A DNA stretch of 64,000 bases from Gemmatimonadota bacterium (GTDB taxonomy: Bacteria > Gemmatimonadota > Gemmatimonadetes > Longimicrobiales > Gaopeijiaceae), in the NCBI GenBank assembly GCA_034521595.1, contig JAXHMG010000003.1:672001-736000 (forward strand), written 5' to 3'. The notes under the pieces are model-generated. The model was given only the letters and a program-made list of their open reading frames with translations. It was not told the origin of the DNA and did no database searches. The stretch's first letter is position 1, and every line of letters begins with the position of its first letter. Shown in pieces: positions 1 to 64,000 of the stretch. The translations under genes were made by a program, and so were the position numbers.

Positions 1-1
1 A

Positions 2-841
2 GGCGGCGACCTCGGCCGCTTCGGAGCCGAAGTGGTGCACGTGGGAGAGCACGAGGCGCTGGAGGGGTACAATCCAGAAGCGTACGCGGCGGTCGTCGCG
101 GAGCGTGTTCGCGAAGGTGGATACCATGCGGTCATCTTTCCGGCGACCACGCTCGGCAAGGACCTGGCGCCCAGGGTCGCGGCATCCCTGGATGTGCCGC
201 TCGCCGCCGACGTGACGGGGCTCGAGGCCGAGGGCGGGAAGATCTCCATCGTGCGGCCCGTGTATTCCGGGAAGGCCTTCGCGCACCTGGAAGCGGAGAC
301 GACCCCCGTGCTCGTCTCCATTCGCCCCAACGTTTTCCACGCGGCAGAGTTGAACGCGGCCGGTGCGGTCGAGACCTTCACGCCGGAGGTCGATCCGCAG
401 GCCCTCCGCGTGCGCGTGCTCGAGCGGAAGGGTGCGGGCGATGGGCAGCTCGACGTCTCCGAAGCCGCGATCATCGTCTCGGGTGGGCGTGGCATGAAAG
501 ATCCGGAGAACTGGGGCCTGCTCGAAGGCCTGCGGGACGCCATCGGATCCGGAGCCGCCCTGGGTGCTTCGCGGGCGGTGGTGGACGCGGGGTGGCGGCC
601 TCACGGCGAGCAGGTCGGACAGACCGGTAAGACGGTCGCGCCGAAGCTCTACTTCGCGGTCGGAATCTCGGGGGCGATTCAACACCTCGCCGGCATGCGC
701 ACGTCGCAGACCATCGTGGCGATCAACAAGGATGCGGACGCTCCGATCTTCGGGGTGGCCGACTACGGCATCGTGGGCGACCTCTTCGACGTGCTCCCGC
801 GACTCACGGAAGAGATCTCGGCCCTGAAGTCCGGGGATTAG
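2..841 (+). CDS. etfA: Electron transfer flavoprotein alpha subunit (5'-truncated by window edge)
   Basis: FAD-binding motifs GASRAVVDAGW, QVGQTGKTVAP, GISGAIQHLAGM; frame open back to the window start. Confidence 0.95.
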   Translation, partial: GGDLGRFGAEVVHVGEHEALEGYNPEAYAAVVAERVREGGYHAVIFPATTLGKDLAPRVAASLDVPLAADVTGLEAEGGKISIVRPVYSGKAFAHLEAETTPVLVSIRPNVFHAAELNAAGAVETFTPEVDPQALRVRVLERKGAGDGQLDVSEAAIIVSGGRGMKDPENWGLLEGLRDAIGSGAALGASRAVVDAGWRPHGEQVGQTGKTVAPKLYFAVGISGAIQHLAGMRTSQTIVAINKDADAPIFGVADYGIVGDLFDVLPRLTEEISALKSGD

Positions 842-1284
842 TCTCCGGGTTTCCGCCCCAGCAGGGGGACGGGATCGACCGGGCGGCCCCACCTCCAGAT
901 TTCGAAATGGAGGTGGGGGGCCGTCACGTCTCCCGACGCACCGCTGTGTCCGATGACGCTCCCTCCCCGGACGAGGCTACCGGCGGCTACGTGGATCTCC
1001 GAAAGGTGGGCGTAGACGCTCAGGACGGAGCCGCCGTGGTCTAGCCAGATCACGTTGCCGTACCCGCGCATCGTGCCGGCGTAGCGCACCTCCGCGTCGG
1101 CCATCGCCCGAACCGGAGTGGCCGGCGGAACGCGCAGATCCACCCCGCGGTGCGTTCCGGGCACGATACCCGAGAACCTCAACCCGTACGGAGAGGTCAT
1201 CGGGGCCTCGACCGGCCAACGGGGGAGTCCACATCCCGTCGTGGTGGCGAGGCATAGCGCCAGGACCACGGCCGGGAGCTTCAT
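838..1284 (-). CDS. M23 family metallopeptidase, probable lipoprotein
   Basis: HRGVD (HxxxD) and PHLHFE (HxH) motifs; signal peptide ending TTGC. Confidence 0.85.
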   Translation of the reverse strand: MKLPAVVLALCLATTTGCGLPRWPVEAPMTSPYGLRFSGIVPGTHRGVDLRVPPATPVRAMADAEVRYAGTMRGYGNVIWLDHGGSVLSVYAHLSEIHVAAGSLVRGGSVIGHSGASGDVTAPHLHFEIWRWGRPVDPVPLLGRKPGD

Positions 1285-2585
1285 CGGTATTCGTCGGTGG
1301 CGTTTCCGTCCAGAAGCAGGACGTCCACGACCTCTTCCCTACCGATGGAGCCGGTGCCCGGGGGAAGGATGGCAAGGCCGTCGGCGAGCGCCAGGCCGCT
1401 GACCAGGCCGGATCCTTGAGGTCCGGTCAGATGGGCGGTCGGTGGTTCGCTCGTGCGGTCGAGCGAAACCCGCAAGTAGGCGGTGAGGTCGGTCGGGCCG
1501 CGGAGGTCTTCGCCCGCTACGCATCGTAGCCTTGGCCGAAACCGTGCTTCGTGTCCCGCCGAGCTTCGTAGGAAGGGGCGTACGAAGAGCTCGAAGGTGA
1601 CGAACGCAGAAGCGGGATTGCCGGGGAGCCCGAACACGGGCTGCAGCGCATCCTCACGGGGAAGGAGACCGAAGCTGAATGGGCTTCCCGGACGGAGGCG
1701 GACCCGCCAGAAGTCCTGTCGAAAGCCGGCCCGATCCAGCACGCGCTTCACCAGGTCGGCCTCCCCCATCGATGCTCCGCCGATCGTGACGAGCACGTCC
1801 GCGTATGCCGCATCGCTCAGGTGGGCGGCAAGGTCCTCTTCGTCGTCTCCGGCGATCCGTCGCTCCCCGGGGTCCCCTCCTGCGCCGCGCACCATGGCGG
1901 CCAGCATCGGCGTGTTGGACTCCGGGATGCCCTTGCCCTTCACGACGTCGTCGTAACGCTCCGGCGGACGTAGCTCGTCGCCGGTCGCGATGAGAGCCAC
2001 ACGCGGCCTCCGGTGAACCGTCAGCCTGTTTCGGCCGAGCGCGGCCGCGAGCCCGGTGACGCCCGCGGTGACCGTGCGGCCCGCCTCCAGCACCGTTTGC
2101 CCGACACGCATGTCTTCCCCGGCCGGACGCACGTAGCGACCCCTTTCGACGGCGGCGGTGACGAGCACGTGACCCCCATGGGCCTCCTGGTCCGTGTCCT
2201 CGACCTTCACCACGGTATCCGCGCCCGGGGGAAGGGGGGCGCCCGTCATGATCCGGACCGCTCCCCGCGGTGGGACGCGGACGGTTTCGGTGTGGCCGGC
2301 CCAGACACGGCCGGCCACACGCAGGTGTGCCGGGGAGCTGGGTGTCGCTCGAGCGATATCCGCGGCACGGACGGCGTATCCATCCATGGCCGAGTTGCTC
2401 CAGGGCGGGAGCGTGGCGTTCGCCACCAGTGGCTCCGCCAGCACCCGTCCATCGGCTCCGTCGAGCGGCACGGATTCGGCGTCGAGCGGTCGCACGCGTC
2501 GCAGAATCCGCCCCATCGCTTCCTCGACGGAGAGCCAGTCGGCCGCACGGGCCTCGAATTGGGCGCTCCCGTCGGACGTGCTCAT
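1281..2585 (-). CDS. moeA: Molybdopterin molybdenumtransferase MoeA
   Basis: NSAMDGYAV, IMTGAPLPPGAD, TGDEL, GLPGNPAS motifs; start set at MSTSDG (2585). Confidence 0.92.
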   Translation of the reverse strand: MSTSDGSAQFEARAADWLSVEEAMGRILRRVRPLDAESVPLDGADGRVLAEPLVANATLPPWSNSAMDGYAVRAADIARATPSSPAHLRVAGRVWAGHTETVRVPPRGAVRIMTGAPLPPGADTVVKVEDTDQEAHGGHVLVTAAVERGRYVRPAGEDMRVGQTVLEAGRTVTAGVTGLAAALGRNRLTVHRRPRVALIATGDELRPPERYDDVVKGKGIPESNTPMLAAMVRGAGGDPGERRIAGDDEEDLAAHLSDAAYADVLVTIGGASMGEADLVKRVLDRAGFRQDFWRVRLRPGSPFSFGLLPREDALQPVFGLPGNPASAFVTFELFVRPFLRSSAGHEARFRPRLRCVAGEDLRGPTDLTAYLRVSLDRTSEPPTAHLTGPQGSGLVSGLALADGLAILPPGTGSIGREEVVDVLLLDGNATDEYR

Positions 2586-2598
2586 CGAACCCGGATAT

Positions 2599-3294
2599 TC
2601 ACCAGCGCACGAGTGTCGAGAGGGTGAGCCCGAGGGAGTGCAGCCATTCGTCCTCTTCGACCGCTTCGAAGCCGTACGCGGGATCACTGAAACCCGGGGG
2701 CGTGCCTGCCTTCCAGAGCGAGAAGGTGCCATCGAGCCGCAGCGCGAAGCGCTCGGTCATGAACCACCGGACGCCCAGGCCGCTCGTCCCATAGAAGCTG
2801 GTGCCGAAGCCGAACCGGTTCTCGGGCTCGAGCGTCCGATCCGTCTCGGTTTCTTCCTCGAGGTCGAAAACGACGCCCCCGCCCGCGACCAAGAACGGGC
2901 TGAGTCGGTGCCACGCGCGGTCTCCGGTGAGGGAGAACTTGAAGCGGGCGTCGACCGTCGTGAGCAGCACGTCCGCTTCCCCGATCACTCGGTCTCCCTC
3001 CACCCGGCCGGGGCTGATGATGTTCCGGGTCCCGTCCATCACCGTCCCCACGCCTTCGAGGGAGAGAGGACCGGATAGCTCGATGCCCCAGCGCCCACCA
3101 TAGATTCGACCCCCTTTCGGGGCGTACTCGAACCGGCCGGTTCCCGCGTCGGCCACCCCGAAGATGGGACCGGCTTCCTGTTTCTTCTCGATGAACGTGA
3201 ACGGGGACGGCACGCTCTGGGCTTCCACCGCGTGGGTGCCGAGGGCGGCGAATCCCATGACCGCCGCGAATGAATGCCAGATTCTGAGCCGCAT
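2599..3294 (-). CDS. Outer-membrane beta-barrel protein (OmpA/OmpW-like small barrel)
   Basis: Signal peptide (..AVEA-Q), alternating amphipathic strands (SPFLVAGGG, GLGVRWF), terminal W. Confidence 0.6.
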   Translation of the reverse strand: MRLRIWHSFAAVMGFAALGTHAVEAQSVPSPFTFIEKKQEAGPIFGVADAGTGRFEYAPKGGRIYGGRWGIELSGPLSLEGVGTVMDGTRNIISPGRVEGDRVIGEADVLLTTVDARFKFSLTGDRAWHRLSPFLVAGGGVVFDLEEETETDRTLEPENRFGFGTSFYGTSGLGVRWFMTERFALRLDGTFSLWKAGTPPGFSDPAYGFEAVEEDEWLHSLGLTLSTLVRW

Positions 3295-3428
3295 GCGGGT
3301 GCCGCACTCCTCTTCAGGGGCAGGTGTAGAATTGACGCTCTGGTGCGTCTCGGGCAGATTGGGAGGACGAGCGGCCACGCTCGAACGCCCCTTGTAACAC
3401 CGCCCGTCCTGGATCGTTTCAAGACAAT

Positions 3429-4502
3429 ATGACAGGGTCTGCGAGGTCTTGTAGGGGGGGGTCGAGCCTCGGGGTGCGACTCGCCGCGATCGTCGCCGTC
3501 GTCATGGCGACGTGCCCCTTCCGTGCCGGCGCTCAGGAGCCGGTGCGAACACTCGTGGACGAGAACCTCAGGCTGGAGCCGCAGGGCCAGATCCTGGGGC
3601 GGCTCGACGCCGGCGCTCCGCTCACGCGGCGATCGGCTCGCGACTCCTGGGTCGAGGTCACCGTCGAGGGGTGGGTCTGGACCGCATCGCTCCGCACGAC
3701 CGAGCGCAACGGCTTCGATCTCGTCGTGTCCGTCACGGACGGGGAAAACCTCCGGGCCGAGCCTTCAGGGGAGGTTCTGGGGCGGCTGGAAGAGGGCACG
3801 CTCCTCGAGGAGGTGGGACGAGAGACCGGTTGGGTCCGGGTCCGCCGCACGGCGTGGATGTGGTCCGAATCGGTGTCCGAGCCGGCTGAGGTGACCGCGG
3901 ACGAGGCTCGGTCCGAGAGCGATGCGGCATCGCGCTCGGCTTCCGGCGCGGCGCCCTCGGGCGCTGGGGAACCCGACCGCTTCCTTCGAGTGCAGCCGGG
4001 CACGGAGATTCTCGGTGCGCCGGACGGCGACACGCTCGCCGTGACCTCGGGCAACGGGGACGTCGAGGTCTTGGCGAGGGAAGGGAACTGGGCTCGGGTG
4101 CGTCTCGATGGGTGGATGTGGCGACCTCGGAGCGCGGACGAAAGCGACGAGGAGGGAGCGCCTCCCGCGGAGGAGGTCACGCCCGAGACCTTGGCCGAAC
4201 CGACCGGAGAAAGCTACCGAGGACGGCGGGTTCGGTGGACCGTGCAGTTCATCTCACTCGAGCGGGCGGAAGCGATCCGGACGGACTTCTTCGAGGGAGA
4301 GCCATTCATTCTCGGAAGGTTCGGAGGTGGGGACGGGCCCTTCGTGTACGTGGCCGTGCCCCCCGATCGCGTGCCCGAGGTTCAGGGACTCACCCCGCTC
4401 GACCTGGTGACGGTGACCGGACGGGTACGGGAGACGTCGTCGACGCTCACCGGGACGCCCATTCTCGACCTCCTGTCCATCGAGCGAGGCTCCGAGCGGT
4501 GA
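3429..4502 (+). CDS. Secreted protein with three SH3b-like repeats and a possible C-terminal OB-fold
   Basis: Repeated ENLRxEPxG..LGRL..G..L..W(V/A)xV..GW units; signal peptide; start uncertain. Confidence 0.65.
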   Translation: MTGSARSCRGGSSLGVRLAAIVAVVMATCPFRAGAQEPVRTLVDENLRLEPQGQILGRLDAGAPLTRRSARDSWVEVTVEGWVWTASLRTTERNGFDLVVSVTDGENLRAEPSGEVLGRLEEGTLLEEVGRETGWVRVRRTAWMWSESVSEPAEVTADEARSESDAASRSASGAAPSGAGEPDRFLRVQPGTEILGAPDGDTLAVTSGNGDVEVLAREGNWARVRLDGWMWRPRSADESDEEGAPPAEEVTPETLAEPTGESYRGRRVRWTVQFISLERAEAIRTDFFEGEPFILGRFGGGDGPFVYVAVPPDRVPEVQGLTPLDLVTVTGRVRETSSTLTGTPILDLLSIERGSER

Positions 4503-6691
4503 CCACGCGACGGCGCACGTACGGGAGAGCGGCTTCGAGCGCGCTCTGGTCGTGTGGCATCGCCTTCTTGATCTCGGGATGCTCGGAGAACCCGGTCGAT
4601 CCACGACTCGCTCCGGTGGAGGTGGTCGTGGCCGAGGGGGACGGGCAGTACGGTACGGTCGGGACCGAGCTGGGAGAGCCCCTCCGGGTGGTCGTGCGTG
4701 AAGCGGCGTCGAAGCTTCCGGTCTCGGAGGTGAGCGTCCAGTGGACCGTGACGTCGGGCGACGCATCGTTGTCCGGTCCGGACGTCAGGGTCACGGACGA
4801 GGCGGGCATCGCGGAAACCACCCTTCGTCTCGGGCCGGCGGAAGGAAGGGTCACGGTCTCCGCGACGGTCGCTGATCAACCCGACGCGCACGTCACGCTC
4901 CAAGCGTTCGTGGTTGGCATTCCCCGGATCACGGCGGTCGATCCCGCCGAGGTCGAGGCGGGAGGGACGGTCGTGCTCGAGGGGGAGAACTTCAGTCCGA
5001 CACCGGAGCAGAACCTGGTCCTGTTCGAGGGGCTCCGAGGACGTGTGGAGACCGCGACCCCGACCCGCATGGAGGTCGAGGTTCCCGACTGTATCCCGAG
5101 CCGCTCGACCGTGGAGGTTCGCGCCGGTCTCGGCTCGGTGATGAGCGAAGCGGTGCCGTTGTCCGTGTCCGGGACGGGCGGTAGCCTGCCGCTAGACGTC
5201 GGTGATGTCGTCGACCTCGACGATCCCGACGGTCTGGACTGTGTCCGCCTCTCGGGCGCGGACAGCGCGGCCTACGTCGCGGTCGCGACTTCGGCGAGTA
5301 CGATCGCCGGTGCGACTCATCCGTTCCGTATGACCGGGCTCGCATCCGGGGGAGGGCGAACGACGGCCGGTCGGGCTCGAGACGTCCTGTCGGGGGCGCC
5401 GCCTCGGGGAGACGCCCCGGAGGAGCTCTCGGCGCAGGAGCGGTTCGAGTCGAGCTTGCGTCTCGAGGAGGCCGAGCTGGTCGAGAGGCGCGTCTCCGGA
5501 GCTCATCCGACTCCCGAGGCGTTGCGCGCGCCGGCGGCCGCCCCCTCCACTGGTCAGCACCGCGACTTCTTCGTGTTCAATGGCGGCGACGACGCGGCGG
5601 ATCGCTTCGACCAGGTCCGAGCCACCGTGAGGCACGTGAGTCGGCATGCCGTCATCTACGTGGACGACGAGGCGCCGGAAGGGGGTTTCACCGACGCGGA
5701 CCTCGACAGCATCGGGGAGCGTTTCGACGAAGTGATTCACCCCACCGTGACCGATGTGTTCGGTGCCCCGTCGGACCTGGACGGGAACGAGCGCGTCGCC
5801 ATGCTCTTCACCCCGGTCGTCAACGAGCTCACCGAGCGGGAGTCCGACAGCTTCGTCGGAGGGTTCTTCTACGGTCGCGACCTGATGCCGGAGCTCGCGT
5901 CGAGTAACGGGGGCGAGATCTTCTATGCGTTGGTCCCGGATCCGAACGGTGAGCACGGGGATCCGAGGCAGCTGTCGCAGGTGAGGTCCGTGGTGCCGTC
6001 GATTTTGGCCCACGAGTTCCAGCACATGGTCCACTTCAACCAGCGCGTGTTGCTGCGGGACGCCTCTCAGGACGCGCTCTGGATGTTGGAAGGGTTGGCA
6101 CAAATGGCCGAGGAGCTCGTGGCCCGCGCCTACGAGCGGCGGTCCGCGCCGTCGGACGCGGAGCTCTTCCGCGATGGGAACCGCCGCCGCGCACGGCTCT
6201 ATCTCGACCGCCCCGATTCGGTGAGTCTGATCGTGTCGAGCGGACGGGGCACGCTCGCCGAGCGTGGCGCCGGCTTTCTCTTTCTCTTGTATCTGCACCA
6301 GCAGCACGAAGGCGATCTCCTGTCCCGATTGACCCGTACCCGACGGACGGGGGTAGAGAACGTGGAGGCCGAGACCGGCCGCCAGTGGGGTGACCTCGTG
6401 CCCGAGTGGTCGGCGGCCGCGTTCCTGGACCGTGAGGGTGTTGGACGGGAAACGCTTCGCTACCGGGATTACGACCTTGCCGGCTTCCTGGGCGATCCTT
6501 TCCCGTTGTTCTGGGAGACCGGCGGTGATCGGGACTTCTCACGCTCCTCGAGATTGCCCTCTTCGGCGAGCCGATACTTCGTCCTGGTGCCCGGAGAGAC
6601 CGCCATCTTGAGCGTCGGTTTCGCGGGAGCGGGAGGTGGACGCCACGCGCTGTCCGCTCGGACGGGATTGAGGATCGTGCGGATACGGTGA
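4499..6691 (+). CDS. Lipoprotein with Ig-like (Big/IPT-TIG) domains and an HEXXH zinc metalloprotease domain (M30-like)
   Basis: Lipobox ISGC; GDGQ/TDEAG Big-domain pattern; PRITAVDP..GENF TIG pattern; ILAHEFQHMV..WMLEGLA; GTG start overlaps upstream stop. Confidence 0.7.
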   Translation: MTTRRRTYGRAASSALWSCGIAFLISGCSENPVDPRLAPVEVVVAEGDGQYGTVGTELGEPLRVVVREAASKLPVSEVSVQWTVTSGDASLSGPDVRVTDEAGIAETTLRLGPAEGRVTVSATVADQPDAHVTLQAFVVGIPRITAVDPAEVEAGGTVVLEGENFSPTPEQNLVLFEGLRGRVETATPTRMEVEVPDCIPSRSTVEVRAGLGSVMSEAVPLSVSGTGGSLPLDVGDVVDLDDPDGLDCVRLSGADSAAYVAVATSASTIAGATHPFRMTGLASGGGRTTAGRARDVLSGAPPRGDAPEELSAQERFESSLRLEEAELVERRVSGAHPTPEALRAPAAAPSTGQHRDFFVFNGGDDAADRFDQVRATVRHVSRHAVIYVDDEAPEGGFTDADLDSIGERFDEVIHPTVTDVFGAPSDLDGNERVAMLFTPVVNELTERESDSFVGGFFYGRDLMPELASSNGGEIFYALVPDPNGEHGDPRQLSQVRSVVPSILAHEFQHMVHFNQRVLLRDASQDALWMLEGLAQMAEELVARAYERRSAPSDAELFRDGNRRRARLYLDRPDSVSLIVSSGRGTLAERGAGFLFLLYLHQQHEGDLLSRLTRTRRTGVENVEAETGRQWGDLVPEWSAAAFLDREGVGRETLRYRDYDLAGFLGDPFPLFWETGGDRDFSRSSRLPSSASRYFVLVPGETAILSVGFAGAGGGRHALSARTGLRIVRIR

Positions 6692-6710
6692 GGAGTAGCG
6701 TACCCGGTTC

Positions 6711-6739
6711 TGAATCTTTGGCGGGATGGCGTCGTAGGG
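6711..6739 (+). promoter_or_regulatory. Candidate ECF-sigma promoter (TGAATC-N16-CGTAGGG)
   Basis: Shares CGTAGGG with the promoters at 51556 and 52318; one -35 mismatch and a 16-nt spacer. Confidence 0.45.
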
Positions 6740-6752
6740 AACGGAGAGGCGT

Positions 6753-7565
6753 ATGCCATCCGATGACTTTCGCACGCTGAGGCCCATGCACTGCACCACC
6801 TGTGGCGAGGCGATCGAGCCTGGTGAGGACCGCTGCACCACCTGCGGTGCGGTCGCGCCCGCGGCGCGGATCGTGGGACATGCGGACCGAGTGCGGGCCT
6901 GCCCTCGCTGCGCGTACCAGGGCGAAGGCGTGCCGTACTTTCGCCGGGCCGGGCACGTGGCTCTGTTGGTCGGGGTGAGCGTCTTTACCTACGGGATCGG
7001 CGGACTCGTATACTGGTTGGTGCGTCGGCACCATCTCGTGTGCCCGCGATGCGGCCTCGGTTGGGAGAATGCGGCCCGCGTGATGTCCGTGGCGGGCCCC
7101 GAGGCCGAGCAACATCTTTCGAACGGGAAGGGAGCGCTCGACGAGCCATTGCCGAGTGCGGGCCTCAAGCGGCGCATCGGTGGGGTGGCGATGGTCCTCT
7201 TGGCCACGCTGCTCGTGCTCGTGGGTATCGTGGAAGGGGAGGCGGCGGCCGTCGCGCTCGGAAGCGTGGTCGGGGTGGGAGGGTCGCTGACGTTCTACTG
7301 GGGCTGGCGGGGTCTTCAGGACCGGCGTCACGCCGTCCTGCGGGGGTTGCAGCGGCGGGTTCTCCACCTCGCGGCGGAGAAAGGGGGCACGCTCACTGTG
7401 ACGGAGGCTGCCGCGGAGTTGAACCTTTCGCTGTCCGCGGCGGAGAGGATCCTCACCGGAATGGACGATGATTTCCGTGTGCGGTCCGAGATCTCGCGGG
7501 AGGGGGTCCTCTACTACGAGTTCCCGGAGCTTCGGCACCGGGGAGACCTCGGGCCCGGGGTCTGA
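6753..7565 (+). CDS. Membrane protein with zinc ribbons (one LITAF-like) and a C-terminal winged-helix
   Basis: CTTC..CTTC; CPRC-hydrophobic segment-HLVCPRC; two further TM helices; LTVTEAAAELNLSLSAAERIL; start may be 6786. Confidence 0.65.
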   Translation: MPSDDFRTLRPMHCTTCGEAIEPGEDRCTTCGAVAPAARIVGHADRVRACPRCAYQGEGVPYFRRAGHVALLVGVSVFTYGIGGLVYWLVRRHHLVCPRCGLGWENAARVMSVAGPEAEQHLSNGKGALDEPLPSAGLKRRIGGVAMVLLATLLVLVGIVEGEAAAVALGSVVGVGGSLTFYWGWRGLQDRRHAVLRGLQRRVLHLAAEKGGTLTVTEAAAELNLSLSAAERILTGMDDDFRVRSEISREGVLYYEFPELRHRGDLGPGV

Positions 7566-7697
7566 TCCGGAGGGCCCGTCGACTGCACCTACGTCGACGG
7601 CTGCTTTCTCCCGGCCCCTATGTCGATTCGGGACGCATTTCAATCGGCTGGGGGTGAAAATGTTGTGTGTGGGTCCGGGAGGGTACTACCTTGAGGA

Positions 7698-9518
7698 ATG
7701 CTCCCGACACACATCAGTTCGTCCGACCCGATCCGGACCTCTCCGACCCGCGTCGTCGGTCTCTCGGAGCACAGAAGCCGTCGACGACAAAGGCTTGCGC
7801 TCGCGCGCGCGATCTTATCCGGCGACGCGGTGCGCGCCGCTCTCGTGGATCACCTGAGCGAATTCGCCCAGATCACTGGAGCGGACCGTGCCGCGGCCGT
7901 GTGGATCGACGAGTACAGCGAGGGTGGCGTCCATCCGCACGTAGTCCTCGACCTGCTGAGCGACCGTCCTCGCCGTGCATTTCCGCGCGAGCCACTCGAG
8001 CGAGCATGGGAGTTGGGTCTGCCGGGGACGTACGAAGCCGGAAGCTCCTCCAACCGGCATGACGCGGAAGCCTCGAGCTGCTTCGCGGTCGCGCTCGGAA
8101 GCGACGGTGCACGAGCCTGGTTCCTCGTTTCCGACTCGGTCGGTCCCCGGCCGTGGTTGACGGCCAAGGACCGAGAGCGGGCGATGTTCTTGTCCGGAGA
8201 GTGCGCGAGTGCGCTGCTTCACCGGGATCTCGATGAGCTCTCCGAGCAGCCGAAACGGAATGGTCGGGGCTTCGTCGGGCTACCCGTTCTCGACGATTGC
8301 GAGGGCCGGGAGGATCGCCCCGAGGTCACGGCCAAGGTGGAGCAACGCTTCTTGGTGGTCCGGCTCACGCGAGCGTTGATCGACGGCGAGCTCGATGACG
8401 CCCCCGAAGATACGTGGCGTGAACGTCTGGACACGGTACGGGCGGAGGTGGGCAAGCGTGTCGACGACGGGGGAGACGCCGAGGATCGCTGGGCCCCCGT
8501 GTTGGACGCCGTCGCCGGCCGTACTTTTGTAGACTTGGCCGACGCGCTCCTCCATGCCGGAAGATCGGCCGAAACCGAAGGGCACGTTCACGGGGCACTG
8601 GAGCTGTATCGTTGCGCATACGATGCGGCCGCGACCGTAATGCACGCGGGAGCAGCGGTGGATGCGGCTCGCTGCCAGGGAAGGGTTCAGCGCCGCCTTG
8701 CCCGATGGGAGGATTCGGTCCGCCAATACCAGCTGGCGCACGATGTGGCGGTGGCGGCGGAGCTCTGGGAGCGTGCGGCGCGGGTGCTCGTCGGTCTGGC
8801 CTCGGTGCGGCGGGAAGTGGGCAACATCCCCGACGCACGCAGGGAGCACGTACGGGCGCTCGAGTTCGCCGAACGGTGTGGTGATGCCGACACCGTCGCC
8901 ACCGTGCATCACGGCATTCTCACTGTCGAGCACGTGGCCGGCAATCTGGATGTGGCGCTACAGCACGGATGGTCCGCGGTGTCACAGTACGAGGACGAGT
9001 CCGGCAGGATGCGGTGCCTCGCCAGTCTGGCCGGGGTCTTGCTCGAGTTCGGTGATCGGACCGCGTCGGAAGACGCGTGGACCGTAGTCGCGGAACGCAC
9101 CGCTGATCTCTACTATCGGATCTATGCGCGTGATGCGCTCGCGTATTTGGCCGCCCTCCGGGGAGACTTGGAGGGATTCCAGCGACAGGCCGCTTTGTGT
9201 GATGCCCTGGACTGGGAATCGGGACCGCTGTCGGCGAAGGCCGAGATCCTCTATTACCGTGGCAAGAGCTTCCGTGCTCTCGGTCTCCGCGATACCGCGA
9301 AAGCCTGGCTCGAGCGTGCGGTGACGTTCGCGGAGGAGCACGGCTTCAATCGTACGTTGTTCGAGGCTGAGGACGAGTTGAAGATGCTCGAGCAGGAGAA
9401 CGCGGTGCGTAACCGCGCGGCCGAGGACGACGCTGCAAACACGACGCCCGCCGCTCCTCCCGAGATCCGTGACGGACTTCGAGAGATGCGACGGGCGGTC
9501 GCCGCGTCGGGCTCGTGA
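7698..9518 (+). CDS. N-terminal GAF-like domain plus tetratricopeptide-repeat protein (candidate peptide receptor)
   Basis: GADRAAAVWID..FAVALG..WFLV GAF-like pattern; several TPR-like helical pairs (e.g. AEILYYRGKSFRALGLRDTAKAWLERAV); GAGG upstream. Confidence 0.7.
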   Translation: MLPTHISSSDPIRTSPTRVVGLSEHRSRRRQRLALARAILSGDAVRAALVDHLSEFAQITGADRAAAVWIDEYSEGGVHPHVVLDLLSDRPRRAFPREPLERAWELGLPGTYEAGSSSNRHDAEASSCFAVALGSDGARAWFLVSDSVGPRPWLTAKDRERAMFLSGECASALLHRDLDELSEQPKRNGRGFVGLPVLDDCEGREDRPEVTAKVEQRFLVVRLTRALIDGELDDAPEDTWRERLDTVRAEVGKRVDDGGDAEDRWAPVLDAVAGRTFVDLADALLHAGRSAETEGHVHGALELYRCAYDAAATVMHAGAAVDAARCQGRVQRRLARWEDSVRQYQLAHDVAVAAELWERAARVLVGLASVRREVGNIPDARREHVRALEFAERCGDADTVATVHHGILTVEHVAGNLDVALQHGWSAVSQYEDESGRMRCLASLAGVLLEFGDRTASEDAWTVVAERTADLYYRIYARDALAYLAALRGDLEGFQRQAALCDALDWESGPLSAKAEILYYRGKSFRALGLRDTAKAWLERAVTFAEEHGFNRTLFEAEDELKMLEQENAVRNRAAEDDAANTTPAAPPEIRDGLREMRRAVAASGS

Positions 9519-9531
9519 TGAAGAGCGCCGA

Positions 9532-9669
9532 CTACATGCCGGGGTCGGGGCTGTGCTGGAGCTCACCCGGGTCGGGGCTGTGGTCCGGACCAGTGATCGA
9601 CGAGGTGGTGCAGGCGGCGGTTCCAACCGTGAGGAGAAGCACGAGGAGGGAGCGTCGTAGAGTCTTCAT
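9532..9669 (-). CDS. 45-aa secreted (lipo)peptide with tandem HSPDPG repeats (candidate signalling propeptide)
   Basis: MKTLRRSLLVLLLTVGTAAC-TTSSITGPD-HSPDPG-ELQ-HSPDPG-M; basic n-region, hydrophobic h-region, lipobox-like TAAC; AGGA about 10 nt upstream of ATG 9669. Confidence 0.75.
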   Translation of the reverse strand: MKTLRRSLLVLLLTVGTAACTTSSITGPDHSPDPGELQHSPDPGM

Positions 9670-9781
9670 TCGAGACAATCCTGAATCTGGAGTGGGCCCG
9701 GTGTGAGGGCAGTTCGTTCTTCCGCTTGATTCAAGTTTTCTCGACCCTGGACTGCGGAAGGTACCTTTTTGCTTCCAAGGT

Positions 9782-10600
9782 ATGTCTTTTACGAAGATCA
9801 TGGCCCTTATCGCGATGTTGACACGGGTGCGCGAGACGAACGAAGCTGTGACCCACGTGCTCGGCCGGGAGCACGAGATCGTCCGGGCGGCCACTTGGTC
9901 GAGGCTGGTCTGGTCGCTTCATGAGCGTCCGGTCACGGTTGCCGTGCTCGACGGTGCGGCGCTCGCTCGCATCCATCCCGAACGGGCGATCGTGGAGCTT
10001 CGGCGACGATATCCGAGCCTGGGGATCGTTGTCTTGGCCCGTGACGTGACCGACGCGGGTACGTGGTTCCGCCTTGGAAGAGCCGGGCTTTCCGACCTCG
10101 TGATTCTGCCGCTCGACGGGATGGCTCCAGCGCTGCCGAGGGCCATCCGGAACGCGCTCGACGGGAGCACGGCCTCGGTCGTGGAACGGGTCGTGAGCCC
10201 TTCGCTTCCCCGGAGGGAACGGAACGCCGTGCGCTGGACGCTCGAGGGGGTGCAGCGGGGGTGGGATACGGACGAAGTCTGCGCGCGCGCGGGGCTCACC
10301 CGACCCCACATGAGCGTCTGTCTGCGCGCGCACGGGCTCCCTTCGGTGGGACGTTTGCTGACGTGGGTCCGGATGCTCCACGCGGGGCGTTGGCTCTCTG
10401 ATCCCGGTCGCACGGGCGAGAGCGTTTCGCGGCAGCTGGGCTACGCCAACGGGGCGACGTTCAGGCGGGCTTTGAGGAACTACGTCGGGGCGACGCCGAG
10501 CGAGGTCGCGGCGCTGGGCGGCTTGCTCCCGGTGCTGGAATGCTTCGTCCAAGCATGCGATCTTGAAGTGCGGCCGCGCGCATTGAGCTCGGTCGCGTGA
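9782..10600 (+). CDS. AraC-family transcriptional regulator with N-terminal receiver-like domain
   Basis: C-terminal double HTH (..RMLHAGRWL..VSRQLGYANGATFRRALRNYVGATPSE); N-terminal VAVLD..LRRRYPSLGIVVL; start may be 9800. Confidence 0.8.
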   Translation: MSFTKIMALIAMLTRVRETNEAVTHVLGREHEIVRAATWSRLVWSLHERPVTVAVLDGAALARIHPERAIVELRRRYPSLGIVVLARDVTDAGTWFRLGRAGLSDLVILPLDGMAPALPRAIRNALDGSTASVVERVVSPSLPRRERNAVRWTLEGVQRGWDTDEVCARAGLTRPHMSVCLRAHGLPSVGRLLTWVRMLHAGRWLSDPGRTGESVSRQLGYANGATFRRALRNYVGATPSEVAALGGLLPVLECFVQACDLEVRPRALSSVA

Positions 10601-10627
10601 CGACCACGCCAGCCGGAAGGCGCAGTG

Positions 10628-10879
10628 ATGATGAGAGAGTTCACCGATCGCGAAGGACGAACGTGGACCGCCCTCGTGCGCGAGGCACCCGCGACCGATT
10701 ACAAGGGACGCTACCACCTGGTGTTGCGCCCTGCGGATGAACCGGCGCGGGAATATCCGTTGGAGGATATCCGTTGGAACAGCGAGCGGACGGGTCTGCG
10801 AACCATCGAAACCATGTCCGAGGTCGAGTTGCGCCGACGCCTCCGCTCCGCGGTCGGGCGGGGGGCGGAGGTCCGGTGA
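10628..10879 (+). CDS. Small hypothetical protein
   Basis: Compact ORF (MREFTDREGRTW..) with GGAAGG upstream and coding-like composition. Confidence 0.6.
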   Translation: MMREFTDREGRTWTALVREAPATDYKGRYHLVLRPADEPAREYPLEDIRWNSERTGLRTIETMSEVELRRRLRSAVGRGAEVR

Positions 10880-10909
10880 GGTCACCCTGAAGCGACCCCG
10901 GGACCACGC

Positions 10910-12688
10910 TCAGCCTCCTCCGACTCCGACTTCACCTTCGTTACGAGGGATGACCAACCACTGTCCCGCGAGGATGGTGTTGCGATCAACCCGTGGGTTG
11001 GCGTCGAGGAGGTCGGCGAGCGAGATGCCGTACTGGCGGGCGATGACGGTGAGGTTCTCTCCCGGGCCGATGCGGTGACGCTGCGCGCCACTGCTAGCGG
11101 GCGGTGACACTTCGCTGGCCGCGACCTGTTCGTCCGCCGCCCGGGCTTCACCGAGTCCGCGCTCGACACGGGCCAGTCGGGCGCCGATCTGGTTCTCGAC
11201 GGCTTTCGCTCTAGCCACCGAGGGTGTTCCATTGAGCATGATGGCGAACGCTAGCCGCTCGCCGTTCTGGGTACGGACGACGCCGCTGAGCGCGGAAACG
11301 CGCTCGATCGTGCCTGTTTTCGCACGCAGGTTGCCGGCGGCCGCCGTCCGGTACATGCGCGGGAGCTCACGCGCGCGTCCGGCCTCCGGGAGTGTGGCCC
11401 AGTAGGTGTTCCAATGGGGATGCTCCGCCATGCGGTCCAGGACCTCGACGAGTTGGCGCGGAGTGACCCGGTTGCCGACAGAGAGCCCCGAGCCGTCGAG
11501 GAGCTCGATTCCGGCCGTGTCGACCCCGATACGCGCCAGGGCACTCCGGACTGCCCGCGCGCTCGCGGAAGGGGAGCCGACATTCGTCTCGATCCGCCCG
11601 ATGGTTCGGAAGACCAGCTCCGCGAAGAGGTTGTGGCTCTGCTTGTTGATCACTTCCAGATACGCCCGAAGCGGATCGGACGCGTAGCGGGCCAGAACCT
11701 TCGTGCCCCGCGTGCCCGCGAACGGTGCAGACAGCCGTGGCACGCTCGAGCGCCCGGGACGGTCCACGGTTCGCACCGTGCCCGACACCTCGACGCCCCT
11801 GTCCTCGAGCGCCGCGTGGAAAACGGAGGCGGCGAATGTAGCGGGATCCGGGACGGTGAACTGTCGCCACGCGTCTCTGGCTCTGATCCCGATCGTACCC
11901 TCGACGCGAATCGGTGCGAGGGGTTCCTCCCGGAGGATCGCGACCCTTGGTCTCGCTCCAGCTACGGTTTGCGCCAGATTCGAGATATCCAACCCGGCAT
12001 GATCCGGAATCGATTGGACGCGAGGGGGGGCGCCGACCTCCGCTGCCGGGGAGATCCGCATAGAGACGACGTTCTCGTTGAACGACAGGGCCGAGATCGG
12101 CGCGGTGAAATGATCGTTGAGGTCTCGTGGGTCCCATCCCGTTGGGCGCAGTGGCCCCGGCAGAAAGGACGCATCAGCGACCAGATCCCCTCGTACTTCC
12201 CGGATACCCGAAGCCTCGAGTTGGTCGAGCAACTCCTGGAACACGGCATCCCTTCGGTGGTGAAACCGGTTCGACAGGCCCGGATCCCCCGTTCCGTAGA
12301 GGATCAGGTCTCCGTCGAGCACGCCGTCCTCCCGGACCGTGCCGTCCGTCATCAAATAGGTGAGGAAGCGGTAGTCCGGTCCGAGCACCTCGAGCGCTGC
12401 CGCCGTGGTGAGGAGTTTGACGTTGGATGCTGGAGCCAGTGGAACGTCCGGGTTGACGGAATACAGGGTGTCGCCGTGGTCCATGGATACCACGAGCACA
12501 CCTCGATCCGTGTCCTGCCACGAGCGCCCCAGAAGGAGTCGATCCAAGCCCGAGCCCAGGGACTCGATCGCGGTTCCAGTGGACGGTGTGGGCTGAGCGG
12601 ACGCTGTGGTGGGAAGCCCGAGCATGCCGACGAGGGCGGCTCCGGCGAAGACGGCACGGACCCGGGGGCTCCTTGCATCACGGGTCAT
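10910..12688 (-). CDS. dacB: D-Ala-D-Ala carboxypeptidase/endopeptidase PBP4 with C-terminal LysM
   Basis: PASNVK (SxxK), SHN (SxN), AKTG, GTGDP, DGSGLS; LysM HRIGPGENLTVIARQYG..NP. Confidence 0.92.
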   Translation of the reverse strand: MTRDARSPRVRAVFAGAALVGMLGLPTTASAQPTPSTGTAIESLGSGLDRLLLGRSWQDTDRGVLVVSMDHGDTLYSVNPDVPLAPASNVKLLTTAAALEVLGPDYRFLTYLMTDGTVREDGVLDGDLILYGTGDPGLSNRFHHRRDAVFQELLDQLEASGIREVRGDLVADASFLPGPLRPTGWDPRDLNDHFTAPISALSFNENVVSMRISPAAEVGAPPRVQSIPDHAGLDISNLAQTVAGARPRVAILREEPLAPIRVEGTIGIRARDAWRQFTVPDPATFAASVFHAALEDRGVEVSGTVRTVDRPGRSSVPRLSAPFAGTRGTKVLARYASDPLRAYLEVINKQSHNLFAELVFRTIGRIETNVGSPSASARAVRSALARIGVDTAGIELLDGSGLSVGNRVTPRQLVEVLDRMAEHPHWNTYWATLPEAGRARELPRMYRTAAAGNLRAKTGTIERVSALSGVVRTQNGERLAFAIMLNGTPSVARAKAVENQIGARLARVERGLGEARAADEQVAASEVSPPASSGAQRHRIGPGENLTVIARQYGISLADLLDANPRVDRNTILAGQWLVIPRNEGEVGVGGG

Positions 12689-12716
12689 CGGGGTACCCGT
12701 ATGTCGCGAGGGCCGG

Positions 12717-13208
12717 TCAGGCGCTCAGAGGGGTGTGCCCCCCCTCCGGTAGGCAATCCGCGCAATAGCCGGAAAGCTCGAAGCGATATCCGACGACGGT
12801 GAAGCTTCCGGCTCGCTCTCGTAGCTCCTCGAGCTCTCTTTTCGGCAACTCTCCGGGCAGGTCACGCACCTTGCCGCACGCGAGACAGCGGGCGTGATGG
12901 TGCGGGTCGGTGCGACCGTCGTAGCGGGAAGAGTCGTCGGTGTAGTTGAGCTTCAGGGCGAGGCCGCACCCCACCAAGGTTTCCAGGCTCTTGTAGACCG
13001 TGGCCAACGAGATGGTGGGAAGCTCGCCGCGCACGGCCACGAGCACTTCGTCCGCGGTCGGATGCGTGTCGGTGCTGACGAGATAGCGGTACACGGCGGC
13101 ACGCTGTTCCGTGAACCGCTGGCCGCTGGCCTCGAGTGCTTCGCGAAGCTGTGCTTCGCTGGTCTCGGGACTAGTGTCGATGTTCTGTTCGTCCTTCATC
13201 CGCTGCAC
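12717..13208 (-). CDS. Fur-family regulator (PerR-like)
   Basis: HPTADEV, SLATVYKSL, HHHARCLACG, CADC; start may be 13199. Confidence 0.9.
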   Translation of the reverse strand: MQRMKDEQNIDTSPETSEAQLREALEASGQRFTEQRAAVYRYLVSTDTHPTADEVLVAVRGELPTISLATVYKSLETLVGCGLALKLNYTDDSSRYDGRTDPHHHARCLACGKVRDLPGELPKRELEELRERAGSFTVVGYRFELSGYCADCLPEGGHTPLSA

Positions 13209-13234
13209 CCTCGTAACCGGAGCTGGCTGATTGT

Positions 13235-13264
13235 AGTGTACACGGATTCGAGACTGGGTGTCAA
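13235..13264 (-). promoter_or_regulatory. Sigma70-type promoter of the fur/perR-dacB unit
   Basis: Minus strand reads TTGACA-N18-TACACT. Confidence 0.65.
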
Positions 13265-13319
13265 CCGAACCGAGCTTTGCGCCGAAGCGCGGAAATGCCG
13301 TCGATAAGCGAATTTAACC

Positions 13320-13877
13320 ATGAACGACCACGATGTTCCCATCCTGACGCTCGAGCCTCTGATCCAGGCGGTTCGGACTGGATTGGAGGGCTCCGGGTGG
13401 ACGCTCTCGGGCCTGCAGAAGACCACCAGCCACGAGTTCGAGGGACGGTGGGCCGGGGAATCCACCCGAAGCGCCTACTTGTTCTTCCACCGGGACGAGC
13501 GTGAAGAGCCGGTCGAGATCGACGTGTACCTCGACGAAACGAGCCGGGGACTCACCGGGACCCTCGCGTTGGTGGTGGATCTCCGTGACCTCGGGGAGGC
13601 AGGGCCCGTCCCCGAGTTGCTCGAGCGGCTCGCGACCCTGGCGGCCGAGCGTCTTCCACGGGGATGCCGGACACCCTTGTCCCTGCGCTTCGGACTGCCT
13701 GATCGGGGGGTGGGGGTCGGTGCCGCCGAGACGGAAGTCCGTTTCAAGCTGCGGATACCTCGCCGATCCATCGAGGAGGGGGCTGCTGCCGTGGTCGACC
13801 TTACGGGGGGTACGGTGTCCGCCTTCGAGCGTCTCCTGGACGAGCCGGAGCTCCATGCGGTGATGGCTCCGGTCTGA
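13320..13877 (+). CDS. Hypothetical protein
   Basis: 185-aa ORF with protein-like composition, divergent from the Fur gene. Confidence 0.65.
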
Positions 13878-14013
13878 ATCCTCCTGCCAAGGGCCACATG
13901 CCCCGGATTGCGGCGCGCTCCCTTGCCGATCGGTCCATTGCCCGCAGATTGGGCGGAGTCAGCCGGTTCCGATGGGGACCGGGCAGTTGTGCTCCACATC
14001 CGCGAGGCGTTCG

Positions 14014-15972
14014 ATGAGTGAAGATTCCGCATCCCTCGACGACCTGCTGCACGAGAATCGGCGCTTTCCACCTCCGGAGTCGTTCGCGCATGGAGCCGTG
14101 CTTGCCGACCCCGAGGTGTATGAGCGGGCGGAGCGCGACAGGGAGGCGTATTGGGCCGGGTGGGCTTCGGAGCTCGAGTGGGCCGAACCGTGGGAAACAG
14201 TCCTCGAGTGGACGCCACCCCACGCGAAGTGGTTCGTGGGCGGCAAGCTCAACGTCGCGCGCAACTGTCTGGACCGGCACGTGGACGCGGGCAAGGGTGA
14301 GCGAACCGCGCTGCTTTGGGAAGGCGAGCCCGGCGACCGGCGGAGCTACACCTATCGCGAGCTCCTCGACGAGGTGTGCCGGCTCGCGAACGCGCTTGCC
14401 GAGCTAGGGGTCGGCAAGGGCGACCGGGTGACCATCTACCTCCCGATGATCCCGGAAGCGGCCGTCGCCATGCTCGCGTGCGCGAGGATCGGTGCGATCC
14501 ATTCCGTCGTATTCGGTGGCTTCAGCCCCCATGCTCTCGCCGACCGAAACAACGACGCCGACGCGAAGGTGCTGATCACGGCCGACGGCGGTTGGCGACG
14601 TGGCGAGATCGTGTCCCTGAAGGACAACGCGGACAAGGCACTCGAGACGTCGCCTACCGTTCAACACGTGGTGGTGGTGCACCGGGGCGGAGAGCTCTCG
14701 GAGCAGTCCGCACCCGCGATGGAGGCGGGCCGCGACCACTGGTACGGAGATTTGATCGAGAAGGCTTCGGCCGAGCACGCGGCGCCACCGATGGATGCGG
14801 AGGATCCGCTGTACATCCTGTACACCTCGGGCACGACCGGTAAGCCGAAGGGTGTCGTACATACCACGGGCGGCTATCTGACGCAGGTCTACGCCACCAC
14901 GAAGGCCGTCTTCGATCTGCGCGACGACGACGTCTATTGGTGCACGGCCGACGTCGGGTGGGTGACCGGGCACAGCTACATCGTCTACGGACCACTGGCG
15001 AACGCGGCCACCGTGGTCATGTACGAGGGCGCCCCCGACTGGCCGAACCGAGGGCGGTTCTGGGAGATCTGCGAGCGCTACGGGGTCACGATCTTTTACA
15101 CGGCACCCACCGCGATTCGGGCGTTCATGCGGTGGGGCGAGTCCTGGCCGGCGAAGTTCGATCTAGGGTCCCTCCGCCTGCTGGGCACCGTGGGTGAGCC
15201 GATCAACCCCGAGGCGTGGATGTGGTATCACCGGGTGATCGGCGGCGAACGCTGTCCAATCGTGGACACGTGGTGGCAGACCGAGACCGGGGCGATCATG
15301 ATCACCCCGCTCCCCGCGCTCACCGAAGCCAAGCCGGGCACGGCCACCAAGCCCTTTCCGGGGATCGAAGCGACGATCCTCACCGATGCAGGAGAGGAGA
15401 GCAACGCAGGGTATCTCGCCATCACGTCACCGTGGCCGTCGATGCTTCGCACGATCTGGGGAGACGACGAGCGTTACCGTGCGACGTACTGGGCGAAGTG
15501 GCCCGACACGTATTTTCCTGGCGACGGAGCCAAGCGCGACGCCGACGGATATTTCTGGATCCTCGGTCGTGTGGACGACGTCCTCAACGTGGCGGGACAC
15601 CGCATCGGCACCATGGAGGTGGAGAGCGCGCTGGTCGATCATCCGGCCGTGGTGGAAGCGGCCGTGGTCGGCAAGAAGCATGAGGTGAAGGGGCAGTCGA
15701 TCGCCGCGTTCGTGACGCTCGGTGAAGACCATGAGCCATCCGACGCCCTGACCCGGGAGGTCAGGGACCACGTCGGTACGATGATCGGCGCGATCGCGAA
15801 GCCCGAGATCGTGGTGTTCACGGCGGATCTGCCGAAGACACGGTCGGGCAAGATCATGCGACGGTTGTTGCGCGACATCGCCGACGGCCACGTGGTGGGC
15901 GACACGACGACTCTGGCGGACCCGGCGGTCGTGGAGCGGGTCAAGGCGCATTACGAAGAAGACGGGGTCTGA
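14014..15972 (+). CDS. acs: Acetyl-CoA synthetase (AMP-forming)
   Basis: [46 protein letters not shown]. Confidence 0.96.
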
Positions 15973-15977
15973 CGGCC

Positions 15978-16015
15978 GGCGGAGGGGAGCACCGCGCCGG
16001 GGCCAGCCCTCCGCC
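15978..16015. terminator. Hairpin between convergent genes
   Basis: GGCGGAGGG..CCCTCCGCC inverted repeat; no U-tract. Confidence 0.4.
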
Positions 16016-16837
16016 TCAATCCGCCAGCGGGTCGGGCGTCGATGGGGCCTTGTCGGCCCGCTGCTCCGGCGGCTTCTCCTTGATCTGGCGAGCGGGTACG
16101 CCGACGTAAACCCAGTGTGGCTCGGTATCCCTGGTCAGGATCGAGCCCGCTCCCACCATGGAATCTTCCGCGACCGTAGTGCCTGCCAGGATGGTGGCGT
16201 GATAGGTGATGCGAGCCCCGGGACCGATGCGCGTCCAGGGAAGGTGCACCATCCGCCCGTCCACGATGTCGTGCGAGTGGGAATAGACGTTCGCGAAGTC
16301 CGATACGGAGGCACCCCTTCCGATCTCGATCCCTCCCCGATCGTCCAGGAGCACGTGCCGATGGATCACGACGCCGTCGTCCACGTGGAGGTTGTAGCCG
16401 AAGGAGACACGCACGTGGCAGAATGCCTTGAAGTTCTTGCCGCAGCTGCCGAACACGTGCCGGGCCAGAATCCTTCGGAAGCGCACGCCCAGAGCGACAT
16501 TCTCACCGAGCGGACTACGGTCGAACATCTCCCACAGCCAGATCAGCGGCTTGCGCGGCGTGTACCGCTCGAGGTCGATATCCTCGTAGTACTCGGGCTC
16601 CAAGGTGATGTTGCGAGGATCCATCTGGCTGAGGGCTACCCGGGCTCCGAGCGACAACTCGTTCGGGTCCGCGTTCCGTAGCTCGGGGTAGTAGATACTC
16701 GTCAGCACGTCGCGGCAAAGCTCGTTCCGGTCACAATCGGGATCGTCGAGCGCGTCCGAGATGCTGCCGAGCCAGGAGTCGTAGAGCTCCTCGGCTTCCT
16801 GGGAAACCGGGACGGGGCGCAGAGGATGAAAGGGCAT
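16016..16837 (-). CDS. Left-handed beta-helix (hexapeptide) acyltransferase
   Basis: GGIEIGRGASV, TRIGPGARITYHATILAG, VGAGSIL..GVPAR. Confidence 0.85.
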   Translation of the reverse strand: MPFHPLRPVPVSQEAEELYDSWLGSISDALDDPDCDRNELCRDVLTSIYYPELRNADPNELSLGARVALSQMDPRNITLEPEYYEDIDLERYTPRKPLIWLWEMFDRSPLGENVALGVRFRRILARHVFGSCGKNFKAFCHVRVSFGYNLHVDDGVVIHRHVLLDDRGGIEIGRGASVSDFANVYSHSHDIVDGRMVHLPWTRIGPGARITYHATILAGTTVAEDSMVGAGSILTRDTEPHWVYVGVPARQIKEKPPEQRADKAPSTPDPLAD

Positions 16838-16975
16838 GGCAATGAGCTTGAAGTGGTTTCGTGATCGGGGGAGCTCGCCCTCCGAGGCGTCGCTTCAGCC
16901 GGCCCGGTGCGAGGGCGGGCCGCGTCGATTAGACTTGAGCGGCCTCGAAGTTCCCTTCAAAGGTCGAGCGATTCG

Positions 16976-17389
16976 ATGCACGATGTCCTCAGGCAGCGCC
17001 TCCTCCGTCGTATCGAGAGCCTGCCCGACGCGCAGATCTACCAAGTGCTCGACTATGTCGAATTCCTCGAGTCGAAGTACGTCGACGCGGCCCCCGCCCA
17101 GACCACCGGCTTGCAGAAGTTCGCCGAAGGTCTGGAGGACAAGCTGAGGAAGAAGGCGGTGAGCCCGAGCACGATTCGCGAGGCATTCCAGCTGATCGCC
17201 GCGGCGGATCGCGTGCTCTCGGATGTTTCGTCCGCCGGAAAGCAGATCCTGGAGGACCTGAACGAGCCTCCGGGAACGAACGAGATCCCGGAACGGGAGG
17301 GCCCCGCGGAGCACGGTGAGCTACCGGGAAGGGCAAGGGGCACGGAGGACGCGGCCTCCCCGGACGACCCGAGCGAGCCTTCCCGTTGA
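16976..17389 (+). CDS. Hypothetical protein (DUF2281-like N-terminus)
   Basis: LLRRIESLPDAQIYQVLDYVEFLESKY. Confidence 0.6.
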   Translation: MHDVLRQRLLRRIESLPDAQIYQVLDYVEFLESKYVDAAPAQTTGLQKFAEGLEDKLRKKAVSPSTIREAFQLIAAADRVLSDVSSAGKQILEDLNEPPGTNEIPEREGPAEHGELPGRARGTEDAASPDDPSEPSR

Positions 17390-17414
17390 CGCTCGGGAAG
17401 GCTCGGCCTATCCT
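17386..17414 (+). promoter_or_regulatory. Sigma70-type promoter upstream of guaB
   Basis: TTGACG-N17-TATCCT. Confidence 0.55.
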
Positions 17415-17527
17415 CTCCCATGAAACCGATACGAAAGACGCTTTACGTGAACGCCCGTCCTCGCCCGTGCCGCTTCGGTGGCCTGCGCGGAGGCGGGCGT
17501 TCGCCGTTCTGCGAGGTCGAATAATTG

Positions 17528-19006
17528 ATGAGTGATCAGGCTCCGGGTAGGTCGAAGATCGTCCAGGAAGGGCTCACGTTCGACGACGTGCTCCTCATTC
17601 CGGGTCATTCCGTGGTGCATCCGAAGGACACGGACGTATCGTCCCTGGTGACCCGGGGCATCAGGCTGAACATACCCTTGCTCGCCGCGGCCATGGACAC
17701 GGTGACCGAGTCCGCAATGGCCATCCAAATGGCCCGCGAAGGTGGGATGGGCGTGGTTCACAAGAACCTTCCGGCCGAACGGCAGGCGGAAGAGATCGAC
17801 CGGGTCAAGCGCTCCGAGAGTGGGATGATCCTGAATCCCATCACGCTCGACTCCGATGCCCGGCTTCAGGATGCCCATGACCTCATGGCCCGGTTTTCGA
17901 TCAGTGGCGTCCCGATCGTGGAAGGTGAAGGACGTCTGGTCGGCATCATCACGAATCGCGACATGCAGTTCGAGGTCGATCTTTCGCGATCCATCGCCGA
18001 CGTGATGACGTCCGAGAACCTCGTTACCGTGCCGGTCGGAACGACGCTCGAGGAGGCGCAGGCGATCCTTCACCGGCATCGGATCGAAAAGCTTCCCGTC
18101 GTGGACGAGAACGGGAAGTTGCGCGGCCTGATCACGGTCAAGGACATCTTCAAGCGCCGGAAGTACCCGGACGCGTGCAAGGACGAACACGGGCGACTGC
18201 GGGTAGGGGGAGCCGTCGGTGCCTCCAATGCCGACATGGACCGGGCGGCGCTGCTCGTGGACGCCGGAGTGGACATGCTGGTCGTGGACACCGCGCACGG
18301 CCACTCCGAGGGGGTCCTCAAAGCGGTGGCACGGGTCCGAGAGCGGTTTCCCGACATTCAGCTCGTCGGGGGAAACGTGGGAACCGTCGCAGGAGCCAAG
18401 GCGTTGGTGGAGCGTGGTGTCGACGCCGTCAAGGTCGGGGTCGGACCGGGATCGATCTGTACGACCCGGATCGTGACGGGGGTCGGGCTCCCACAGATCA
18501 CGGCGATCATGGATGCGGTGCAGGGCGTCGACGAGGCCGTTCCGGTCATCGCGGACGGCGGCATCCGCTTTTCCGGGGATATCGTCAAGGCGCTGGCCGC
18601 AGGGGCGCATTGCGTCATGATGGGATCGATGTTCGCGGGCACGGATGAAGCGCCCGGCGAAAGCTTTCTCCTGGAGGGGAGACGCTTCAAGACCGTTCGC
18701 GGAATGGGTTCTTTGTCGGCCATGGAGGAAGGGTCGGCCGACCGGTACTTTCAGGAAAGCTCGGCGGACAAGGCCAAGCTCGTTCCGGAAGGGATCGAAG
18801 CGAGGGTCCCCTACAAGGGTCCGGTATCGGATACGATCTATCAGCTGCTCGGGGGCCTGCGAAGTGGCATGGGGTACTGTGGCGCCGGAACACTCGCCGA
18901 GCTCCGTGACGATGCCCGCTTCAACAGAGTCACCATGGGCGGCCTTCGTGAGTCGCATCCGCACGATGTGACCATCACTCGTGAGGCACCGAACTACCGC
19001 CTCTGA
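17528..19006 (+). CDS. guaB: IMP dehydrogenase with CBS pair
   Basis: [40 protein letters not shown]. Confidence 0.97.
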
Positions 19007-19013
19007 TTCGCGC

Positions 19014-20237
19014 GTGCGATGGCGCGCGCGCGCGGCCGCCCGCCGAGCCGGCCCGGGCTCGGGGGTACGGACGTGGTTGCTCGCATCCGTCGGGGGGATC
19101 GTTCTGTCCGGCTGTGCCGGTGGCTCCGGGCCCGCCGTTCCAGGCCCTTACCCGTCACCCGAGCCCGAGATCGAAGCGGTCCTCCCGGAGTCGGTGATCG
19201 ACTCACTGGAGTTCGCGCCTCCGCCCGAGGACGTGTCGACCGATCCTCTCCGCGCGACGAGCATGTTGCGCAACCCCGAGTTCGAAGCCGAAGTGACGCG
19301 TTGGGTCGAGCGTTGGACGGAGATGCCGGCTCCGTGGCTGGCGAGAGAGTTCGAGCGCATGGGGAGTCATGTGGCGGAGGTCGATTCGATGCTGAAGGCG
19401 CGAGACCTCCCTCGTTCGCTTCGCTATCTGCCGATCGTGGAGAGCGGATACAATCCGCGTGCGGTGAGCCCCGCGCGTGCGGTCGGCTTGTGGCAGCTCA
19501 TGGAGGGGACGGCCCGTGACCTCGACGTGCGCGTGTCCCCCCTCATCGACGAGCGAATGCATCCGGGCCGCTCCACGGAGGCCGCTTTGGATTTCCTCGA
19601 GCAGCTTCACGACGACTTCGGGTCGTGGTTCCTGGCCCTCGCCGCCTACAACGCGGGGCCTGCGCGGGTGCGCGGCATATTGCGTCGGCACGCTCCGCTC
19701 GAGCCTCGCTCCGATGCGCTGTTCTGGAAGATCCGCCCCTACCTTCCGAGGGAAACGCGTGACTTCGTGCCCAAGCTCTTCGCCGCGATTCGGATCGCCG
19801 AGCGACCGGAAAACTTCGGACACTCCGGTCCGAGCGTGCGACCTTCGGAGTACGAGGAGATCGAGATCTCGGATCAGGCGACGCTCGACGTCGTGGCCCG
19901 CGCAGCCGGGGTCACCCAGGAGGAGATCGAGCGCCTCAACCCGCACATCGTCCGAGGGCTGACACCGCCGCAAGCGACCGTGCGGCTGAGGGTGCCGGCG
20001 GGAACGGGAGCGCGCTTCCGGGCCCGGTTCGCCGAGATTCCTCCCGAGGAGCGCGTGACCTTCTTGGAGCACCGAGTCGCCGAAGGGGAGACTCTCTCGC
20101 ACATCGCCGTTCGCTACGGCGTGCCCCTCGCGGATCTACGGGCGGCGAACCCGTCGGTGCGGGATCGTTACCTTCGGGTCGGCAGGCTTCTCACGGTGCC
20201 GGTGGCTCCGAGCGTGAGAGCGGGTGGCATGGACTGA
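19014..20237 (+). CDS. Membrane-bound lytic transglycosylase (SLT + LysM, MltD-like)
   Basis: VESGYNPRAVS, GLWQLM, ALAAYNAG, LPRETRDFVPK; LysM at C-terminus; lipobox LSGC; start uncertain. Confidence 0.88.
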   Translation: MRWRARAAARRAGPGSGVRTWLLASVGGIVLSGCAGGSGPAVPGPYPSPEPEIEAVLPESVIDSLEFAPPPEDVSTDPLRATSMLRNPEFEAEVTRWVERWTEMPAPWLAREFERMGSHVAEVDSMLKARDLPRSLRYLPIVESGYNPRAVSPARAVGLWQLMEGTARDLDVRVSPLIDERMHPGRSTEAALDFLEQLHDDFGSWFLALAAYNAGPARVRGILRRHAPLEPRSDALFWKIRPYLPRETRDFVPKLFAAIRIAERPENFGHSGPSVRPSEYEEIEISDQATLDVVARAAGVTQEEIERLNPHIVRGLTPPQATVRLRVPAGTGARFRARFAEIPPEERVTFLEHRVAEGETLSHIAVRYGVPLADLRAANPSVRDRYLRVGRLLTVPVAPSVRAGGMD

Positions 20238-20273
20238 CACCGGCGTGCCCCGCGAGGGAGCGGCGAGAGGCCC

Positions 20274-20550
20274 TAGCGGCCCGTGGTAGAAGTCTGGTGG
20301 CCCGCGCACGAGGGTCTTGCGTGTCGCAGGCAAGGCGGCTTCTTGAAGGCGATGCCGTAGCATCGGCGAAAGGAGCCAACGCCGCATGCGGCCGCAACCC
20401 CCTCGTGCCCTTCGGGTTGGGGCGGCACGGCCCCATCTCCGTCGTTGCCACTCCTCGACGTAGCTTAGGGCTATGCCTTCGTCGTGGCGCCTAGGATCTG
20501 GGGCCGTGGCGCCCCAACGCGGGCCACCAGACTTCTACCACGGGCCGCTA
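20274..20550. mobile_element. MITE-like non-autonomous element with perfect terminal inverted repeats
   Basis: TAGCGGCCCGTGGTAGAAGTCTGGTGGCCCGCG (20274-20306) is the exact reverse complement of 20518-20550; internal hairpins; no transposase. Confidence 0.75.
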
Positions 20551-21045
20551 AGGGTCGGAAGCCCTCCACGACCCCGACCGCCCTCCGTGCTTCTCGAGTA
20601 ACCGGACTCCTTCGATGCGCATGCCGCGGTCCATCGCCTTGACCATGTCGTAGACGGTGAGCAGAGCGACCGACACGGCCGTCAGCGCTTCCATCTCGAC
20701 CCCCGTCCGCCCGGTCACGGTCGCCTGCGACCGCGCCACGATGCTTGGAGGGGTGTCTTCCGGAGTCAGAGTGACCTCGACGGTCGTACCCGGCAGTGGG
20801 TGACACAGGGGAATGAGGTCGGCGGTCCGCTTGCCTCCCATCACTCCCGCGATCTCCGCGACCTGAATCGGGTCGCCCTTCTCGGTGCGGCCCGCCAGCA
20901 CCGCTTCGAGGGTCTCCTCGGCCATGATGATACGCCCTTCGGCGACCGCCCGGCGGACGGTCTCGCCTTTGCCGGAGACATCGACCATGCGTGCGCGTCC
21001 CTCCGCGTCCAGATGCGTGAGCCCGGTGCGTGTATGGTCGGTCAT
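20548..21045 (-). CDS. moaC: Cyclic pyranopterin monophosphate synthase MoaC
   Basis: THLDAEGRARMVDV, LIPLCHPL, TGVEMEAL, YDMVKA, KHGGRSG. Confidence 0.95.
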   Translation of the reverse strand: MTDHTRTGLTHLDAEGRARMVDVSGKGETVRRAVAEGRIIMAEETLEAVLAGRTEKGDPIQVAEIAGVMGGKRTADLIPLCHPLPGTTVEVTLTPEDTPPSIVARSQATVTGRTGVEMEALTAVSVALLTVYDMVKAMDRGMRIEGVRLLEKHGGRSGSWRASDP

Positions 21046-22208
21046 GATGCGGAACCCCGGAAGGGGGGAAGGAGGGTGTCTCCCAGCTCCTTGACGAGAC
21101 CTGCGACGACCAGTTGCGGGTTGACGTTTCCACGCGCGAGCTCCCGGGCTTTCTCGACGACCGGTAGGGCGCCGGGTACGGCGGGTGCGTGGACGCCACT
21201 TCTCGAGGCGAGCTTGGCCAGCGGCTCGGCGGCATCGTGGTGAAACACGGGTCCGGAGCTCCCAGCGAGGACCGCGCCGAGGTCCCGAATCCACTCGTCC
21301 AGAACGTCCAGCATGGCCAGAAGCCCTCGGGCTCGGGAGGAAGGGTACGCCAAGGCGACCGTATGCGCGTCCGCTCGCTCCCGGTCGAGCGCCGCACGCA
21401 GGATCGCGAACGCCTCCCGTCGCAGCGCGTTCATCGGCTCGTCGTCTTCGTCCTCGTCTTGGGGTAGAAATCCGAGTGCACGCCCGAGGGACCCTCGTGC
21501 GAGCTTCGCGACCGACCGGGCTCGCTCTTCGTCGACGTCGAGCCGGTCCACGAGCACCGACCGCACGGTTCCGTCCGGGAGCGGTCCCAGGTGGAGCGGC
21601 ACCGTCCGGGAACGTACGGTCGGAAGGAGGCTTCCGGGCACACTGCTGGTGAGGATGAAGCGGGCGGATCCGGGCGGTTCCTCGAGAAGCTTGAGGAGTG
21701 CGTTCGCCGCTTCTTGACTGGCTTCCTGTGGGACGAGAAGCTCGGCGTCCCCGATGATGAACACCGGACCTACGGCCATGGATGCCCGCACGTGGGCGCG
21801 CTTCCGGAGGTTCTTGACCGTCCCGATGTAGAGGCCCGTCACGTCCTGGGCTCGCGTCGGTCGGAGGGGTGTTTCCCGGTAGCGCGCGAGCATGTCGTGC
21901 CGGGCGTCCTCGAGCGCGTCGGCGAGCCGGTCCCCCGTCGCCTTGGGGCGCGCAAGCGGCATGTACCAATGGATGTCGGGGTGCTCGAGAGTCAGCAGGA
22001 GCCGACAGCTCTGGCACGTGCCACACGGCCCTTCGTCGAGATCGGGCTTCTCACAGACCGTCAGTTGCGCGATCCACAACGCGAACCGCTGCTTGCCGAC
22101 CCCTTTCGCGCCGTGCAGCAGGAGTGAAGATGGGAGGCGCCCCGCCCCGTACGAGGTGAGGATGGTCCGGCGGGCGTCCGTGTGTCCGAAGAGTGGATGC
22201 AAGCTCAT
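21042..22208 (-). CDS. holB: DNA polymerase III delta' subunit
   Basis: LLLHGAKGVGK, C..CGTCQSC zinc motif, HPD, AANALLKLLEEPP, TVRSR. Confidence 0.88.
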   Translation of the reverse strand: MSLHPLFGHTDARRTILTSYGAGRLPSSLLLHGAKGVGKQRFALWIAQLTVCEKPDLDEGPCGTCQSCRLLLTLEHPDIHWYMPLARPKATGDRLADALEDARHDMLARYRETPLRPTRAQDVTGLYIGTVKNLRKRAHVRASMAVGPVFIIGDAELLVPQEASQEAANALLKLLEEPPGSARFILTSSVPGSLLPTVRSRTVPLHLGPLPDGTVRSVLVDRLDVDEERARSVAKLARGSLGRALGFLPQDEDEDDEPMNALRREAFAILRAALDRERADAHTVALAYPSSRARGLLAMLDVLDEWIRDLGAVLAGSSGPVFHHDAAEPLAKLASRSGVHAPAVPGALPVVEKARELARGNVNPQLVVAGLVKELGDTLLPPFRGSAS

Positions 22209-23434
22209 CCCGATTCCTTCGGTCGTAGCCAGCCCATGGGGTCCTGCGCCTGGGGAGCTCCGGCGCCGGCCGGGGCGCGGATCTGAAACTCGATGTGAGG
22301 GCCTTCGGGGGTTTCCTCCCCTCCGACCGTTCCGACGACCTGGCCGGCTCCGATGTCCCGGCCCTCGACTACGCCGATCTCTTCCAGGTACAGGTAGAGG
22401 GTGTAGATGCCGTCGCCGTGGCTGATGACCACGGTGGGTCCGTATCCTTCGAACGGGCCGGCCATGACCACGGTGCCGGAGCGTACCGCACGGACGGGCG
22501 TGCCGGTGGGCGCCGCGAGACCGATCCCGTTCCAACGCAGGACCGTTCCGTTCGGCCGTTGGTCACGTCCGAATTGGTAGATGATGTCCCCTTTCACCGG
22601 CCAGTCGAGCTGTCCCGCGTCGGCGGAAGTCAGCGTAGGCTCGTCGACCGGGTCCGCCCGGTTCGCTTCGATTTCGCGTCTGCGTGCTTCGAGATCATCG
22701 ATCAAGCCGGTCAGGCGTGCCTCGTCGGCTTCGAGCTCCTCCAGGCGGCTCGCCGTTCGCTGCTCTCTCGACCGGAACTCCTGCAGGGCGGACTGACGCT
22801 CCGACTCCACGGCCCGTAGCTCGGCAACTTCGGAGAGCCGATCACTGCGCAGCGCTCCGAGTTGGGCCATGCGCTGTTGGAGCTCGGCGTTGACCTCGGC
22901 CAGGTCCGACTCCATCTCCTCTACGCGCTCGACCAAGCTTCGGTCGAACTCCGCGATTCGCTGGAGGTAGCGATACCGGTTCAAGAGGTCGGTGAAGGAC
23001 GACGCGCCCAGCAGGACCTGTACCGTGTGGAGGGGCCCCATCTTGTAGATGTCCCGGAGCCGACGGTGAAGGATCGCTTGGCTTTCGGCCAACCGCTCTC
23101 GCGCACGGAGGAGGTTCCGCGTCGTTTCCTCGATCTGTGCCGACGTGAGCTCCGACTGGAACTCGACCTCGGCCAATACCGACCGGGTCGCGGAGAGCCT
23201 CCGCTCCACGTTCGCGAGCTCGGCGGAGACGTCCCGGACGCGGTTGCGGACGTCGCCCATCTCCCGCTCGAGCTCCTCGCGCTCGGCCCGGATTTGTTCG
23301 AGCCGCCGCTGGCTATCCGCGATCTCCGCTCGCAGGTCGCCGGGCTCTTGAGCGGTGAGGCACGGTGCGTAGAGCACCGCCGTGATCCCGACCAGCGCGA
23401 AGCCGAAGATCTCCGCCCTTCGACGGCTCACCAT
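22205..23434 (-). CDS. envC: Murein hydrolase activator EnvC (coiled coil + degenerate M23)
   Basis: Long coiled coil, LDWPVKG, WNGIGL, degenerate zinc ligands; follows ftsEX. Confidence 0.85.
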   Translation of the reverse strand: MVSRRRAEIFGFALVGITAVLYAPCLTAQEPGDLRAEIADSQRRLEQIRAEREELEREMGDVRNRVRDVSAELANVERRLSATRSVLAEVEFQSELTSAQIEETTRNLLRARERLAESQAILHRRLRDIYKMGPLHTVQVLLGASSFTDLLNRYRYLQRIAEFDRSLVERVEEMESDLAEVNAELQQRMAQLGALRSDRLSEVAELRAVESERQSALQEFRSREQRTASRLEELEADEARLTGLIDDLEARRREIEANRADPVDEPTLTSADAGQLDWPVKGDIIYQFGRDQRPNGTVLRWNGIGLAAPTGTPVRAVRSGTVVMAGPFEGYGPTVVISHGDGIYTLYLYLEEIGVVEGRDIGAGQVVGTVGGEETPEGPHIEFQIRAPAGAGAPQAQDPMGWLRPKESG

Positions 23435-24288
23435 CAGATCTCCCTCAAGTGCCGCCGGATCGCGAGAGCGCTGGAGACCACTCCTAACGCGACGCCGGAT
23501 CCGACTCCGATCAGGATCCAGCCTTCCGGAATCCAGGCGATCTCGAAGAGGGACACATACACGGCGCGGTAGGTCGCATAGGTGAGCCCCCAGGCGATCA
23601 AGCCTCCGATCAATCCGGTGATCGCCCCTTCCAGGAGGAAAGGGCGGCGGATGAAACCGTTCCGTGCTCCGACCAGGCGCATGACGTAAATCTCGTCCCG
23701 CCGTGCGAAAATCGCGATGCGTAGCGCGGTAGCGATGATGAGCGCCGCGACCGCTGCGAACGTACCACCCAACACGGCGGTTGCTCCGGCGCCGACCCGA
23801 CGCAGCGTGAAGAGCCGGTCCACCCACTCACGCCCATACCGCGCGTCCTCCACGAACGGATACGCCATGGCCGCTTCCGCGATCCGATCCACGGCGTCGG
23901 GGCTTCGCGAGTCCGGCTGTAGCTCCACCTCGAGCGACTGTGGCAGCGGATTCACCGCCAGGTCGGAGAAGAGCTCTCCGAAGTCGGGTAGATCCTCTCG
24001 AGCTCGCTCCAGAGCATCCCGTTTCGAAACGTAGCGCACGGACCTCACACCCTCCGTCGCGGAGAGCTCACGCAACGCCAGATCGATCTCTTCCTGGCGG
24101 GTGTCGTCCCGGAGGTAGGCGACGACCTCCACACGCTCCTCGATGGCGGAGAGGGCCATTTCCAGGTTGTAGGCGGCCAGGCCGAAGAGTCCGACGACCA
24201 GGAGGGCGAGCCCCACCATGGCGGACGAAAGCCCGGTGAGCAGGGGCGCGCGTCGGAACGCGGCGATGGCTTCCCTCAGGGCGTGCAC
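23434..24288 (-). CDS. ftsX: Cell division permease FtsX
   Basis: NPLPQS, ARRDEIYVMRLVGA..FIRRPFLLEG; four TM segments. Confidence 0.92.
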   Translation of the reverse strand: MHALREAIAAFRRAPLLTGLSSAMVGLALLVVGLFGLAAYNLEMALSAIEERVEVVAYLRDDTRQEEIDLALRELSATEGVRSVRYVSKRDALERAREDLPDFGELFSDLAVNPLPQSLEVELQPDSRSPDAVDRIAEAAMAYPFVEDARYGREWVDRLFTLRRVGAGATAVLGGTFAAVAALIIATALRIAIFARRDEIYVMRLVGARNGFIRRPFLLEGAITGLIGGLIAWGLTYATYRAVYVSLFEIAWIPEGWILIGVGSGVALGVVSSALAIRRHLREI

Positions 24289-24291
24289 GCC

Positions 24292-24969
24292 TCAGCTCTC
24301 GGACGGGTGGGAGTCGTACACCAGCCGGCCGTCGTCCAGCTCGGCCACACGCGCATGATCGTACCTTCCCACGACCCCCATGTCGTGGGTGGCCATGACG
24401 ACCGCGGTGCCGCTCGTGTTGATCTCCCAGAACAGATCCAGGATCCCACGGGTGGCACGATCGTCGAGGTTTCCGGTCGGCTCGTCCGCGAGCAGCACGT
24501 AGGGTTCGTTGGCGAGCGCTCGAGCGATCGCGACTCGCTGTTGCTCTCCTCCCGAGAGCTCGTGCACGAGTGCCCCCAGCTTGGGGGACAATCCAACCTG
24601 TGAGAGAAGGCGTTGGGCGCGTGGCACGATCTCGCTGCGCTTCGTGCCGGTCACCTCGAGGGCGAACGCGACGTTCTCCATCGCGGTTCGTCCCGGAAGG
24701 AGCCGGAAATCCTGGAAGACGAAGCCCACTCGCCGGCGCACCTTCCAGATCTCCCGGTCGCTGATACGCTCCGACGAGTAGCCGCCCACGCGCACCTCAC
24801 CTTCGGAGGGCCGGGTCGCCATGTGGATCAACCGCATGGTCGTGGATTTCCCCGAGCCGGAGTGACCCGTGAGGAACACGAACTCACCCTTCTTCACGTG
24901 AAGGGATACGTCGCGGAGCGCGTAGCCACGCTTGGCGTACTCCTTCGAGACGTTCGTGAGCTTGATCAC
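24292..24969 (-). CDS. ftsE: Cell division ATP-binding protein FtsE
   Basis: GHSGSGKST, VFQDFRLL, LSGGEQQR, LADEPTGNLD. Confidence 0.94.
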   Translation of the reverse strand: MIKLTNVSKEYAKRGYALRDVSLHVKKGEFVFLTGHSGSGKSTTMRLIHMATRPSEGEVRVGGYSSERISDREIWKVRRRVGFVFQDFRLLPGRTAMENVAFALEVTGTKRSEIVPRAQRLLSQVGLSPKLGALVHELSGGEQQRVAIARALANEPYVLLADEPTGNLDDRATRGILDLFWEINTSGTAVVMATHDMGVVGRYDHARVAELDDGRLVYDSHPSES

Positions 24970-25017
24970 CGGATCGGGCTGGAGGCGGGCGTGAGCACCT
25001 TGTTCCGGGACGGAAGA

Positions 25018-25986
25018 TTAGACATGCCCGGAACCCCTGTCAAAACGGAACCGAGTTCGCGCCAGCCGCACGGCGAGGCGCATCGCCTCCTCCATGGACG
25101 AGGAATCGGCCCGTCCGGAGCCCGCGATGTCGAATGCCGTGCCGTGGTCGGGTGACGTGCGCACGAAGGGGAGTCCCAGCGTCACGTTCACGCCCGTTCC
25201 GAAGCAGACCGTCTTGAAGGCTGCCATTCCGACGTCGTGATAGGGGGCCACCACCGCGTCGAAGCTCCCCGCGAGCGCTCGCTGGAACACGGTGTCCGCA
25301 GGCACGGGGCCAGTGACGTCGACCCGATCGGTCCGGAGTCGCTCCAGCGCGGGTGCGTAGACGCGAGCCTCTTCATCCCCGAACAGCCCCCCGTCCGACG
25401 CGTGCGGGTTCATGGCGCACAGGGCGATTCGGGGTTCCGGAATGCCCCAGTCTTCCCGGAGCCCCCTTGCGAGCAGGTTCGCTTGCTCCACGAGGAGATC
25501 CTCGGTGAGGTGCGCCGGTACCTCGGCGAGCCCGATGTGCGTGGTCGCCAGCAGGACTCGGAGCGGTGCATCGAGCCGCGTCTTCTCGGCGGCCATGAGC
25601 ATTCCGACGTGGGGGACCCCGGCGAGATCCCTCAGCATCTCGGTGTGACCGGGGACCGTGCGACCGGCCGCGTGGAGCGACGGTTTGTGCAGGGGAGCCG
25701 TGACGATTCCATGGATCTCCCCCTTCAGGGCCAGGGACACCGCGTATTCGATCGCTTCCGCGGCGATGCGGCCTGCAGCTCGGTCGTCCTCGACCGACTC
25801 GGGTAGCCATGCTCCAGAGTCTGCTTCCGAGTCCGACCAAGCCGGATCGACGAGCGTCTGTTCGGGCCCGATCAACACCGGCGCGAAATCCAGCTCCTCC
25901 CGCATCAACGTTCTCAGCGCTTTGCGGGTTACCTCCGGGCCGATCCCTCGAGGGTCACCCGGGGTGATGGCGATCCGCGGCCGCAT
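25018..25986 (-). CDS. pdxA: 4-hydroxythreonine-4-phosphate dehydrogenase
   Basis: GDPRGIGPE, PGHTE, NPHASDGG, YHD, RTSPDHGTAFDIAG. Confidence 0.95.
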   Translation of the reverse strand: MRPRIAITPGDPRGIGPEVTRKALRTLMREELDFAPVLIGPEQTLVDPAWSDSEADSGAWLPESVEDDRAAGRIAAEAIEYAVSLALKGEIHGIVTAPLHKPSLHAAGRTVPGHTEMLRDLAGVPHVGMLMAAEKTRLDAPLRVLLATTHIGLAEVPAHLTEDLLVEQANLLARGLREDWGIPEPRIALCAMNPHASDGGLFGDEEARVYAPALERLRTDRVDVTGPVPADTVFQRALAGSFDAVVAPYHDVGMAAFKTVCFGTGVNVTLGLPFVRTSPDHGTAFDIAGSGRADSSSMEEAMRLAVRLARTRFRFDRGSGHV

Positions 25987-26002
25987 GGGAGGCTCTACGA
26001 CG

Positions 26003-27310
26003 CTACCTCAGGATCTCGATATGGGTCCGCTGCCGCAGCTCTTCGATGACGCGGTCGAGCCGCCGCTCCTGTTGCACCTGGCTCGCGATCTGACCGCGGA
26101 CGTCCTCGAAGGTGTAGGTTCCCGCCTCACGGATCCGCTCCACCTTGATCACGGCGAACCGGGTGTCGGCTTGGCCTTCGTACTCCACCGGGCCCAACAC
26201 CTCGCCCTCGCTGGCGCCGCGAAGGACCTCGTATTCGGGGGGAAGCTCCCCGAGTTGATCGAACGAGACGGTCAGGGAATCGGGTGCTGCGGGGTCGGAA
26301 TACTCCTGGTAGAGGGAATCCATCGACGCCCCTGCCTGGGCATCGGTGGTGATCGATTCGGCAAGCGTGCGCGCCCGCTCTATATCGCGGTCGGTCTTCT
26401 CGGGCACGATCAGGATGTGCCGCCCCTGACGCTCACCGGGTCGGGTGCGTTCCACCTTGATGATGTGGAATCCGAACTCCGTCTCCACGACCTGGCTCAC
26501 CGCCCCTGCGGGAAGGGAGAACGCCGCGTCTTCGAACTCCTGCACCATCCGTCCGCGCCGGAACCACCCGAGGTCGCCTCCGAGCTCGGCCGATCCCGGG
26601 TCGTCCGAGTACCGGCGCGCGAGTTGGGCGAAATCCTCCCCATCCCGAATCCGCTGGAGAAGATCCTCGGCGAGGGCTTCCGCTTCCGCACGAGCTTCCT
26701 CGGAGGCCTCCGGAATGATCACTACCTGGTGGAACGTCAGCGAGCGGGGCCGCTGCTGCATCTGTGTCCGGGCTTGCTCGAACCGTGCCCGGAGCTCGTC
26801 GTCGGAGACGTCCACGGGCCTCGAGTCCTGCATTTGACGCTGCATGAACATCTGCTGGATCTGCTGCTGACGCGCCTGGGTCGTGAGGATGTCACGGTAT
26901 TCGGCGAGCGTCAGGCCCTCCGAAGCCAGGGCTTGGGTGAGTGCGCCGCGTCCGCCCATCGACTCGATCACCTGGTTGATCTGCTGGGAGACCCTTTGAT
27001 CGATGGTCGCGTCGTCCGGAGCGATCAACGTGTCGCGGGCCGCCGCCTGCAGCACCAGCACCCGGTTGATCCAGGAGTCGAGGATCCCGTCGAAGAAATC
27101 TTCGTAGGCCGGATCGCTCTCGTCGGGCACTGGAGCGTCCTGGAGGCGCATCCGTTGGATCTCTTCCTCGATCTGGGATTGGAGGACGACCGAATCCCCC
27201 ACGATCGCGAGCACTCGGTCCACGACGGCGTCGCCGGACGCGAGTTGGGACGTGGCGGGCGTCGCCACGAGGGCGAGCAACAGGACGGTAAAAAGCGAGC
27301 GTTTCAACAT
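26003..27310 (-). CDS. surA: SurA-like periplasmic chaperone/parvulin PPIase
   Basis: [10 protein letters not shown]-domain; [34 protein letters not shown]; upstream of pdxA. Confidence 0.85.
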
Positions 27311-27362
27311 GGCGACTCGTAACCCTTCGCGAACGGAGGTGTTCCGGCTGAGACGTTTCGGC

Positions 27363-28445
27363 TCATGAGCTGATCGAATCCACTTCGGACGGAGCCTCGA
27401 TGGGTGGGTTGCCCTCGGAGGAGGTACCGCGACCCGCGCGGATGCGACCGAGCTCGAGCACCGCGCGACCGACCCCGGCGTTGAGGATGGCGTGGGCCGC
27501 GTCGGACCGCAGTTGGTAGGAGAGGGGGCCGAGTGCAAGCGCCGGGGCGGCGCCCGAGAGGTTCCTGCCCAGCGCTTCCCGGACGGCTCTCGCGATAGCC
27601 GACTCCAGGTCCTCGCCGGGTGCCCGGTCGAGAGGGAGCAGGCCGAGACGCCGCGCCGAGGTCTCGATCTCCTCCGCGAAGGAGGCCGCGAGGGAGTCGG
27701 CGTGCCCGGCCGGGGGCTCGAAGCCGGACGCCCGGGCCTCGGCGAGTAGGAGCTCGCGTCGCGCGAGAGACATCAAGAACGTCTCGAGCGTCTCCACCTG
27801 ACTCCCTGCGACCTGCTCACGCAACGATTCGGGCTCCTGCTGGAGGAGCGTCAGCAGGCGCGCGGCCGTGAGGCCGCCCGTATCCCACTCGACCAGCGTT
27901 CTCCGGGCGGCCCGTCCGGAGAGGCGACCGGACGGGTTCGCCGCGAGCTCACGGGCGAGGCTCGGGGCATCCTCGGACATGGTCAACCCGCCGGCTCGGG
28001 CCTCCACATCGGACACGAACGTAGATTCGGCCTCTTGGAGGCGCTCTCGTTGTAGTTGCGCACGGAGTTGGGGCGCGATCTCGTCGTCCGTCACCGCCGT
28101 ATCGGCCATCATCGCCGAATCGCGAAGCGTGACGAGCATGTCCCGATCCATGCGAGCACGGACCATCGGGGCGAAATCGAGGAAGGCGAGGGTCGAGTCT
28201 TCCGCTGCTGCGCGCGCCAGCAGTGTGTAGTCGATCCACAAGTCGGCGACTGCTTCCACCACGTCGGCGCTCGCCGGCATGTCCTCGTGGTCGGCAAGGA
28301 GCGCGACCAGGTCTTCGGCGGAAAGCGCGGTACCGTTCACGCGAGCCACGACGTCGCCGCCGTTGGAGGGCTGATCACCCGAGCAGGCGCCGAGGACGAA
28401 GACGAGGAGGATCCGGAAGGAGGATCGTCGGGAGAGGAGGCTCAT
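27363..28445 (-). CDS. Lipoprotein with SurA/PrsA-like N-terminal region and no recognisable parvulin core
   Basis: Lipobox [15 protein letters not shown]; mostly helical. Confidence 0.6.
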
Positions 28446-28475
28446 GGACGGACGACTCGATGCTCGTGGTTCGGT

Positions 28476-31400
28476 TCAGGCGGCCGCGGACCGGGCCGAG
28501 CGAAGGGTCTCGAGCGCGATCGTGACGGTTTCCATGATGGGTTCCGAGCCGACGCGCTCGAGCTGCACGGACAACGGGCTCATCCGGAGCACCTCGGCGT
28601 GGGCCTGGCGTTTCCGAAGCGGGCCTTCGAGCACCGTCAGCTTCGGGACCACCCCCTCGCGGAAGGTGATCCGCGCGGAACCCTCGCGAACGAGGATCCG
28701 TTCCACGCCCAACGTGCGTCCGAGCACCCGGAGTAGGGTTGCATCGAGCATCCGGACGGCTTCGTCCGGGAGGGCGCCGAAGCGGTCCGCCAACTCCTCG
28801 CGTACGGCTTCGACTTCGTCCGGTCGCTCCACTTTCGAGAGGCGGCGATACAGGTGCAGCTTCTGACTCTCGTCGGCGATGTAGTCGTCGGGCAGGAGCG
28901 TCGCACCGGGCAACGACACGTCCGGATCCGACCAGCTCTCGGTGGACTCTCCGCTCTTGAGGCGATCGACCGTCTTGTGGAGCAGCCGCATGTACGCGTC
29001 GAGGCCGATCTGGTTCGCGAACCCGGACTGGTCCGCCCCCAGCAGGTTTCCCGCGCCGCGGAGCTCCAAGTCACGAAGCGCCACCGCATACCCCGAGCCG
29101 AGCTCCGTGTAGTGCTCGAGGACTCGAAGGCGACGCTCGGCGTCGTCCGTGACGTTCTCCGGGACGATGAGGTAACAGTACGCGCGCCGGTCCGAGCGTC
29201 CGACGCGGCCTCGGATCTGGTAGAGCTGTGAGAGCCCGAATCGGTCGGCGGCGTCCACGATGAGCGTGTTGGCGTTCGGCACGTCGAGGCCGTTCTCGAT
29301 GATCGACGAGCAGACGAGGATGTCCAGCTCTCCGTCGACGAAGGCGCGCATGACCTCGTCCAACTCGCCGCTCGCCATCTGTCCGTGGGCTACCCCCGTG
29401 CGCGCTTCGGGCACCAGGGCACGGATCTCTTCGGCGATCGTGTAGATCGTCTCGATCCGGTTGTGGAGGAAGAAGGCTTGTCCGCCACGGTCGAGCTCCC
29501 GGTGCAGCGCTTCGGCGAGGAGGTGGTCGGACCACGGGAGCACGTGCGTGAAGACGGGCATGCGGTCCCGTGGCGGCGTGCGGATGAGGGAGAGGTCTCG
29601 AATCCCCGACAGGGAGAGATAGAGCGTCCTCGGAATGGGTGTCGCCGTGAGAGTCAGGACGTCGATGGAGGAGCGAAGCTTCTTGAGGCGCTCCTTGTGC
29701 TTCACACCGAACCTCTGCTCCTCGTCCACGATGAGGAGGCCGAGGTCGCGGAAGACGACATCCTCGGAGAGCAATCGATGGGTCCCGATGACGATGTCGA
29801 GTGACCCTTCGGCTGCGGCGGCCAACAGGTCCCGTCGTTCCGCCGCCGAGCGAAAGCGGCTCAACGACCCGATGCGGACCGGGTAATCGGCGAGGCGCTC
29901 CTCGAACGTGTGCCGGTGCTGCTCCGCCAGGATCGTCGTCGGCGCCAGCACGGCGACCTGCTTGCCGTCCTGGACCGCCTTGAACGCGGCTCGGATGGCG
30001 ACCTCCGTCTTCCCGTAGCCCACGTCTCCGCAGACCAGCCGGTCCATCGGCTTCGCGGACTCCATGTCCCGCTTCACGTCTTCCGCCGCCTGCCGTTGAT
30101 CCGGGGTGTCCTCGTAGAGAAACGAGGATTCCATTTCCATCTGCCAACGGGTGTCGGGAGAGAAGGCGTAGCCCGAAGCGTCCTCACGCTGAGCATAGAG
30201 CTCCAGGAGCTCGGTCGTCATCTGTTCGATGACCTGTTCGGTCTTGCGCCGCAGCGTCTTCCATCGCTTCCCGCCGATACGGTGGAGCGCCGCCGGACGG
30301 GCATCGTCTGTGGCGCCCACCCACCGTTCGATGAGATCGAGCCGGTAGACCGGGAGGCGGAGGACCTCGCCTCCCGCGTACTCGATGGCAAGGACCTCGA
30401 TCTCTTCCCCGGCGACGTCGATATGCTCGAGGCCGACGAAGCGTCCGATGCCGTGGTCCATGTGGACTACATGGTCGCCGGGAGTGAGCTGTGCCAAGCT
30501 CTCGAGCGCGACCGCTCCGCGGAACCGGCGGCTCCGGCGCACGCGCCGGGGCCGCCGGAAGATCTCGTGATCGTTGAGCACACGGAGGGGCGAGGCGCCA
30601 CAGCGGAGCTCGAAGCCCTCCTGGAGCGAGCCGAGGGCCACCCTGGTGCCCTCCGGGATACGCTCGACTCCGCCCAGGATCTCCTCCAGGCGTTGGAGCT
30701 GGCCGTCGTTGTCACAGAGCAGAAGCGTTTCCGCGTCGTCGCGGGCGCCGTCCGTCAGGTACGACTCCAGTCGACCCATGTCCCGATCGATCGCCGGTGG
30801 TGCGGAAGATGGCAGGACGTGCTCGGCGCTCTCGTTCTCGCTGAGCACCAGGCGGGGCATGGCGTCCATCAAGCGTGCCATCTCTTCCGGCGGCACGAAC
30901 AGAGTCTCGGGACGGGGGACGGCGGCACCGGACTCGACCAGATCGTCATGGAGCGTGTTGACGCGTCCCCACGTTTGACCGGCTTCCTCGGTGAGCGTCC
31001 AATCACCGTGTCTCGTCAGAACCGCATCGCCGGGCAGAAGCTCGAGGAGCGAGCGGGTCACGGTATGTTCGCCTTCCGTTTCGGATCGGCGGAAGTCCAC
31101 GGGGAGCACGTGGGCCTCGCTCAGCGTTCCGGTCGAGCGCTGATCGAGCAGATCGAAGGTCCGGATGGATGCGATCTGATCCCCCCAGAACTCGAAGCGG
31201 ACCGGCTCGCCGGCCGCTACCGAAAAGAGGTCGAGAATCCCTCCCCGGACCGCGAACTGGCCCACTTCCTCCACGAGCGGAACGCGCTCGAATCCCCAGG
31301 ACTCGAGCTGCTCCAGCAATTCCGTGAAGTCGATTTCGTCTTCGAGGCGAAGCGTCCGGCGCACGTCCGCGAGGTCCGAGGGGACCGGCATGCGTTCCTG

Positions 31401-31790
31401 GAGCCCGCGCGGCGTGGTGACCAGGATCCGGGCGCGCCCGGAGAAGACGGCCTCCACCGCTTCGACGCGTAGCCCGCCGATTTCGAGGTGGGGCTCCGCC
31501 TCTTCGTAGGGGAGGGCTTCCTTCTGGGGGAAGAGGTGAGTGGTCGTGTCCGAGCCGAGAAGCACCTCGAAGTCGGCGACCACTCCGGTCGCCGACTGTG
31601 GATCCGGTGTGACGAATACGAAGATTCGCTGCGGGTGCGCTCGATGGAGGGCCGCAACGACGGCGGGGCCGAGGGACCCGTGCGCACCGCCCAGAGTGAC
31701 GGCCGCTCCGGGTCGGGGCGGGGCCGACGCGACCGCCCGTAGGGCGGGACACGCGGCAACCGTGGTGAGGATTGGATCAGGGAGCGCCAT
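28476..31790 (-). CDS. mfd: Transcription-repair coupling factor
   Basis: GDVGYGKTEV, DEEQRFG, TATPIPRT, QIRGRVGRS, RGAGNLLG; start MALPDP. Confidence 0.97.
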   Translation of the reverse strand: MALPDPILTTVAACPALRAVASAPPRPGAAVTLGGAHGSLGPAVVAALHRAHPQRIFVFVTPDPQSATGVVADFEVLLGSDTTTHLFPQKEALPYEEAEPHLEIGGLRVEAVEAVFSGRARILVTTPRGLQERMPVPSDLADVRRTLRLEDEIDFTELLEQLESWGFERVPLVEEVGQFAVRGGILDLFSVAAGEPVRFEFWGDQIASIRTFDLLDQRSTGTLSEAHVLPVDFRRSETEGEHTVTRSLLELLPGDAVLTRHGDWTLTEEAGQTWGRVNTLHDDLVESGAAVPRPETLFVPPEEMARLMDAMPRLVLSENESAEHVLPSSAPPAIDRDMGRLESYLTDGARDDAETLLLCDNDGQLQRLEEILGGVERIPEGTRVALGSLQEGFELRCGASPLRVLNDHEIFRRPRRVRRSRRFRGAVALESLAQLTPGDHVVHMDHGIGRFVGLEHIDVAGEEIEVLAIEYAGGEVLRLPVYRLDLIERWVGATDDARPAALHRIGGKRWKTLRRKTEQVIEQMTTELLELYAQREDASGYAFSPDTRWQMEMESSFLYEDTPDQRQAAEDVKRDMESAKPMDRLVCGDVGYGKTEVAIRAAFKAVQDGKQVAVLAPTTILAEQHRHTFEERLADYPVRIGSLSRFRSAAERRDLLAAAAEGSLDIVIGTHRLLSEDVVFRDLGLLIVDEEQRFGVKHKERLKKLRSSIDVLTLTATPIPRTLYLSLSGIRDLSLIRTPPRDRMPVFTHVLPWSDHLLAEALHRELDRGGQAFFLHNRIETIYTIAEEIRALVPEARTGVAHGQMASGELDEVMRAFVDGELDILVCSSIIENGLDVPNANTLIVDAADRFGLSQLYQIRGRVGRSDRRAYCYLIVPENVTDDAERRLRVLEHYTELGSGYAVALRDLELRGAGNLLGADQSGFANQIGLDAYMRLLHKTVDRLKSGESTESWSDPDVSLPGATLLPDDYIADESQKLHLYRRLSKVERPDEVEAVREELADRFGALPDEAVRMLDATLLRVLGRTLGVERILVREGSARITFREGVVPKLTVLEGPLRKRQAHAEVLRMSPLSVQLERVGSEPIMETVTIALETLRSARSAAA

Positions 31791-33717
31791 GAGGTGCCGG
31801 CATGTGGTTTCGGTTGGCTTGCTTCGGGATGCGGACCCGTCCCGCGGCCGCGAGCACGGGCTCGGCGAGGAGGACGAAGACGGCGAGCAGGAGCAACACC
31901 CACCAGAGCTCGGGCCCACGTCGGTCGTGGAAGATCTCGTCCGACCACGCTTCGAGGTCCGAGGCGACCCTGACGTCGCGGGCGATGCGCTCTCGGGCCA
32001 GGCTGGCGTCCAGGGGATGGAGGTCGGATTCTGCGGCGGGCGGGTTCACTGAGGCGACGGCTACCACCGAGTCCTCTTCGAGGAAGGTGTAGTGCCCGGA
32101 GATCCCGGTCGTCGCTACGGATCTGGTTCCGTCGATCTCGAGGCGGGCCCCGTCCGGCGTGCGCACATGGGTGGCGCCTCGGGGGGCGGGGATTCGCTCA
32201 CCGGTGAGATGCCCCGGGTTGGTGCGGCCGGCTCCCGCCCACCCGACCGCGACCCAGTCCAGGAACCGGACGAGCCCGGGGGAGAGGGGGAGCGACGACG
32301 AGCCCGCGTCGAGGGGCGAAGCGAGGAGCAAGACCTCGTGACCACTGGCCGTCTCGGTTTCCACGGCCCAGGGGGTGCCCGCGATCTCGGCCAGCACCCG
32401 GCTCGGAACCCGTGCATCGTCGCTCGCCTGTAGCTCGAACCAGCGTTCCACCGTGGTTTCGGCGAGACCGGAGGGAAGGTCCGGACCCGTGAGCTCGGCG
32501 GCCCCGGATACCGTGCGTTCGCCGTAGCTCCACGGAATTCCCGCATCCCGGAGCCTACGGTTCAAGGCAGGTCGTAGCGTGGGGTCTACAGGAGGTAGGA
32601 CCAGAGCCGCACTACCCGCCGAGAGCCCCTGTAGCCCATTACCCGTGACCGCGATGGTGACGTCCGGCGGACCGATCGAGCCCGTTCGTACGCGCCCCGC
32701 TTCCTCGAGCACCGCCATGGCTTCGAGCACGAACCGGTCCGGGTCCCCACGAACGGCGGTCGCCGGGGCAGGCCTGGACCGATACGCGAAGTACCGTCGA
32801 TCATCGATGCTCAATTGGTCGGGATCGATCGCCACGGTGCCTACGACCCATGCGGTGTCCGACGGCGGAAGCGTCAGGGTCGTGGCGTTGCCGGGCGCGA
32901 GGTTCGCGGCAGCGCGCACGCGCCCGTCGACCAGTGCGCGGACGCCGATGGGATCCCCTCCTTCCGGTCCGGCGATCCGGACGGAGATCTCCGCGCTCTG
33001 GCCCTGGATGGGTGGGAGCCCTCCGGCCACGACTGCTTCGACGACCGCGTGATTGTCGGTGGCTTCCGGCGTTCGAGTCCAGACGGTCACCGGAACCGAC
33101 GCCGGTTGGGCATCCCGCGCGCTGAATCCGCTGCGTTGGAGGTCCGTGATGAGGTGGATCTCGCGGCTCTGGTACTCGGACGTCGCCAGGAGGTCCTCCG
33201 CGCGGTCCAGGGATGCCGAGAGATCTCCGCGGGCGTGACTCACGCGGGTTTCCCGCACGGTGCGACGCCCGTCCGCGGGGCTCTGTGGCACGGCGGGACG
33301 CCACGGCTCGCCGGCGCGGATCACCCAGACGAGGTCGTCGGGGGTCGCCGCGCGCAGGCTTCGCTCCGCCACGCGCTTCAGGACGTCGAGGACCCGCTCC
33401 TCGTCGACCACGAGCCCCGTGCTCATGGAGTTGTCGAGGACGATCACGACGGCCGTGGGAGGGTGGGCGGACCCGGGAGCCGAGAGGAACGGGCGGGCGC
33501 CGGCCGCGACCAGCAGGACGAGCGCGAGGACACGAGCCAGCAGGAGCAGGATCTGCCGGAAACGGATCTCGCGAGAGTGCTCGCGCTCCGTGCGCTCGAG
33601 GTACCGGAGGGCGGGGAAGCTCAGGCGCGCGGTTCGGCGCTGTTGGAACAAGTGGAGCACGACGGGGACCGCCACCGAGACGGCCGCCGCGAGGAACCAG
33701 GGATTGAGGAAGCTCAT
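31777..33717 (-). CDS. BatA N-terminal / vWA domain membrane protein
   Basis: MSFLNPWFL..PVVLHL..FPALRYL; DNSMS MIDAS motif; C-terminal TM. Confidence 0.82.
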   Translation of the reverse strand: MSFLNPWFLAAAVSVAVPVVLHLFQQRRTARLSFPALRYLERTEREHSREIRFRQILLLLARVLALVLLVAAGARPFLSAPGSAHPPTAVVIVLDNSMSTGLVVDEERVLDVLKRVAERSLRAATPDDLVWVIRAGEPWRPAVPQSPADGRRTVRETRVSHARGDLSASLDRAEDLLATSEYQSREIHLITDLQRSGFSARDAQPASVPVTVWTRTPEATDNHAVVEAVVAGGLPPIQGQSAEISVRIAGPEGGDPIGVRALVDGRVRAAANLAPGNATTLTLPPSDTAWVVGTVAIDPDQLSIDDRRYFAYRSRPAPATAVRGDPDRFVLEAMAVLEEAGRVRTGSIGPPDVTIAVTGNGLQGLSAGSAALVLPPVDPTLRPALNRRLRDAGIPWSYGERTVSGAAELTGPDLPSGLAETTVERWFELQASDDARVPSRVLAEIAGTPWAVETETASGHEVLLLASPLDAGSSSLPLSPGLVRFLDWVAVGWAGAGRTNPGHLTGERIPAPRGATHVRTPDGARLEIDGTRSVATTGISGHYTFLEEDSVVAVASVNPPAAESDLHPLDASLARERIARDVRVASDLEAWSDEIFHDRRGPELWWVLLLLAVFVLLAEPVLAAAGRVRIPKQANRNHMPAPHGAP

Positions 33718-33730
33718 CGCTCGCCTCGAC

Positions 33731-34660
33731 TCATCCGAGCCGCTCCCTTTTTCGCAGGTACGCCCGTAGCGCCGATCCGAGGGGGCGGCTCGTGTCCACC
33801 ACCTCGTAGTCGATTCCGTGCGGTCGAAGCTCCCGCCGCCATTCCTCCAACGCGCTGTCCACCGCTTCGCGATATTCGTTGCGTACGTCCGCGACGCTCA
33901 CCAGCAGCTCTCTCCCGCTCTCCGGGTCGTAAAACCGTGCTTCCGAAGCAGCGGGAAGCTCCCGCTCGCCCGGATCCAGAAGATGGAACACGAGCACCTC
34001 GTGTCCCTGATGCCTCAGGTATTTGAGCGCCGTCAGGGTCTCTTCACGCTCGACCAGCATGTCGGAGAAGAGGATCACGAGGCCTCGCCGTCGCATCCGG
34101 ACGGCCATGTCCCGCAGCGCTCCTTCGGCCGAAGTGCCGCCTACGGCCTCGAGCTCACCCAGGGTTCGCGCCAGCTCTCTCCATTGCGCCCGACCACCGC
34201 GCGGCGTCACACGGGCAGCGACATGGTCGTGGAAAGCGGTGAGCCCGACGGCGTCGCCCTGGCGGATCAGGATCATGCCGAGGGACGCGGCCAGGAGCTT
34301 CGCGTACCAGAGCTTATCCGGTAGCTCGCCCGGCCGAGAGCTCCAACCCATCGAGTCACTGGTATCGAGGAGCAGGTACGCCCGGAGGTTGGTCTCCTCC
34401 TCGAACTGCTTCACGTAGTAGCGGTCGGAGCGGCCGAACATGCGCCAATCGATATAGCGCAGGTCGTCGCCGGGCTGGTAGGCCCTGAGCTCCGCGAACT
34501 CCGCCGAGAACCCTCGGTGCGGGGAGCGGTGGAGCCCCATCAGGAAGCCTTCGACGACGTGTCGCGCGACGAGCTCGACCCCACCGAGCTTCGAGAGGGC
34601 CACGGGGTCGAGCAGATCGAGCCGAGCGCCGCCTCCGGCGCGGTTCCGCGTGTTTTCCAT
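33731..34660 (-). CDS. DUF58 (vWA-like, MoxR-associated) protein
   Basis: GLHRSPHRGFSAEFAELRAYQPGDDLRYIDW, DTSDS. Confidence 0.9.
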   Translation of the reverse strand: MENTRNRAGGGARLDLLDPVALSKLGGVELVARHVVEGFLMGLHRSPHRGFSAEFAELRAYQPGDDLRYIDWRMFGRSDRYYVKQFEEETNLRAYLLLDTSDSMGWSSRPGELPDKLWYAKLLAASLGMILIRQGDAVGLTAFHDHVAARVTPRGGRAQWRELARTLGELEAVGGTSAEGALRDMAVRMRRRGLVILFSDMLVEREETLTALKYLRHQGHEVLVFHLLDPGERELPAASEARFYDPESGRELLVSVADVRNEYREAVDSALEEWRRELRPHGIDYEVVDTSRPLGSALRAYLRKRERLG

Positions 34661-34826
34661 CTTGGCAGTGCAAGCTACCCGAGAAGGGGGGTCTGCTCAA
34701 CGGGCGCCGTGCCGGGTCGGGGTCCGCTCCGGGATTCCGGGACCGAGTCGAGGCGAAGGGGGGTACGCGGTACACGGGCCGCACCACGATACGAATTCGG
34801 CGAGCACCGGCTGCCGGGGAGGACGC

Positions 34827-36182
34827 ATGAAACTCGTGACGTCACTGACCACCCTCGCGATCCTCTTTGGATCGAGCGCCGGGGCTTCACAGGCCGGTCC
34901 CGCTCCCGATGCCGTGGAGGCGAGGCTCTGGCTCGATCGGGGCGACGAGGTGGTCGTCCAGCGCGGGGAGCGGCTACGCATCCGCTACAGGACATCCGAG
35001 GATGCGTTCATGGCGATCTTCCGGATCGACACCGACGGCCGCGTCTCCCTCCTTCACCCCTCCGACCCTCGTGACGACGGCTACGTTCGCGGAGGCCGGG
35101 ACGAGTCCCTGGTGCTCGCGCAGTCGCCGTTCTGGACGGTCCGGGACGACCCGGGCGTGGGCTACCTGTTCATGGTCGCCTCACCCGAGCCGCTCGACTT
35201 CTCGCGCTTCGAGTACCACCGCGACCTGGGGTGGGACCTGAGCTCCGTGGGAGCGTTCGTCTACGACGACCCGTACCTCGCGATGGACGACTTCGTGGCC
35301 GCGCTGATTCCGGACTGGGAGGTCGTCCCGTACGGGCTCGATTTCGTCACCTATCATGTGGGTGAGCCGCGGAGCTATCCGCGATTCCTCTGCTACGATT
35401 GCCACACCTCCCGGAGCTTCCAGACGTGGAATCCCTATGCGGCCATGTGCTCGTCGTACCGGATCGTGATCTACGACGATCCGTACTTCTATCCGGGGTA
35501 TCGCTATGCGGGGACCCGGGTGGTCTTCCCCCGCCCGATCCGGGATCGCCCGCGGTATGAGGTGGCCGAGCGTCGGCCCACGGAGGCGTGGGCCCCGATC
35601 GTGCGGGTGCGCGAGGCCCCCGGGCGTCCAGCGGAGTTCAAGGAGACCCCGACGACCAACGCACGGAGCCGGCGACGCGCGGTGCGGACCGTCCCGAGCG
35701 GATCGGCGCCAGCAGCCGGAGGGAGCGCGCGTCGGCGGAGCGGCGATGACGCCCCCGCCGCGACCGGTTCCCGTGCGTCGCCGTCCTCGGGCAGGAGCGT
35801 GCGTTCCGCCCCCGCCGCGCGACGAGGTTCGGCCGGGTCGGAGGACGCCGCTCGCGGCGGCTCGGCGACACGTCGCCCGACCCGGGGCGTGCGTGGAGCC
35901 AGGAGCGCGGAGACGCGCCCGTCCGCGACCAGCAGACGTGAGCGTCCGGCCACCCGGTCCCGCCCCAGCGCGGGCAGCCGACCCGCTGAGGCGACGAGGG
36001 GGCGGGCCCGGCCTTCGACACCCTCGGCCACCGGACGGAGGGGCGGGTCCGCCCGGTCCGGCGGGGAGCGGCGTCCGGCACGCGCCGTGCGGCCCCCGAG
36101 CCGATCCGCCAGCCCGCCGTCGGGCTCGCCGAGCCCGCGCCGCCCCGCTCGTGCCCGCTCGCCCGGGCCGGGTGGCGGCTGA
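34827..36182 (+). CDS. Secreted DUF4384-like protein with Arg/Ser/Ala/Pro-rich tail
   Basis: Signal peptide; GERLRIRYRTSEDAFMAIFRIDTDGRVSLLHP; CYDCH; low-complexity C-terminus; GGAGG RBS. Confidence 0.7.
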   Translation: MKLVTSLTTLAILFGSSAGASQAGPAPDAVEARLWLDRGDEVVVQRGERLRIRYRTSEDAFMAIFRIDTDGRVSLLHPSDPRDDGYVRGGRDESLVLAQSPFWTVRDDPGVGYLFMVASPEPLDFSRFEYHRDLGWDLSSVGAFVYDDPYLAMDDFVAALIPDWEVVPYGLDFVTYHVGEPRSYPRFLCYDCHTSRSFQTWNPYAAMCSSYRIVIYDDPYFYPGYRYAGTRVVFPRPIRDRPRYEVAERRPTEAWAPIVRVREAPGRPAEFKETPTTNARSRRRAVRTVPSGSAPAAGGSARRRSGDDAPAATGSRASPSSGRSVRSAPAARRGSAGSEDAARGGSATRRPTRGVRGARSAETRPSATSRRERPATRSRPSAGSRPAEATRGRARPSTPSATGRRGGSARSGGERRPARAVRPPSRSASPPSGSPSPRRPARARSPGPGGG

Positions 36183-36194
36183 TCGCGTGGACAC

Positions 36195-36234
36195 GAAGAG
36201 GCCCCGGTGCTCCGCGGAGCACCGGGGCCTCTTC
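36195..36234. terminator. Perfect 40-bp palindrome between convergent genes (bidirectional terminator-like)
   Basis: GAAGAGGCCCCGGTGCTCCG|CGGAGCACCGGGGCCTCTTC. Confidence 0.65.
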
Positions 36235-36289
36235 ACGACCGTCTTTCCCAGCGGCGTGCCGAAGACGGGACGTCTCCGGCTTCTCGCTC

Positions 36290-37594
36290 CTACCGGTTCC
36301 CGAAGGAGAGCGTGAACTGGACCAGGGACGTCTGGTCGATCTCATCCCCGTCCCGGAGCGCACCCGCGACCGAGAGGTTCACCGGGCCCAGCAGGAGCGT
36401 GGTCCCACCGCTGAGTTGCGTGCCGCCGGAAACCAACCCGAGACCCGCCCGCAGATGTATGAGCCTCAGCCCTCGCCATTCGCCGCCCACGCCGAGGTGG
36501 GAGCGGGGTCCGATGTCGAGCCCCTCTTCGCTCACCCGGTGGTGGATGTCCGCCGAGACGGTCAGATCCATCGGAAAGTCCATCGCCGCACCGGCGCGCA
36601 GCGTCGGCTTGAACGTATAGTCGTCCACGACGGCCCGCAGGTCGGCCGGCGCTCCGGAGTACGGAGCCTCGTCGAAGTCCGATTCGGCGGAGCCCTGCTC
36701 GACGAACGCGGTTCCCGGCCGGTACGAGAGCGTTTCCACGTCCCAGGCGAAGGTGTTGAACAGGTTGATGATCGAGGCCCCGATGCGGACGGCCGGCAGG
36801 TCCATCATGAAGCCGACGTCGGCTCCGAACCCGTTTCCGTTGTTGCCGAGGCGCTCTGTACAGCTCCCGAGCACCGCATCGTCGCACGGAGCGACGGCCG
36901 GGCTCTCGAGCTCGATTCGGACCGGGTCGGTGGAGATGGAGCCGGACGACGCTCGGGCGACCGCGAGGCCGTGGCCCACGGTGTACTTGCCCGTCACGCC
37001 GAGCATCGCCGGTCCGACCGGGAAGGCGTAGCTCAGGGCCCCGGTCGTGCTGGCGAAGGCGTCTACACCGAGTCCCGTGAGATCCAGATCCGTGGCTTCA
37101 CCGGTTCGTCCGGCGTTGCCGTACAGGTAGGCCTCCGCCGCACCCGAGGGGAGCGTGAAGGCCGTCGAGCCGCTCGTGGATACCTGAAGGCCGAAGTTCC
37201 CGAGCGTCAGCGCGAGCTCGGAGACGTCGGCGCCCGCCTGAGCCGACTGGCCGCCGGCGGCCGTGATCGCGGAGAGCCACTCTTCCTTGACGGCGTCCGG
37301 CACCACGACGCCCTGATACTCGTGGAGGTCCGAGAGCTTGACCGGGCCGAAGCCGGCGCGTGCCTGCACGGGCACGAGCGCGAGGCTGAAGCCCGAGCCC
37401 GGCATGCCGAGTCCCGCAGGGTTGACGCTGATCGCGCCGAAGCCGCGGACGGTGGCGGTATGCGCGCCCGAAAGGGCGAGCGTGGAAGCACTGGCCTCGG
37501 CGAGCTGGGCCTGTGCGCGGTGCGTTCCGAGTCCGAGGGCGACAGTGGTGACGACCACCGCGGTCACCCGACGGAGTGCGTTCATATTGGTCAT
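36290..37594 (-). CDS. Outer-membrane beta-barrel protein (FadL/TraF/DUF5723-like)
   Basis: Signal peptide; N-terminal NPAGL motif; GFGADVG, LRAG strands; C-terminal FTLSF. Confidence 0.65.
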   Translation of the reverse strand: MTNMNALRRVTAVVVTTVALGLGTHRAQAQLAEASASTLALSGAHTATVRGFGAISVNPAGLGMPGSGFSLALVPVQARAGFGPVKLSDLHEYQGVVVPDAVKEEWLSAITAAGGQSAQAGADVSELALTLGNFGLQVSTSGSTAFTLPSGAAEAYLYGNAGRTGEATDLDLTGLGVDAFASTTGALSYAFPVGPAMLGVTGKYTVGHGLAVARASSGSISTDPVRIELESPAVAPCDDAVLGSCTERLGNNGNGFGADVGFMMDLPAVRIGASIINLFNTFAWDVETLSYRPGTAFVEQGSAESDFDEAPYSGAPADLRAVVDDYTFKPTLRAGAAMDFPMDLTVSADIHHRVSEEGLDIGPRSHLGVGGEWRGLRLIHLRAGLGLVSGGTQLSGGTTLLLGPVNLSVAGALRDGDEIDQTSLVQFTLSFGNR

Positions 37595-37605
37595 GGGTGG
37601 TCTCC

Positions 37606-38622
37606 TCAACCGATTTCGAGCGTGACGTCGAGCGTGGCGTCGATGTTCATTTCCTGGCCGGGCTGGATCGTGACCGAGGTCCCGTTCGCCGTGCCGCTCC
37701 CGGAGAAGAACACGTTCGGCTGGCCGACGAAGGACCGGAGCTCGTCACCCGTGTAGTCGAGCGTGACGGTCGAAGGGCCGCTCCCGGCGATGGAGAACGT
37801 CTTCGACGTGCTCCCGATCTCGACGGAGCCGTCCACCGAGACCGAGAACGGGTTGATCACGTCGAGGACGATCGAGCCCGCGACGATGCGGTCGGTCACA
37901 TCGGCGTCGATGTCTTCGAGGTCGATGGCTTGGTCCTCGAAGCTCACGGTCTGGTTTCCGACGTCGACCGTGACCGAGCTCACCAGGAGGGACGTGACCT
38001 CGGCCGAGACCTCGATGATGTCGCTCACGTCGATCACGGCCGTCTGGCCGCCGGGCGCGTCCACCGCGACGGTCGCGCGAAGCGGACCGGTGAGCGTCAC
38101 GGGGGAGAGGTCGATGGTGCGGAGCACGGTGGTGTCCGCGGGGAGTGGCTCGGTCGCCCCGTCCAGGGTGACCTCGCCGAGGACGTCGCCGGAGAGATCG
38201 TCGGCGATCGTGACGACCATCGTGCCGCCGTTCTCGAGCGGGTCGAAGGAGAAGCCGTTGATGATCGAGAGATCGATGGAGCCTCCGGTGACCTCGGCAG
38301 AGATCACTTCGGTGGGTAGCGCCTGGGTCTCGACGAAGTCCTCCTCGAAGGCCGGGACCGGCGCGGTCGTGCCGTCGACCAACGCGCACTCCGGGCACAG
38401 CTCGCCGAGCGTCGCCGAGGCCGCGACCGGATCGATCGAGATGTCGAACGCGTCGCCCACGGTGGAGACGGCGTCCGGTAGGAGCTCGTCCACGGACAGG
38501 GTGGTTTCGTCCACCGGGACCATCCACCGCTGCTCCACGATCGGGGGCTCGGTGGGGACGTCACATCCCGTGGCAACGGTGAGCGCGGCCGCGACCGCGA
38601 ATATCGCGCGCGGAGGGTTCAT
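37606..38622 (-). CDS. Acidic beta-rich lipoprotein
   Basis: MNPPRAIFAVAAALTVATGC lipobox; D/E/T/V-rich; GGAG RBS. Confidence 0.75.
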   Translation of the reverse strand: MNPPRAIFAVAAALTVATGCDVPTEPPIVEQRWMVPVDETTLSVDELLPDAVSTVGDAFDISIDPVAASATLGELCPECALVDGTTAPVPAFEEDFVETQALPTEVISAEVTGGSIDLSIINGFSFDPLENGGTMVVTIADDLSGDVLGEVTLDGATEPLPADTTVLRTIDLSPVTLTGPLRATVAVDAPGGQTAVIDVSDIIEVSAEVTSLLVSSVTVDVGNQTVSFEDQAIDLEDIDADVTDRIVAGSIVLDVINPFSVSVDGSVEIGSTSKTFSIAGSGPSTVTLDYTGDELRSFVGQPNVFFSGSGTANGTSVTIQPGQEMNIDATLDVTLEIG

Positions 38623-38742
38623 TTTCGACTCCGTGAATGTCGTTCTGGTTTCGGGGGGAGGCCGGAGAGGTCCGGACGAGCGAAGGCTCCGGTTACGATT
38701 CGTGCTCCTGCTCGTCGCCACCGGAAAGCGCTGGACGAGGCA

Positions 38743-38756
38743 GCAAGCCGCGTACC
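38743..38756 (-). promoter_or_regulatory. Sigma54-type -24/-12 promoter
   Basis: Minus strand GGTACGCGGCTTGC = GG-N10-GC with TTGC, about 120 nt upstream of the lipoprotein ATG. Confidence 0.55.
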
Positions 38757-39005
38757 GGCCCATCGAGGGTGGCCCCATCCCTGTCGCACGGGGGCGGCCG
38801 AAGCGGAGCGCAGGCGATGGATCCCACGACGGGAAGGGGACCGCGCAAGGCGCGTAAGTGGCAAGTTCTCGGTAGGTTGCGCGGTGGCCGGCGGTCGCCC
38901 GTCGCGAGGACGGCGCCGGCCTCGCGGCCGGACCCGGGACTTCGAGCGGCCGGGTCGGGGCGTTATTTTTCACGACCATCCCTCTCTCATTCGGCACTCC
39001 TTTCC

Positions 39006-40808
39006 GTGCAAATTGCCCACATCCGAAACTTCTGCATCGTCGCGCACATCGACCACGGCAAGTCGACGCTCGCGGACCGGCTGCTGGAGCGGACCAGCAC
39101 GTTGGACGAGCGACGCATGCGTGAGCAGGTCCTGGACGATAACGCCCTCGAGCGTGAGCGGGGCATCACCATCAAGCTCCACGCCGTGCGGATGGCGTAC
39201 AAGGCGGGAGACGGCCGGGAATACGAGCTGAACCTGATCGACACCCCGGGGCACGTGGACTTCACGTACGAGGTCTCACGGTCGCTGGCCGCCTGCGAGG
39301 GGGCCATCCTGGTCGTAGACGCAACCCAGGGCGTGCAGGCGCAGACCCTCTCGAACCTCTTTCTCGCGCTCGATGCCGACCTGGAGATCATCCCGGTCCT
39401 GAACAAGACCGACCTGCCGGGCGCGGAGCCGGAGCGCCGCACCGAAGAGCTCGTCGATCTCCTGGGGATCGAGCCCGATTCGGTGCTCCTCGCGAGCGCG
39501 AAGGACGGCGTGGGCATCGAGGAGATCCTGGAAGCGGTCGTGGCCCGTGTCCCGCCCCCCGGTGGAGATCCGGACGCCCCACTGCGGGCACTCATCTTCG
39601 ATTCATACTACGACAAGTACCTGGGTGCCGTCCCCTCCGTGCGCGTGGTGGACGGCACGTTGCGTTCGGGGATGCGGATCGCGTTCGGTAACGCCGAAGC
39701 GCACTACGAGGTTTCCGAGGTCGGGTACTTGCGGCTCGGGCGCATACCTGTGGAGGATCTCGGTCCCGGAGAGGTCGGCTACGTCGTTGCCGCCATCAAA
39801 GGGGTCGGAGACACCAAGGTCGGTGATACCCTGCTCGACCCGGACAACCGCCCGGACGAGTTGTTGCCCGGATATCAGGAAGCTCGCCCGATGGTGTTCG
39901 CCGGTCTGTATCCGACGGATGGCGAGGACTACGAGCTCCTGCGGGACGCGCTCGAGCGGCTCAAGCTCAACGACGCCAGCCTTCAGTACGAGCCCGAGAA
40001 CTCCGTCGCGCTGGGCTTCGGCTTTCGTTGCGGCTTTTTGGGGCTCCTCCACATGGAGATCGTGCAGGAGCGGCTGGACCGCGAGTTCGGTGTCGAGCTC
40101 ATCACGACCGTCCCGAACGTGGAGTACCACGTGGAGTTGACCGACGGGACGGAGCTGGACATCGAGAGCCCGACGGCGTTACCCGATCCCGGTAAGGTCG
40201 AGCGGATTGCCGAGCCGATCGTGCGGGCACGCATCCTGTGTCCTTCAGACTACATCGGTAACGTCCAGAAGCTCTGCCATGACCGTCGCGGCGTATTCCG
40301 GGACATGAGCTACCCGGACCCGCAGCAGGTCGAGCTCGACTTCGAGCTCCCGCTCTCGGAGATCGTGTTGGATTTCTACGACCGGCTGAAGAGCGGCACG
40401 CGCGGCTATGCGTCGTTGGACTACGAGTTCCTGGAATACCGGGAAGCCGATCTCGTCCGTCTCGACATCCTGATGAACGGTGACCCGATCGATGCCTTCA
40501 GCGTGATCATTCACAGGGACAAGGCGTACGACTACGGGCGAGATCTGGTCAACAGGCTGAAGGAGCTCATCCCGAGGCAGCAGTTCCAGGTGGCGCTCCA
40601 GGCCGCGATCGGGAACAACGTGATCGCCCGAAGCACCGTTCAGGCGCTGCGCAAGAACGTCACGGCCAAATGCTACGGCGGAGACGTGAGCCGGAAGCGG
40701 AAGCTCCTGGAGAAGCAGCGGGAGGGGAAGAGGCGTATGAAAGCCGTGGGCTCAGTGGAGATCCCTCAGGAGGCGTTCCTCGCCGTGCTGAACTTGAGCT
40801 CGGATTGA
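39006..40808 (+). CDS. lepA: Elongation factor 4
   Basis: [55 protein letters not shown] start. Confidence 0.97.
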
Positions 40809-40809
40809 C

Positions 40810-41808
40810 GTGACGCACACGGTCGTCCGCGCGCCGAACCACCTCGGAGACGTCGTTCTCGCGCTGCCGGCGCTCGTCGCGGACGGAGCCGACGTGCTCG
40901 TGGTGCGGGCGCTCGCGCCGATCCTCGCCATGGGCATCGGGCCGGAGCGCGTGATCCCGTTCGACCGCGGATTCCTCGGGTGGAAGCGTGCCGTGACCGG
41001 GTTGCGCAGCGCCGCATACGACTCGGCGGTGCTCATGACGCCGTCGTTTTCGGCGGCGTGGATGATGCGGTGGGGCGGTGTGCGCTGGCTGCGCGGGACC
41101 GCCACCGACGGCCGTAGTTGGATGCTGCGGGAGCGCATCGATCCGGCCGAGCTCCGTCCGCTCCACCGCATCAACCAGTATCGCCTCATCCTGGGTCAGG
41201 ACGCTTCGCTCCCCGCCCGTTCTCACCGCCTCGAAGTGCCCGCGGCGCTGCGGGAGCGTTGGGCGGACGCGCTGCGGGTGGACGGAGGGCGCCTCATCGG
41301 GCTCTTCCCGGGCGCCAACGCCCCGGCCCGGCGGTGGCCGGTGGATGGGTTCGCCGAGCTCGCCCGGACTCGTCTGGATCAGGGCGATCGTGTGATCGTG
41401 ATCGGGGGGCCCGGAGAGCGTGAGGTCACGGCCCGCGTCGCTTCCGCGGCACCGGGCGCCGAAGATCTCGGCGGACGCACCGGGATCGACGATCTGGCCG
41501 GTGTGCTCTCGGTTCTGGATCTTCTCGTCACGAACGACACCGGACCCATGCATCTCGCGGGAGCGGTCGGGACGCCTACCGTGAGCCTGTGGGGATCGTC
41601 CGACCCGCGCGAAGTACGTCAGACGGGCGCTCCGGATTTCGGGGTGACGGGTCCGGAGCTCCCGTGCAAGCCCTGTTACCGGAATCACTGTTCGAGGCGC
41701 GGGCCGGGCACGCTACTCCCCGAAGCCCACGAAGAATGCATGCGGCTCATCACGGTGGAACAGGTCACCGAGGCCACGGAGCGAGCCGTGAGCGAGGTCG
41801 GCCGGTGA
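40810..41808 (+). CDS. waaF: GT9 LPS heptosyltransferase II-like
   Basis: RAPNHLGDVV, PGA..ARRWP, TNDTGPMHLA, CKPC. Confidence 0.82.
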   Translation: MTHTVVRAPNHLGDVVLALPALVADGADVLVVRALAPILAMGIGPERVIPFDRGFLGWKRAVTGLRSAAYDSAVLMTPSFSAAWMMRWGGVRWLRGTATDGRSWMLRERIDPAELRPLHRINQYRLILGQDASLPARSHRLEVPAALRERWADALRVDGGRLIGLFPGANAPARRWPVDGFAELARTRLDQGDRVIVIGGPGEREVTARVASAAPGAEDLGGRTGIDDLAGVLSVLDLLVTNDTGPMHLAGAVGTPTVSLWGSSDPREVRQTGAPDFGVTGPELPCKPCYRNHCSRRGPGTLLPEAHEECMRLITVEQVTEATERAVSEVGR

Positions 41809-42803
41809 GCGGGCGGTGGGTCGTCGGGGTCGACATCGGCGGCACCAACCTGGTCGTAGGCGTCGTACCGCTGACCGGAGGTGCCCCCGAGAGCCTGCGG
41901 AGCGGCCCGACCCGAGTGGCGGATGGTCCCGACGCGGCCGTGATGGATATCGCGCGAATGGCCGAATCGGCGATCACCGAGACACTCGAGCGACAGGGGG
42001 GCACGCGTGACGACGTCATCGGGGTCGGCATCGGCTGTCCGGGGCCGCTCGACCTGGCGCGCGGCGTGGTGGTGAGAACGCCCAACCTCGGCTGGGCCGA
42101 CTATCCCGTCCGGGACCGGATATCGGAGGCGCTCGAGCTCCCCGCTACGCTGGACAACGACGCGAATTGTGCAACGTACGGGGAGTGGTGGATGGGGGCC
42201 GGCCGCGGCGTCAGCTCGCTCGTCGGGATCACGTTGGGGACCGGCATCGGGGGTGGGGTCATCCTCGACGGACAGCTCGTGCGGGGTGCCTCCGGATGTG
42301 CGGGAGAGATCGGGCACATGAGCATCGACCTGAACGGGCGGCGATGTGCCTGTGGAAATCTCGGATGCCTGGAGGCCTACGCTTCCGGACCGAACATCGC
42401 CGCCCGGGCCAAGCAGGGTGTGGAGGCGGGCCGTTCCTCTTGCATTCCCGACCTCGTAGATGGTGACCTCTCGCGGGTCACCGCCCGGACCGTGTACGAG
42501 GCTATCCTGGCCGGGGATGAGCACGCTCGCGAGGTCATGGCGGAGACCGCGAAGTTCCTCGGGGCGGGCATCGCCAATGTCGTCAACGTGCTGAACCCCG
42601 AGCGTGTGGTCGTGGTGGGTGGAGTGACGCGGGCCGGAGAGCACCTGTTCGGTCCACTGCGCTCGGAGATCCGCCAGCGTGCGTTCGATGCGGCGGCGCG
42701 GGCTTGCACGATCGTTCCGGGTGAGCTTCCGGATACTTCCGGCGTGATCGGAGCGGTCGGGGTCTTCGCTGAGGAGACGTCCGAACGTGAGGTGGGTTCA
42801 TGA
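41805..42803 (+). CDS. ROK-family sugar kinase (glucokinase-like)
   Basis: GVDIGGT, NDAN, GTGIGGG, GEIGH, CACGNLGCLEAYAS. Confidence 0.92.
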   Translation: MSGRWVVGVDIGGTNLVVGVVPLTGGAPESLRSGPTRVADGPDAAVMDIARMAESAITETLERQGGTRDDVIGVGIGCPGPLDLARGVVVRTPNLGWADYPVRDRISEALELPATLDNDANCATYGEWWMGAGRGVSSLVGITLGTGIGGGVILDGQLVRGASGCAGEIGHMSIDLNGRRCACGNLGCLEAYASGPNIAARAKQGVEAGRSSCIPDLVDGDLSRVTARTVYEAILAGDEHAREVMAETAKFLGAGIANVVNVLNPERVVVVGGVTRAGEHLFGPLRSEIRQRAFDAAARACTIVPGELPDTSGVIGAVGVFAEETSEREVGS

Positions 42804-43804
42804 CGGAACGGGACGACTCGACCGGGCGGGTGCTGGGTGTGATCGGCACCCTCGTCTGGGATCGCATATACGACCGTGACGGCCGTTCCGCGCCGGTGGA
42901 AGAGTGGGGCGGCATCACATACGCGCTTCAGGCCGTGAGCGCGGCTTTGCCCGAGGGCTGGCGGATCCTCCCCATCCTGAAGGTCGGGCGTGATCTCGCC
43001 GAAGAGGGGCGGCGGTTCCTGCTGGAGATTCCCCGGGTGGACGCGGATGCGGTCGTCGTGGTTCCGGAGGCCAACAACCGGGTGGAGCTGCGCTACCGAG
43101 ACGGGGGACGGCGCACGGAACAGCTCGAGGGGGGCGTGCCGCCGTGGTCTTGGCCCGAGCTGTCACCCCTGACCGAGCTCTGTGATGCCCTCTACGTGAA
43201 CTTCATCTCGGGGTTCGAGATGGAGCTCGGGACGGCCCGTGCTTTGCGCGTGGGATATGGTGGCCCCATGTACGCCGACCTTCATTCGCTCTTTCTCGAG
43301 ATGGCACCGTCGGGGATGCGCATCCCGCGGCCGCTGGAGGCTTGGGCTAGCTGGCTCCGGTGCTTCGACGCCGTGCAGATGAACGAGGACGAATTCGACA
43401 TGCTCGGAGATACGGGCGATCCTTGGCGTCTGGCCGCGGATGCGATGGGGCCGGATCTCGAGCTGCTCATGGTGACCCTCGGTGACCGCGGAGCCGCGTA
43501 CGTCGTGAGCGAGAGCTTCGCGCCCGATCCCATGACCTGGAGAGCCGGTGAGACGCTGGCGCGGACACCGAGATCGCGGAGCGGGCGCGTGTCCGTGGAG
43601 TACCCGGTGAGCACCGGCGACCCCACCGGCTGTGGAGATGTTTGGGGTGGTGCCGTTTTCGCCCGGCTCTTGGCCGGTGATGGGTTGGATGAGGCCATGA
43701 GCGAAGCGAATCGGCTGGCGGCGCTGAATGCGGCGCACCGGGGCGCACGAGGGCTGTTTCGGCACCTGACGGGCCGGCTTTCCTACATCGAGGAGCGCTC
43801 GTGA
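42800..43804 (+). CDS. PfkB-family carbohydrate kinase
   Basis: QMNEDE, VTLGDRG, DPTGCGDVWG. Confidence 0.8.
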   Translation: MTERDDSTGRVLGVIGTLVWDRIYDRDGRSAPVEEWGGITYALQAVSAALPEGWRILPILKVGRDLAEEGRRFLLEIPRVDADAVVVVPEANNRVELRYRDGGRRTEQLEGGVPPWSWPELSPLTELCDALYVNFISGFEMELGTARALRVGYGGPMYADLHSLFLEMAPSGMRIPRPLEAWASWLRCFDAVQMNEDEFDMLGDTGDPWRLAADAMGPDLELLMVTLGDRGAAYVVSESFAPDPMTWRAGETLARTPRSRSGRVSVEYPVSTGDPTGCGDVWGGAVFARLLAGDGLDEAMSEANRLAALNAAHRGARGLFRHLTGRLSYIEERS

Positions 43805-44688
43805 ACGTCGTTCCGGTTCCCGATTCACTCGATCAGCAAACCGTCGACGAGTTCTTCGACGACGTCGCGCGCGCGGAGGTCGGAAAGACGTTGTTCGATG
43901 CGCGGCACGTGCGGTGGGTCGACCCCAACGGGATGGTGGCGCTGCTGGTCGCCGGGACGCTCGTGGCCCGACGCGTGGGCGAGCGCCCGAGGCTCGAGCC
44001 GCCGGAGAATGTCGATGTGGGTGGCTACCTGTCGCGAATGGGCTTCTTCGAAGAGGCGCGCGGGATCTTCGGACTGCCGGAGAAGGCGGCGCGGCGCTCG
44101 GGGGCCGGGAGCTCGGATGTCCTGTTGGAGATCACACGCGTCGCCGCGAACGCGGATGTCCACGCCGTCGTGGACCGTGTGCAGCGCGGAGCGGGGGAGA
44201 TCCTCTCCTCCCGCCTCGGGTATCCGTCGAGCGCCGTCGTCCAGTTTTCCGTCATCCTCTCGGAGGTGTGCCAGAACATCCTGGAGCATGCGGACGCGGA
44301 AGGATGGGTGGCGGCCCAGGCCTACAACTGGGCGAGGAGGCTCGGGAGGCACGTGGTGGTGATCTCGGTGATGGATGTGGGCCGGGGATTCCGGAGCTCG
44401 CTCGGCGATCAGCACTCGACGCGCTACGGAGATCGTTGGGGGGACGCGACCGCTCTGGAGGCCGCTTTCCTCCACGGCCTCACCCGATTCCCGGATTCGG
44501 GGCGTGGGCAGGGCATTCAGCAGATCCGTCGACAGGTTCAGCGGTGGAACGGAGCCATCTCGCTGCGGAGTGGAACCGCTCGCATTGCCCAGGTACCCAC
44601 GTGGGACGACAGTCCGCCCATGATCGAGCAGCTCGAGCCCTTTCCGGGGGCGCAGATCGGGATCGTTCTGCCCGCGCGGGAAGGATGA
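43801..44688 (+). CDS. STAS-like + HATPase_c (anti-sigma kinase-like) protein
   Basis: FDARHVRWVDPNG; EVCQNILEH (N-box), DVGRGF (G1), GRGQG (G2). Confidence 0.75.
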   Translation: MNVVPVPDSLDQQTVDEFFDDVARAEVGKTLFDARHVRWVDPNGMVALLVAGTLVARRVGERPRLEPPENVDVGGYLSRMGFFEEARGIFGLPEKAARRSGAGSSDVLLEITRVAANADVHAVVDRVQRGAGEILSSRLGYPSSAVVQFSVILSEVCQNILEHADAEGWVAAQAYNWARRLGRHVVVISVMDVGRGFRSSLGDQHSTRYGDRWGDATALEAAFLHGLTRFPDSGRGQGIQQIRRQVQRWNGAISLRSGTARIAQVPTWDDSPPMIEQLEPFPGAQIGIVLPAREG

Positions 44689-45272
44689 GCGACCTTCCGC
44701 TCGATCCGATCGCGATCGACGTGGGGCGGGTGCTCCAGCACACCGAGACCTCGCTCTGCGCGAACCTGGTGACCCGCCCGACCGGGCGGGCCGTGCGCGT
44801 CGCGATCGAAACCCGGCTGCGGACCGCGGGCGCGTCCTCGCTCTCCCTGATCGATTTCTCCGAGGTCCGGATTCTCGATTTTTCCTGTGCGGACGAAGTC
44901 GTCGCGAAGCTCTTGCAACGGTACGTGGATCCGACCGGACCGGAGGCTTTCTTCGTCTTTCGGGGGATCCACGAGCCACATCGGGACCAGGTGGAGTACG
45001 TTCTGCGGCGTCAGGGTCTCCTCGCGGTGGCGGAGACGGCCCCGTCGCGCTTCGAGCTTCTGGGCGACCGCACGGGTCCGGAGGAGCGTGTATGGGGCGG
45101 CTTGGAGCGGCTCGGCCTTGTGCCGCCGCCGCTCGTGCGGGAGGCCGCAGGGTCGGTGCCGCAGCTCGACTCCCAAGTATTGGAGGCCCTGGTACGACGT
45201 CGGGTGGCGTTCCGAAGCCCCGTGTCGGGTCGTATCCATGCGCTGAGCCAGCTCGTGCGGCACCTTTTGTGA
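44685..45272 (+). CDS. STAS-like domain protein with C-terminal winged-helix-like region
   Basis: LVTRPTG..LIDFSEVRILDFSCADEVV; ATGA-coupled to upstream gene. Confidence 0.7.
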   Translation: MSDLPLDPIAIDVGRVLQHTETSLCANLVTRPTGRAVRVAIETRLRTAGASSLSLIDFSEVRILDFSCADEVVAKLLQRYVDPTGPEAFFVFRGIHEPHRDQVEYVLRRQGLLAVAETAPSRFELLGDRTGPEERVWGGLERLGLVPPPLVREAAGSVPQLDSQVLEALVRRRVAFRSPVSGRIHALSQLVRHLL

Positions 45273-45321
45273 TGCGGCGCTCCGCGCCACCGATCAACTA
45301 CGAGTTCACGAGGAAGGATGC

Positions 45322-46473
45322 ATGACCAGAGAGCTGCGGCCGGCCACCCTGGCCATCCATGAGGGAGAAGGCGCGCGCGCACCCGGTGCTCCAGTGGCGC
45401 CTCCCATCGTGCAAAGCGCCACGTTCATGTGGTCCGAGCCCGACGACGGGGAGCTTCTGTACAGCCGCTATGGCAACAATCCGAACCAGAGGCAAGTCGC
45501 CCGGAAAGTCGCGTCGCTGGAGGGTTTGGAAGCCTCGGCGGCGCTGGGGAGTGGGATGGCCGCCACGGCCATGACGTTCCTGGCCCTCCTCGATGCGGGG
45601 GATCACGTGGTCGCGTCGTCTCACCTCTACGGTGCGACGCGGACGCTGCTGGCTTCCGAGCTTCCGCGTCGTGGGATCGACACCACCTTCGTCGACCCTT
45701 TCGAGGAAGACTGGGCCGGTGCCGTGGAGCCGCGTACCCGGGTGATCTTTCTGGAGATGCCGACCAACCCGACGCTTCGCATTCCGGATCCGCGGCCCGT
45801 CGTGGCATTGGCGAAGGAACGGGGCCTCACCGTGGTGTGCGATGCCACTTTCGCATCTCCCGTGAATTTCCGTGCTTCGTCCTCGGGGATCGACATCGTG
45901 ATCCAGAGTGCGACGAAGTATTTGGGAGGTCACTCGGACTTGATCGCGGGCGTCGTCTCCGGTCCCGGGCACGTCGTCGAGCGCATCGAGGCGATGGCCC
46001 ATCTCTACGGTCCCGCGCTCGACCCTCACGCGGCGTGGCTGCTGGACCGGGGGCTCCGAACGTTGGAGGTCCGGGTGGAGCGCCACAACCGTAACGCGAT
46101 GGAGCTCGCTCGCTGGCTCGAGGGGCGGGAGGAAGTCTCGCGCGTCGTCTATCCGGGCTTGCCATCGCATCCCGACCACGAAACGGCGCGAACCCTGTTC
46201 AACGGATTCGGTGGCATGGTGGGAATCGTGCTCGACGGGGGAGCCGATGCCGCCGACGCGCTCATGCGGCGGCTCGAGCTCGCGTTTCCCGCGCCGAGTC
46301 TGGGGGGCGTGGAGACTTTGGTCTCACAGCCGAGGCACACATCCCATCGTTCGATGACGTCCGCCGAGAGGGCGGCTCAAGGAATACCCGACGGGTTCGT
46401 GCGGATCAGCGTGGGGCTCGAGGATCCGAGAGACCTCAGCGCGGATCTCGAGCAGGCATTACGGGGAGGCTGA
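45322..46473 (+). CDS. Trans-sulfuration PLP enzyme (cystathionine gamma-synthase/methionine gamma-lyase family)
   Basis: YSRYGNNP, SGMAA, SATKYLGGHSD, SLGGVETL. Confidence 0.9.
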   Translation: MTRELRPATLAIHEGEGARAPGAPVAPPIVQSATFMWSEPDDGELLYSRYGNNPNQRQVARKVASLEGLEASAALGSGMAATAMTFLALLDAGDHVVASSHLYGATRTLLASELPRRGIDTTFVDPFEEDWAGAVEPRTRVIFLEMPTNPTLRIPDPRPVVALAKERGLTVVCDATFASPVNFRASSSGIDIVIQSATKYLGGHSDLIAGVVSGPGHVVERIEAMAHLYGPALDPHAAWLLDRGLRTLEVRVERHNRNAMELARWLEGREEVSRVVYPGLPSHPDHETARTLFNGFGGMVGIVLDGGADAADALMRRLELAFPAPSLGGVETLVSQPRHTSHRSMTSAERAAQGIPDGFVRISVGLEDPRDLSADLEQALRGG

Positions 46474-46500
46474 GCTCGGCGTCGGTTGACGCGACGTCCG

Positions 46501-46693
46501 CCGCTCGCGTACCTTCGACCGGCTCCCCCGGAGACGACACGGCACCGATCGCTGAGGCGCGAGCGGTGTCGTGCGAGTCAAGCCGTCGGGGGCGTGTGAA
46601 TCCTGTCCGATTTCCATGCGGACGCTGAAGGAAGGCATCGAGCGCCGGCTCAAGGAGTCGGTGCCTCAAGTCTCGTCCGTCGAGGCAACCTAG
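46501..46693 (+). pseudogene. Degenerate NifU-C (NfuA-like) remnant
   Basis: 46562-46693 reads SGVVRVKPSGACESCPISMRTLKEGIERRLKESVPQVSSVEAT*; in-frame TGA at 46553; LAYLRPA in another frame upstream. Confidence 0.65.
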
Positions 46694-46724
46694 ACCTTCC
46701 CGCGTCCGCTTACCGGTTCCAATC

Positions 46725-47840
46725 ATGAATGTCGACGAGCTGAAGCGCTCGGTTACCTCCACGCTGTCCCGTATCCCACATCCGGGTTCCGGCAAAGACC
46801 TGATTTCCGGAGGGCACGTCGAGGATTTGGAGGTCGATGACGCGGGGTCGGTCCGATTCAGCTTCTCCCTGGGGCCGGAGGACTCCGGCGACCTGGTGAA
46901 GCAGGCGCGGGCCGCTCTCGAAGAGCTCGACGGCGTGAGCGAGGTGAAGATCAACGTCCAGCTCCCCCAGATGGCTCCGTCGGGGGGAGGGGGGCAACAA
47001 GAGGGGGGCGGTGGGCTCAAGCCTGGCTCCGTTCCCGCGCCGACGCCGAAGCCCGGGGTCTTGTCGGAGGTCGGTCATGTCGTGGCCGTGAGCTCCGGCA
47101 AAGGGGGAGTGGGCAAATCGATGGTGGCCGCCAACGTGGCTGCCGCGCTGGCAGGGGCGGGTCTGCGCGTGGGGCTCCTCGATGCCGACATATACGGGCC
47201 GAACATACCCCTCATGTTCGGCGCCCAGGGCCGTCCCGAAGTCTCCGGCTCCAAGGGCAAGGAGATGATCGAGCCGCTGGAAGTGCATGGCGTCAGACTC
47301 ATGAGCCTCGGCTTCCTGCTCGAAGAGGATCAGCCCGCCATCATGCGAGGGCCGCTGGTCTCGGGCATCCTCAAGCAGTTCCTCGAGCAGGTCGACTGGG
47401 GGGCGCTCGACGTGATGGTCGTCGACATGCCGCCCGGGACGGGAGACGCGCAGCTTTCCCTGGTCCAGACCATCGACCTGGACGGAGCGATCATGGTCAC
47501 GACCCCTCAGAAGGTCGCCACGGGCGACGTGCGTCGGGGGGTGAAGATGTTCGAGCGGGTGAACACGCGCGTGCTCGGGATCGTGGAGAACATGAGCGGG
47601 CTGGCGTGTCCGGGGTGCGGCGAAGTCGTTGACGTGTTCGGATCGGGAGGCGGCGAGGACCTCGCCCGCACTCTCGAGCTACCGTTCCTCGGTCGCGTGC
47701 CGCTCGACCCCGCGGTTTCGCAGGCGGGAGACGGCGGTACGCCCACGGTGGCCTCGGCGCCGGAATCGCCTGCGGGCTCCGCCTTGATTGCTGTCGCACG
47801 TAAGGTGGAGGAGTCTCTCGGCGTTACCGCGCCACGCTGA
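46725..47840 (+). CDS. mrp: Mrp/ApbC Fe-S cluster carrier ATPase
   Basis: SGKGGVGKS, DADIYGP, DMPPGTGD, ENMS..CPGC. Confidence 0.93.
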   Translation: MNVDELKRSVTSTLSRIPHPGSGKDLISGGHVEDLEVDDAGSVRFSFSLGPEDSGDLVKQARAALEELDGVSEVKINVQLPQMAPSGGGGQQEGGGGLKPGSVPAPTPKPGVLSEVGHVVAVSSGKGGVGKSMVAANVAAALAGAGLRVGLLDADIYGPNIPLMFGAQGRPEVSGSKGKEMIEPLEVHGVRLMSLGFLLEEDQPAIMRGPLVSGILKQFLEQVDWGALDVMVVDMPPGTGDAQLSLVQTIDLDGAIMVTTPQKVATGDVRRGVKMFERVNTRVLGIVENMSGLACPGCGEVVDVFGSGGGEDLARTLELPFLGRVPLDPAVSQAGDGGTPTVASAPESPAGSALIAVARKVEESLGVTAPR

Positions 47841-47873
47841 CCGTCGGGAGCCGGGAGCGTCCGCCACGGGCGG

Positions 47874-48113
47874 TCAATCCCCTTCCAACCACCGGCGGTC
47901 CGAGTCCGAAAGGGCGCCATCGTCCCCCCGACTCTTCTGCACGAGCTTCACGACGACCCAACCCACCAGGAGGACGGGCGCGATCTTGAACAGCAGGAAG
48001 GTCGCGAGGCCGAACGTCAGCGAGAACACGGTGCCGATGAGCCCCAGGACGATGCCCGCCACGACGAGTGTGAGCAGGCCGACGGCAAAGAACGTGAGTA
48101 GTGAGCCTAACAT
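47874..48113 (-). CDS. Small membrane protein
   Basis: 79 aa, hydrophobic; GGAG RBS; last gene of the ECF operon. Confidence 0.75.
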   Translation of the reverse strand: MLGSLLTFFAVGLLTLVVAGIVLGLIGTVFSLTFGLATFLLFKIAPVLLVGWVVVKLVQKSRGDDGALSDSDRRWLEGD

Positions 48114-48138
48114 GGTGTTCTCCAGATCATCCTGAACG

Positions 48139-49002
48139 TCATTGAATCCAGACCACCCGAACGCTACCGAACGCTGCGTTCAGGTTGATCGTGAGCTTAC
48201 GGTCCGCTTCCTCCCAGTCCAGCGAATAGTACGAATCTCCCCGCTTGACCAGACCTTCCGGGTCGAACGAGGTGAGGAAGCTTTCTTTCCGGACCCGAAC
48301 TCCGAGGCCCTCGGGGATCCTCAACTCCAACGCCCCGACTCCCATGTCGATGCCTAAGCGGGCCTCGGTCGGCCACGCTCCCTCGAGCCCGAGCACGACC
48401 TTTCCGACACCGGCGTGGACCTCGGTTCGTTCGGCGCGGAGGTTCCCGAGGTTGGACACCGTGAAGTCGGCCGCGCCGACCTCGAACTCGGCACGGCCCA
48501 TCTGCCGTGGATTCGGTGCGGAGATATCGATCCGGGACTCCGACGCTCCGGTCGAGAGCTCGAGGTCGGTCAGGGCGAGTCCCCCGAGATCCACGTTCGC
48601 CTTGACTGCTCCGAAGTCGAGATCCAGGTCCATTGGAACCCCGCGGGCGAGCTCCAGCTCCATCGAGCCGCCGTCCTCGGAGCCGCCCCAGAAAAGCCGG
48701 TGCGTCCCCCCTTCGAGCGCGATGCGGAGCCGCTCGCCCGTGTATTCCGTGACGGGTTCGAACTTGTCCTCGTCGTACCGGAGCGCCATGCGATACAAGA
48801 CGTCGTCGTCCGTTCCCCGAAGCGAAAACGTCCCGACTCCGTAGGCGATCTCGGCGCGTAGGGGCCCGGCGCCTTCGAGCTTTCGCGACATCGTGATCTC
48901 GCGCCAGCTCTGAGCTGCCGCCTCGGCGGTCGAGGTGACCCCGACGAGTGCACAGGCCGTCAGGCCCAAGAGTAGCTTGGTCGCCTTCTTTCCCTCAAAC
49001 AT
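48139..49002 (-). CDS. Secreted beta-solenoid protein (LiaF/DUF2154/toast-rack-like)
   Basis: Signal peptide; repeated xGxGxxxLDL units (AYGVG, DFGAV, STGAS, EVGAA, HAGVG, DMGVG, AAFG). Confidence 0.65.
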   Translation of the reverse strand: MFEGKKATKLLLGLTACALVGVTSTAEAAAQSWREITMSRKLEGAGPLRAEIAYGVGTFSLRGTDDDVLYRMALRYDEDKFEPVTEYTGERLRIALEGGTHRLFWGGSEDGGSMELELARGVPMDLDLDFGAVKANVDLGGLALTDLELSTGASESRIDISAPNPRQMGRAEFEVGAADFTVSNLGNLRAERTEVHAGVGKVVLGLEGAWPTEARLGIDMGVGALELRIPEGLGVRVRKESFLTSFDPEGLVKRGDSYYSLDWEEADRKLTINLNAAFGSVRVVWIQ

Positions 49003-50572
49003 CGGAGCTCCTCCTCGCGTCGTCTTCATCCGGGTCCATGCCCATCGCCGAGGCCCAGGCCTCGTCGGGATCCATGGCCCGATACTCCCGACGCCGGCCA
49101 CCCCGGGTGAGGATCACCGCTCCGAAGCCGACCTGGATCGCGAAGAAGGTGAGCACGCCACCGACGAAGACGAGCAGGCCCGACAGGAATCCGAAGAAGG
49201 GGAGGATCGATACCATGTCGGCGATCACGAATGCCAGGACCAGGCCGATGAGTCCCGCGATGATCGTGTGTACCGGGTTGCTCACGCGCACCCAATCGGT
49301 CCATGCGTAGCCGCTGTCGGCGAGCCACTCCCCGGCGTTCTTCGCTACCGCCAGGTAGCCGAACAACCCGGCGACGACGACCGCGGCCGGGAAGAGTGGC
49401 AGCCAGACGAGCGCCACGGGAATGCCGACGATCGACACGACCAGCGCGACCGCCCCGAGAATCCATACGGGAATGAGGAGGAAGGTGCCCGCGAGGCCGA
49501 CGGCGGTGGCGCGGCCGGGCGCACGGCGGGCGGTCTCGGCCACCAGCTCGAGGTTGTCCCCCGCGAAAGCCACCGCACCCGCTCCGAGGAGGCCGAGAAC
49601 CAACACGATGAACACCTTCTCGATCACGCCCCCGATGCCGCGAACGACGGACTGGAACGGGGCGAAGAAGGAGAATCCGTCGTCCGTGCCGCGCGTGGCG
49701 AGACGGATCTCGTCACGGAGATCGCGACGGATCTCGTCACGGACCTCCGAGCGAATCTGCTCGCGCAGCTCGACGGTTTCGGACCGTTCGTCCTCGAGGA
49801 CGTCGACGACTCCGCCTTCGACCACTCCGACGTTGTGGAGCACGCGGGTGTTGGCAAGGCGTAGCTCACCCGTCACCACGCTTCCTTCGTCGAGTGCTAC
49901 CGAGCCGTCGACCACCACGAGATCGCCACGAATTTCTCCTGCGACCCGCGCCGACCCCCCGATGACGACCGCCGAGCCTTCGACGATCTCGCCCGTCGGG
50001 ACGTCCAGGTCCTCCTCGATATAGACGCTCACCTCCGGCCCGAGGCCCGCCAGCGCCTCTTCGATCACGCTGAGGCGGGCCATGGAGCCGAGAAGGAGGC
50101 GCCGGAGCGCGCTTTCCGGTCCGTTCTGGATCGAGATGGACACACCATCTCCGCCCGGAGTGCTCGCCGCGGGTGACCTGAGCGCTTCCTCGAGCGTCCG
50201 GTCCAGCGCGTCGGCGACTTCCGCGGCTTCACCGGTGAGTGCCGAGGGTGGTGACCAGTCGAGCATCATATCGACGAGCGGTCCGTTCTCCAGCGCGACG
50301 GCCTGGCCGAGGAGCGCGCGCCATGCCGCGTCGAGCTCGCCTCCCGGCTCGAACATGCCCAACTCCGCGCCGTCGACGGTGATGGTCCCGTCGCGGAAGG
50401 CGACCTCGAGCGGGTCGCCCCCGGTGAAGTCGAGCTCCAGCGTGGCTTCGTCGGCCCCGACCGAGACCTGCTTCGCCACGACCTCGCGCACCTGCGCGAG
50501 CCCGTCGGCCGGGAAAGCGACGAGCGCGAGAGCGACCGTCAGAAGGCGGATGAAACCGGATGGGTCACGCAT
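48995..50572 (-). CDS. Membrane protein with bactofilin-like beta-helix and multi-TM C-terminus
   Basis: Signal peptide; VEGSAVVIGGSARVAGEIRGDLVVVDGSV; about 6 TM helices. Confidence 0.7.
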   Translation of the reverse strand: MRDPSGFIRLLTVALALVAFPADGLAQVREVVAKQVSVGADEATLELDFTGGDPLEVAFRDGTITVDGAELGMFEPGGELDAAWRALLGQAVALENGPLVDMMLDWSPPSALTGEAAEVADALDRTLEEALRSPAASTPGGDGVSISIQNGPESALRRLLLGSMARLSVIEEALAGLGPEVSVYIEEDLDVPTGEIVEGSAVVIGGSARVAGEIRGDLVVVDGSVALDEGSVVTGELRLANTRVLHNVGVVEGGVVDVLEDERSETVELREQIRSEVRDEIRRDLRDEIRLATRGTDDGFSFFAPFQSVVRGIGGVIEKVFIVLVLGLLGAGAVAFAGDNLELVAETARRAPGRATAVGLAGTFLLIPVWILGAVALVVSIVGIPVALVWLPLFPAAVVVAGLFGYLAVAKNAGEWLADSGYAWTDWVRVSNPVHTIIAGLIGLVLAFVIADMVSILPFFGFLSGLLVFVGGVLTFFAIQVGFGAVILTRGGRRREYRAMDPDEAWASAMGMDPDEDDARRSSDV

Positions 50573-51524
50573 GGCTGATATCCACCGAGCGAGCGGCGAC
50601 GAGGTTCTTGTAAAGCACGCGCAGCGCGAGCACCACGAGCAAAGAGTACGCGGTCGTCGCGGCCGCGACCGTGAAGGGCGCGGAGCCCATCGTTTCGAGG
50701 ACGCCTTGCAGCCCGAGCGCCCCGATGGCTTGAGCGGCGGCGCCGACGCCGGCGCTCCAAGCGGCCGCGGCGAGGTCACCGAGCTGCCACCAGACGTACG
50801 AGATGAGCGTTTCGGCTGTCAGGGCCGGGTGGGAGAAGACTGCGTACACCACCAGCCCGAAGGTCACCACGGGAGTCACGGCCGCTCCGGAGAGCGCTGC
50901 CCAGGCGCGGCGCGTTTGCGGCACCAACGTCCGCGCCCGACCCAACCAACGCGCCGCCTTGGCCGCACCGGACGGGAGGCCGGGAACCGCGGCCGGGGCG
51001 CGAGCGGGTTCCGGAAGGCTCACGCGAGCCATCACGGCGCTTTCGAACCCTTCGGAAGGGGCGAGCTCCCCGAGACTGTCCAGTGAATGGAACAGATCCG
51101 TCCAGCGCCGTGCTTCGTCGGCGCAGGCGCCACAGGCGTCGAGATGCCGCTCGACCCGGACGGCCTGCCGGCGGGGCAGTGCCCCGTCGACGAAGCTCTG
51201 CACGAGCTCGGGCTCCACGTGTCCGGTCGCTCCCGCGCCGAGCCACCCGTTCACCCACTCTCGGATCCGCTCCGTCAGGGGCTGTGGCTCGGGGATCCGG
51301 ACCTGCATCATCACCCGATCCGTGAACCCTTCGTGGGGCCTCAGGCCCCGGAGCTCTCCGAGATCCGCGAACACCGTGCGCCACGCATCCAGCTCACTCG
51401 AGCAACGAGCACAGCGCTCGAGGTGCTTCTCGGTATGACGGAGCTCTCGCTTGGAAAGCTCCCCCTCGAGAAACGCCTGGAGCCGCTCGGCGCTCAGATG
51501 TTCGTTGTCCTTGCGTGTCGTCAC
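50565..51524 (-). CDS. Anti-sigma factor with two zf-HC2 (ZAS) domains and TM helices
   Basis: HLERCARC and HLDACGAC (HxxxCxxC) in duplicated units; directly downstream of the ECF sigma. Confidence 0.85.
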   Translation of the reverse strand: MTTRKDNEHLSAERLQAFLEGELSKRELRHTEKHLERCARCSSELDAWRTVFADLGELRGLRPHEGFTDRVMMQVRIPEPQPLTERIREWVNGWLGAGATGHVEPELVQSFVDGALPRRQAVRVERHLDACGACADEARRWTDLFHSLDSLGELAPSEGFESAVMARVSLPEPARAPAAVPGLPSGAAKAARWLGRARTLVPQTRRAWAALSGAAVTPVVTFGLVVYAVFSHPALTAETLISYVWWQLGDLAAAAWSAGVGAAAQAIGALGLQGVLETMGSAPFTVAAATTAYSLLVVLALRVLYKNLVAARSVDISHA

Positions 51525-51555
51525 GTTCGTGCTCCGGTTGCTTGCGTACGTCCAA

Positions 51556-51585
51556 CCCTACGGGTCTCGTGCGTCATCAGTTTCA
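51556..51585 (-). promoter_or_regulatory. ECF (SigW-type) promoter upstream of the anti-sigma gene
   Basis: Minus strand TGAAAC-N17-CGTAGGG. Confidence 0.65.
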
Positions 51586-51635
51586 AACGCCACCACGGGT
51601 TCCAAAGGAGTGACGCGCCCCCGCCGTGCCTTCGT

Positions 51636-52310
51636 TCATGGTTGCAGGTAGGCGAGCCGGTCTTTGAGCTCCCCACGAGCGCGGTGGATATACGTTTTGA
51701 CCGTCCCCAGCGGCACTTCCATGATCTCGGCGATCTCGTCGTAGGCGTACCCCTCGACGTGCCGCAGGAGAATGGCCGTCCGGTACTCCTCCCGGAGTGA
51801 GCCGATGGCTTCCTCGATCTGGCCGCCGAGCTCGCGGTTTTCGACATACTCGTGCGGACTTTCGTCGTCCGCTGGGAGGTCCAGCCGGCTGCGACCCACC
51901 TCCTCGTCGGTGGAGGCGTGGGGGGACCCGTCAATCGACACCGTATCGAGCTTCTTCTTGCGCAGATAGTCGATCGTGTGGTTGTTCGCGATCTTCAGGA
52001 TCCAGTTGCTGAATTTGTAGCTGGGCTTGTACGACGAGATCGCGTTGAACGCCCGCACGAAGGCTTCCTGGGCCAGGTCCTCCGCCAGCGTTCGGTCCCC
52101 CACCATGCGGTATACGAGGGAGAACACCGGCCGTTCGTACCGGCGCAGTAGCTCTCGGAAGGCCGGCTCCCGGCCCCGCGCGGCGAGGCCGGCCAGCTTC
52201 CGGTCGTCGAGTTCGCCGTAGTCGGTCGCGACCAGCGGTTCCGTATCCTGACTAGGGTGGGCCAGTCGTCGAGCGAAGGCCGTTTCCACCGGTGAGGTAG
52301 GGGTATCCAT
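51636..52310 (-). CDS. ECF sigma factor (SigW/RpoE-like)
   Basis: AEDLAQEAF, FSNWILKIANN, YDEIAEIMEVPLGTVKTYIHRAR. Confidence 0.93.
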   Translation of the reverse strand: MDTPTSPVETAFARRLAHPSQDTEPLVATDYGELDDRKLAGLAARGREPAFRELLRRYERPVFSLVYRMVGDRTLAEDLAQEAFVRAFNAISSYKPSYKFSNWILKIANNHTIDYLRKKKLDTVSIDGSPHASTDEEVGRSRLDLPADDESPHEYVENRELGGQIEEAIGSLREEYRTAILLRHVEGYAYDEIAEIMEVPLGTVKTYIHRARGELKDRLAYLQP

Positions 52311-52317
52311 GGAACGT

Positions 52318-52347
52318 CCCTACGCACGCCGGCGACCCTCGGTTTCG
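52318..52347 (-). promoter_or_regulatory. ECF (SigW-type) autoregulatory promoter
   Basis: Minus strand CGAAAC-N17-CGTAGGG immediately upstream of the sigma gene. Confidence 0.65.
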
Positions 52348-52451
52348 ATCCCGGGCGTTGAGGCGCCCCCCCGGTTCGCCTAGCTTTCACGGCACGCGGC
52401 CACCAGGCGTTTTGGGGCTCCCGAAAGCTATCCCACCGGACCATCCCTGTC

Positions 52452-53180
52452 ATGCAATCCCCATCCGACGCGGCGCCGAAGGCCGGCGCCGACCGGGAGC
52501 GGCAGGTGCAGCGCATCTTCTCGGAGATCGCGCCGCGCTACGACCTGCTGAACCACGTGCTCAGCCTGAACATCGATCGTTCGTGGCGCAGAAAGGCGAT
52601 CGCGAGCCTCGGATGGGAGTCCGCCCCCGAGGGTCACTACCTGGATGCCTGCTCGGGCACGTTCGACCTCGCGCTCGAACTCGAGCGTCGAGAGGGTTTT
52701 CACGGGCAGGTCGTGGCTTCCGATTTCGCTCATCCCATGCTGGTGCAGGGAGGAGAGAAGATCTCCGGGAGCCGGATTCGGCCCGTGTGTGGCGATTCGC
52801 TCGGATTACCCTTCCCGGACGACGTGTTCTCGGGGGCCACCGTGGGATTCGGCGTGCGGAACCTTGCGAATCTGGAAGCCGGGTTGAGGGAGTTCCGGCG
52901 CGTCCTCGAACCCGGGCGGCGTCTGGTCATTCTGGAGTTCACGACCCCGCCGAACGCTCTGATGCGCGCGGGCTACCTCTTCTACTTCCGGCGGGTCCTG
53001 CCGCTCGTGGGCCGGATCGTTTCCGGGCATCCGTGGGCTTACAGCTACCTGCCCGAGTCGGTCAAGGAGTTTCCCGAGCCGGCCGACCTCGGAGCGCTGC
53101 TGGAATCGGTGGGGTTCCACGACGTGGGGTGGCGCTTGCTGACCGGGGGAATTGCGGCGATCCACTGGGGATCGGCCTGA
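52452..53180 (+). CDS. ubiE: UbiE/MenG quinone C-methyltransferase
   Basis: FSEIAPRYDLLNHVLS, LDACSGT, FGVRN, YSYLPES. Confidence 0.92.
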   Translation: MQSPSDAAPKAGADRERQVQRIFSEIAPRYDLLNHVLSLNIDRSWRRKAIASLGWESAPEGHYLDACSGTFDLALELERREGFHGQVVASDFAHPMLVQGGEKISGSRIRPVCGDSLGLPFPDDVFSGATVGFGVRNLANLEAGLREFRRVLEPGRRLVILEFTTPPNALMRAGYLFYFRRVLPLVGRIVSGHPWAYSYLPESVKEFPEPADLGALLESVGFHDVGWRLLTGGIAAIHWGSA

Positions 53181-53268
53181 GCTGCCCCGGACGCTGCTAG
53201 CCGGTCGGCCACGAGAACCTGCAGAGCCGGTCCGCTCGCCATCGGGGGCACCAGGCTGCAGGGGCTCT

Positions 53269-54705
53269 TCAGGGAGCCTCCAGCACCGAAACGGGTCCGA
53301 GCTCCTCGAGGCGATCTCGACCGATCCGGGTCGTGTCTCCCACCACCAGGATCGTCATGTCGTCCGGACGCAAGTGGGTGTCGAAGACTTCAGCGACATC
53401 TCCAGGTCGGACGCGTTGCACCCCGTCGAGGTAGCGCTCGAGCCAGTTCTCGGGAAGATCCTGGGAGATGTGCGACATCGTTCGCGAGACGATCTGTGAC
53501 GCATTGTCGAAGTTGAACACGAATCCGTTCACGATCCGGTCGATGGTCGTCTGAACTTCTTCCTTGGTGGGGGGCTCCGTGCCGAGGCCCCGCATCGTCT
53601 CCAGGATGGTACGGGTGGCCGCGACCGCCGTTTCGGGTCCGGTCCGGGTGACGGCTCCGAGGAGGCCCGGATAGCGTCTCGGCGTGGTCCACAGCGACGA
53701 GGCCGAATAGGCGTAGCCTTCTTCGGTTCGCACCCGCTCCATGATGCGGCTGGAGAAGCCGCCCCCGCCGAGCACCGCGTTCCCGATCGTGGCGGCGAAG
53801 TACTCGGGATCGTCGGCGAGGGGGAGATCGGTCGGGTGGGCCATCACGATGACGGCCTGGTCCGATTCCTTGTGCATCACGTAGACGCCGGGGCGAGCCG
53901 GTACATCCGGGATCGGAGGATCCGGGAGGGGCTCGTCGCACTCCGGGACGCGGGCCACGAAACGCTCGAGAACGGGGCGTGCTTCCGGCCAGGAGACATC
54001 GCCGGTCAGGCCGAGCAAGAGGTTGTCGCGACAGACGATGCGATCGTGCACGTCCCGAAGGCGCTCGCGTGTCAAGGCTTCCGGGTCGAGGTCGACAGGG
54101 GTCATCTCCCAACCGATGGGGTGATCCCCGTAGAGCAGGTGGTTGAACTCCGAGAACGCCAGGGACGACGGGTTGTCCGGCCGCCTGCGGACGCTCTCGA
54201 GCTGCCGGCCGCGCCAGATCTCGACTTCCTCGCGCTCGAACGCGGGCTCCGTGAGCATGCGGCCCCACAGGGTCATGGCCTCTTCGAAGTGCTCGGTGAG
54301 CACATTCATGCTCGAGGATATGGAGCCCCCGCCGCTCCCGAACGAGAGCTGGATGGCGAACCTTTCGATCTCGGAGTCGACCGATTCGGGGGACATGTTC
54401 CGGACGCCGCCGTACCGTAGAAGCGGCGGCAATCCGGTGGCCGCCGCGTAGTGGGAGCGCGGGAAGAATCCGTAGCCTCCCTCGAAGCCGGCGAGCACCG
54501 TCACCAGGGGAAGATCGTGGTCTTCCAGCACGAGCACCGGAACCTCCCCGACTTCGTGACGGTCGGGCTCGGGCTGCTCGAAGCTGAGGGGCTCGAACTC
54601 CATCGCCTCGATGCGCTCGCGCGCCGAGTCGACTTGCGCGGTCAGCTCTCCGCCAAAGACGGCCGCCAAGCCACCGAGCATGCAGTAGAGCCGCACCGCG
54701 GACAT
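53269..54705 (-). CDS. M16 peptidase, non-catalytic subunit
   Basis: EDHDLP, GGGGFSSRIMERVRTEEGYAYS; lacks HXXEH. Confidence 0.85.
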   Translation of the reverse strand: MSAVRLYCMLGGLAAVFGGELTAQVDSARERIEAMEFEPLSFEQPEPDRHEVGEVPVLVLEDHDLPLVTVLAGFEGGYGFFPRSHYAAATGLPPLLRYGGVRNMSPESVDSEIERFAIQLSFGSGGGSISSSMNVLTEHFEEAMTLWGRMLTEPAFEREEVEIWRGRQLESVRRRPDNPSSLAFSEFNHLLYGDHPIGWEMTPVDLDPEALTRERLRDVHDRIVCRDNLLLGLTGDVSWPEARPVLERFVARVPECDEPLPDPPIPDVPARPGVYVMHKESDQAVIVMAHPTDLPLADDPEYFAATIGNAVLGGGGFSSRIMERVRTEEGYAYSASSLWTTPRRYPGLLGAVTRTGPETAVAATRTILETMRGLGTEPPTKEEVQTTIDRIVNGFVFNFDNASQIVSRTMSHISQDLPENWLERYLDGVQRVRPGDVAEVFDTHLRPDDMTILVVGDTTRIGRDRLEELGPVSVLEAP

Positions 54706-54719
54706 CCCGCCTTTCCGAC

Positions 54720-56228
54720 TCACGAGTCCTCTCGAAGCCGGAGGGCGACGGTCCGCCCCTCCTCGACGAGGTACCGTTCCGCGGCGCGGCGCACCTCGTG
54801 CAAGGTCAGGTCGTGTAGGCGTTCGGGCCCGCGGAACGTCTCCCGCCAATCGTCCCAGAGTGATTCGGATTCGGCGAGCTGAAAGGCGAGCCCGAGGTTC
54901 GACCGCATGCGGCGGACGCTACTCGCCGCGACCTGATTACGGACCCGCTCGAGCTCTTCGGGGGTCGGACCTTCTCTGCGGAGCCGCGCGATCTCCTCGT
55001 ACACGAGCGCTTCGATCTCCTTCGGGGTGTGTGGGGCGCGTGGGGTCACGTCGATCTGAAGAAGACCGGGGAACCGGCGTCCCGGCCCGATGGAGCTATA
55101 GACGCTCGTGGCGACCCGTTCTTCGGTGACCAACCGCCGGTGCAGTCTCGAGCTTCGCCCTCCGGTGAGCAGCGACGACAACACCTCGACGGCGGCGGCG
55201 TCTTCGTGGAAGGCGGACGGGACACGCCAGCCGATGCGCAGCGCGGGCTCGGCGTTCCAGGAGACTTCCACCCTGCGCTCTTCTTCCTGCGGAGGTTCGG
55301 TCTCGGTCACCGCGGGCGGAGGCTCACCGGCGGCGAGCTCACCGAAATAGCGTTGTGCGTACCCTTCAACGACGTCGGGGTCGATGTCACCGACGATGAC
55401 GGCGACGGCGTTGTTCGGGGTGTAGTAGCGGCGGTGGTATGCCCTGAGGTCGCGTCTGGAGATCCTCTCGAGGTCCCGTACGTGGCCCACCACCGGACGC
55501 CCGTAGGGATGCTCCTCGAATGCCGTCGCGAGGAAGCGCTCGTAGAGGGTGCCTTGGGGGCTCGCGTCGACGCGCATGCGGCGTTCTTCGAGCACCACGC
55601 TCCGCTCGGAATAGAACTCGCGGAACACGGGGTTCTGCATGCGGTCTGCTTCGAGCACGAACCAGAGCTCGGTTCGGTTGGACGGCAACTCCATGAAGTA
55701 GGTCGTGGCTTCGGAGGTCGTGGTGGCGTTGATCCCCTGCGCCCCTTCCCGGGTCAGGATCCGGTCGAACGCATTGCTCTGCACGTGTACGCGTGCAGAG
55801 TCTTCGAGCTCTTCGATCCGCTCGGAGAGCCGGGATATCTCGGTCGAATCGCCGCTTGCCCGTGCTACGAGGAGCGTGTCGTGCACCGCGTCCATGCGGG
55901 TGAAGAGGGCGCGCTCGGCCTCCAGGTTCTCTGTGCCGATGGTGGTCGTGCCCTTGAAGAGCATGTGCTCGAGCAGGTGCACGATGCCGGACTGTCCGGG
56001 TTCTTCGTGCACCCCTCCGATGCCGAATCGGAGCACGAACGACGCGGTCGGTGCCCCTTCCCGGGGTAGAATGAGAAAGCGCATCCCGTTGTCGAGCGTA
56101 ACCTCCCGCACGGATAGCCGCTCCCCGGGAGTGGGGTCCGTGGGTTCCTGGCCGGTCGCGGGCGAGACGAGGCTGGCCGTGGCCAGCGTCACGACCAGGA
56201 GCCAGCGGCGGAACGGAAGTCTAGCCAT
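54720..56228 (-). CDS. M16 zinc peptidase, catalytic subunit
   Basis: HLLEHMLFKGT, NATT, ERSVVLEE, YYTPNNA; signal peptide. Confidence 0.9.
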   Translation of the reverse strand: MARLPFRRWLLVVTLATASLVSPATGQEPTDPTPGERLSVREVTLDNGMRFLILPREGAPTASFVLRFGIGGVHEEPGQSGIVHLLEHMLFKGTTTIGTENLEAERALFTRMDAVHDTLLVARASGDSTEISRLSERIEELEDSARVHVQSNAFDRILTREGAQGINATTTSEATTYFMELPSNRTELWFVLEADRMQNPVFREFYSERSVVLEERRMRVDASPQGTLYERFLATAFEEHPYGRPVVGHVRDLERISRRDLRAYHRRYYTPNNAVAVIVGDIDPDVVEGYAQRYFGELAAGEPPPAVTETEPPQEEERRVEVSWNAEPALRIGWRVPSAFHEDAAAVEVLSSLLTGGRSSRLHRRLVTEERVATSVYSSIGPGRRFPGLLQIDVTPRAPHTPKEIEALVYEEIARLRREGPTPEELERVRNQVAASSVRRMRSNLGLAFQLAESESLWDDWRETFRGPERLHDLTLHEVRRAAERYLVEEGRTVALRLREDS

Positions 56229-57090
56229 GCCGCTCGCCTCCCGGTTCCTTTTGGGTGGTGGGCTCGGTGGGCTGGCACTTCGGGCAGAAGAAGGCCGAAC
56301 GGCCACTGAAGACCGTGCGCTCGACCCGAGTGCCACAGCGGATGCACGGCGCGCCGGCGCGCCCGTAGACGGCCAGCGAGGGCCCGTATCGTCCTTCTTT
56401 TCCCTCGGCCGTTCTGTAGTCACGAAGAGTGGTTCCTCCTGCCCGGATCGCTTCCCGAAGTACCCGGCGTAGCGCACGGTGGAGCCGGCGCGCTTCGTCC
56501 GGGATGATCCCGTGGGCGGGTCGCCGTGGATCGATTCCTGCCAGATAGAGTGCTTCGTTGGCGTAGATGTTCCCGATACCGGCGATGCGTTTCTGGTCGA
56601 GGAGCCATGATCGTATGGGCGCGCGCGACCGTCCGAGCCGGCTCGACAGGGCCCGTGCCGTGAATCGGCGGTCGAACGGCTCCGGTCCCATCCGCCCGGC
56701 CCGGTCGGCCCAGTCCGCCTCGGTCAACCATTCGACGGTACCGAAGCGGCGTACGTCGTCGAAGACGAGGAGGGTCCCGCCGTGGAGCTCGAAGGTGACC
56801 GTGGCATGGATGGGAATGTGGAAGCCGGCCGGCGGCTCGGGAAAGGCGAGGAGGCGGCCGGTCATTCCGAGATTCAAGGCCAGCACGCCGCTTTCGGAGA
56901 GTCGGACGACGACGTTTTTACCGCGCCGGTCCACCGATTCGACGCGCCGGCCGTCGATCTCCCGGGTGAGCTCGGCGGCCGGCGTGCGGAGAACGTCCGG
57001 GAATCGTATCGCGACCCCGGTGATCGTGTGCCCCACGATGTGCGGGCGCAGGCTGCGAACGATGGTTTCGACTTCCGGAAGCTCGGGCAT
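56221..57090 (-). CDS. mutM: Formamidopyrimidine-DNA glycosylase
   Basis: MPELPEVE, RRGK, LGMTG, GIGNIYANE, C-terminal zinc finger CIRC..CPKC. Confidence 0.96.
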   Translation of the reverse strand: MPELPEVETIVRSLRPHIVGHTITGVAIRFPDVLRTPAAELTREIDGRRVESVDRRGKNVVVRLSESGVLALNLGMTGRLLAFPEPPAGFHIPIHATVTFELHGGTLLVFDDVRRFGTVEWLTEADWADRAGRMGPEPFDRRFTARALSSRLGRSRAPIRSWLLDQKRIAGIGNIYANEALYLAGIDPRRPAHGIIPDEARRLHRALRRVLREAIRAGGTTLRDYRTAEGKEGRYGPSLAVYGRAGAPCIRCGTRVERTVFSGRSAFFCPKCQPTEPTTQKEPGGERHG

Positions 57091-57115
57091 GAAGCGGGTG
57101 TCGGGGAGGGGGAGG

Positions 57116-57301
57116 TCAGTCCAGCGCGACCGCCGTGCCCGCGCAGGTGACCATGAGCATGCTGCCCCCTTTTCCGATGACCTCGTAGTCCAAGTCGACC
57201 GAGAGAACGGCGTTCGCCCCGATGATCGCTTCGCCCATCACGATCCCCTGGTATTCCCGGACACGGCGACCTTCGACGGACGGCGTCGTGGTGATGATCA
57301 A
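57116..57301 (-). pseudogene. ybjQ: YbjQ/UPF0145 family gene with internal in-frame deletion (61 aa)
   Basis: IITTTPSVEG..GEAIIGAN fused directly to AVLSVDLDYE..MLMVTCAGTAV; central RD..GGRS..YE helix missing; TTG start overlaps purD stop. Confidence 0.7.
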
Positions 57302-58581
57302 GAGAGTCCCCGACGTTGACGTTCCTTCCAGCCGATATCCCTGCGGAAGAACGCCCCCTCGAACTCCACCCGAGCCGCGGCCTCCCGACTGGCGTCGGCA
57401 GCGCGCCCGAAGGTTGGAGCGAGAGCCGTGACGGCGAGCACGCGGCCACCGGAGGTCACGAGCCGGCCTTCCTCTTGGCGCGTTCCCGCGTGGAAGATCA
57501 TCAGGTCTTCCCGTTCGAGGTCGTCGGGTAGGGTAACGGTCCGTCCGGTCTCGTAGCTTCCGGGATAGCCTTCGGAAGCTACGACGGTCGTCACGGCTGC
57601 GCCCGCTTTCGTACGCGCCGTGTGGCCCTGGAGCGTGCCGCCTTCGGCGACTTCCCGGACGAGGTCGAGCAAGGACGAGTCGAGGAGAGGGAGCACCGCC
57701 TGCGCCTCGGGATCTCCGAAGCGGCAGTTGAACTCGACGACTCGGAGGCCTTCCTCCGTCTTCATGAGCCCGGCGTAGAGGAGGCCGTGGAACGGTGAGC
57801 CGTCGGCCGCCATGGCTTCCAGGGTCGGTCCGACGATCCGATCCGAGACCTCCGCGAGGAGCCGCTCGTCGGTCAACGCGACCGGGGCGTAGGCTCCCAT
57901 CCCTCCGGTGTTGGGGCCTTCGTCGCCCTCGCCAACCCGTTTGTGGTCCTGAGAGGGCTCGAGGAGCACGAAGTTCGTGCCGTCGGTCACGGCGAACACC
58001 GACAGCTCTTCTCCTTCCATGAACTCCTCGACCACGACCTCCCGGCCGGCTTCGCCGAAGGCGTCGTCGCCGAGCATGGCGTCCACGGCAGCCACCGCCT
58101 CGTCCACCGTGGCACATACGATGGCGCCTTTGCCGGCGGCCAGGCCCGAGGCTTTCACGACGATGGGCGCGCCCCGGTCGCGGATCCACGCGTGAGCCCG
58201 GTCGGGGTTGGTGAAGCTACGGTGCTCGGCGGTGGGAATGCCGGCCTCGTGCATGAGGTGCTTCGCCCACGCCTTGTTGGATTCGATGCGGGCCGCGCGC
58301 GCCGTGGGCCCGAAGACGGCCAGGCCCCTTTCCTCGAAGCGGTCCGCGATCCCCGCCGCGAGAGGTTTTTCGGGGCCGACGACGGTCAGGTCGATATCTT
58401 GTGCCTCCGCCCACGCGGCCAACCCCTCGACGTCGGTCGGTGCGAGGTCCACGGGCTCGCAGCGCCCGGTCATGCCTCCGTTGGGCCGCGTCACGAAAAA
58501 CGTCGCGTCCGGGGCGTCCCGGCGCAGCTTCCACAACAGGGCGTGCTCCCGCCCTCCGTTCCCCACGATCAGGATGCGCAT
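57298..58581 (-). CDS. purD: Phosphoribosylamine-glycine ligase
   Basis: GNGGREHAL, VVGPE, KASGLAAGKG, GPNTGGMGAY, EFNCRFGDPE, GGRVL. Confidence 0.97.
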   Translation of the reverse strand: MRILIVGNGGREHALLWKLRRDAPDATFFVTRPNGGMTGRCEPVDLAPTDVEGLAAWAEAQDIDLTVVGPEKPLAAGIADRFEERGLAVFGPTARAARIESNKAWAKHLMHEAGIPTAEHRSFTNPDRAHAWIRDRGAPIVVKASGLAAGKGAIVCATVDEAVAAVDAMLGDDAFGEAGREVVVEEFMEGEELSVFAVTDGTNFVLLEPSQDHKRVGEGDEGPNTGGMGAYAPVALTDERLLAEVSDRIVGPTLEAMAADGSPFHGLLYAGLMKTEEGLRVVEFNCRFGDPEAQAVLPLLDSSLLDLVREVAEGGTLQGHTARTKAGAAVTTVVASEGYPGSYETGRTVTLPDDLEREDLMIFHAGTRQEEGRLVTSGGRVLAVTALAPTFGRAADASREAAARVEFEGAFFRRDIGWKERQRRGLS

Positions 58582-58636
58582 GGGCCGGAGTCTACGCCTG
58601 TCGCGGGGAAAGAAAAGGGGCGAGGCGGACGACGGC

Positions 58637-59641
58637 TCAGAGTCGGAATCCTCCCATGAAGTCCGAGCCCATTCGGCGCGCCGCGTCCCCGATGACGTCC
58701 AGGAAGTCCCGGGCCTCCTCGGAGTATGCACGCGCGGCGTCGCGGAGGTCTTCGTCGTAGGCCGGATTCGGCTCGGCATGACGCGGGTAGTCACCTCGCA
58801 CGATCCGGTCGTAATCGCCGGACTCGATCCAGTTCCTGATCTCTCCGAGCCGGAGCACGTAGAAGGGGTGGGTTTGGAAGGCGAGGTTGAGCACCTTGAA
58901 GACCTGGTCCGCCACGTCCCCGCTGTGCCGGTACTCTTCAGCCTGCGCGATGAAGTCTTCCAGGTTGGTCTCGTCTCGCTTGCCCCCACCCGTCATCGTC
59001 AACATCGACCGCATCACGACTTCGGGGTCCTGTACGGCGAGGAGCCCGGCCCGGTCCGCGGAGAGCTCCGCCTTGCGCGACCATTCCAGCAGGCCGATGA
59101 GCACCGTCCGCGCGGCGAGTCCGACGATCGGAAAGCCCATCTTCGCGAGGTTGATCAGGAGCACCGTCATCGTGCGATAAAGCACGTGATCGCTCAGGAT
59201 GTGCCCGACCTCGTGGCCGAGCACGTAGGAGAGCTCCTCGTCGTCGAGCAGCCGGACCGTTCCCGAGTTGAGGAGGATGAACGGCTCTTCCATCCCGTAA
59301 GCACCGGCGTTGACCAGCGGTGTCTGCGAGATGAACAGAGGGTACTCCCGCGGTGCGTCGAGCGTTCTCAAGGATTCACGGTAGAGGCCGTGCACGTGGC
59401 CGAACTGCGTGGGGCTCACGCGGATCGCGTTGGCCTGAAACGCCAGGCGGATCGGTTTCTCACCGAAGAAGCCGAAGACCCGCTTGAGGACCTCGTCGAA
59501 GACCGGAATGCGTCGGAGCGCTTGAAGTGCCGCCCGATCCGCCGGGTGCTCCCACGCGCGCGGGGCGATGTCGTCGAGCGTGCGTCGGTTCTCACCCGGC
59601 CCGGATCGGGGTGCTTCGGTCGGGCCCTGGTCGTCGGTCAT
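58637..59641 (-). CDS. M48 family zinc metalloprotease
   Basis: [25 protein letters not shown]. Confidence 0.9.
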   Translation of the reverse strand: MTDDQGPTEAPRSGPGENRRTLDDIAPRAWEHPADRAALQALRRIPVFDEVLKRVFGFFGEKPIRLAFQANAIRVSPTQFGHVHGLYRESLRTLDAPREYPLFISQTPLVNAGAYGMEEPFILLNSGTVRLLDDEELSYVLGHEVGHILSDHVLYRTMTVLLINLAKMGFPIVGLAARTVLIGLLEWSRKAELSADRAGLLAVQDPEVVMRSMLTMTGGGKRDETNLEDFIAQAEEYRHSGDVADQVFKVLNLAFQTHPFYVLRLGEIRNWIESGDYDRIVRGDYPRHAEPNPAYDEDLRDAARAYSEEARDFLDVIGDAARRMGSDFMGGFRL

Positions 59642-59678
59642 GGTGTCCTCTTCCGGCTGGGATCGTCGTGACGCAGGA

Positions 59679-59708
59679 CCTTACGGGGTCGCCCACGCAC
59701 CGGTTTCA
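59679..59708 (-). promoter_or_regulatory. ECF (SigW-type) promoter upstream of the M48 protease
   Basis: Minus strand TGAAAC-N17-CGTAAGG. Confidence 0.65.
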
Positions 59709-59732
59709 CCCATCCTTCCGCGGCCGCACGCT

Positions 59733-60896
59733 TCATCCGAGAACCCGCTCGAGGTCCTCCAGGACGTCGTCGATATCCTCGATTCCCACTGAAAGGCGCA
59801 CGAGCCCGGGCGTCAGCCCCATCTCCGCGCGACGCTCCTCGGGGACCGACGCGTGGGTCATGAGCGCCGGCACGCTGATCAACGATTCCACTCCGCCCAG
59901 GCTTTCAGCGAGGGAGAATACCCGTAGGTGCTCCGTAAGGGCCCGCGCCCTCTCCAGGGTGCCCACGTCCACCGACACCATGCCGGTGAAGCCGCGCATC
60001 TGTCGCTTCGCCAAGTCGTGCTGGGGGTGGGACTCCAGGCCGGGATAGAGCACCCGATCCACGGCGGCGTGTGCTTCCAGGTAACGTGCGACGGCCATGC
60101 CGTTCTCGTTGTGCTGGCGCATCCGCACGTGAAGGGTCTTGGCGCCGCGGAGGGTGAGCCAGCAGTCCATGGGGCCCGGCACGGCGCCCGTCGCCTTGCG
60201 GATGAAGAACAGCTCTTCGGCGAGCGCCTCGTCCCGGACGGCCACGAGTCCACCGATGACGTCCGAGTGACCGTTCACGTATTTCGTGGCGGAGTGCACC
60301 GAAAAGTCGGCCCCCAGCTCCAACGGCCGCTGGTTGTAGGGGGACGCGAACGTGTTGTCCACGGAGAGGAGCGCTCCCGCGTCGTGGGCGACGTCGGCCA
60401 GAGCGCGGATGTCGCTCACGCGCATCATGGGGTTCGTCGGAGTCTCCACGTGCACCAGCTTGGTTTCGGGACGAATCGCTTCGGTGACGGCGTTCACGTC
60501 TCGCGAATCCACGTATGTGAATTCGATCCCGAGGCGGCTGAGGACGTGATTGAACATGCGGGTCGTGCCCCCGTACGTGTTCTCCTCGCTCACCACGTGA
60601 TCGCCGGCCGAAAGGCGCTTCAACACCGCCTCGATCGCGGCGAGTCCGGAGGCGAACGCGATCCCCCGGCTTCCCCCTTCGAGCGAGGCGATGTTCGCCT
60701 CGAGTGCTTCCCGGGTAGGGTTGGCCGTCCTCCCGTAGTCGTACGACCCTTCGCGCGGCTGCCCGACGGCGGGCTGCACGTACGTCGAGGTCTGGAAGAT
60801 CGGAGCCATGATGGCGCCGGTGACGGGCTCGGGCCGGGCGCCCGCGTGGATGGCCAAGGTGTCGAAGCGGAAGCCGGCGAGCGGCGGATCGCCCAT
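59733..60896 (-). CDS. Cystathionine gamma-synthase/gamma-lyase family
   Basis: YGRTANPTR, ETPTNP, DNTFASP, HSATKYVNGHSD, SLGGVESL. Confidence 0.92.
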   Translation of the reverse strand: MGDPPLAGFRFDTLAIHAGARPEPVTGAIMAPIFQTSTYVQPAVGQPREGSYDYGRTANPTREALEANIASLEGGSRGIAFASGLAAIEAVLKRLSAGDHVVSEENTYGGTTRMFNHVLSRLGIEFTYVDSRDVNAVTEAIRPETKLVHVETPTNPMMRVSDIRALADVAHDAGALLSVDNTFASPYNQRPLELGADFSVHSATKYVNGHSDVIGGLVAVRDEALAEELFFIRKATGAVPGPMDCWLTLRGAKTLHVRMRQHNENGMAVARYLEAHAAVDRVLYPGLESHPQHDLAKRQMRGFTGMVSVDVGTLERARALTEHLRVFSLAESLGGVESLISVPALMTHASVPEERRAEMGLTPGLVRLSVGIEDIDDVLEDLERVLG

Positions 60897-61088
60897 GTCG
60901 AGAATCCTGATGCGGGAGTGATGTGTGTGCGACGATGGTCGAATCTAGTGTCGCATGGCCGACCTCGCATGGCATCTGCGCAGTCCGAAGTCCCTGTACC
61001 CGCTGGCGCTACATTGACGCTGTGCCGGGCCGAGCGCGAAGTTCGGTCGATGGTCCGGATCCCCCGGGCCGCTCGCAGCGTTCCCGGG

Positions 61089-62483
61089 ATGCCCGTTTTG
61101 CCGATCGAACTTCCATCCGACCTCATGGTGAGCGTGTCCGGCGTCCGTGGCCGTGTGGGGGCTCCCCTCACGCCCGACCTGATGGCCGGAATCGCCGCCG
61201 CGTTCGGGGGCTACATGACCCATGGAAGCCCCGGAGCCCCGATCTTCGTGGGCCGGGATTCGAGGACGTCGGGTCCGATGTTCACTCGTGCGGTAGTGGC
61301 CGGCTTGCAGTCAGCCGGCTGTGCGGTGGTGGACCTCGGGGTGGTGCCGACGCCTACCCTTCTGCTCGCCGTGGAGGAACGGGGTGGGGCCGGAGGGCTC
61401 GGGATCACGGCCAGTCACAATCCCGCGGAGTGGAATGCGCTCAAGCTGGTTTCTGATGAGGGCATCTTTCTGGACGCCGATCGCTCCGAGGACTTCCTCG
61501 CGTATTTGCGAGGGACGGACCCGCCCCGCGCCACGTGGGACCGGCTCGGCGACGTGACCGAGGATCGGGACGCGTGGGCGCGGCACCTGCAACGAATTCT
61601 CGAAGTCGCCGTTCTGGACGTGGACCGCATCCGGAAGGGGCACTTCCGGGTGGCGGTGGACTGCGTGCACGGTGCCGGCGGCCCCCCTATGCGGGCCCTC
61701 CTGGAGGCCCTCGGCTGCGAGGTCGTCGGTCTCGGAATGGAGCCGGACGGGCGCTTCCCGAGGGATCCCGAGCCCACGGCCGAGAATCTGAGCGAGCTCG
61801 GTGCGCTCGTGCGGGATTCGGGAGCCGCGATCGGGTTGGGCATCGACCCGGACGTCGATCGCCTCTCACTCGTGGACGAGACGGGCACGCCCATGGGCGA
61901 GGACCTCACCCTGGCGTTGGCTTCCGCGGCGGTGCTGTCACGCACGCCCGGGCCCGTCGTGACGAACTTTTCCACCAGCCAGGTGGTGGAGGACGTGGCC
62001 CGCTCGTTCGACGTGCCCGTCGTGCGAGCCCCGGTGGGTGAGGTGAACGTTGCCCGCCGGATGCAGGCCGAAGGCGCGGTCGTGGGGGGCGAAGGGAACG
62101 GGGGCGTCATCCTCTCGGCGCTCCACCATACCCGGGATGCTCCCCTTGCGGCTGCTCTCGTGCTCCAGCACTTGGCGGACGAGGAGGCGTCGGCGTCCGA
62201 TCTCGCCGCGCGCTGGCCGACGTATACGATCGTGAAGGAAAAGGTGTCGTTCCCGCGGGATTCGCTGGGCGCCGCGTACCGAGTTCTGGAGGAGGATCTG
62301 GAGGCCGACACGCGGGACGACGCGGATGGCCTCCGACTTGCATGGCCGGGGCGTAGCGCATGGCTGCATGTTCGACCCTCGGGCACCGAGCCCGTCGTGC
62401 GCCTCATCGCCGAAGCCTCGGATCCGTCAGGCGCGCGTGCTCTCGTGCGCCGCGCGTCGGAGCTGCTGGCCGGTGTGCGCTGA
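61089..62483 (+). CDS. glmM: Phosphoglucosamine mutase (alpha-D-phosphohexomutase family)
   Basis: SGVRG, TASHNP, DPDVDR, GEGNGG, RPSGTEP; adjacent to glmS; start uncertain (61089 or 61098). Confidence 0.85.
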   Translation: MPVLPIELPSDLMVSVSGVRGRVGAPLTPDLMAGIAAAFGGYMTHGSPGAPIFVGRDSRTSGPMFTRAVVAGLQSAGCAVVDLGVVPTPTLLLAVEERGGAGGLGITASHNPAEWNALKLVSDEGIFLDADRSEDFLAYLRGTDPPRATWDRLGDVTEDRDAWARHLQRILEVAVLDVDRIRKGHFRVAVDCVHGAGGPPMRALLEALGCEVVGLGMEPDGRFPRDPEPTAENLSELGALVRDSGAAIGLGIDPDVDRLSLVDETGTPMGEDLTLALASAAVLSRTPGPVVTNFSTSQVVEDVARSFDVPVVRAPVGEVNVARRMQAEGAVVGGEGNGGVILSALHHTRDAPLAAALVLQHLADEEASASDLAARWPTYTIVKEKVSFPRDSLGAAYRVLEEDLEADTRDDADGLRLAWPGRSAWLHVRPSGTEPVVRLIAEASDPSGARALVRRASELLAGVR

Positions 62484-62519
62484 CTGAATCGAGAGCGACC
62501 TGCTTAGGAGTCAACCATT

Positions 62520-64000
62520 ATGTGTGGTATCGTCGGTTACGTGGGTTCCAAGGACGCTACGGACATTCTCGTGCAGGGGCTGAAGCGGCTGGAATACCGG
62601 GGGTACGATTCGTCCGGTGTAGCGCTTCTCAACGGCACGGACTCGGTGCACATCACGAAGAGGCCGGGGAAGATTCGGACGCTCGAAGACGCACTGCGAT
62701 CTGCACCGGTTCTTGCGACATGCGGGATCGCGCATACCCGGTGGGCCACCCACGGCGCGCCCAACGAGCCCAACGCCCACCCTCATGTGTCCAACGACGG
62801 TCGTATCGCGCTGGTGCACAACGGCATCATCGAGAATGCCGACGTGCTCAAGACACACCTGATGCAGGAAGGCTACACGTTCACCTCGGATACGGATACG
62901 GAGGTGGTGGTCCACCTCATCGACCATCTGTGGGTGGACGGGATGCCTCTCGAAGACGCGGTCGCCGCGGCGCTCCGCGAGATCGACGGCGCTTACGGCA
63001 TCGCGGTCATTTCCTCCCGGGACCCCGAGAAGATCGTGGTCGCGCGGAACGGAAGCCCTCTCCTCATCGGTGTGGGACGGAACGGCGAGATGCTCGCGGG
63101 CTCGGACGCGGCGGCCGTGGTGGCCCACACGCGCGACGTCGTCTACTTGGACGACGGCGACTACGCGGTCCTGGAACCCAATGGGTACCGGACCTACCGG
63201 CTCGAGGGCACCGAAGTCACACGTCACGTGCACGAGGTGACCTGGGATCTGGACGCGATCGAGAAGGGCGGCTACGAGCACTTCATGCTCAAGGAGATCT
63301 GCGAGCAGCCGTCGAGCCTCCGCGACGTCATGCGGGGCCGGCTTCTCGAGGACGAGGGCGATGCCCGGCTCGGCGGGATCGCCCAGCACCAGTTCCAACT
63401 CGGACAGGTCCGCCGGATGGTGATCACCGCCTGTGGCACGAGCTGGCACGCGGGTCTGGTCGGCGAGTACATGCTGGAGGACTTCGCGCGGATACCCGTC
63501 ACGGTCGAGTACGCGTCCGAGTTTCGTTACCGGAACCCGGTGCTCGAAGAGGGCACCCTCGCGCTCGCGATCAGCCAGTCCGGTGAGACCGCCGATACGT
63601 TGGCGGCGCTCAAGGAGGCAGCGCACCGTGGGATCACCACCATGGGCATCGTGAACGCGGTCGGTTCGACCATCGCGCGCGATACCGATTTCGGCATGTA
63701 CCTCCACGCCGGCCCGGAGATCGGTGTGGCTTCGACCAAGGCGTTCACCAGCCAGATCGTGGCGCTCGCGCTCTTCACGCTGTACATGGGGCGCCGTCGT
63801 CACCTCTCCGTCCTGCAGGGCCGCGAGATGGTGGAGGCTCTCCAGGCGCTCCCCGGGCAGGTCGAGGAGGTGCTCGAGCTGAATGACGAGATCCGCGAGC
63901 TCGCCGAGGCGTACCAGACGGCCCGCAACTTCCTGTATCTGGGACGGGGTTATCAGTTCCCCGTCGCGCTCGAGGGAGCCTTGAAGCTGAAGGAAGTGAG
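62520..64000 (+). CDS. glmS: Glutamine-fructose-6-phosphate aminotransferase (3'-truncated by window edge)
   Basis: ATG 62520 reads MCGIVGY..LEYRGYDS..HTRWATHG..HNGIIEN..SQSGETADT; not in the ORF track because it runs off the window. Confidence 0.96.
   Translation, partial: MCGIVGYVGSKDATDILVQGLKRLEYRGYDSSGVALLNGTDSVHITKRPGKIRTLEDALRSAPVLATCGIAHTRWATHGAPNEPNAHPHVSNDGRIALVHNGIIENADVLKTHLMQEGYTFTSDTDTEVVVHLIDHLWVDGMPLEDAVAAALREIDGAYGIAVISSRDPEKIVVARNGSPLLIGVGRNGEMLAGSDAAAVVAHTRDVVYLDDGDYAVLEPNGYRTYRLEGTEVTRHVHEVTWDLDAIEKGGYEHFMLKEICEQPSSLRDVMRGRLLEDEGDARLGGIAQHQFQLGQVRRMVITACGTSWHAGLVGEYMLEDFARIPVTVEYASEFRYRNPVLEEGTLALAISQSGETADTLAALKEAAHRGITTMGIVNAVGSTIARDTDFGMYLHAGPEIGVASTKAFTSQIVALALFTLYMGRRRHLSVLQGREMVEALQALPGQVEEVLELNDEIRELAEAYQTARNFLYLGRGYQFPVALEGALKLKEV

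Follow-up and report, generated by a model that had tools for sequence, protein, structure and literature searches.

The three adjacent genes described here may form a peptide-signalling circuit. Surveys of RRNPP systems frame genetically encoded peptide signals that are read by cytoplasmic TPR proteins as a speciality of Bacillota (PMC10075063, PMC9765709), and a full-text literature search, judged from titles and the beginnings of abstracts, did not find such a system in Gemmatimonadota. The locus lies in a window of 64,000 nucleotides, the whole stretch of DNA that was analyzed, and had been picked out by a first-pass annotation as a candidate quorum-sensing-like module. Together, its three genes have the appearance of a peptide-signalling circuit not yet described, in bacteria with an outer membrane. 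Its features, in window coordinates, are as follows.

7698-9518, + strand: TPR gene, a 606-aa ORF with its TGA at 9516-9518
9532-9669, - strand: mini-lipoprotein gene, a 45-aa ORF with its stop at 9532-9534
9670-9799, no strand: divergent control region, delimited in an alignment of 61 intergenic regions
9800-10600, + strand: receiver-AraC gene, 266 aa, with an HTH_18 match and a conserved start

The ORF map agrees with the arrangement first described, in which the 606-aa TPR gene on the + strand converges with the 45-aa peptide gene on the - strand, their stops being 13 nt apart (9519-9531). The divergent region shared by the peptide and AraC genes had been given as about 110 bp; the divergence itself stands, and the extent had to be revised. 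An AraC ORF starting at 9782 would indeed leave 112 nt to the peptide start, but comparison of orthologues places the conserved start at the ATG at 9800 (M7 of the ORF as first read). The 20 nt located 5' of 9800 are conserved as DNA and not as protein, so that the control region is taken to measure 130 nt, and a start at 9782 appears less likely than one at 9800. The Shine-Dalgarno sequence of the peptide gene, AGGA, is the complement of 9679-9682. In addition, the alignment of 61 intergenic regions contains a conserved element, GGTATGTCTTTTACGAAGATC, at 9779-9799, which touches the AraC ATG. When up to two mismatches were allowed, its core, TCTTTTNCGAAGAT, was found at 60 of the 63 loci, compared to 3 matches in 939,382 nt elsewhere in the same loci; with no more than one mismatch, it occurs a single time in the whole genome. 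The element is operator-like and is considered here a candidate operator. Scanning positions 9350-9900 for consensus promoters and terminators returned none.

The small ORF is predicted to encode a lipoprotein-type precursor that would be a substrate of signal peptidase II. Its signal peptide (residues 1-19, MKTLRRSLLVLLLTVGTAA) is followed by C20, and the N-terminal anatomy, MKTLRR-SLLVLLLTVG-TAA-C, comprises a charged n-region, an h-region, and a lipobox. Cys20 of the lipobox is encoded at nt 9610-9612 and precedes a linker, TTSSITGPD, after which the motif HSPDPG is present twice in the 45-aa precursor (nt 9565-9582 and 9538-9555), with M45 as the last residue. Among homologues, the cysteine after the hydrophobic stretch is kept in 62/62 f1-type and 37/37 f4/f5-type peptides. 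The residue at position +2 after this cysteine is G, S, T, or A in 96 of the 99 peptides and is never D, while the -3 residue is frequently other than L, V, or I, which makes for a relaxed lipobox. The peptide had initially been described as exported; the export signal is confirmed, and plain secretion gives way to a lipoprotein-type precursor with its lipobox at Cys20. The mature product comprises 10 to 68 residues in the different homologues and has no globular domain. LspA is encoded in the genome, as is one OppA-type binding protein (SBP_bac_5); the former is compatible with lipoprotein maturation and the latter with uptake, and neither says more. Searches of Pfam and NCBIfam with the 45-aa peptide gave no match, and the exact 45-aa sequence is already a called gene in public sets, where it bears the label "hypothetical".

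A small secreted ORF with C-terminal motif copies had been expected beside homologues of the TPR protein, and a small lipobox ORF was present at all 63 non-identical loci having the TPR> <pep AraC> layout, 61 of them found by an automatic rule and 2 recognized by eye. When applied to the other strand of these intervals, the automatic rule was satisfied at 2 of the 63 loci, and it was satisfied in 20 of 1396 other segments of equal length from these loci. The small ORF is far beyond chance expectation. Across homologues, its C terminus carries a heptad, roughly x-x-P-[D/G]-x-G-x, in one to eight copies, and this motif lies 0 to 2 residues from the C terminus in 37 of 44 tandem cases. The repeat units of 40 peptides contain 208 synonymous codon variants versus 40 amino-acid variants, indicating that the units are under purifying selection. 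The number of copies varies among close relatives, and position 1 of the heptad is loose (H, Y, I, V, G, or F), with H and Y mixed inside a single peptide at loci L073 and L084. Metal binding by the His-containing repeats was set aside because of this freedom at position 1. A glycosylation sequon, N-x-S/T, across the joints between units was also considered by eye and suits only some motif types. Extra cysteines number either 0 or 2 in 99/99 peptides, which implies a disulfide bond and hence activity outside the cytoplasm; in the f4/f5 families, the motif itself is within the cysteine loop. A [T/S/I/V]-[G/A]-P site is conserved 6 to 8 residues after the lipobox cysteine. For the precursor in the window, the candidate C-terminal peptide forms are HSPDPG, HSPDPGM, and HSPDPGELQHSPDPGM.

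The 606-aa product is cytoplasmic, with neither a signal peptide nor a hydrophobic N-terminal segment. Its TPR solenoid covers residues 208 to 604 approximately (nt 8319-9509), and a Pfam search with the protein returned TPR_12 only (E 2.2e-9) and no Rap- or RRNPP-specific family. An AF2 model built from a 61-sequence alignment (pLDDT 89.6, pTM 0.85) begins with elements in the order a-a-b-b-a-b-b-b-a and continues with 19 helices, comprising about 8 TPR pairs. Neither Pfam nor this model contained an HTH, in agreement with the first-pass annotation. Fold matches of the protein were generic TPR solenoids. The solenoid resembles binders of extended peptides such as LGN (E 1.5e-7), the phage Phi105 Rap protein with its peptide (Z 17.5), and NprR (Z 16.1); however, Z scores of 14 to 17.5 to Rap, NprR, and PlcR are in the same range as those of axonemal, APPBP2, LGN, and MalT TPRs, and the best Rap match in a profile search of the PDB (E 0.034) stood amid OGT, designed TPRs, and others. 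Since the fold is generic, the TPR protein is probably not a member of the RRNPP family.

Upstream of the solenoid, residues 22 to 183 approximately (nt 7761-8246) form a separate N-terminal domain. Pfam GAF_2/GAF models matched 1 of 14 orthologues, and weakly (E 0.006, 0.014), and a profile search of the PDB with this domain gave no match. Alignment by hhalign with five GAF_2 domains of the same genome reached a probability of 19% and an E of 0.0012 over 126 colinear columns. In a language-model search, the 10 best named clusters were all GAF (10/10, score 0.95), and the order of secondary-structure elements in the AF2 model is compatible with GAF. These observations weakly suggest a GAF-like domain. 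It had been put forward as a second input of the system; a core role is excluded, since the domain is absent from the f3, f4, and f5 forms and from most of the wider family. No other sensor domain is present in these TPR-only forms.

In the regulator, a receiver domain of degenerate type (nt 9800-10201, approximately) precedes an HTH of the AraC type (nt 10280-10507, approximately). HTH_18 matched it with an E of 1.8e-12 and was also matched by 20/20 orthologues. When the regulator profile was compared to the PDB, it retrieved the DNA-binding domain of AdpA (1.9e-14) and, among receivers, HupR (4.5e-5) and FleR (2e-4). The public ESM Atlas model of the protein aligned over residues 8 to 140 to Response_reg clusters, with TM values of 0.79 to 0.83, and Pfam Response_reg matched 1 of 20 single regulator sequences. 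An Asp is retained opposite the phospho-Asp (D51 when numbering begins at 9800, in an alignment with the stand-alone receivers of L033/L034 at 17 to 20% identity, for which the register is approximate), and the DD pair and the Lys of the KP motif are missing. The domain thus appears, from its sequence, to lack the full phosphorylation set. A receiver fold with neither the acidic pair nor the Lys, joined to HTH_18, corresponds to what had been called a pseudo-receiver-AraC protein. Like the TPR protein, the regulator has no export signal. Longer, fused receiver-AraC-TPR forms were searched for and none was found, a result that carries little weight.

The TPR, mini-lipoprotein, and receiver-AraC genes behave as one unit in inheritance, loss, and duplication. 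In genomes G009 and G015, the flanking genes UP270, DS84, S13, and Fur are kept while the TPR, peptide, and AraC genes are all missing, a transporter-like gene occupies the position of the cassette, and no TPR or AraC orthologue was found elsewhere in either genome. Conversely, in families f3, f4, and f5, the trio remains linked despite other flanks and an altered gene order. This joint absence, together with the linkage in rearranged families, bears out the co-occurrence and AraC synteny that had been proposed for the three genes. DS84 and UP270 were rejected as members of the cassette, as both remain where it is missing. In eight genomes there are two or three cassettes with distinct peptide loops, each loop type having its own TPR clade. 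More generally, the motif type tracks the TPR clades, and this short C-terminal motif, which is under selection, varies from lineage to lineage and from paralogue to paralogue. As each motif class goes with a TPR clade, independent changes are too scarce for an analysis of covariation between TPR and motif columns. Furthermore, the motif drifts along the phylogeny with no sharp switches, so that the co-divergence may be mere co-inheritance.

Of 401 Gemmatimonadota genomes sampled, 133 gave a match to the GAF-less form, behind which a stand-alone receiver gene is frequently encoded. In 23/30 f4 loci and in L033/L034, the AraC gene is overlapped or succeeded by a genuine Response_reg gene. The stand-alone receiver after AraC in f4/f5 points to a phosphorelay input, which the first-pass annotation had not foreseen. 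In the window family there is no stand-alone receiver gene, and Pfam assigns no family to DS84, the gene that comes next. Protease and permease genes were not found in the cassette at the loci examined, nor was a linked kinase gene at any of them; modifying enzymes, immunity genes, and exporters were absent in and beside the cassette in four genomic contexts.

The interpretation that we favor, with a degree of confidence slightly short of even, is that this self-contained regulatory cassette of Gemmatimonadota acts as a peptide-signal circuit. The AraC regulator would act on the 130-nt divergent region and thereby control both the peptide gene and itself. The precursor would be exported by Sec, lipidated at Cys20, and cleaved by signal peptidase II. 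A protease, perhaps cutting at the conserved [T/S/I/V]-[G/A]-P, would then liberate the C-terminal portion; owing to the repeats, each precursor would give rise to one short peptide in several copies. Feedback could follow either of two routes: the peptide may be imported to bind the concave groove of the TPR protein in an RRNPP-like manner, or it may act via an unlinked envelope sensor and a phosphorelay, a route hinted at by the stand-alone receiver gene in f4/f5. As the TPR protein has no DNA-binding domain of its own, it would act via the AraC receiver domain, which it may bind much as Rap proteins bind response regulators. For the window family, a further input, from a small molecule, would come through the GAF-like domain.

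Both the differing peptides of paralogous cassettes and the purifying selection on each repeat unit fit a signal peptide, and the single occurrence of the operator-like element in the genome accords with a self-contained unit. On the other hand, the mature peptide would be held by its lipid anchor, the cassette brings neither protease nor permease, a motif inside a cysteine loop, as in f4/f5, is a poor fit with a linear imported ligand, and the outer membrane of Gemmatimonadota means that a released peptide must cross that membrane twice. What survives of the quorum-sensing-like module as first conceived is the co-occurrence of its genes and the selected repeats, whereas the plain secreted precursor does not, and the GAF domain has no place as a core input; HSPDPG(M) as a released ligand, its uptake into the cell, and the TPR array as its receptor make up a putative mechanism. 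We consider it doubtful that the cassette represents the first cytoplasmic-receptor peptide quorum sensing in an outer-membrane phylum, with propeptides clipped from a lipid anchor, a TPR reader, and a receiver-AraC output. The same doubt attaches to the remainder of that scenario, in which the propeptides would be multi-copy or disulfide-looped and some genomes would have two or three orthogonal channels.

The cassette could instead be a regulated effector of the cell envelope, which we find unlikely while giving it serious weight. The TPR and receiver-AraC proteins would then be an intracellular sensor pair with the mini-lipoprotein gene as its sole dedicated target, and the lipopeptide would stay anchored and send no signal back. 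Inputs would arrive through the GAF-like domain in the window family and a phosphorelay in f4/f5, and the lipopeptide might serve, for instance, in recognition as a surface tag, as a decoy or shield, or as a hydrophilic coat that protects against stress. The lipobox cysteine found in every homologue recovered and the residue at +2 (G/S/T/A in 96/99, never D) are what such an effector would have, and the 0 or 2 extra cysteines in 99/99 peptides imply folding outside the cytoplasm, with both regulators devoid of export signals. A cis element present in single copy and divergently arranged promoters likewise suit a one-target regulator, repeat numbers vary between near relatives as in variable surface lipoproteins, and a linked protease or permease is absent. 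Nonetheless, for a structural role one would expect more than a mature product of 10 to 68 residues that lacks a globular domain, and two regulators tied to one tiny gene across class-level divergence is the pattern of a receptor and its ligand. Duplication of the whole unit, with peptide divergence in step with the TPR clade, would be needless for a simple target, and the TPR-only forms offer no obvious sensor domain for another input.

A lipopeptide that signals from outside the cell, anchored or released, might also be read by an unlinked membrane kinase and relayed to the stand-alone receiver protein. The TPR protein would never meet the peptide and would be a Rap-like modulator of the stand-alone receiver or of the receiver-fold AraC protein. 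The Response_reg genes at 23/30 f4 loci and L033/L034 accord with this scheme, as do the disulfide loops, which suit an extracellular ligand, and the Asp that the AraC receiver domain keeps in alignment with the phospho-acceptor. It is made quite improbable, in our estimation, by the window family, which has no stand-alone receiver and whose DS84, with no Pfam match, stays when the cassette is lost; by the absence of a linked kinase from every locus examined; and by an AraC receiver deprived of the acidic pair and Lys needed in normal phosphotransfer. Multi-core RiPP precursors carry several core units, and the several identical core-like units seen here, in a small precursor whose sequence is variable between lineages, recall them. 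However, a modified or antimicrobial peptide (multi-core RiPP or lipopeptide bacteriocin) produced under the two regulators is very hard to reconcile with four genomic contexts in which a modifying enzyme, an immunity gene, and an exporter are absent. Its Sec/lipobox leader is also unlike RiPP leaders, none of which, to our knowledge, works in this way.

The circuit that we favor shares several traits with Rap-Phr systems: a TPR protein without a DNA-binding domain adjoins a gene for a small Sec-exported propeptide with variable C-terminal residues, several paralogous pairs can occur per genome, and the partner protein is of the response-regulator type. The likeness extends to the fold of the TPR protein (Phi105 Rap, Z 17.5; RapH, Z 16.8), and some Phr propeptides carry tandem pheromone copies (PMC11343458). 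However, the sequence shows no affinity to Rap beyond that of TPR proteins in general (best Rap match, E 0.034), and unrelated TPRs score just as well by fold. The Gemmatimonadota precursor is a lipoprotein, often with a cysteine pair, and the TPR and peptide genes are convergent, whereas they are co-directional in Rap-Phr. The cassette also encodes its own output, the receiver-fold AraC protein, to which the window family adds a GAF-like domain, and its host belongs to Gemmatimonadota rather than Bacillota (Bacillus and phages).

NprR-NprX, PlcR-PapR, and AimR-AimP likewise combine a cytoplasmic TPR receptor with an adjacent exported propeptide, a C-terminal signal, and autoregulation (PMC9765709). 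Signal peptidase II is predicted to process 211 of 2,734 RRNPPA propeptides, a minority type (PMC9765709). An adjacent ORF of 20 to 120 aa with an export signal, an RRNPP trait, is found at 63/63 loci here and is of the signal peptidase II type, whereas the TPR protein bears no effector part of its own such as an HTH or a phosphatase N-domain. NprR, PlcR, and AimR carry their own HTH, while in the cassette DNA binding would fall to the separate AraC protein; the fold scores of NprR (Z 16.1) and PlcR (Z 14.2) are below those of Rap.

Enterococcal sex pheromones are cut from lipoprotein signal peptides and sensed by PrgX-type receptors. They would have in common with the cassette a lipoprotein precursor as the source of the signal and a cytoplasmic repeat-protein receptor, as proposed here, although their source is the signal peptide, whereas the selected variable part in the cassette is the mature C terminus. 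InvF-SicA and MxiE-IpgC consist of AraC activators that need a TPR co-activator, the availability of which is set by an exported partner, and the cassette similarly has an AraC-family regulator, a separate TPR protein, and an exported partner. SicA and IpgC are, however, small type III secretion chaperones whose partners are translocators, while the cassette has no linked secretion system and, unlike InvF and MxiE, its AraC protein has a receiver fold. Mycoplasma Vlp proteins are variable tandem-repeat surface lipoproteins, and entericidins and colicin lysis proteins are mini-lipoproteins. These share with the precursor either a lipobox precursor of ~45 aa or C-terminal tandem repeats of variable copy number; no dedicated TPR and AraC pair accompanies them, and Pfam and NCBIfam revealed no sequence likeness.

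The cassette bears the genomic marks of a system in which a cytoplasmic TPR protein reads a peptide signal. The mini-lipoprotein propeptide and the delegated receiver-AraC output are new parts, found in a phylum that is widespread in soil and sediment and little studied. If signalling is its true function, the cassette widens the known range of peptide communication and could supply small orthogonal peptide-regulator pairs for synthetic circuits. If not, it is still an unannotated regulatory unit of three to four genes in 133/401 sampled genomes of the phylum, and one in which tiny lipoprotein genes labelled "hypothetical" are under clear selection.

The first-pass annotation placed a TPR gene, a convergent 45-aa ORF ending 13 nt from it, and an AraC-type gene on the plus strand side by side, and the same layout was re-derived here from the ORFs. 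Across the window's family, the cassette lies within the syntenic order P859, UP270, TPR, peptide, AraC, DS84, S13 peptidase, and Fur, which occupies the window as follows.

4112-6691, plus strand: P859, an 859-aa ORF whose true start may be internal; it carries Big_1 and TIG domains, a lipobox-like LISGC, and the zinc-protease-like motif HEFQH
6753-7565, plus strand: UP270, 270 aa; a double zinc ribbon at the N-terminus, hydrophobic segments, and a C-terminus weakly resembling an HTH
7698-9518, plus strand: TPR protein, 606 aa; Pfam TPR_12, E 2.2e-9
9532-9669, minus strand: peptide, 45 aa, with its stop 13 nt past that of the TPR gene; no Pfam family match
Start at 9800, plus strand: AraC-type protein; Pfam HTH_18, E 1.8e-12
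10625-10879, plus strand: DS84, a conserved 84-aa protein, 25 nt after the AraC gene; no family match
10910-13208, minus strand: S13 D-Ala-D-Ala carboxypeptidase carrying a LysM domain at its C-terminus, then a Fur-family regulator, both syntenic across the family

For the three cassette products, NCBIfam contributed nothing beyond weak sub-threshold AraC-family matches of the AraC-type protein. The host belongs to Gemmatimonadota, and all named relatives are MAGs labelled Gemmatimonadota, Gemmatimonadetes, Longimicrobiales, Gemmatimonadales, Gemmatimonadaceae, or Gemmatimonas.

Loci were drawn from related genomes, the tally of which takes in one genome flagged as unpublished (G025), plus one genome per GTDB species (67 loci from the latter). 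After identical TPR proteins were dropped, 63 loci were left with a forward TPR gene, a reverse small ORF, and a forward AraC gene. In 61 of the 63, an automatic rule (start codon, K/R, a stretch of hydrophobic residues, [GAS]C, and then 8 to 110 further residues) detected a small ORF with a lipobox on the strand expected, and the peptide ORF was seen by eye in the other two, L049 (assembly gap within the repeats) and L096 (start unclear). As controls, the rule matched in 2/63 cases when the stretch was read on its other strand, and in 20/1396 other equal-length windows of the same loci. The small secreted ORF proposed beside the TPR gene is thus also present in homologous loci. Public gene sets include, as called genes, the exact peptides of the window and of loci L003 and L005, and the sole name given to any of them is "hypothetical protein."

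Since the whole neighbourhood is syntenic in the window's family, synteny alone is weak proof of a three-gene unit. Two genomes with no TPR match, G009 and G015 (97% and 95% complete), still have UP270 and DS84-S13-Fur in place, with a 314- to 333-aa transporter-like gene occupying the spot of the three cassette genes; an AraC orthologue was sought elsewhere in both genomes and none was found. In a third genome without a TPR match, G005, AraC fragments are present at the contig start, so this gap is an assembly edge. The trio also recurs in families with wholly different flanking genes, in the order AraC (forward), TPR (forward), mini-lipoprotein (reverse) in f3, and TPR (forward), mini-lipoprotein (reverse), AraC (forward), then a genuine stand-alone receiver gene in f4 and f5. 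Co-occurrence of the three genes, suggested at the outset as a test, is therefore borne out by joint absence as well as by linkage in these other families. UP270 was ruled out as a cassette member, being retained in genomes without the cassette, and DS84 (orthologues of 47 to 79% identity) adjoins the S13 peptidase gene even where the cassette is missing. The P859 gene is syntenic upstream of the cassette throughout the window's family, and its product, a putative secreted protease encoded next to the cassette, could be a candidate for peptide processing. In one MAG locus (L092, about 5200-6300), an insertion of ~1.1 kb with an opposite-strand ORF of ~360 aa parts the peptide gene from AraC.

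The window peptide, MKTLRRSLLVLLLTVGTAA-C-TTSSITGPD-HSPDPG-ELQ-HSPDPG-M, has a charged start, then a hydrophobic stretch, then Cys, the pattern typical of lipoprotein precursors that signal peptidase II cleaves. A conserved linker, [T/S/I/V/L/M/A]-[G/A]-P, ends 6 to 8 residues past the Cys in 53/62 window-type peptides; 34/37 distant-type peptides also have it, at position 6 in 33 and at position 3 in one. All peptides (99/99) have either 0 or 2 extra cysteines and never 1 or 3, as expected from a disulfide formed outside the cytoplasm. The C-terminal motif is present in 1 to 8 tandem copies, with a period of 7 in 41 of the 44 tandem cases and 0 to 2 residues after the last full unit in 37 of the 44. 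Its versions (e.g., HTPDPGL, HNPDGGN, YQPGPNA, YNPDPGQ, IQPGTGN, HSPGSGN, YDLGSDN, and GTLGSGN) share roughly the pattern x-x-P-[D/G]-x-G-x. Inside one gene, the units differ in DNA while the protein stays the same: summed over 40 peptides, there were 208 extra synonymous codon variants versus 40 extra amino-acid variants, about one per peptide of the latter stemming from the register edge of the unit finder. This excess shows that selection acts on the amino-acid sequence of each unit, and the synonymous divergence among units rules out the array as a fresh product of DNA slippage. Peptides that share a 90%-identity cluster vary in copy number (2 versus 3 units, 5 versus 6). At L085 (4831-5135), two tandem mini-lipoprotein genes lie between TPR and AraC, both with IIPGPNT, one of them within a Cys loop. 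The peptide genes of L048, L050, and L051 have degenerate or truncated repeats with motif-like units legible in another frame, which could reflect true decay or assembly error in repeats.

The N-terminus of the AraC-type protein has a receiver fold (TM 0.79-0.83 to Response_reg clusters), with profile matches to the receiver domains of HupR and FleR. In an alignment with the stand-alone receivers from loci L033 and L034, the phospho-acceptor Asp is retained in this domain and the acidic pair and Lys are missing, so the label "pseudo-receiver" used in the first-pass annotation is reasonable, despite an identity of 17-20% in this alignment. Alignment of 61 intergenic regions revealed an AGGA Shine-Dalgarno sequence preceding the peptide gene and a strongly conserved block (consensus GGTATATCTTTTTCGAAGATCATG) abutting the conserved AraC ATG. 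The reading frame over the block is not kept, as with the extra base in L003, which makes the block a DNA or RNA element and sets the AraC protein start at 9800. The element core was found at ≤2 mismatches in 60/63 loci (29 exact, 21 with one, and 10 with two), compared to 3 matches elsewhere in the same loci (939,382 nt scanned). Since it occurs once at ≤1 mismatch in the whole 3.49-Mb genome, the cassette appears to control itself and not a broader regulon. Another, weaker block at 9731-9744 (TCAAGTTTTCTCGA in the window) resembles by eye the element at 9779-9799, about 50 nt downstream, and the two could be a candidate two-site operator.

The AF2 model of the TPR protein (alignment of 61 sequences; pLDDT 89.6, pTM 0.85) comprises an alpha/beta domain over residues 22-183, followed at residues 208-604 by a solenoid with about eight pairs of TPR helices. 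Foldseek and VIA-align returned TPR solenoids only.

Structural matches of the TPR-protein model
APPBP2: VIA Z 18.7; no Foldseek E given
LGN: VIA Z 17.8; Foldseek E 1.5e-7
Phage Phi105 Rap: VIA Z 17.5; Foldseek E 2.3e-5
MalT domain III: VIA Z 16.9; Foldseek E 4.4e-5
RapH: VIA Z 16.8; no Foldseek E given
NprR: VIA Z 16.1; no Foldseek E given
PlcR: VIA Z 14.2; no Foldseek E given

The scores to Rap, NprR, and PlcR fall within the range of other TPR solenoids, and the protein was therefore not filed as an RRNPP receptor. Its N-domain is probably GAF-like, on weak evidence: one of 14 orthologues reached Pfam GAF_2 (E 0.006), comparison by hhalign with five GAF_2 domains encoded in the same genome gave 19% probability (E 0.0012, 126 colinear columns), and the ten best named clusters in a language-model search were all GAF (score 0.95). 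A PDB profile search with this domain gave no match. A weak paralogue of part of it (G000:C2:198492-198683, locus L002; 40% identity over residues 126-188, E 5.5e-6) lies within a reading frame of 175 aa that a TAA interrupts, and similar short matches exist in several relatives.

With the L033 TPR protein as the query, matches at E 1e-15 or better were obtained in 133/401 genomes sampled across the phylum, a tally that takes in three genomes flagged as unpublished (G096, G192, and G214); by family, f4 had 90/166 and f5 38/94. Sequences from these three genomes and from G025 were left out of the present analysis. The distant TPR proteins (f3, f4, and f5) are 413-445 aa long and are devoid of the N-terminal domain. 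Among the 30 best f4 loci, AraC lies downstream in 24 (four of the six lacking it are contig ends) and a receiver gene is present in 23. A mini-lipoprotein was detected in 26 by the automatic rule and in one more by a relaxed rule; the remainder are two contig ends and L139, which has none. Most of these peptides have a terminal loop such as C-D-T-N-N-S-N-T-C-H, and some have linear repeats instead (SGYNGSGT, SGAQGSGT). Eight genomes (G080, G191, G217, G241, G256, G293, G363, and G377) carry two or three cassettes, which fall in two old clades of the TPR tree; the loops are mostly C-D-[W/Y/V]... in one clade and C-D-[T/I]... in the other (one exception, L140). Whole cassettes have thus been duplicated, and peptide and TPR protein have diverged together. 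An AraC match was looked for at f4 loci L127 and L131 and none was found; both have one in-frame TGA inside the TPR match and a receiver gene directly after the peptide gene.

In genome comparisons, the cassette behaves more like a receptor and its ligand than like a regulator with an ordinary target, since its exported product is tiny, with a short C-terminal motif that is selected yet varies among lineages and paralogues; the peptide gene is strictly linked to genes for a transcription factor and a repeat protein of peptide-binding type; the cassette is lost and duplicated as a unit; and its control region is divergent and self-contained. A regulator pair dedicated to an envelope lipopeptide, without signalling back, seems unlikely. 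A signalling circuit of some kind, in which the peptide would be the signal and the TPR protein and receiver-AraC the responders, has slightly less than an even chance of being correct, and becomes reasonably probable once an outside-sensing variant is counted in.

The first-pass annotation had proposed an RRNPP-like arrangement, with the TPR protein as receptor, HSPDPG(M) as ligand, the GAF-like domain as second input, and AraC as output. Import of the peptide and its binding by the TPR protein strike us as doubtful. The Cys pairs, above all the f4/f5 loops enclosing the motif, speak against import and binding, as do the lipid anchor and outer membrane, the lack of a protease or permease linked to the cassette, and the loose first heptad position; co-divergence of motif and TPR protein is explicable by plain co-inheritance. 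Two published reports soften two objections to the analogy: cleavage by signal peptidase II is predicted for 211 of 2,734 RRNPPA propeptides (PMC9765709), and Rap-Phr propeptides yield tandemly duplicated pheromones on processing (PMC11343458). The cassette would be best filed as peptide signalling with a TPR partner, built from different parts. No description of it was found in Pfam, NCBIfam, protein-collection names, or the literature at listing level, and nothing of this sort is known in its phylum. In f4 and f5 at least, the stand-alone receiver gene suggests phosphorelay input to the circuit.
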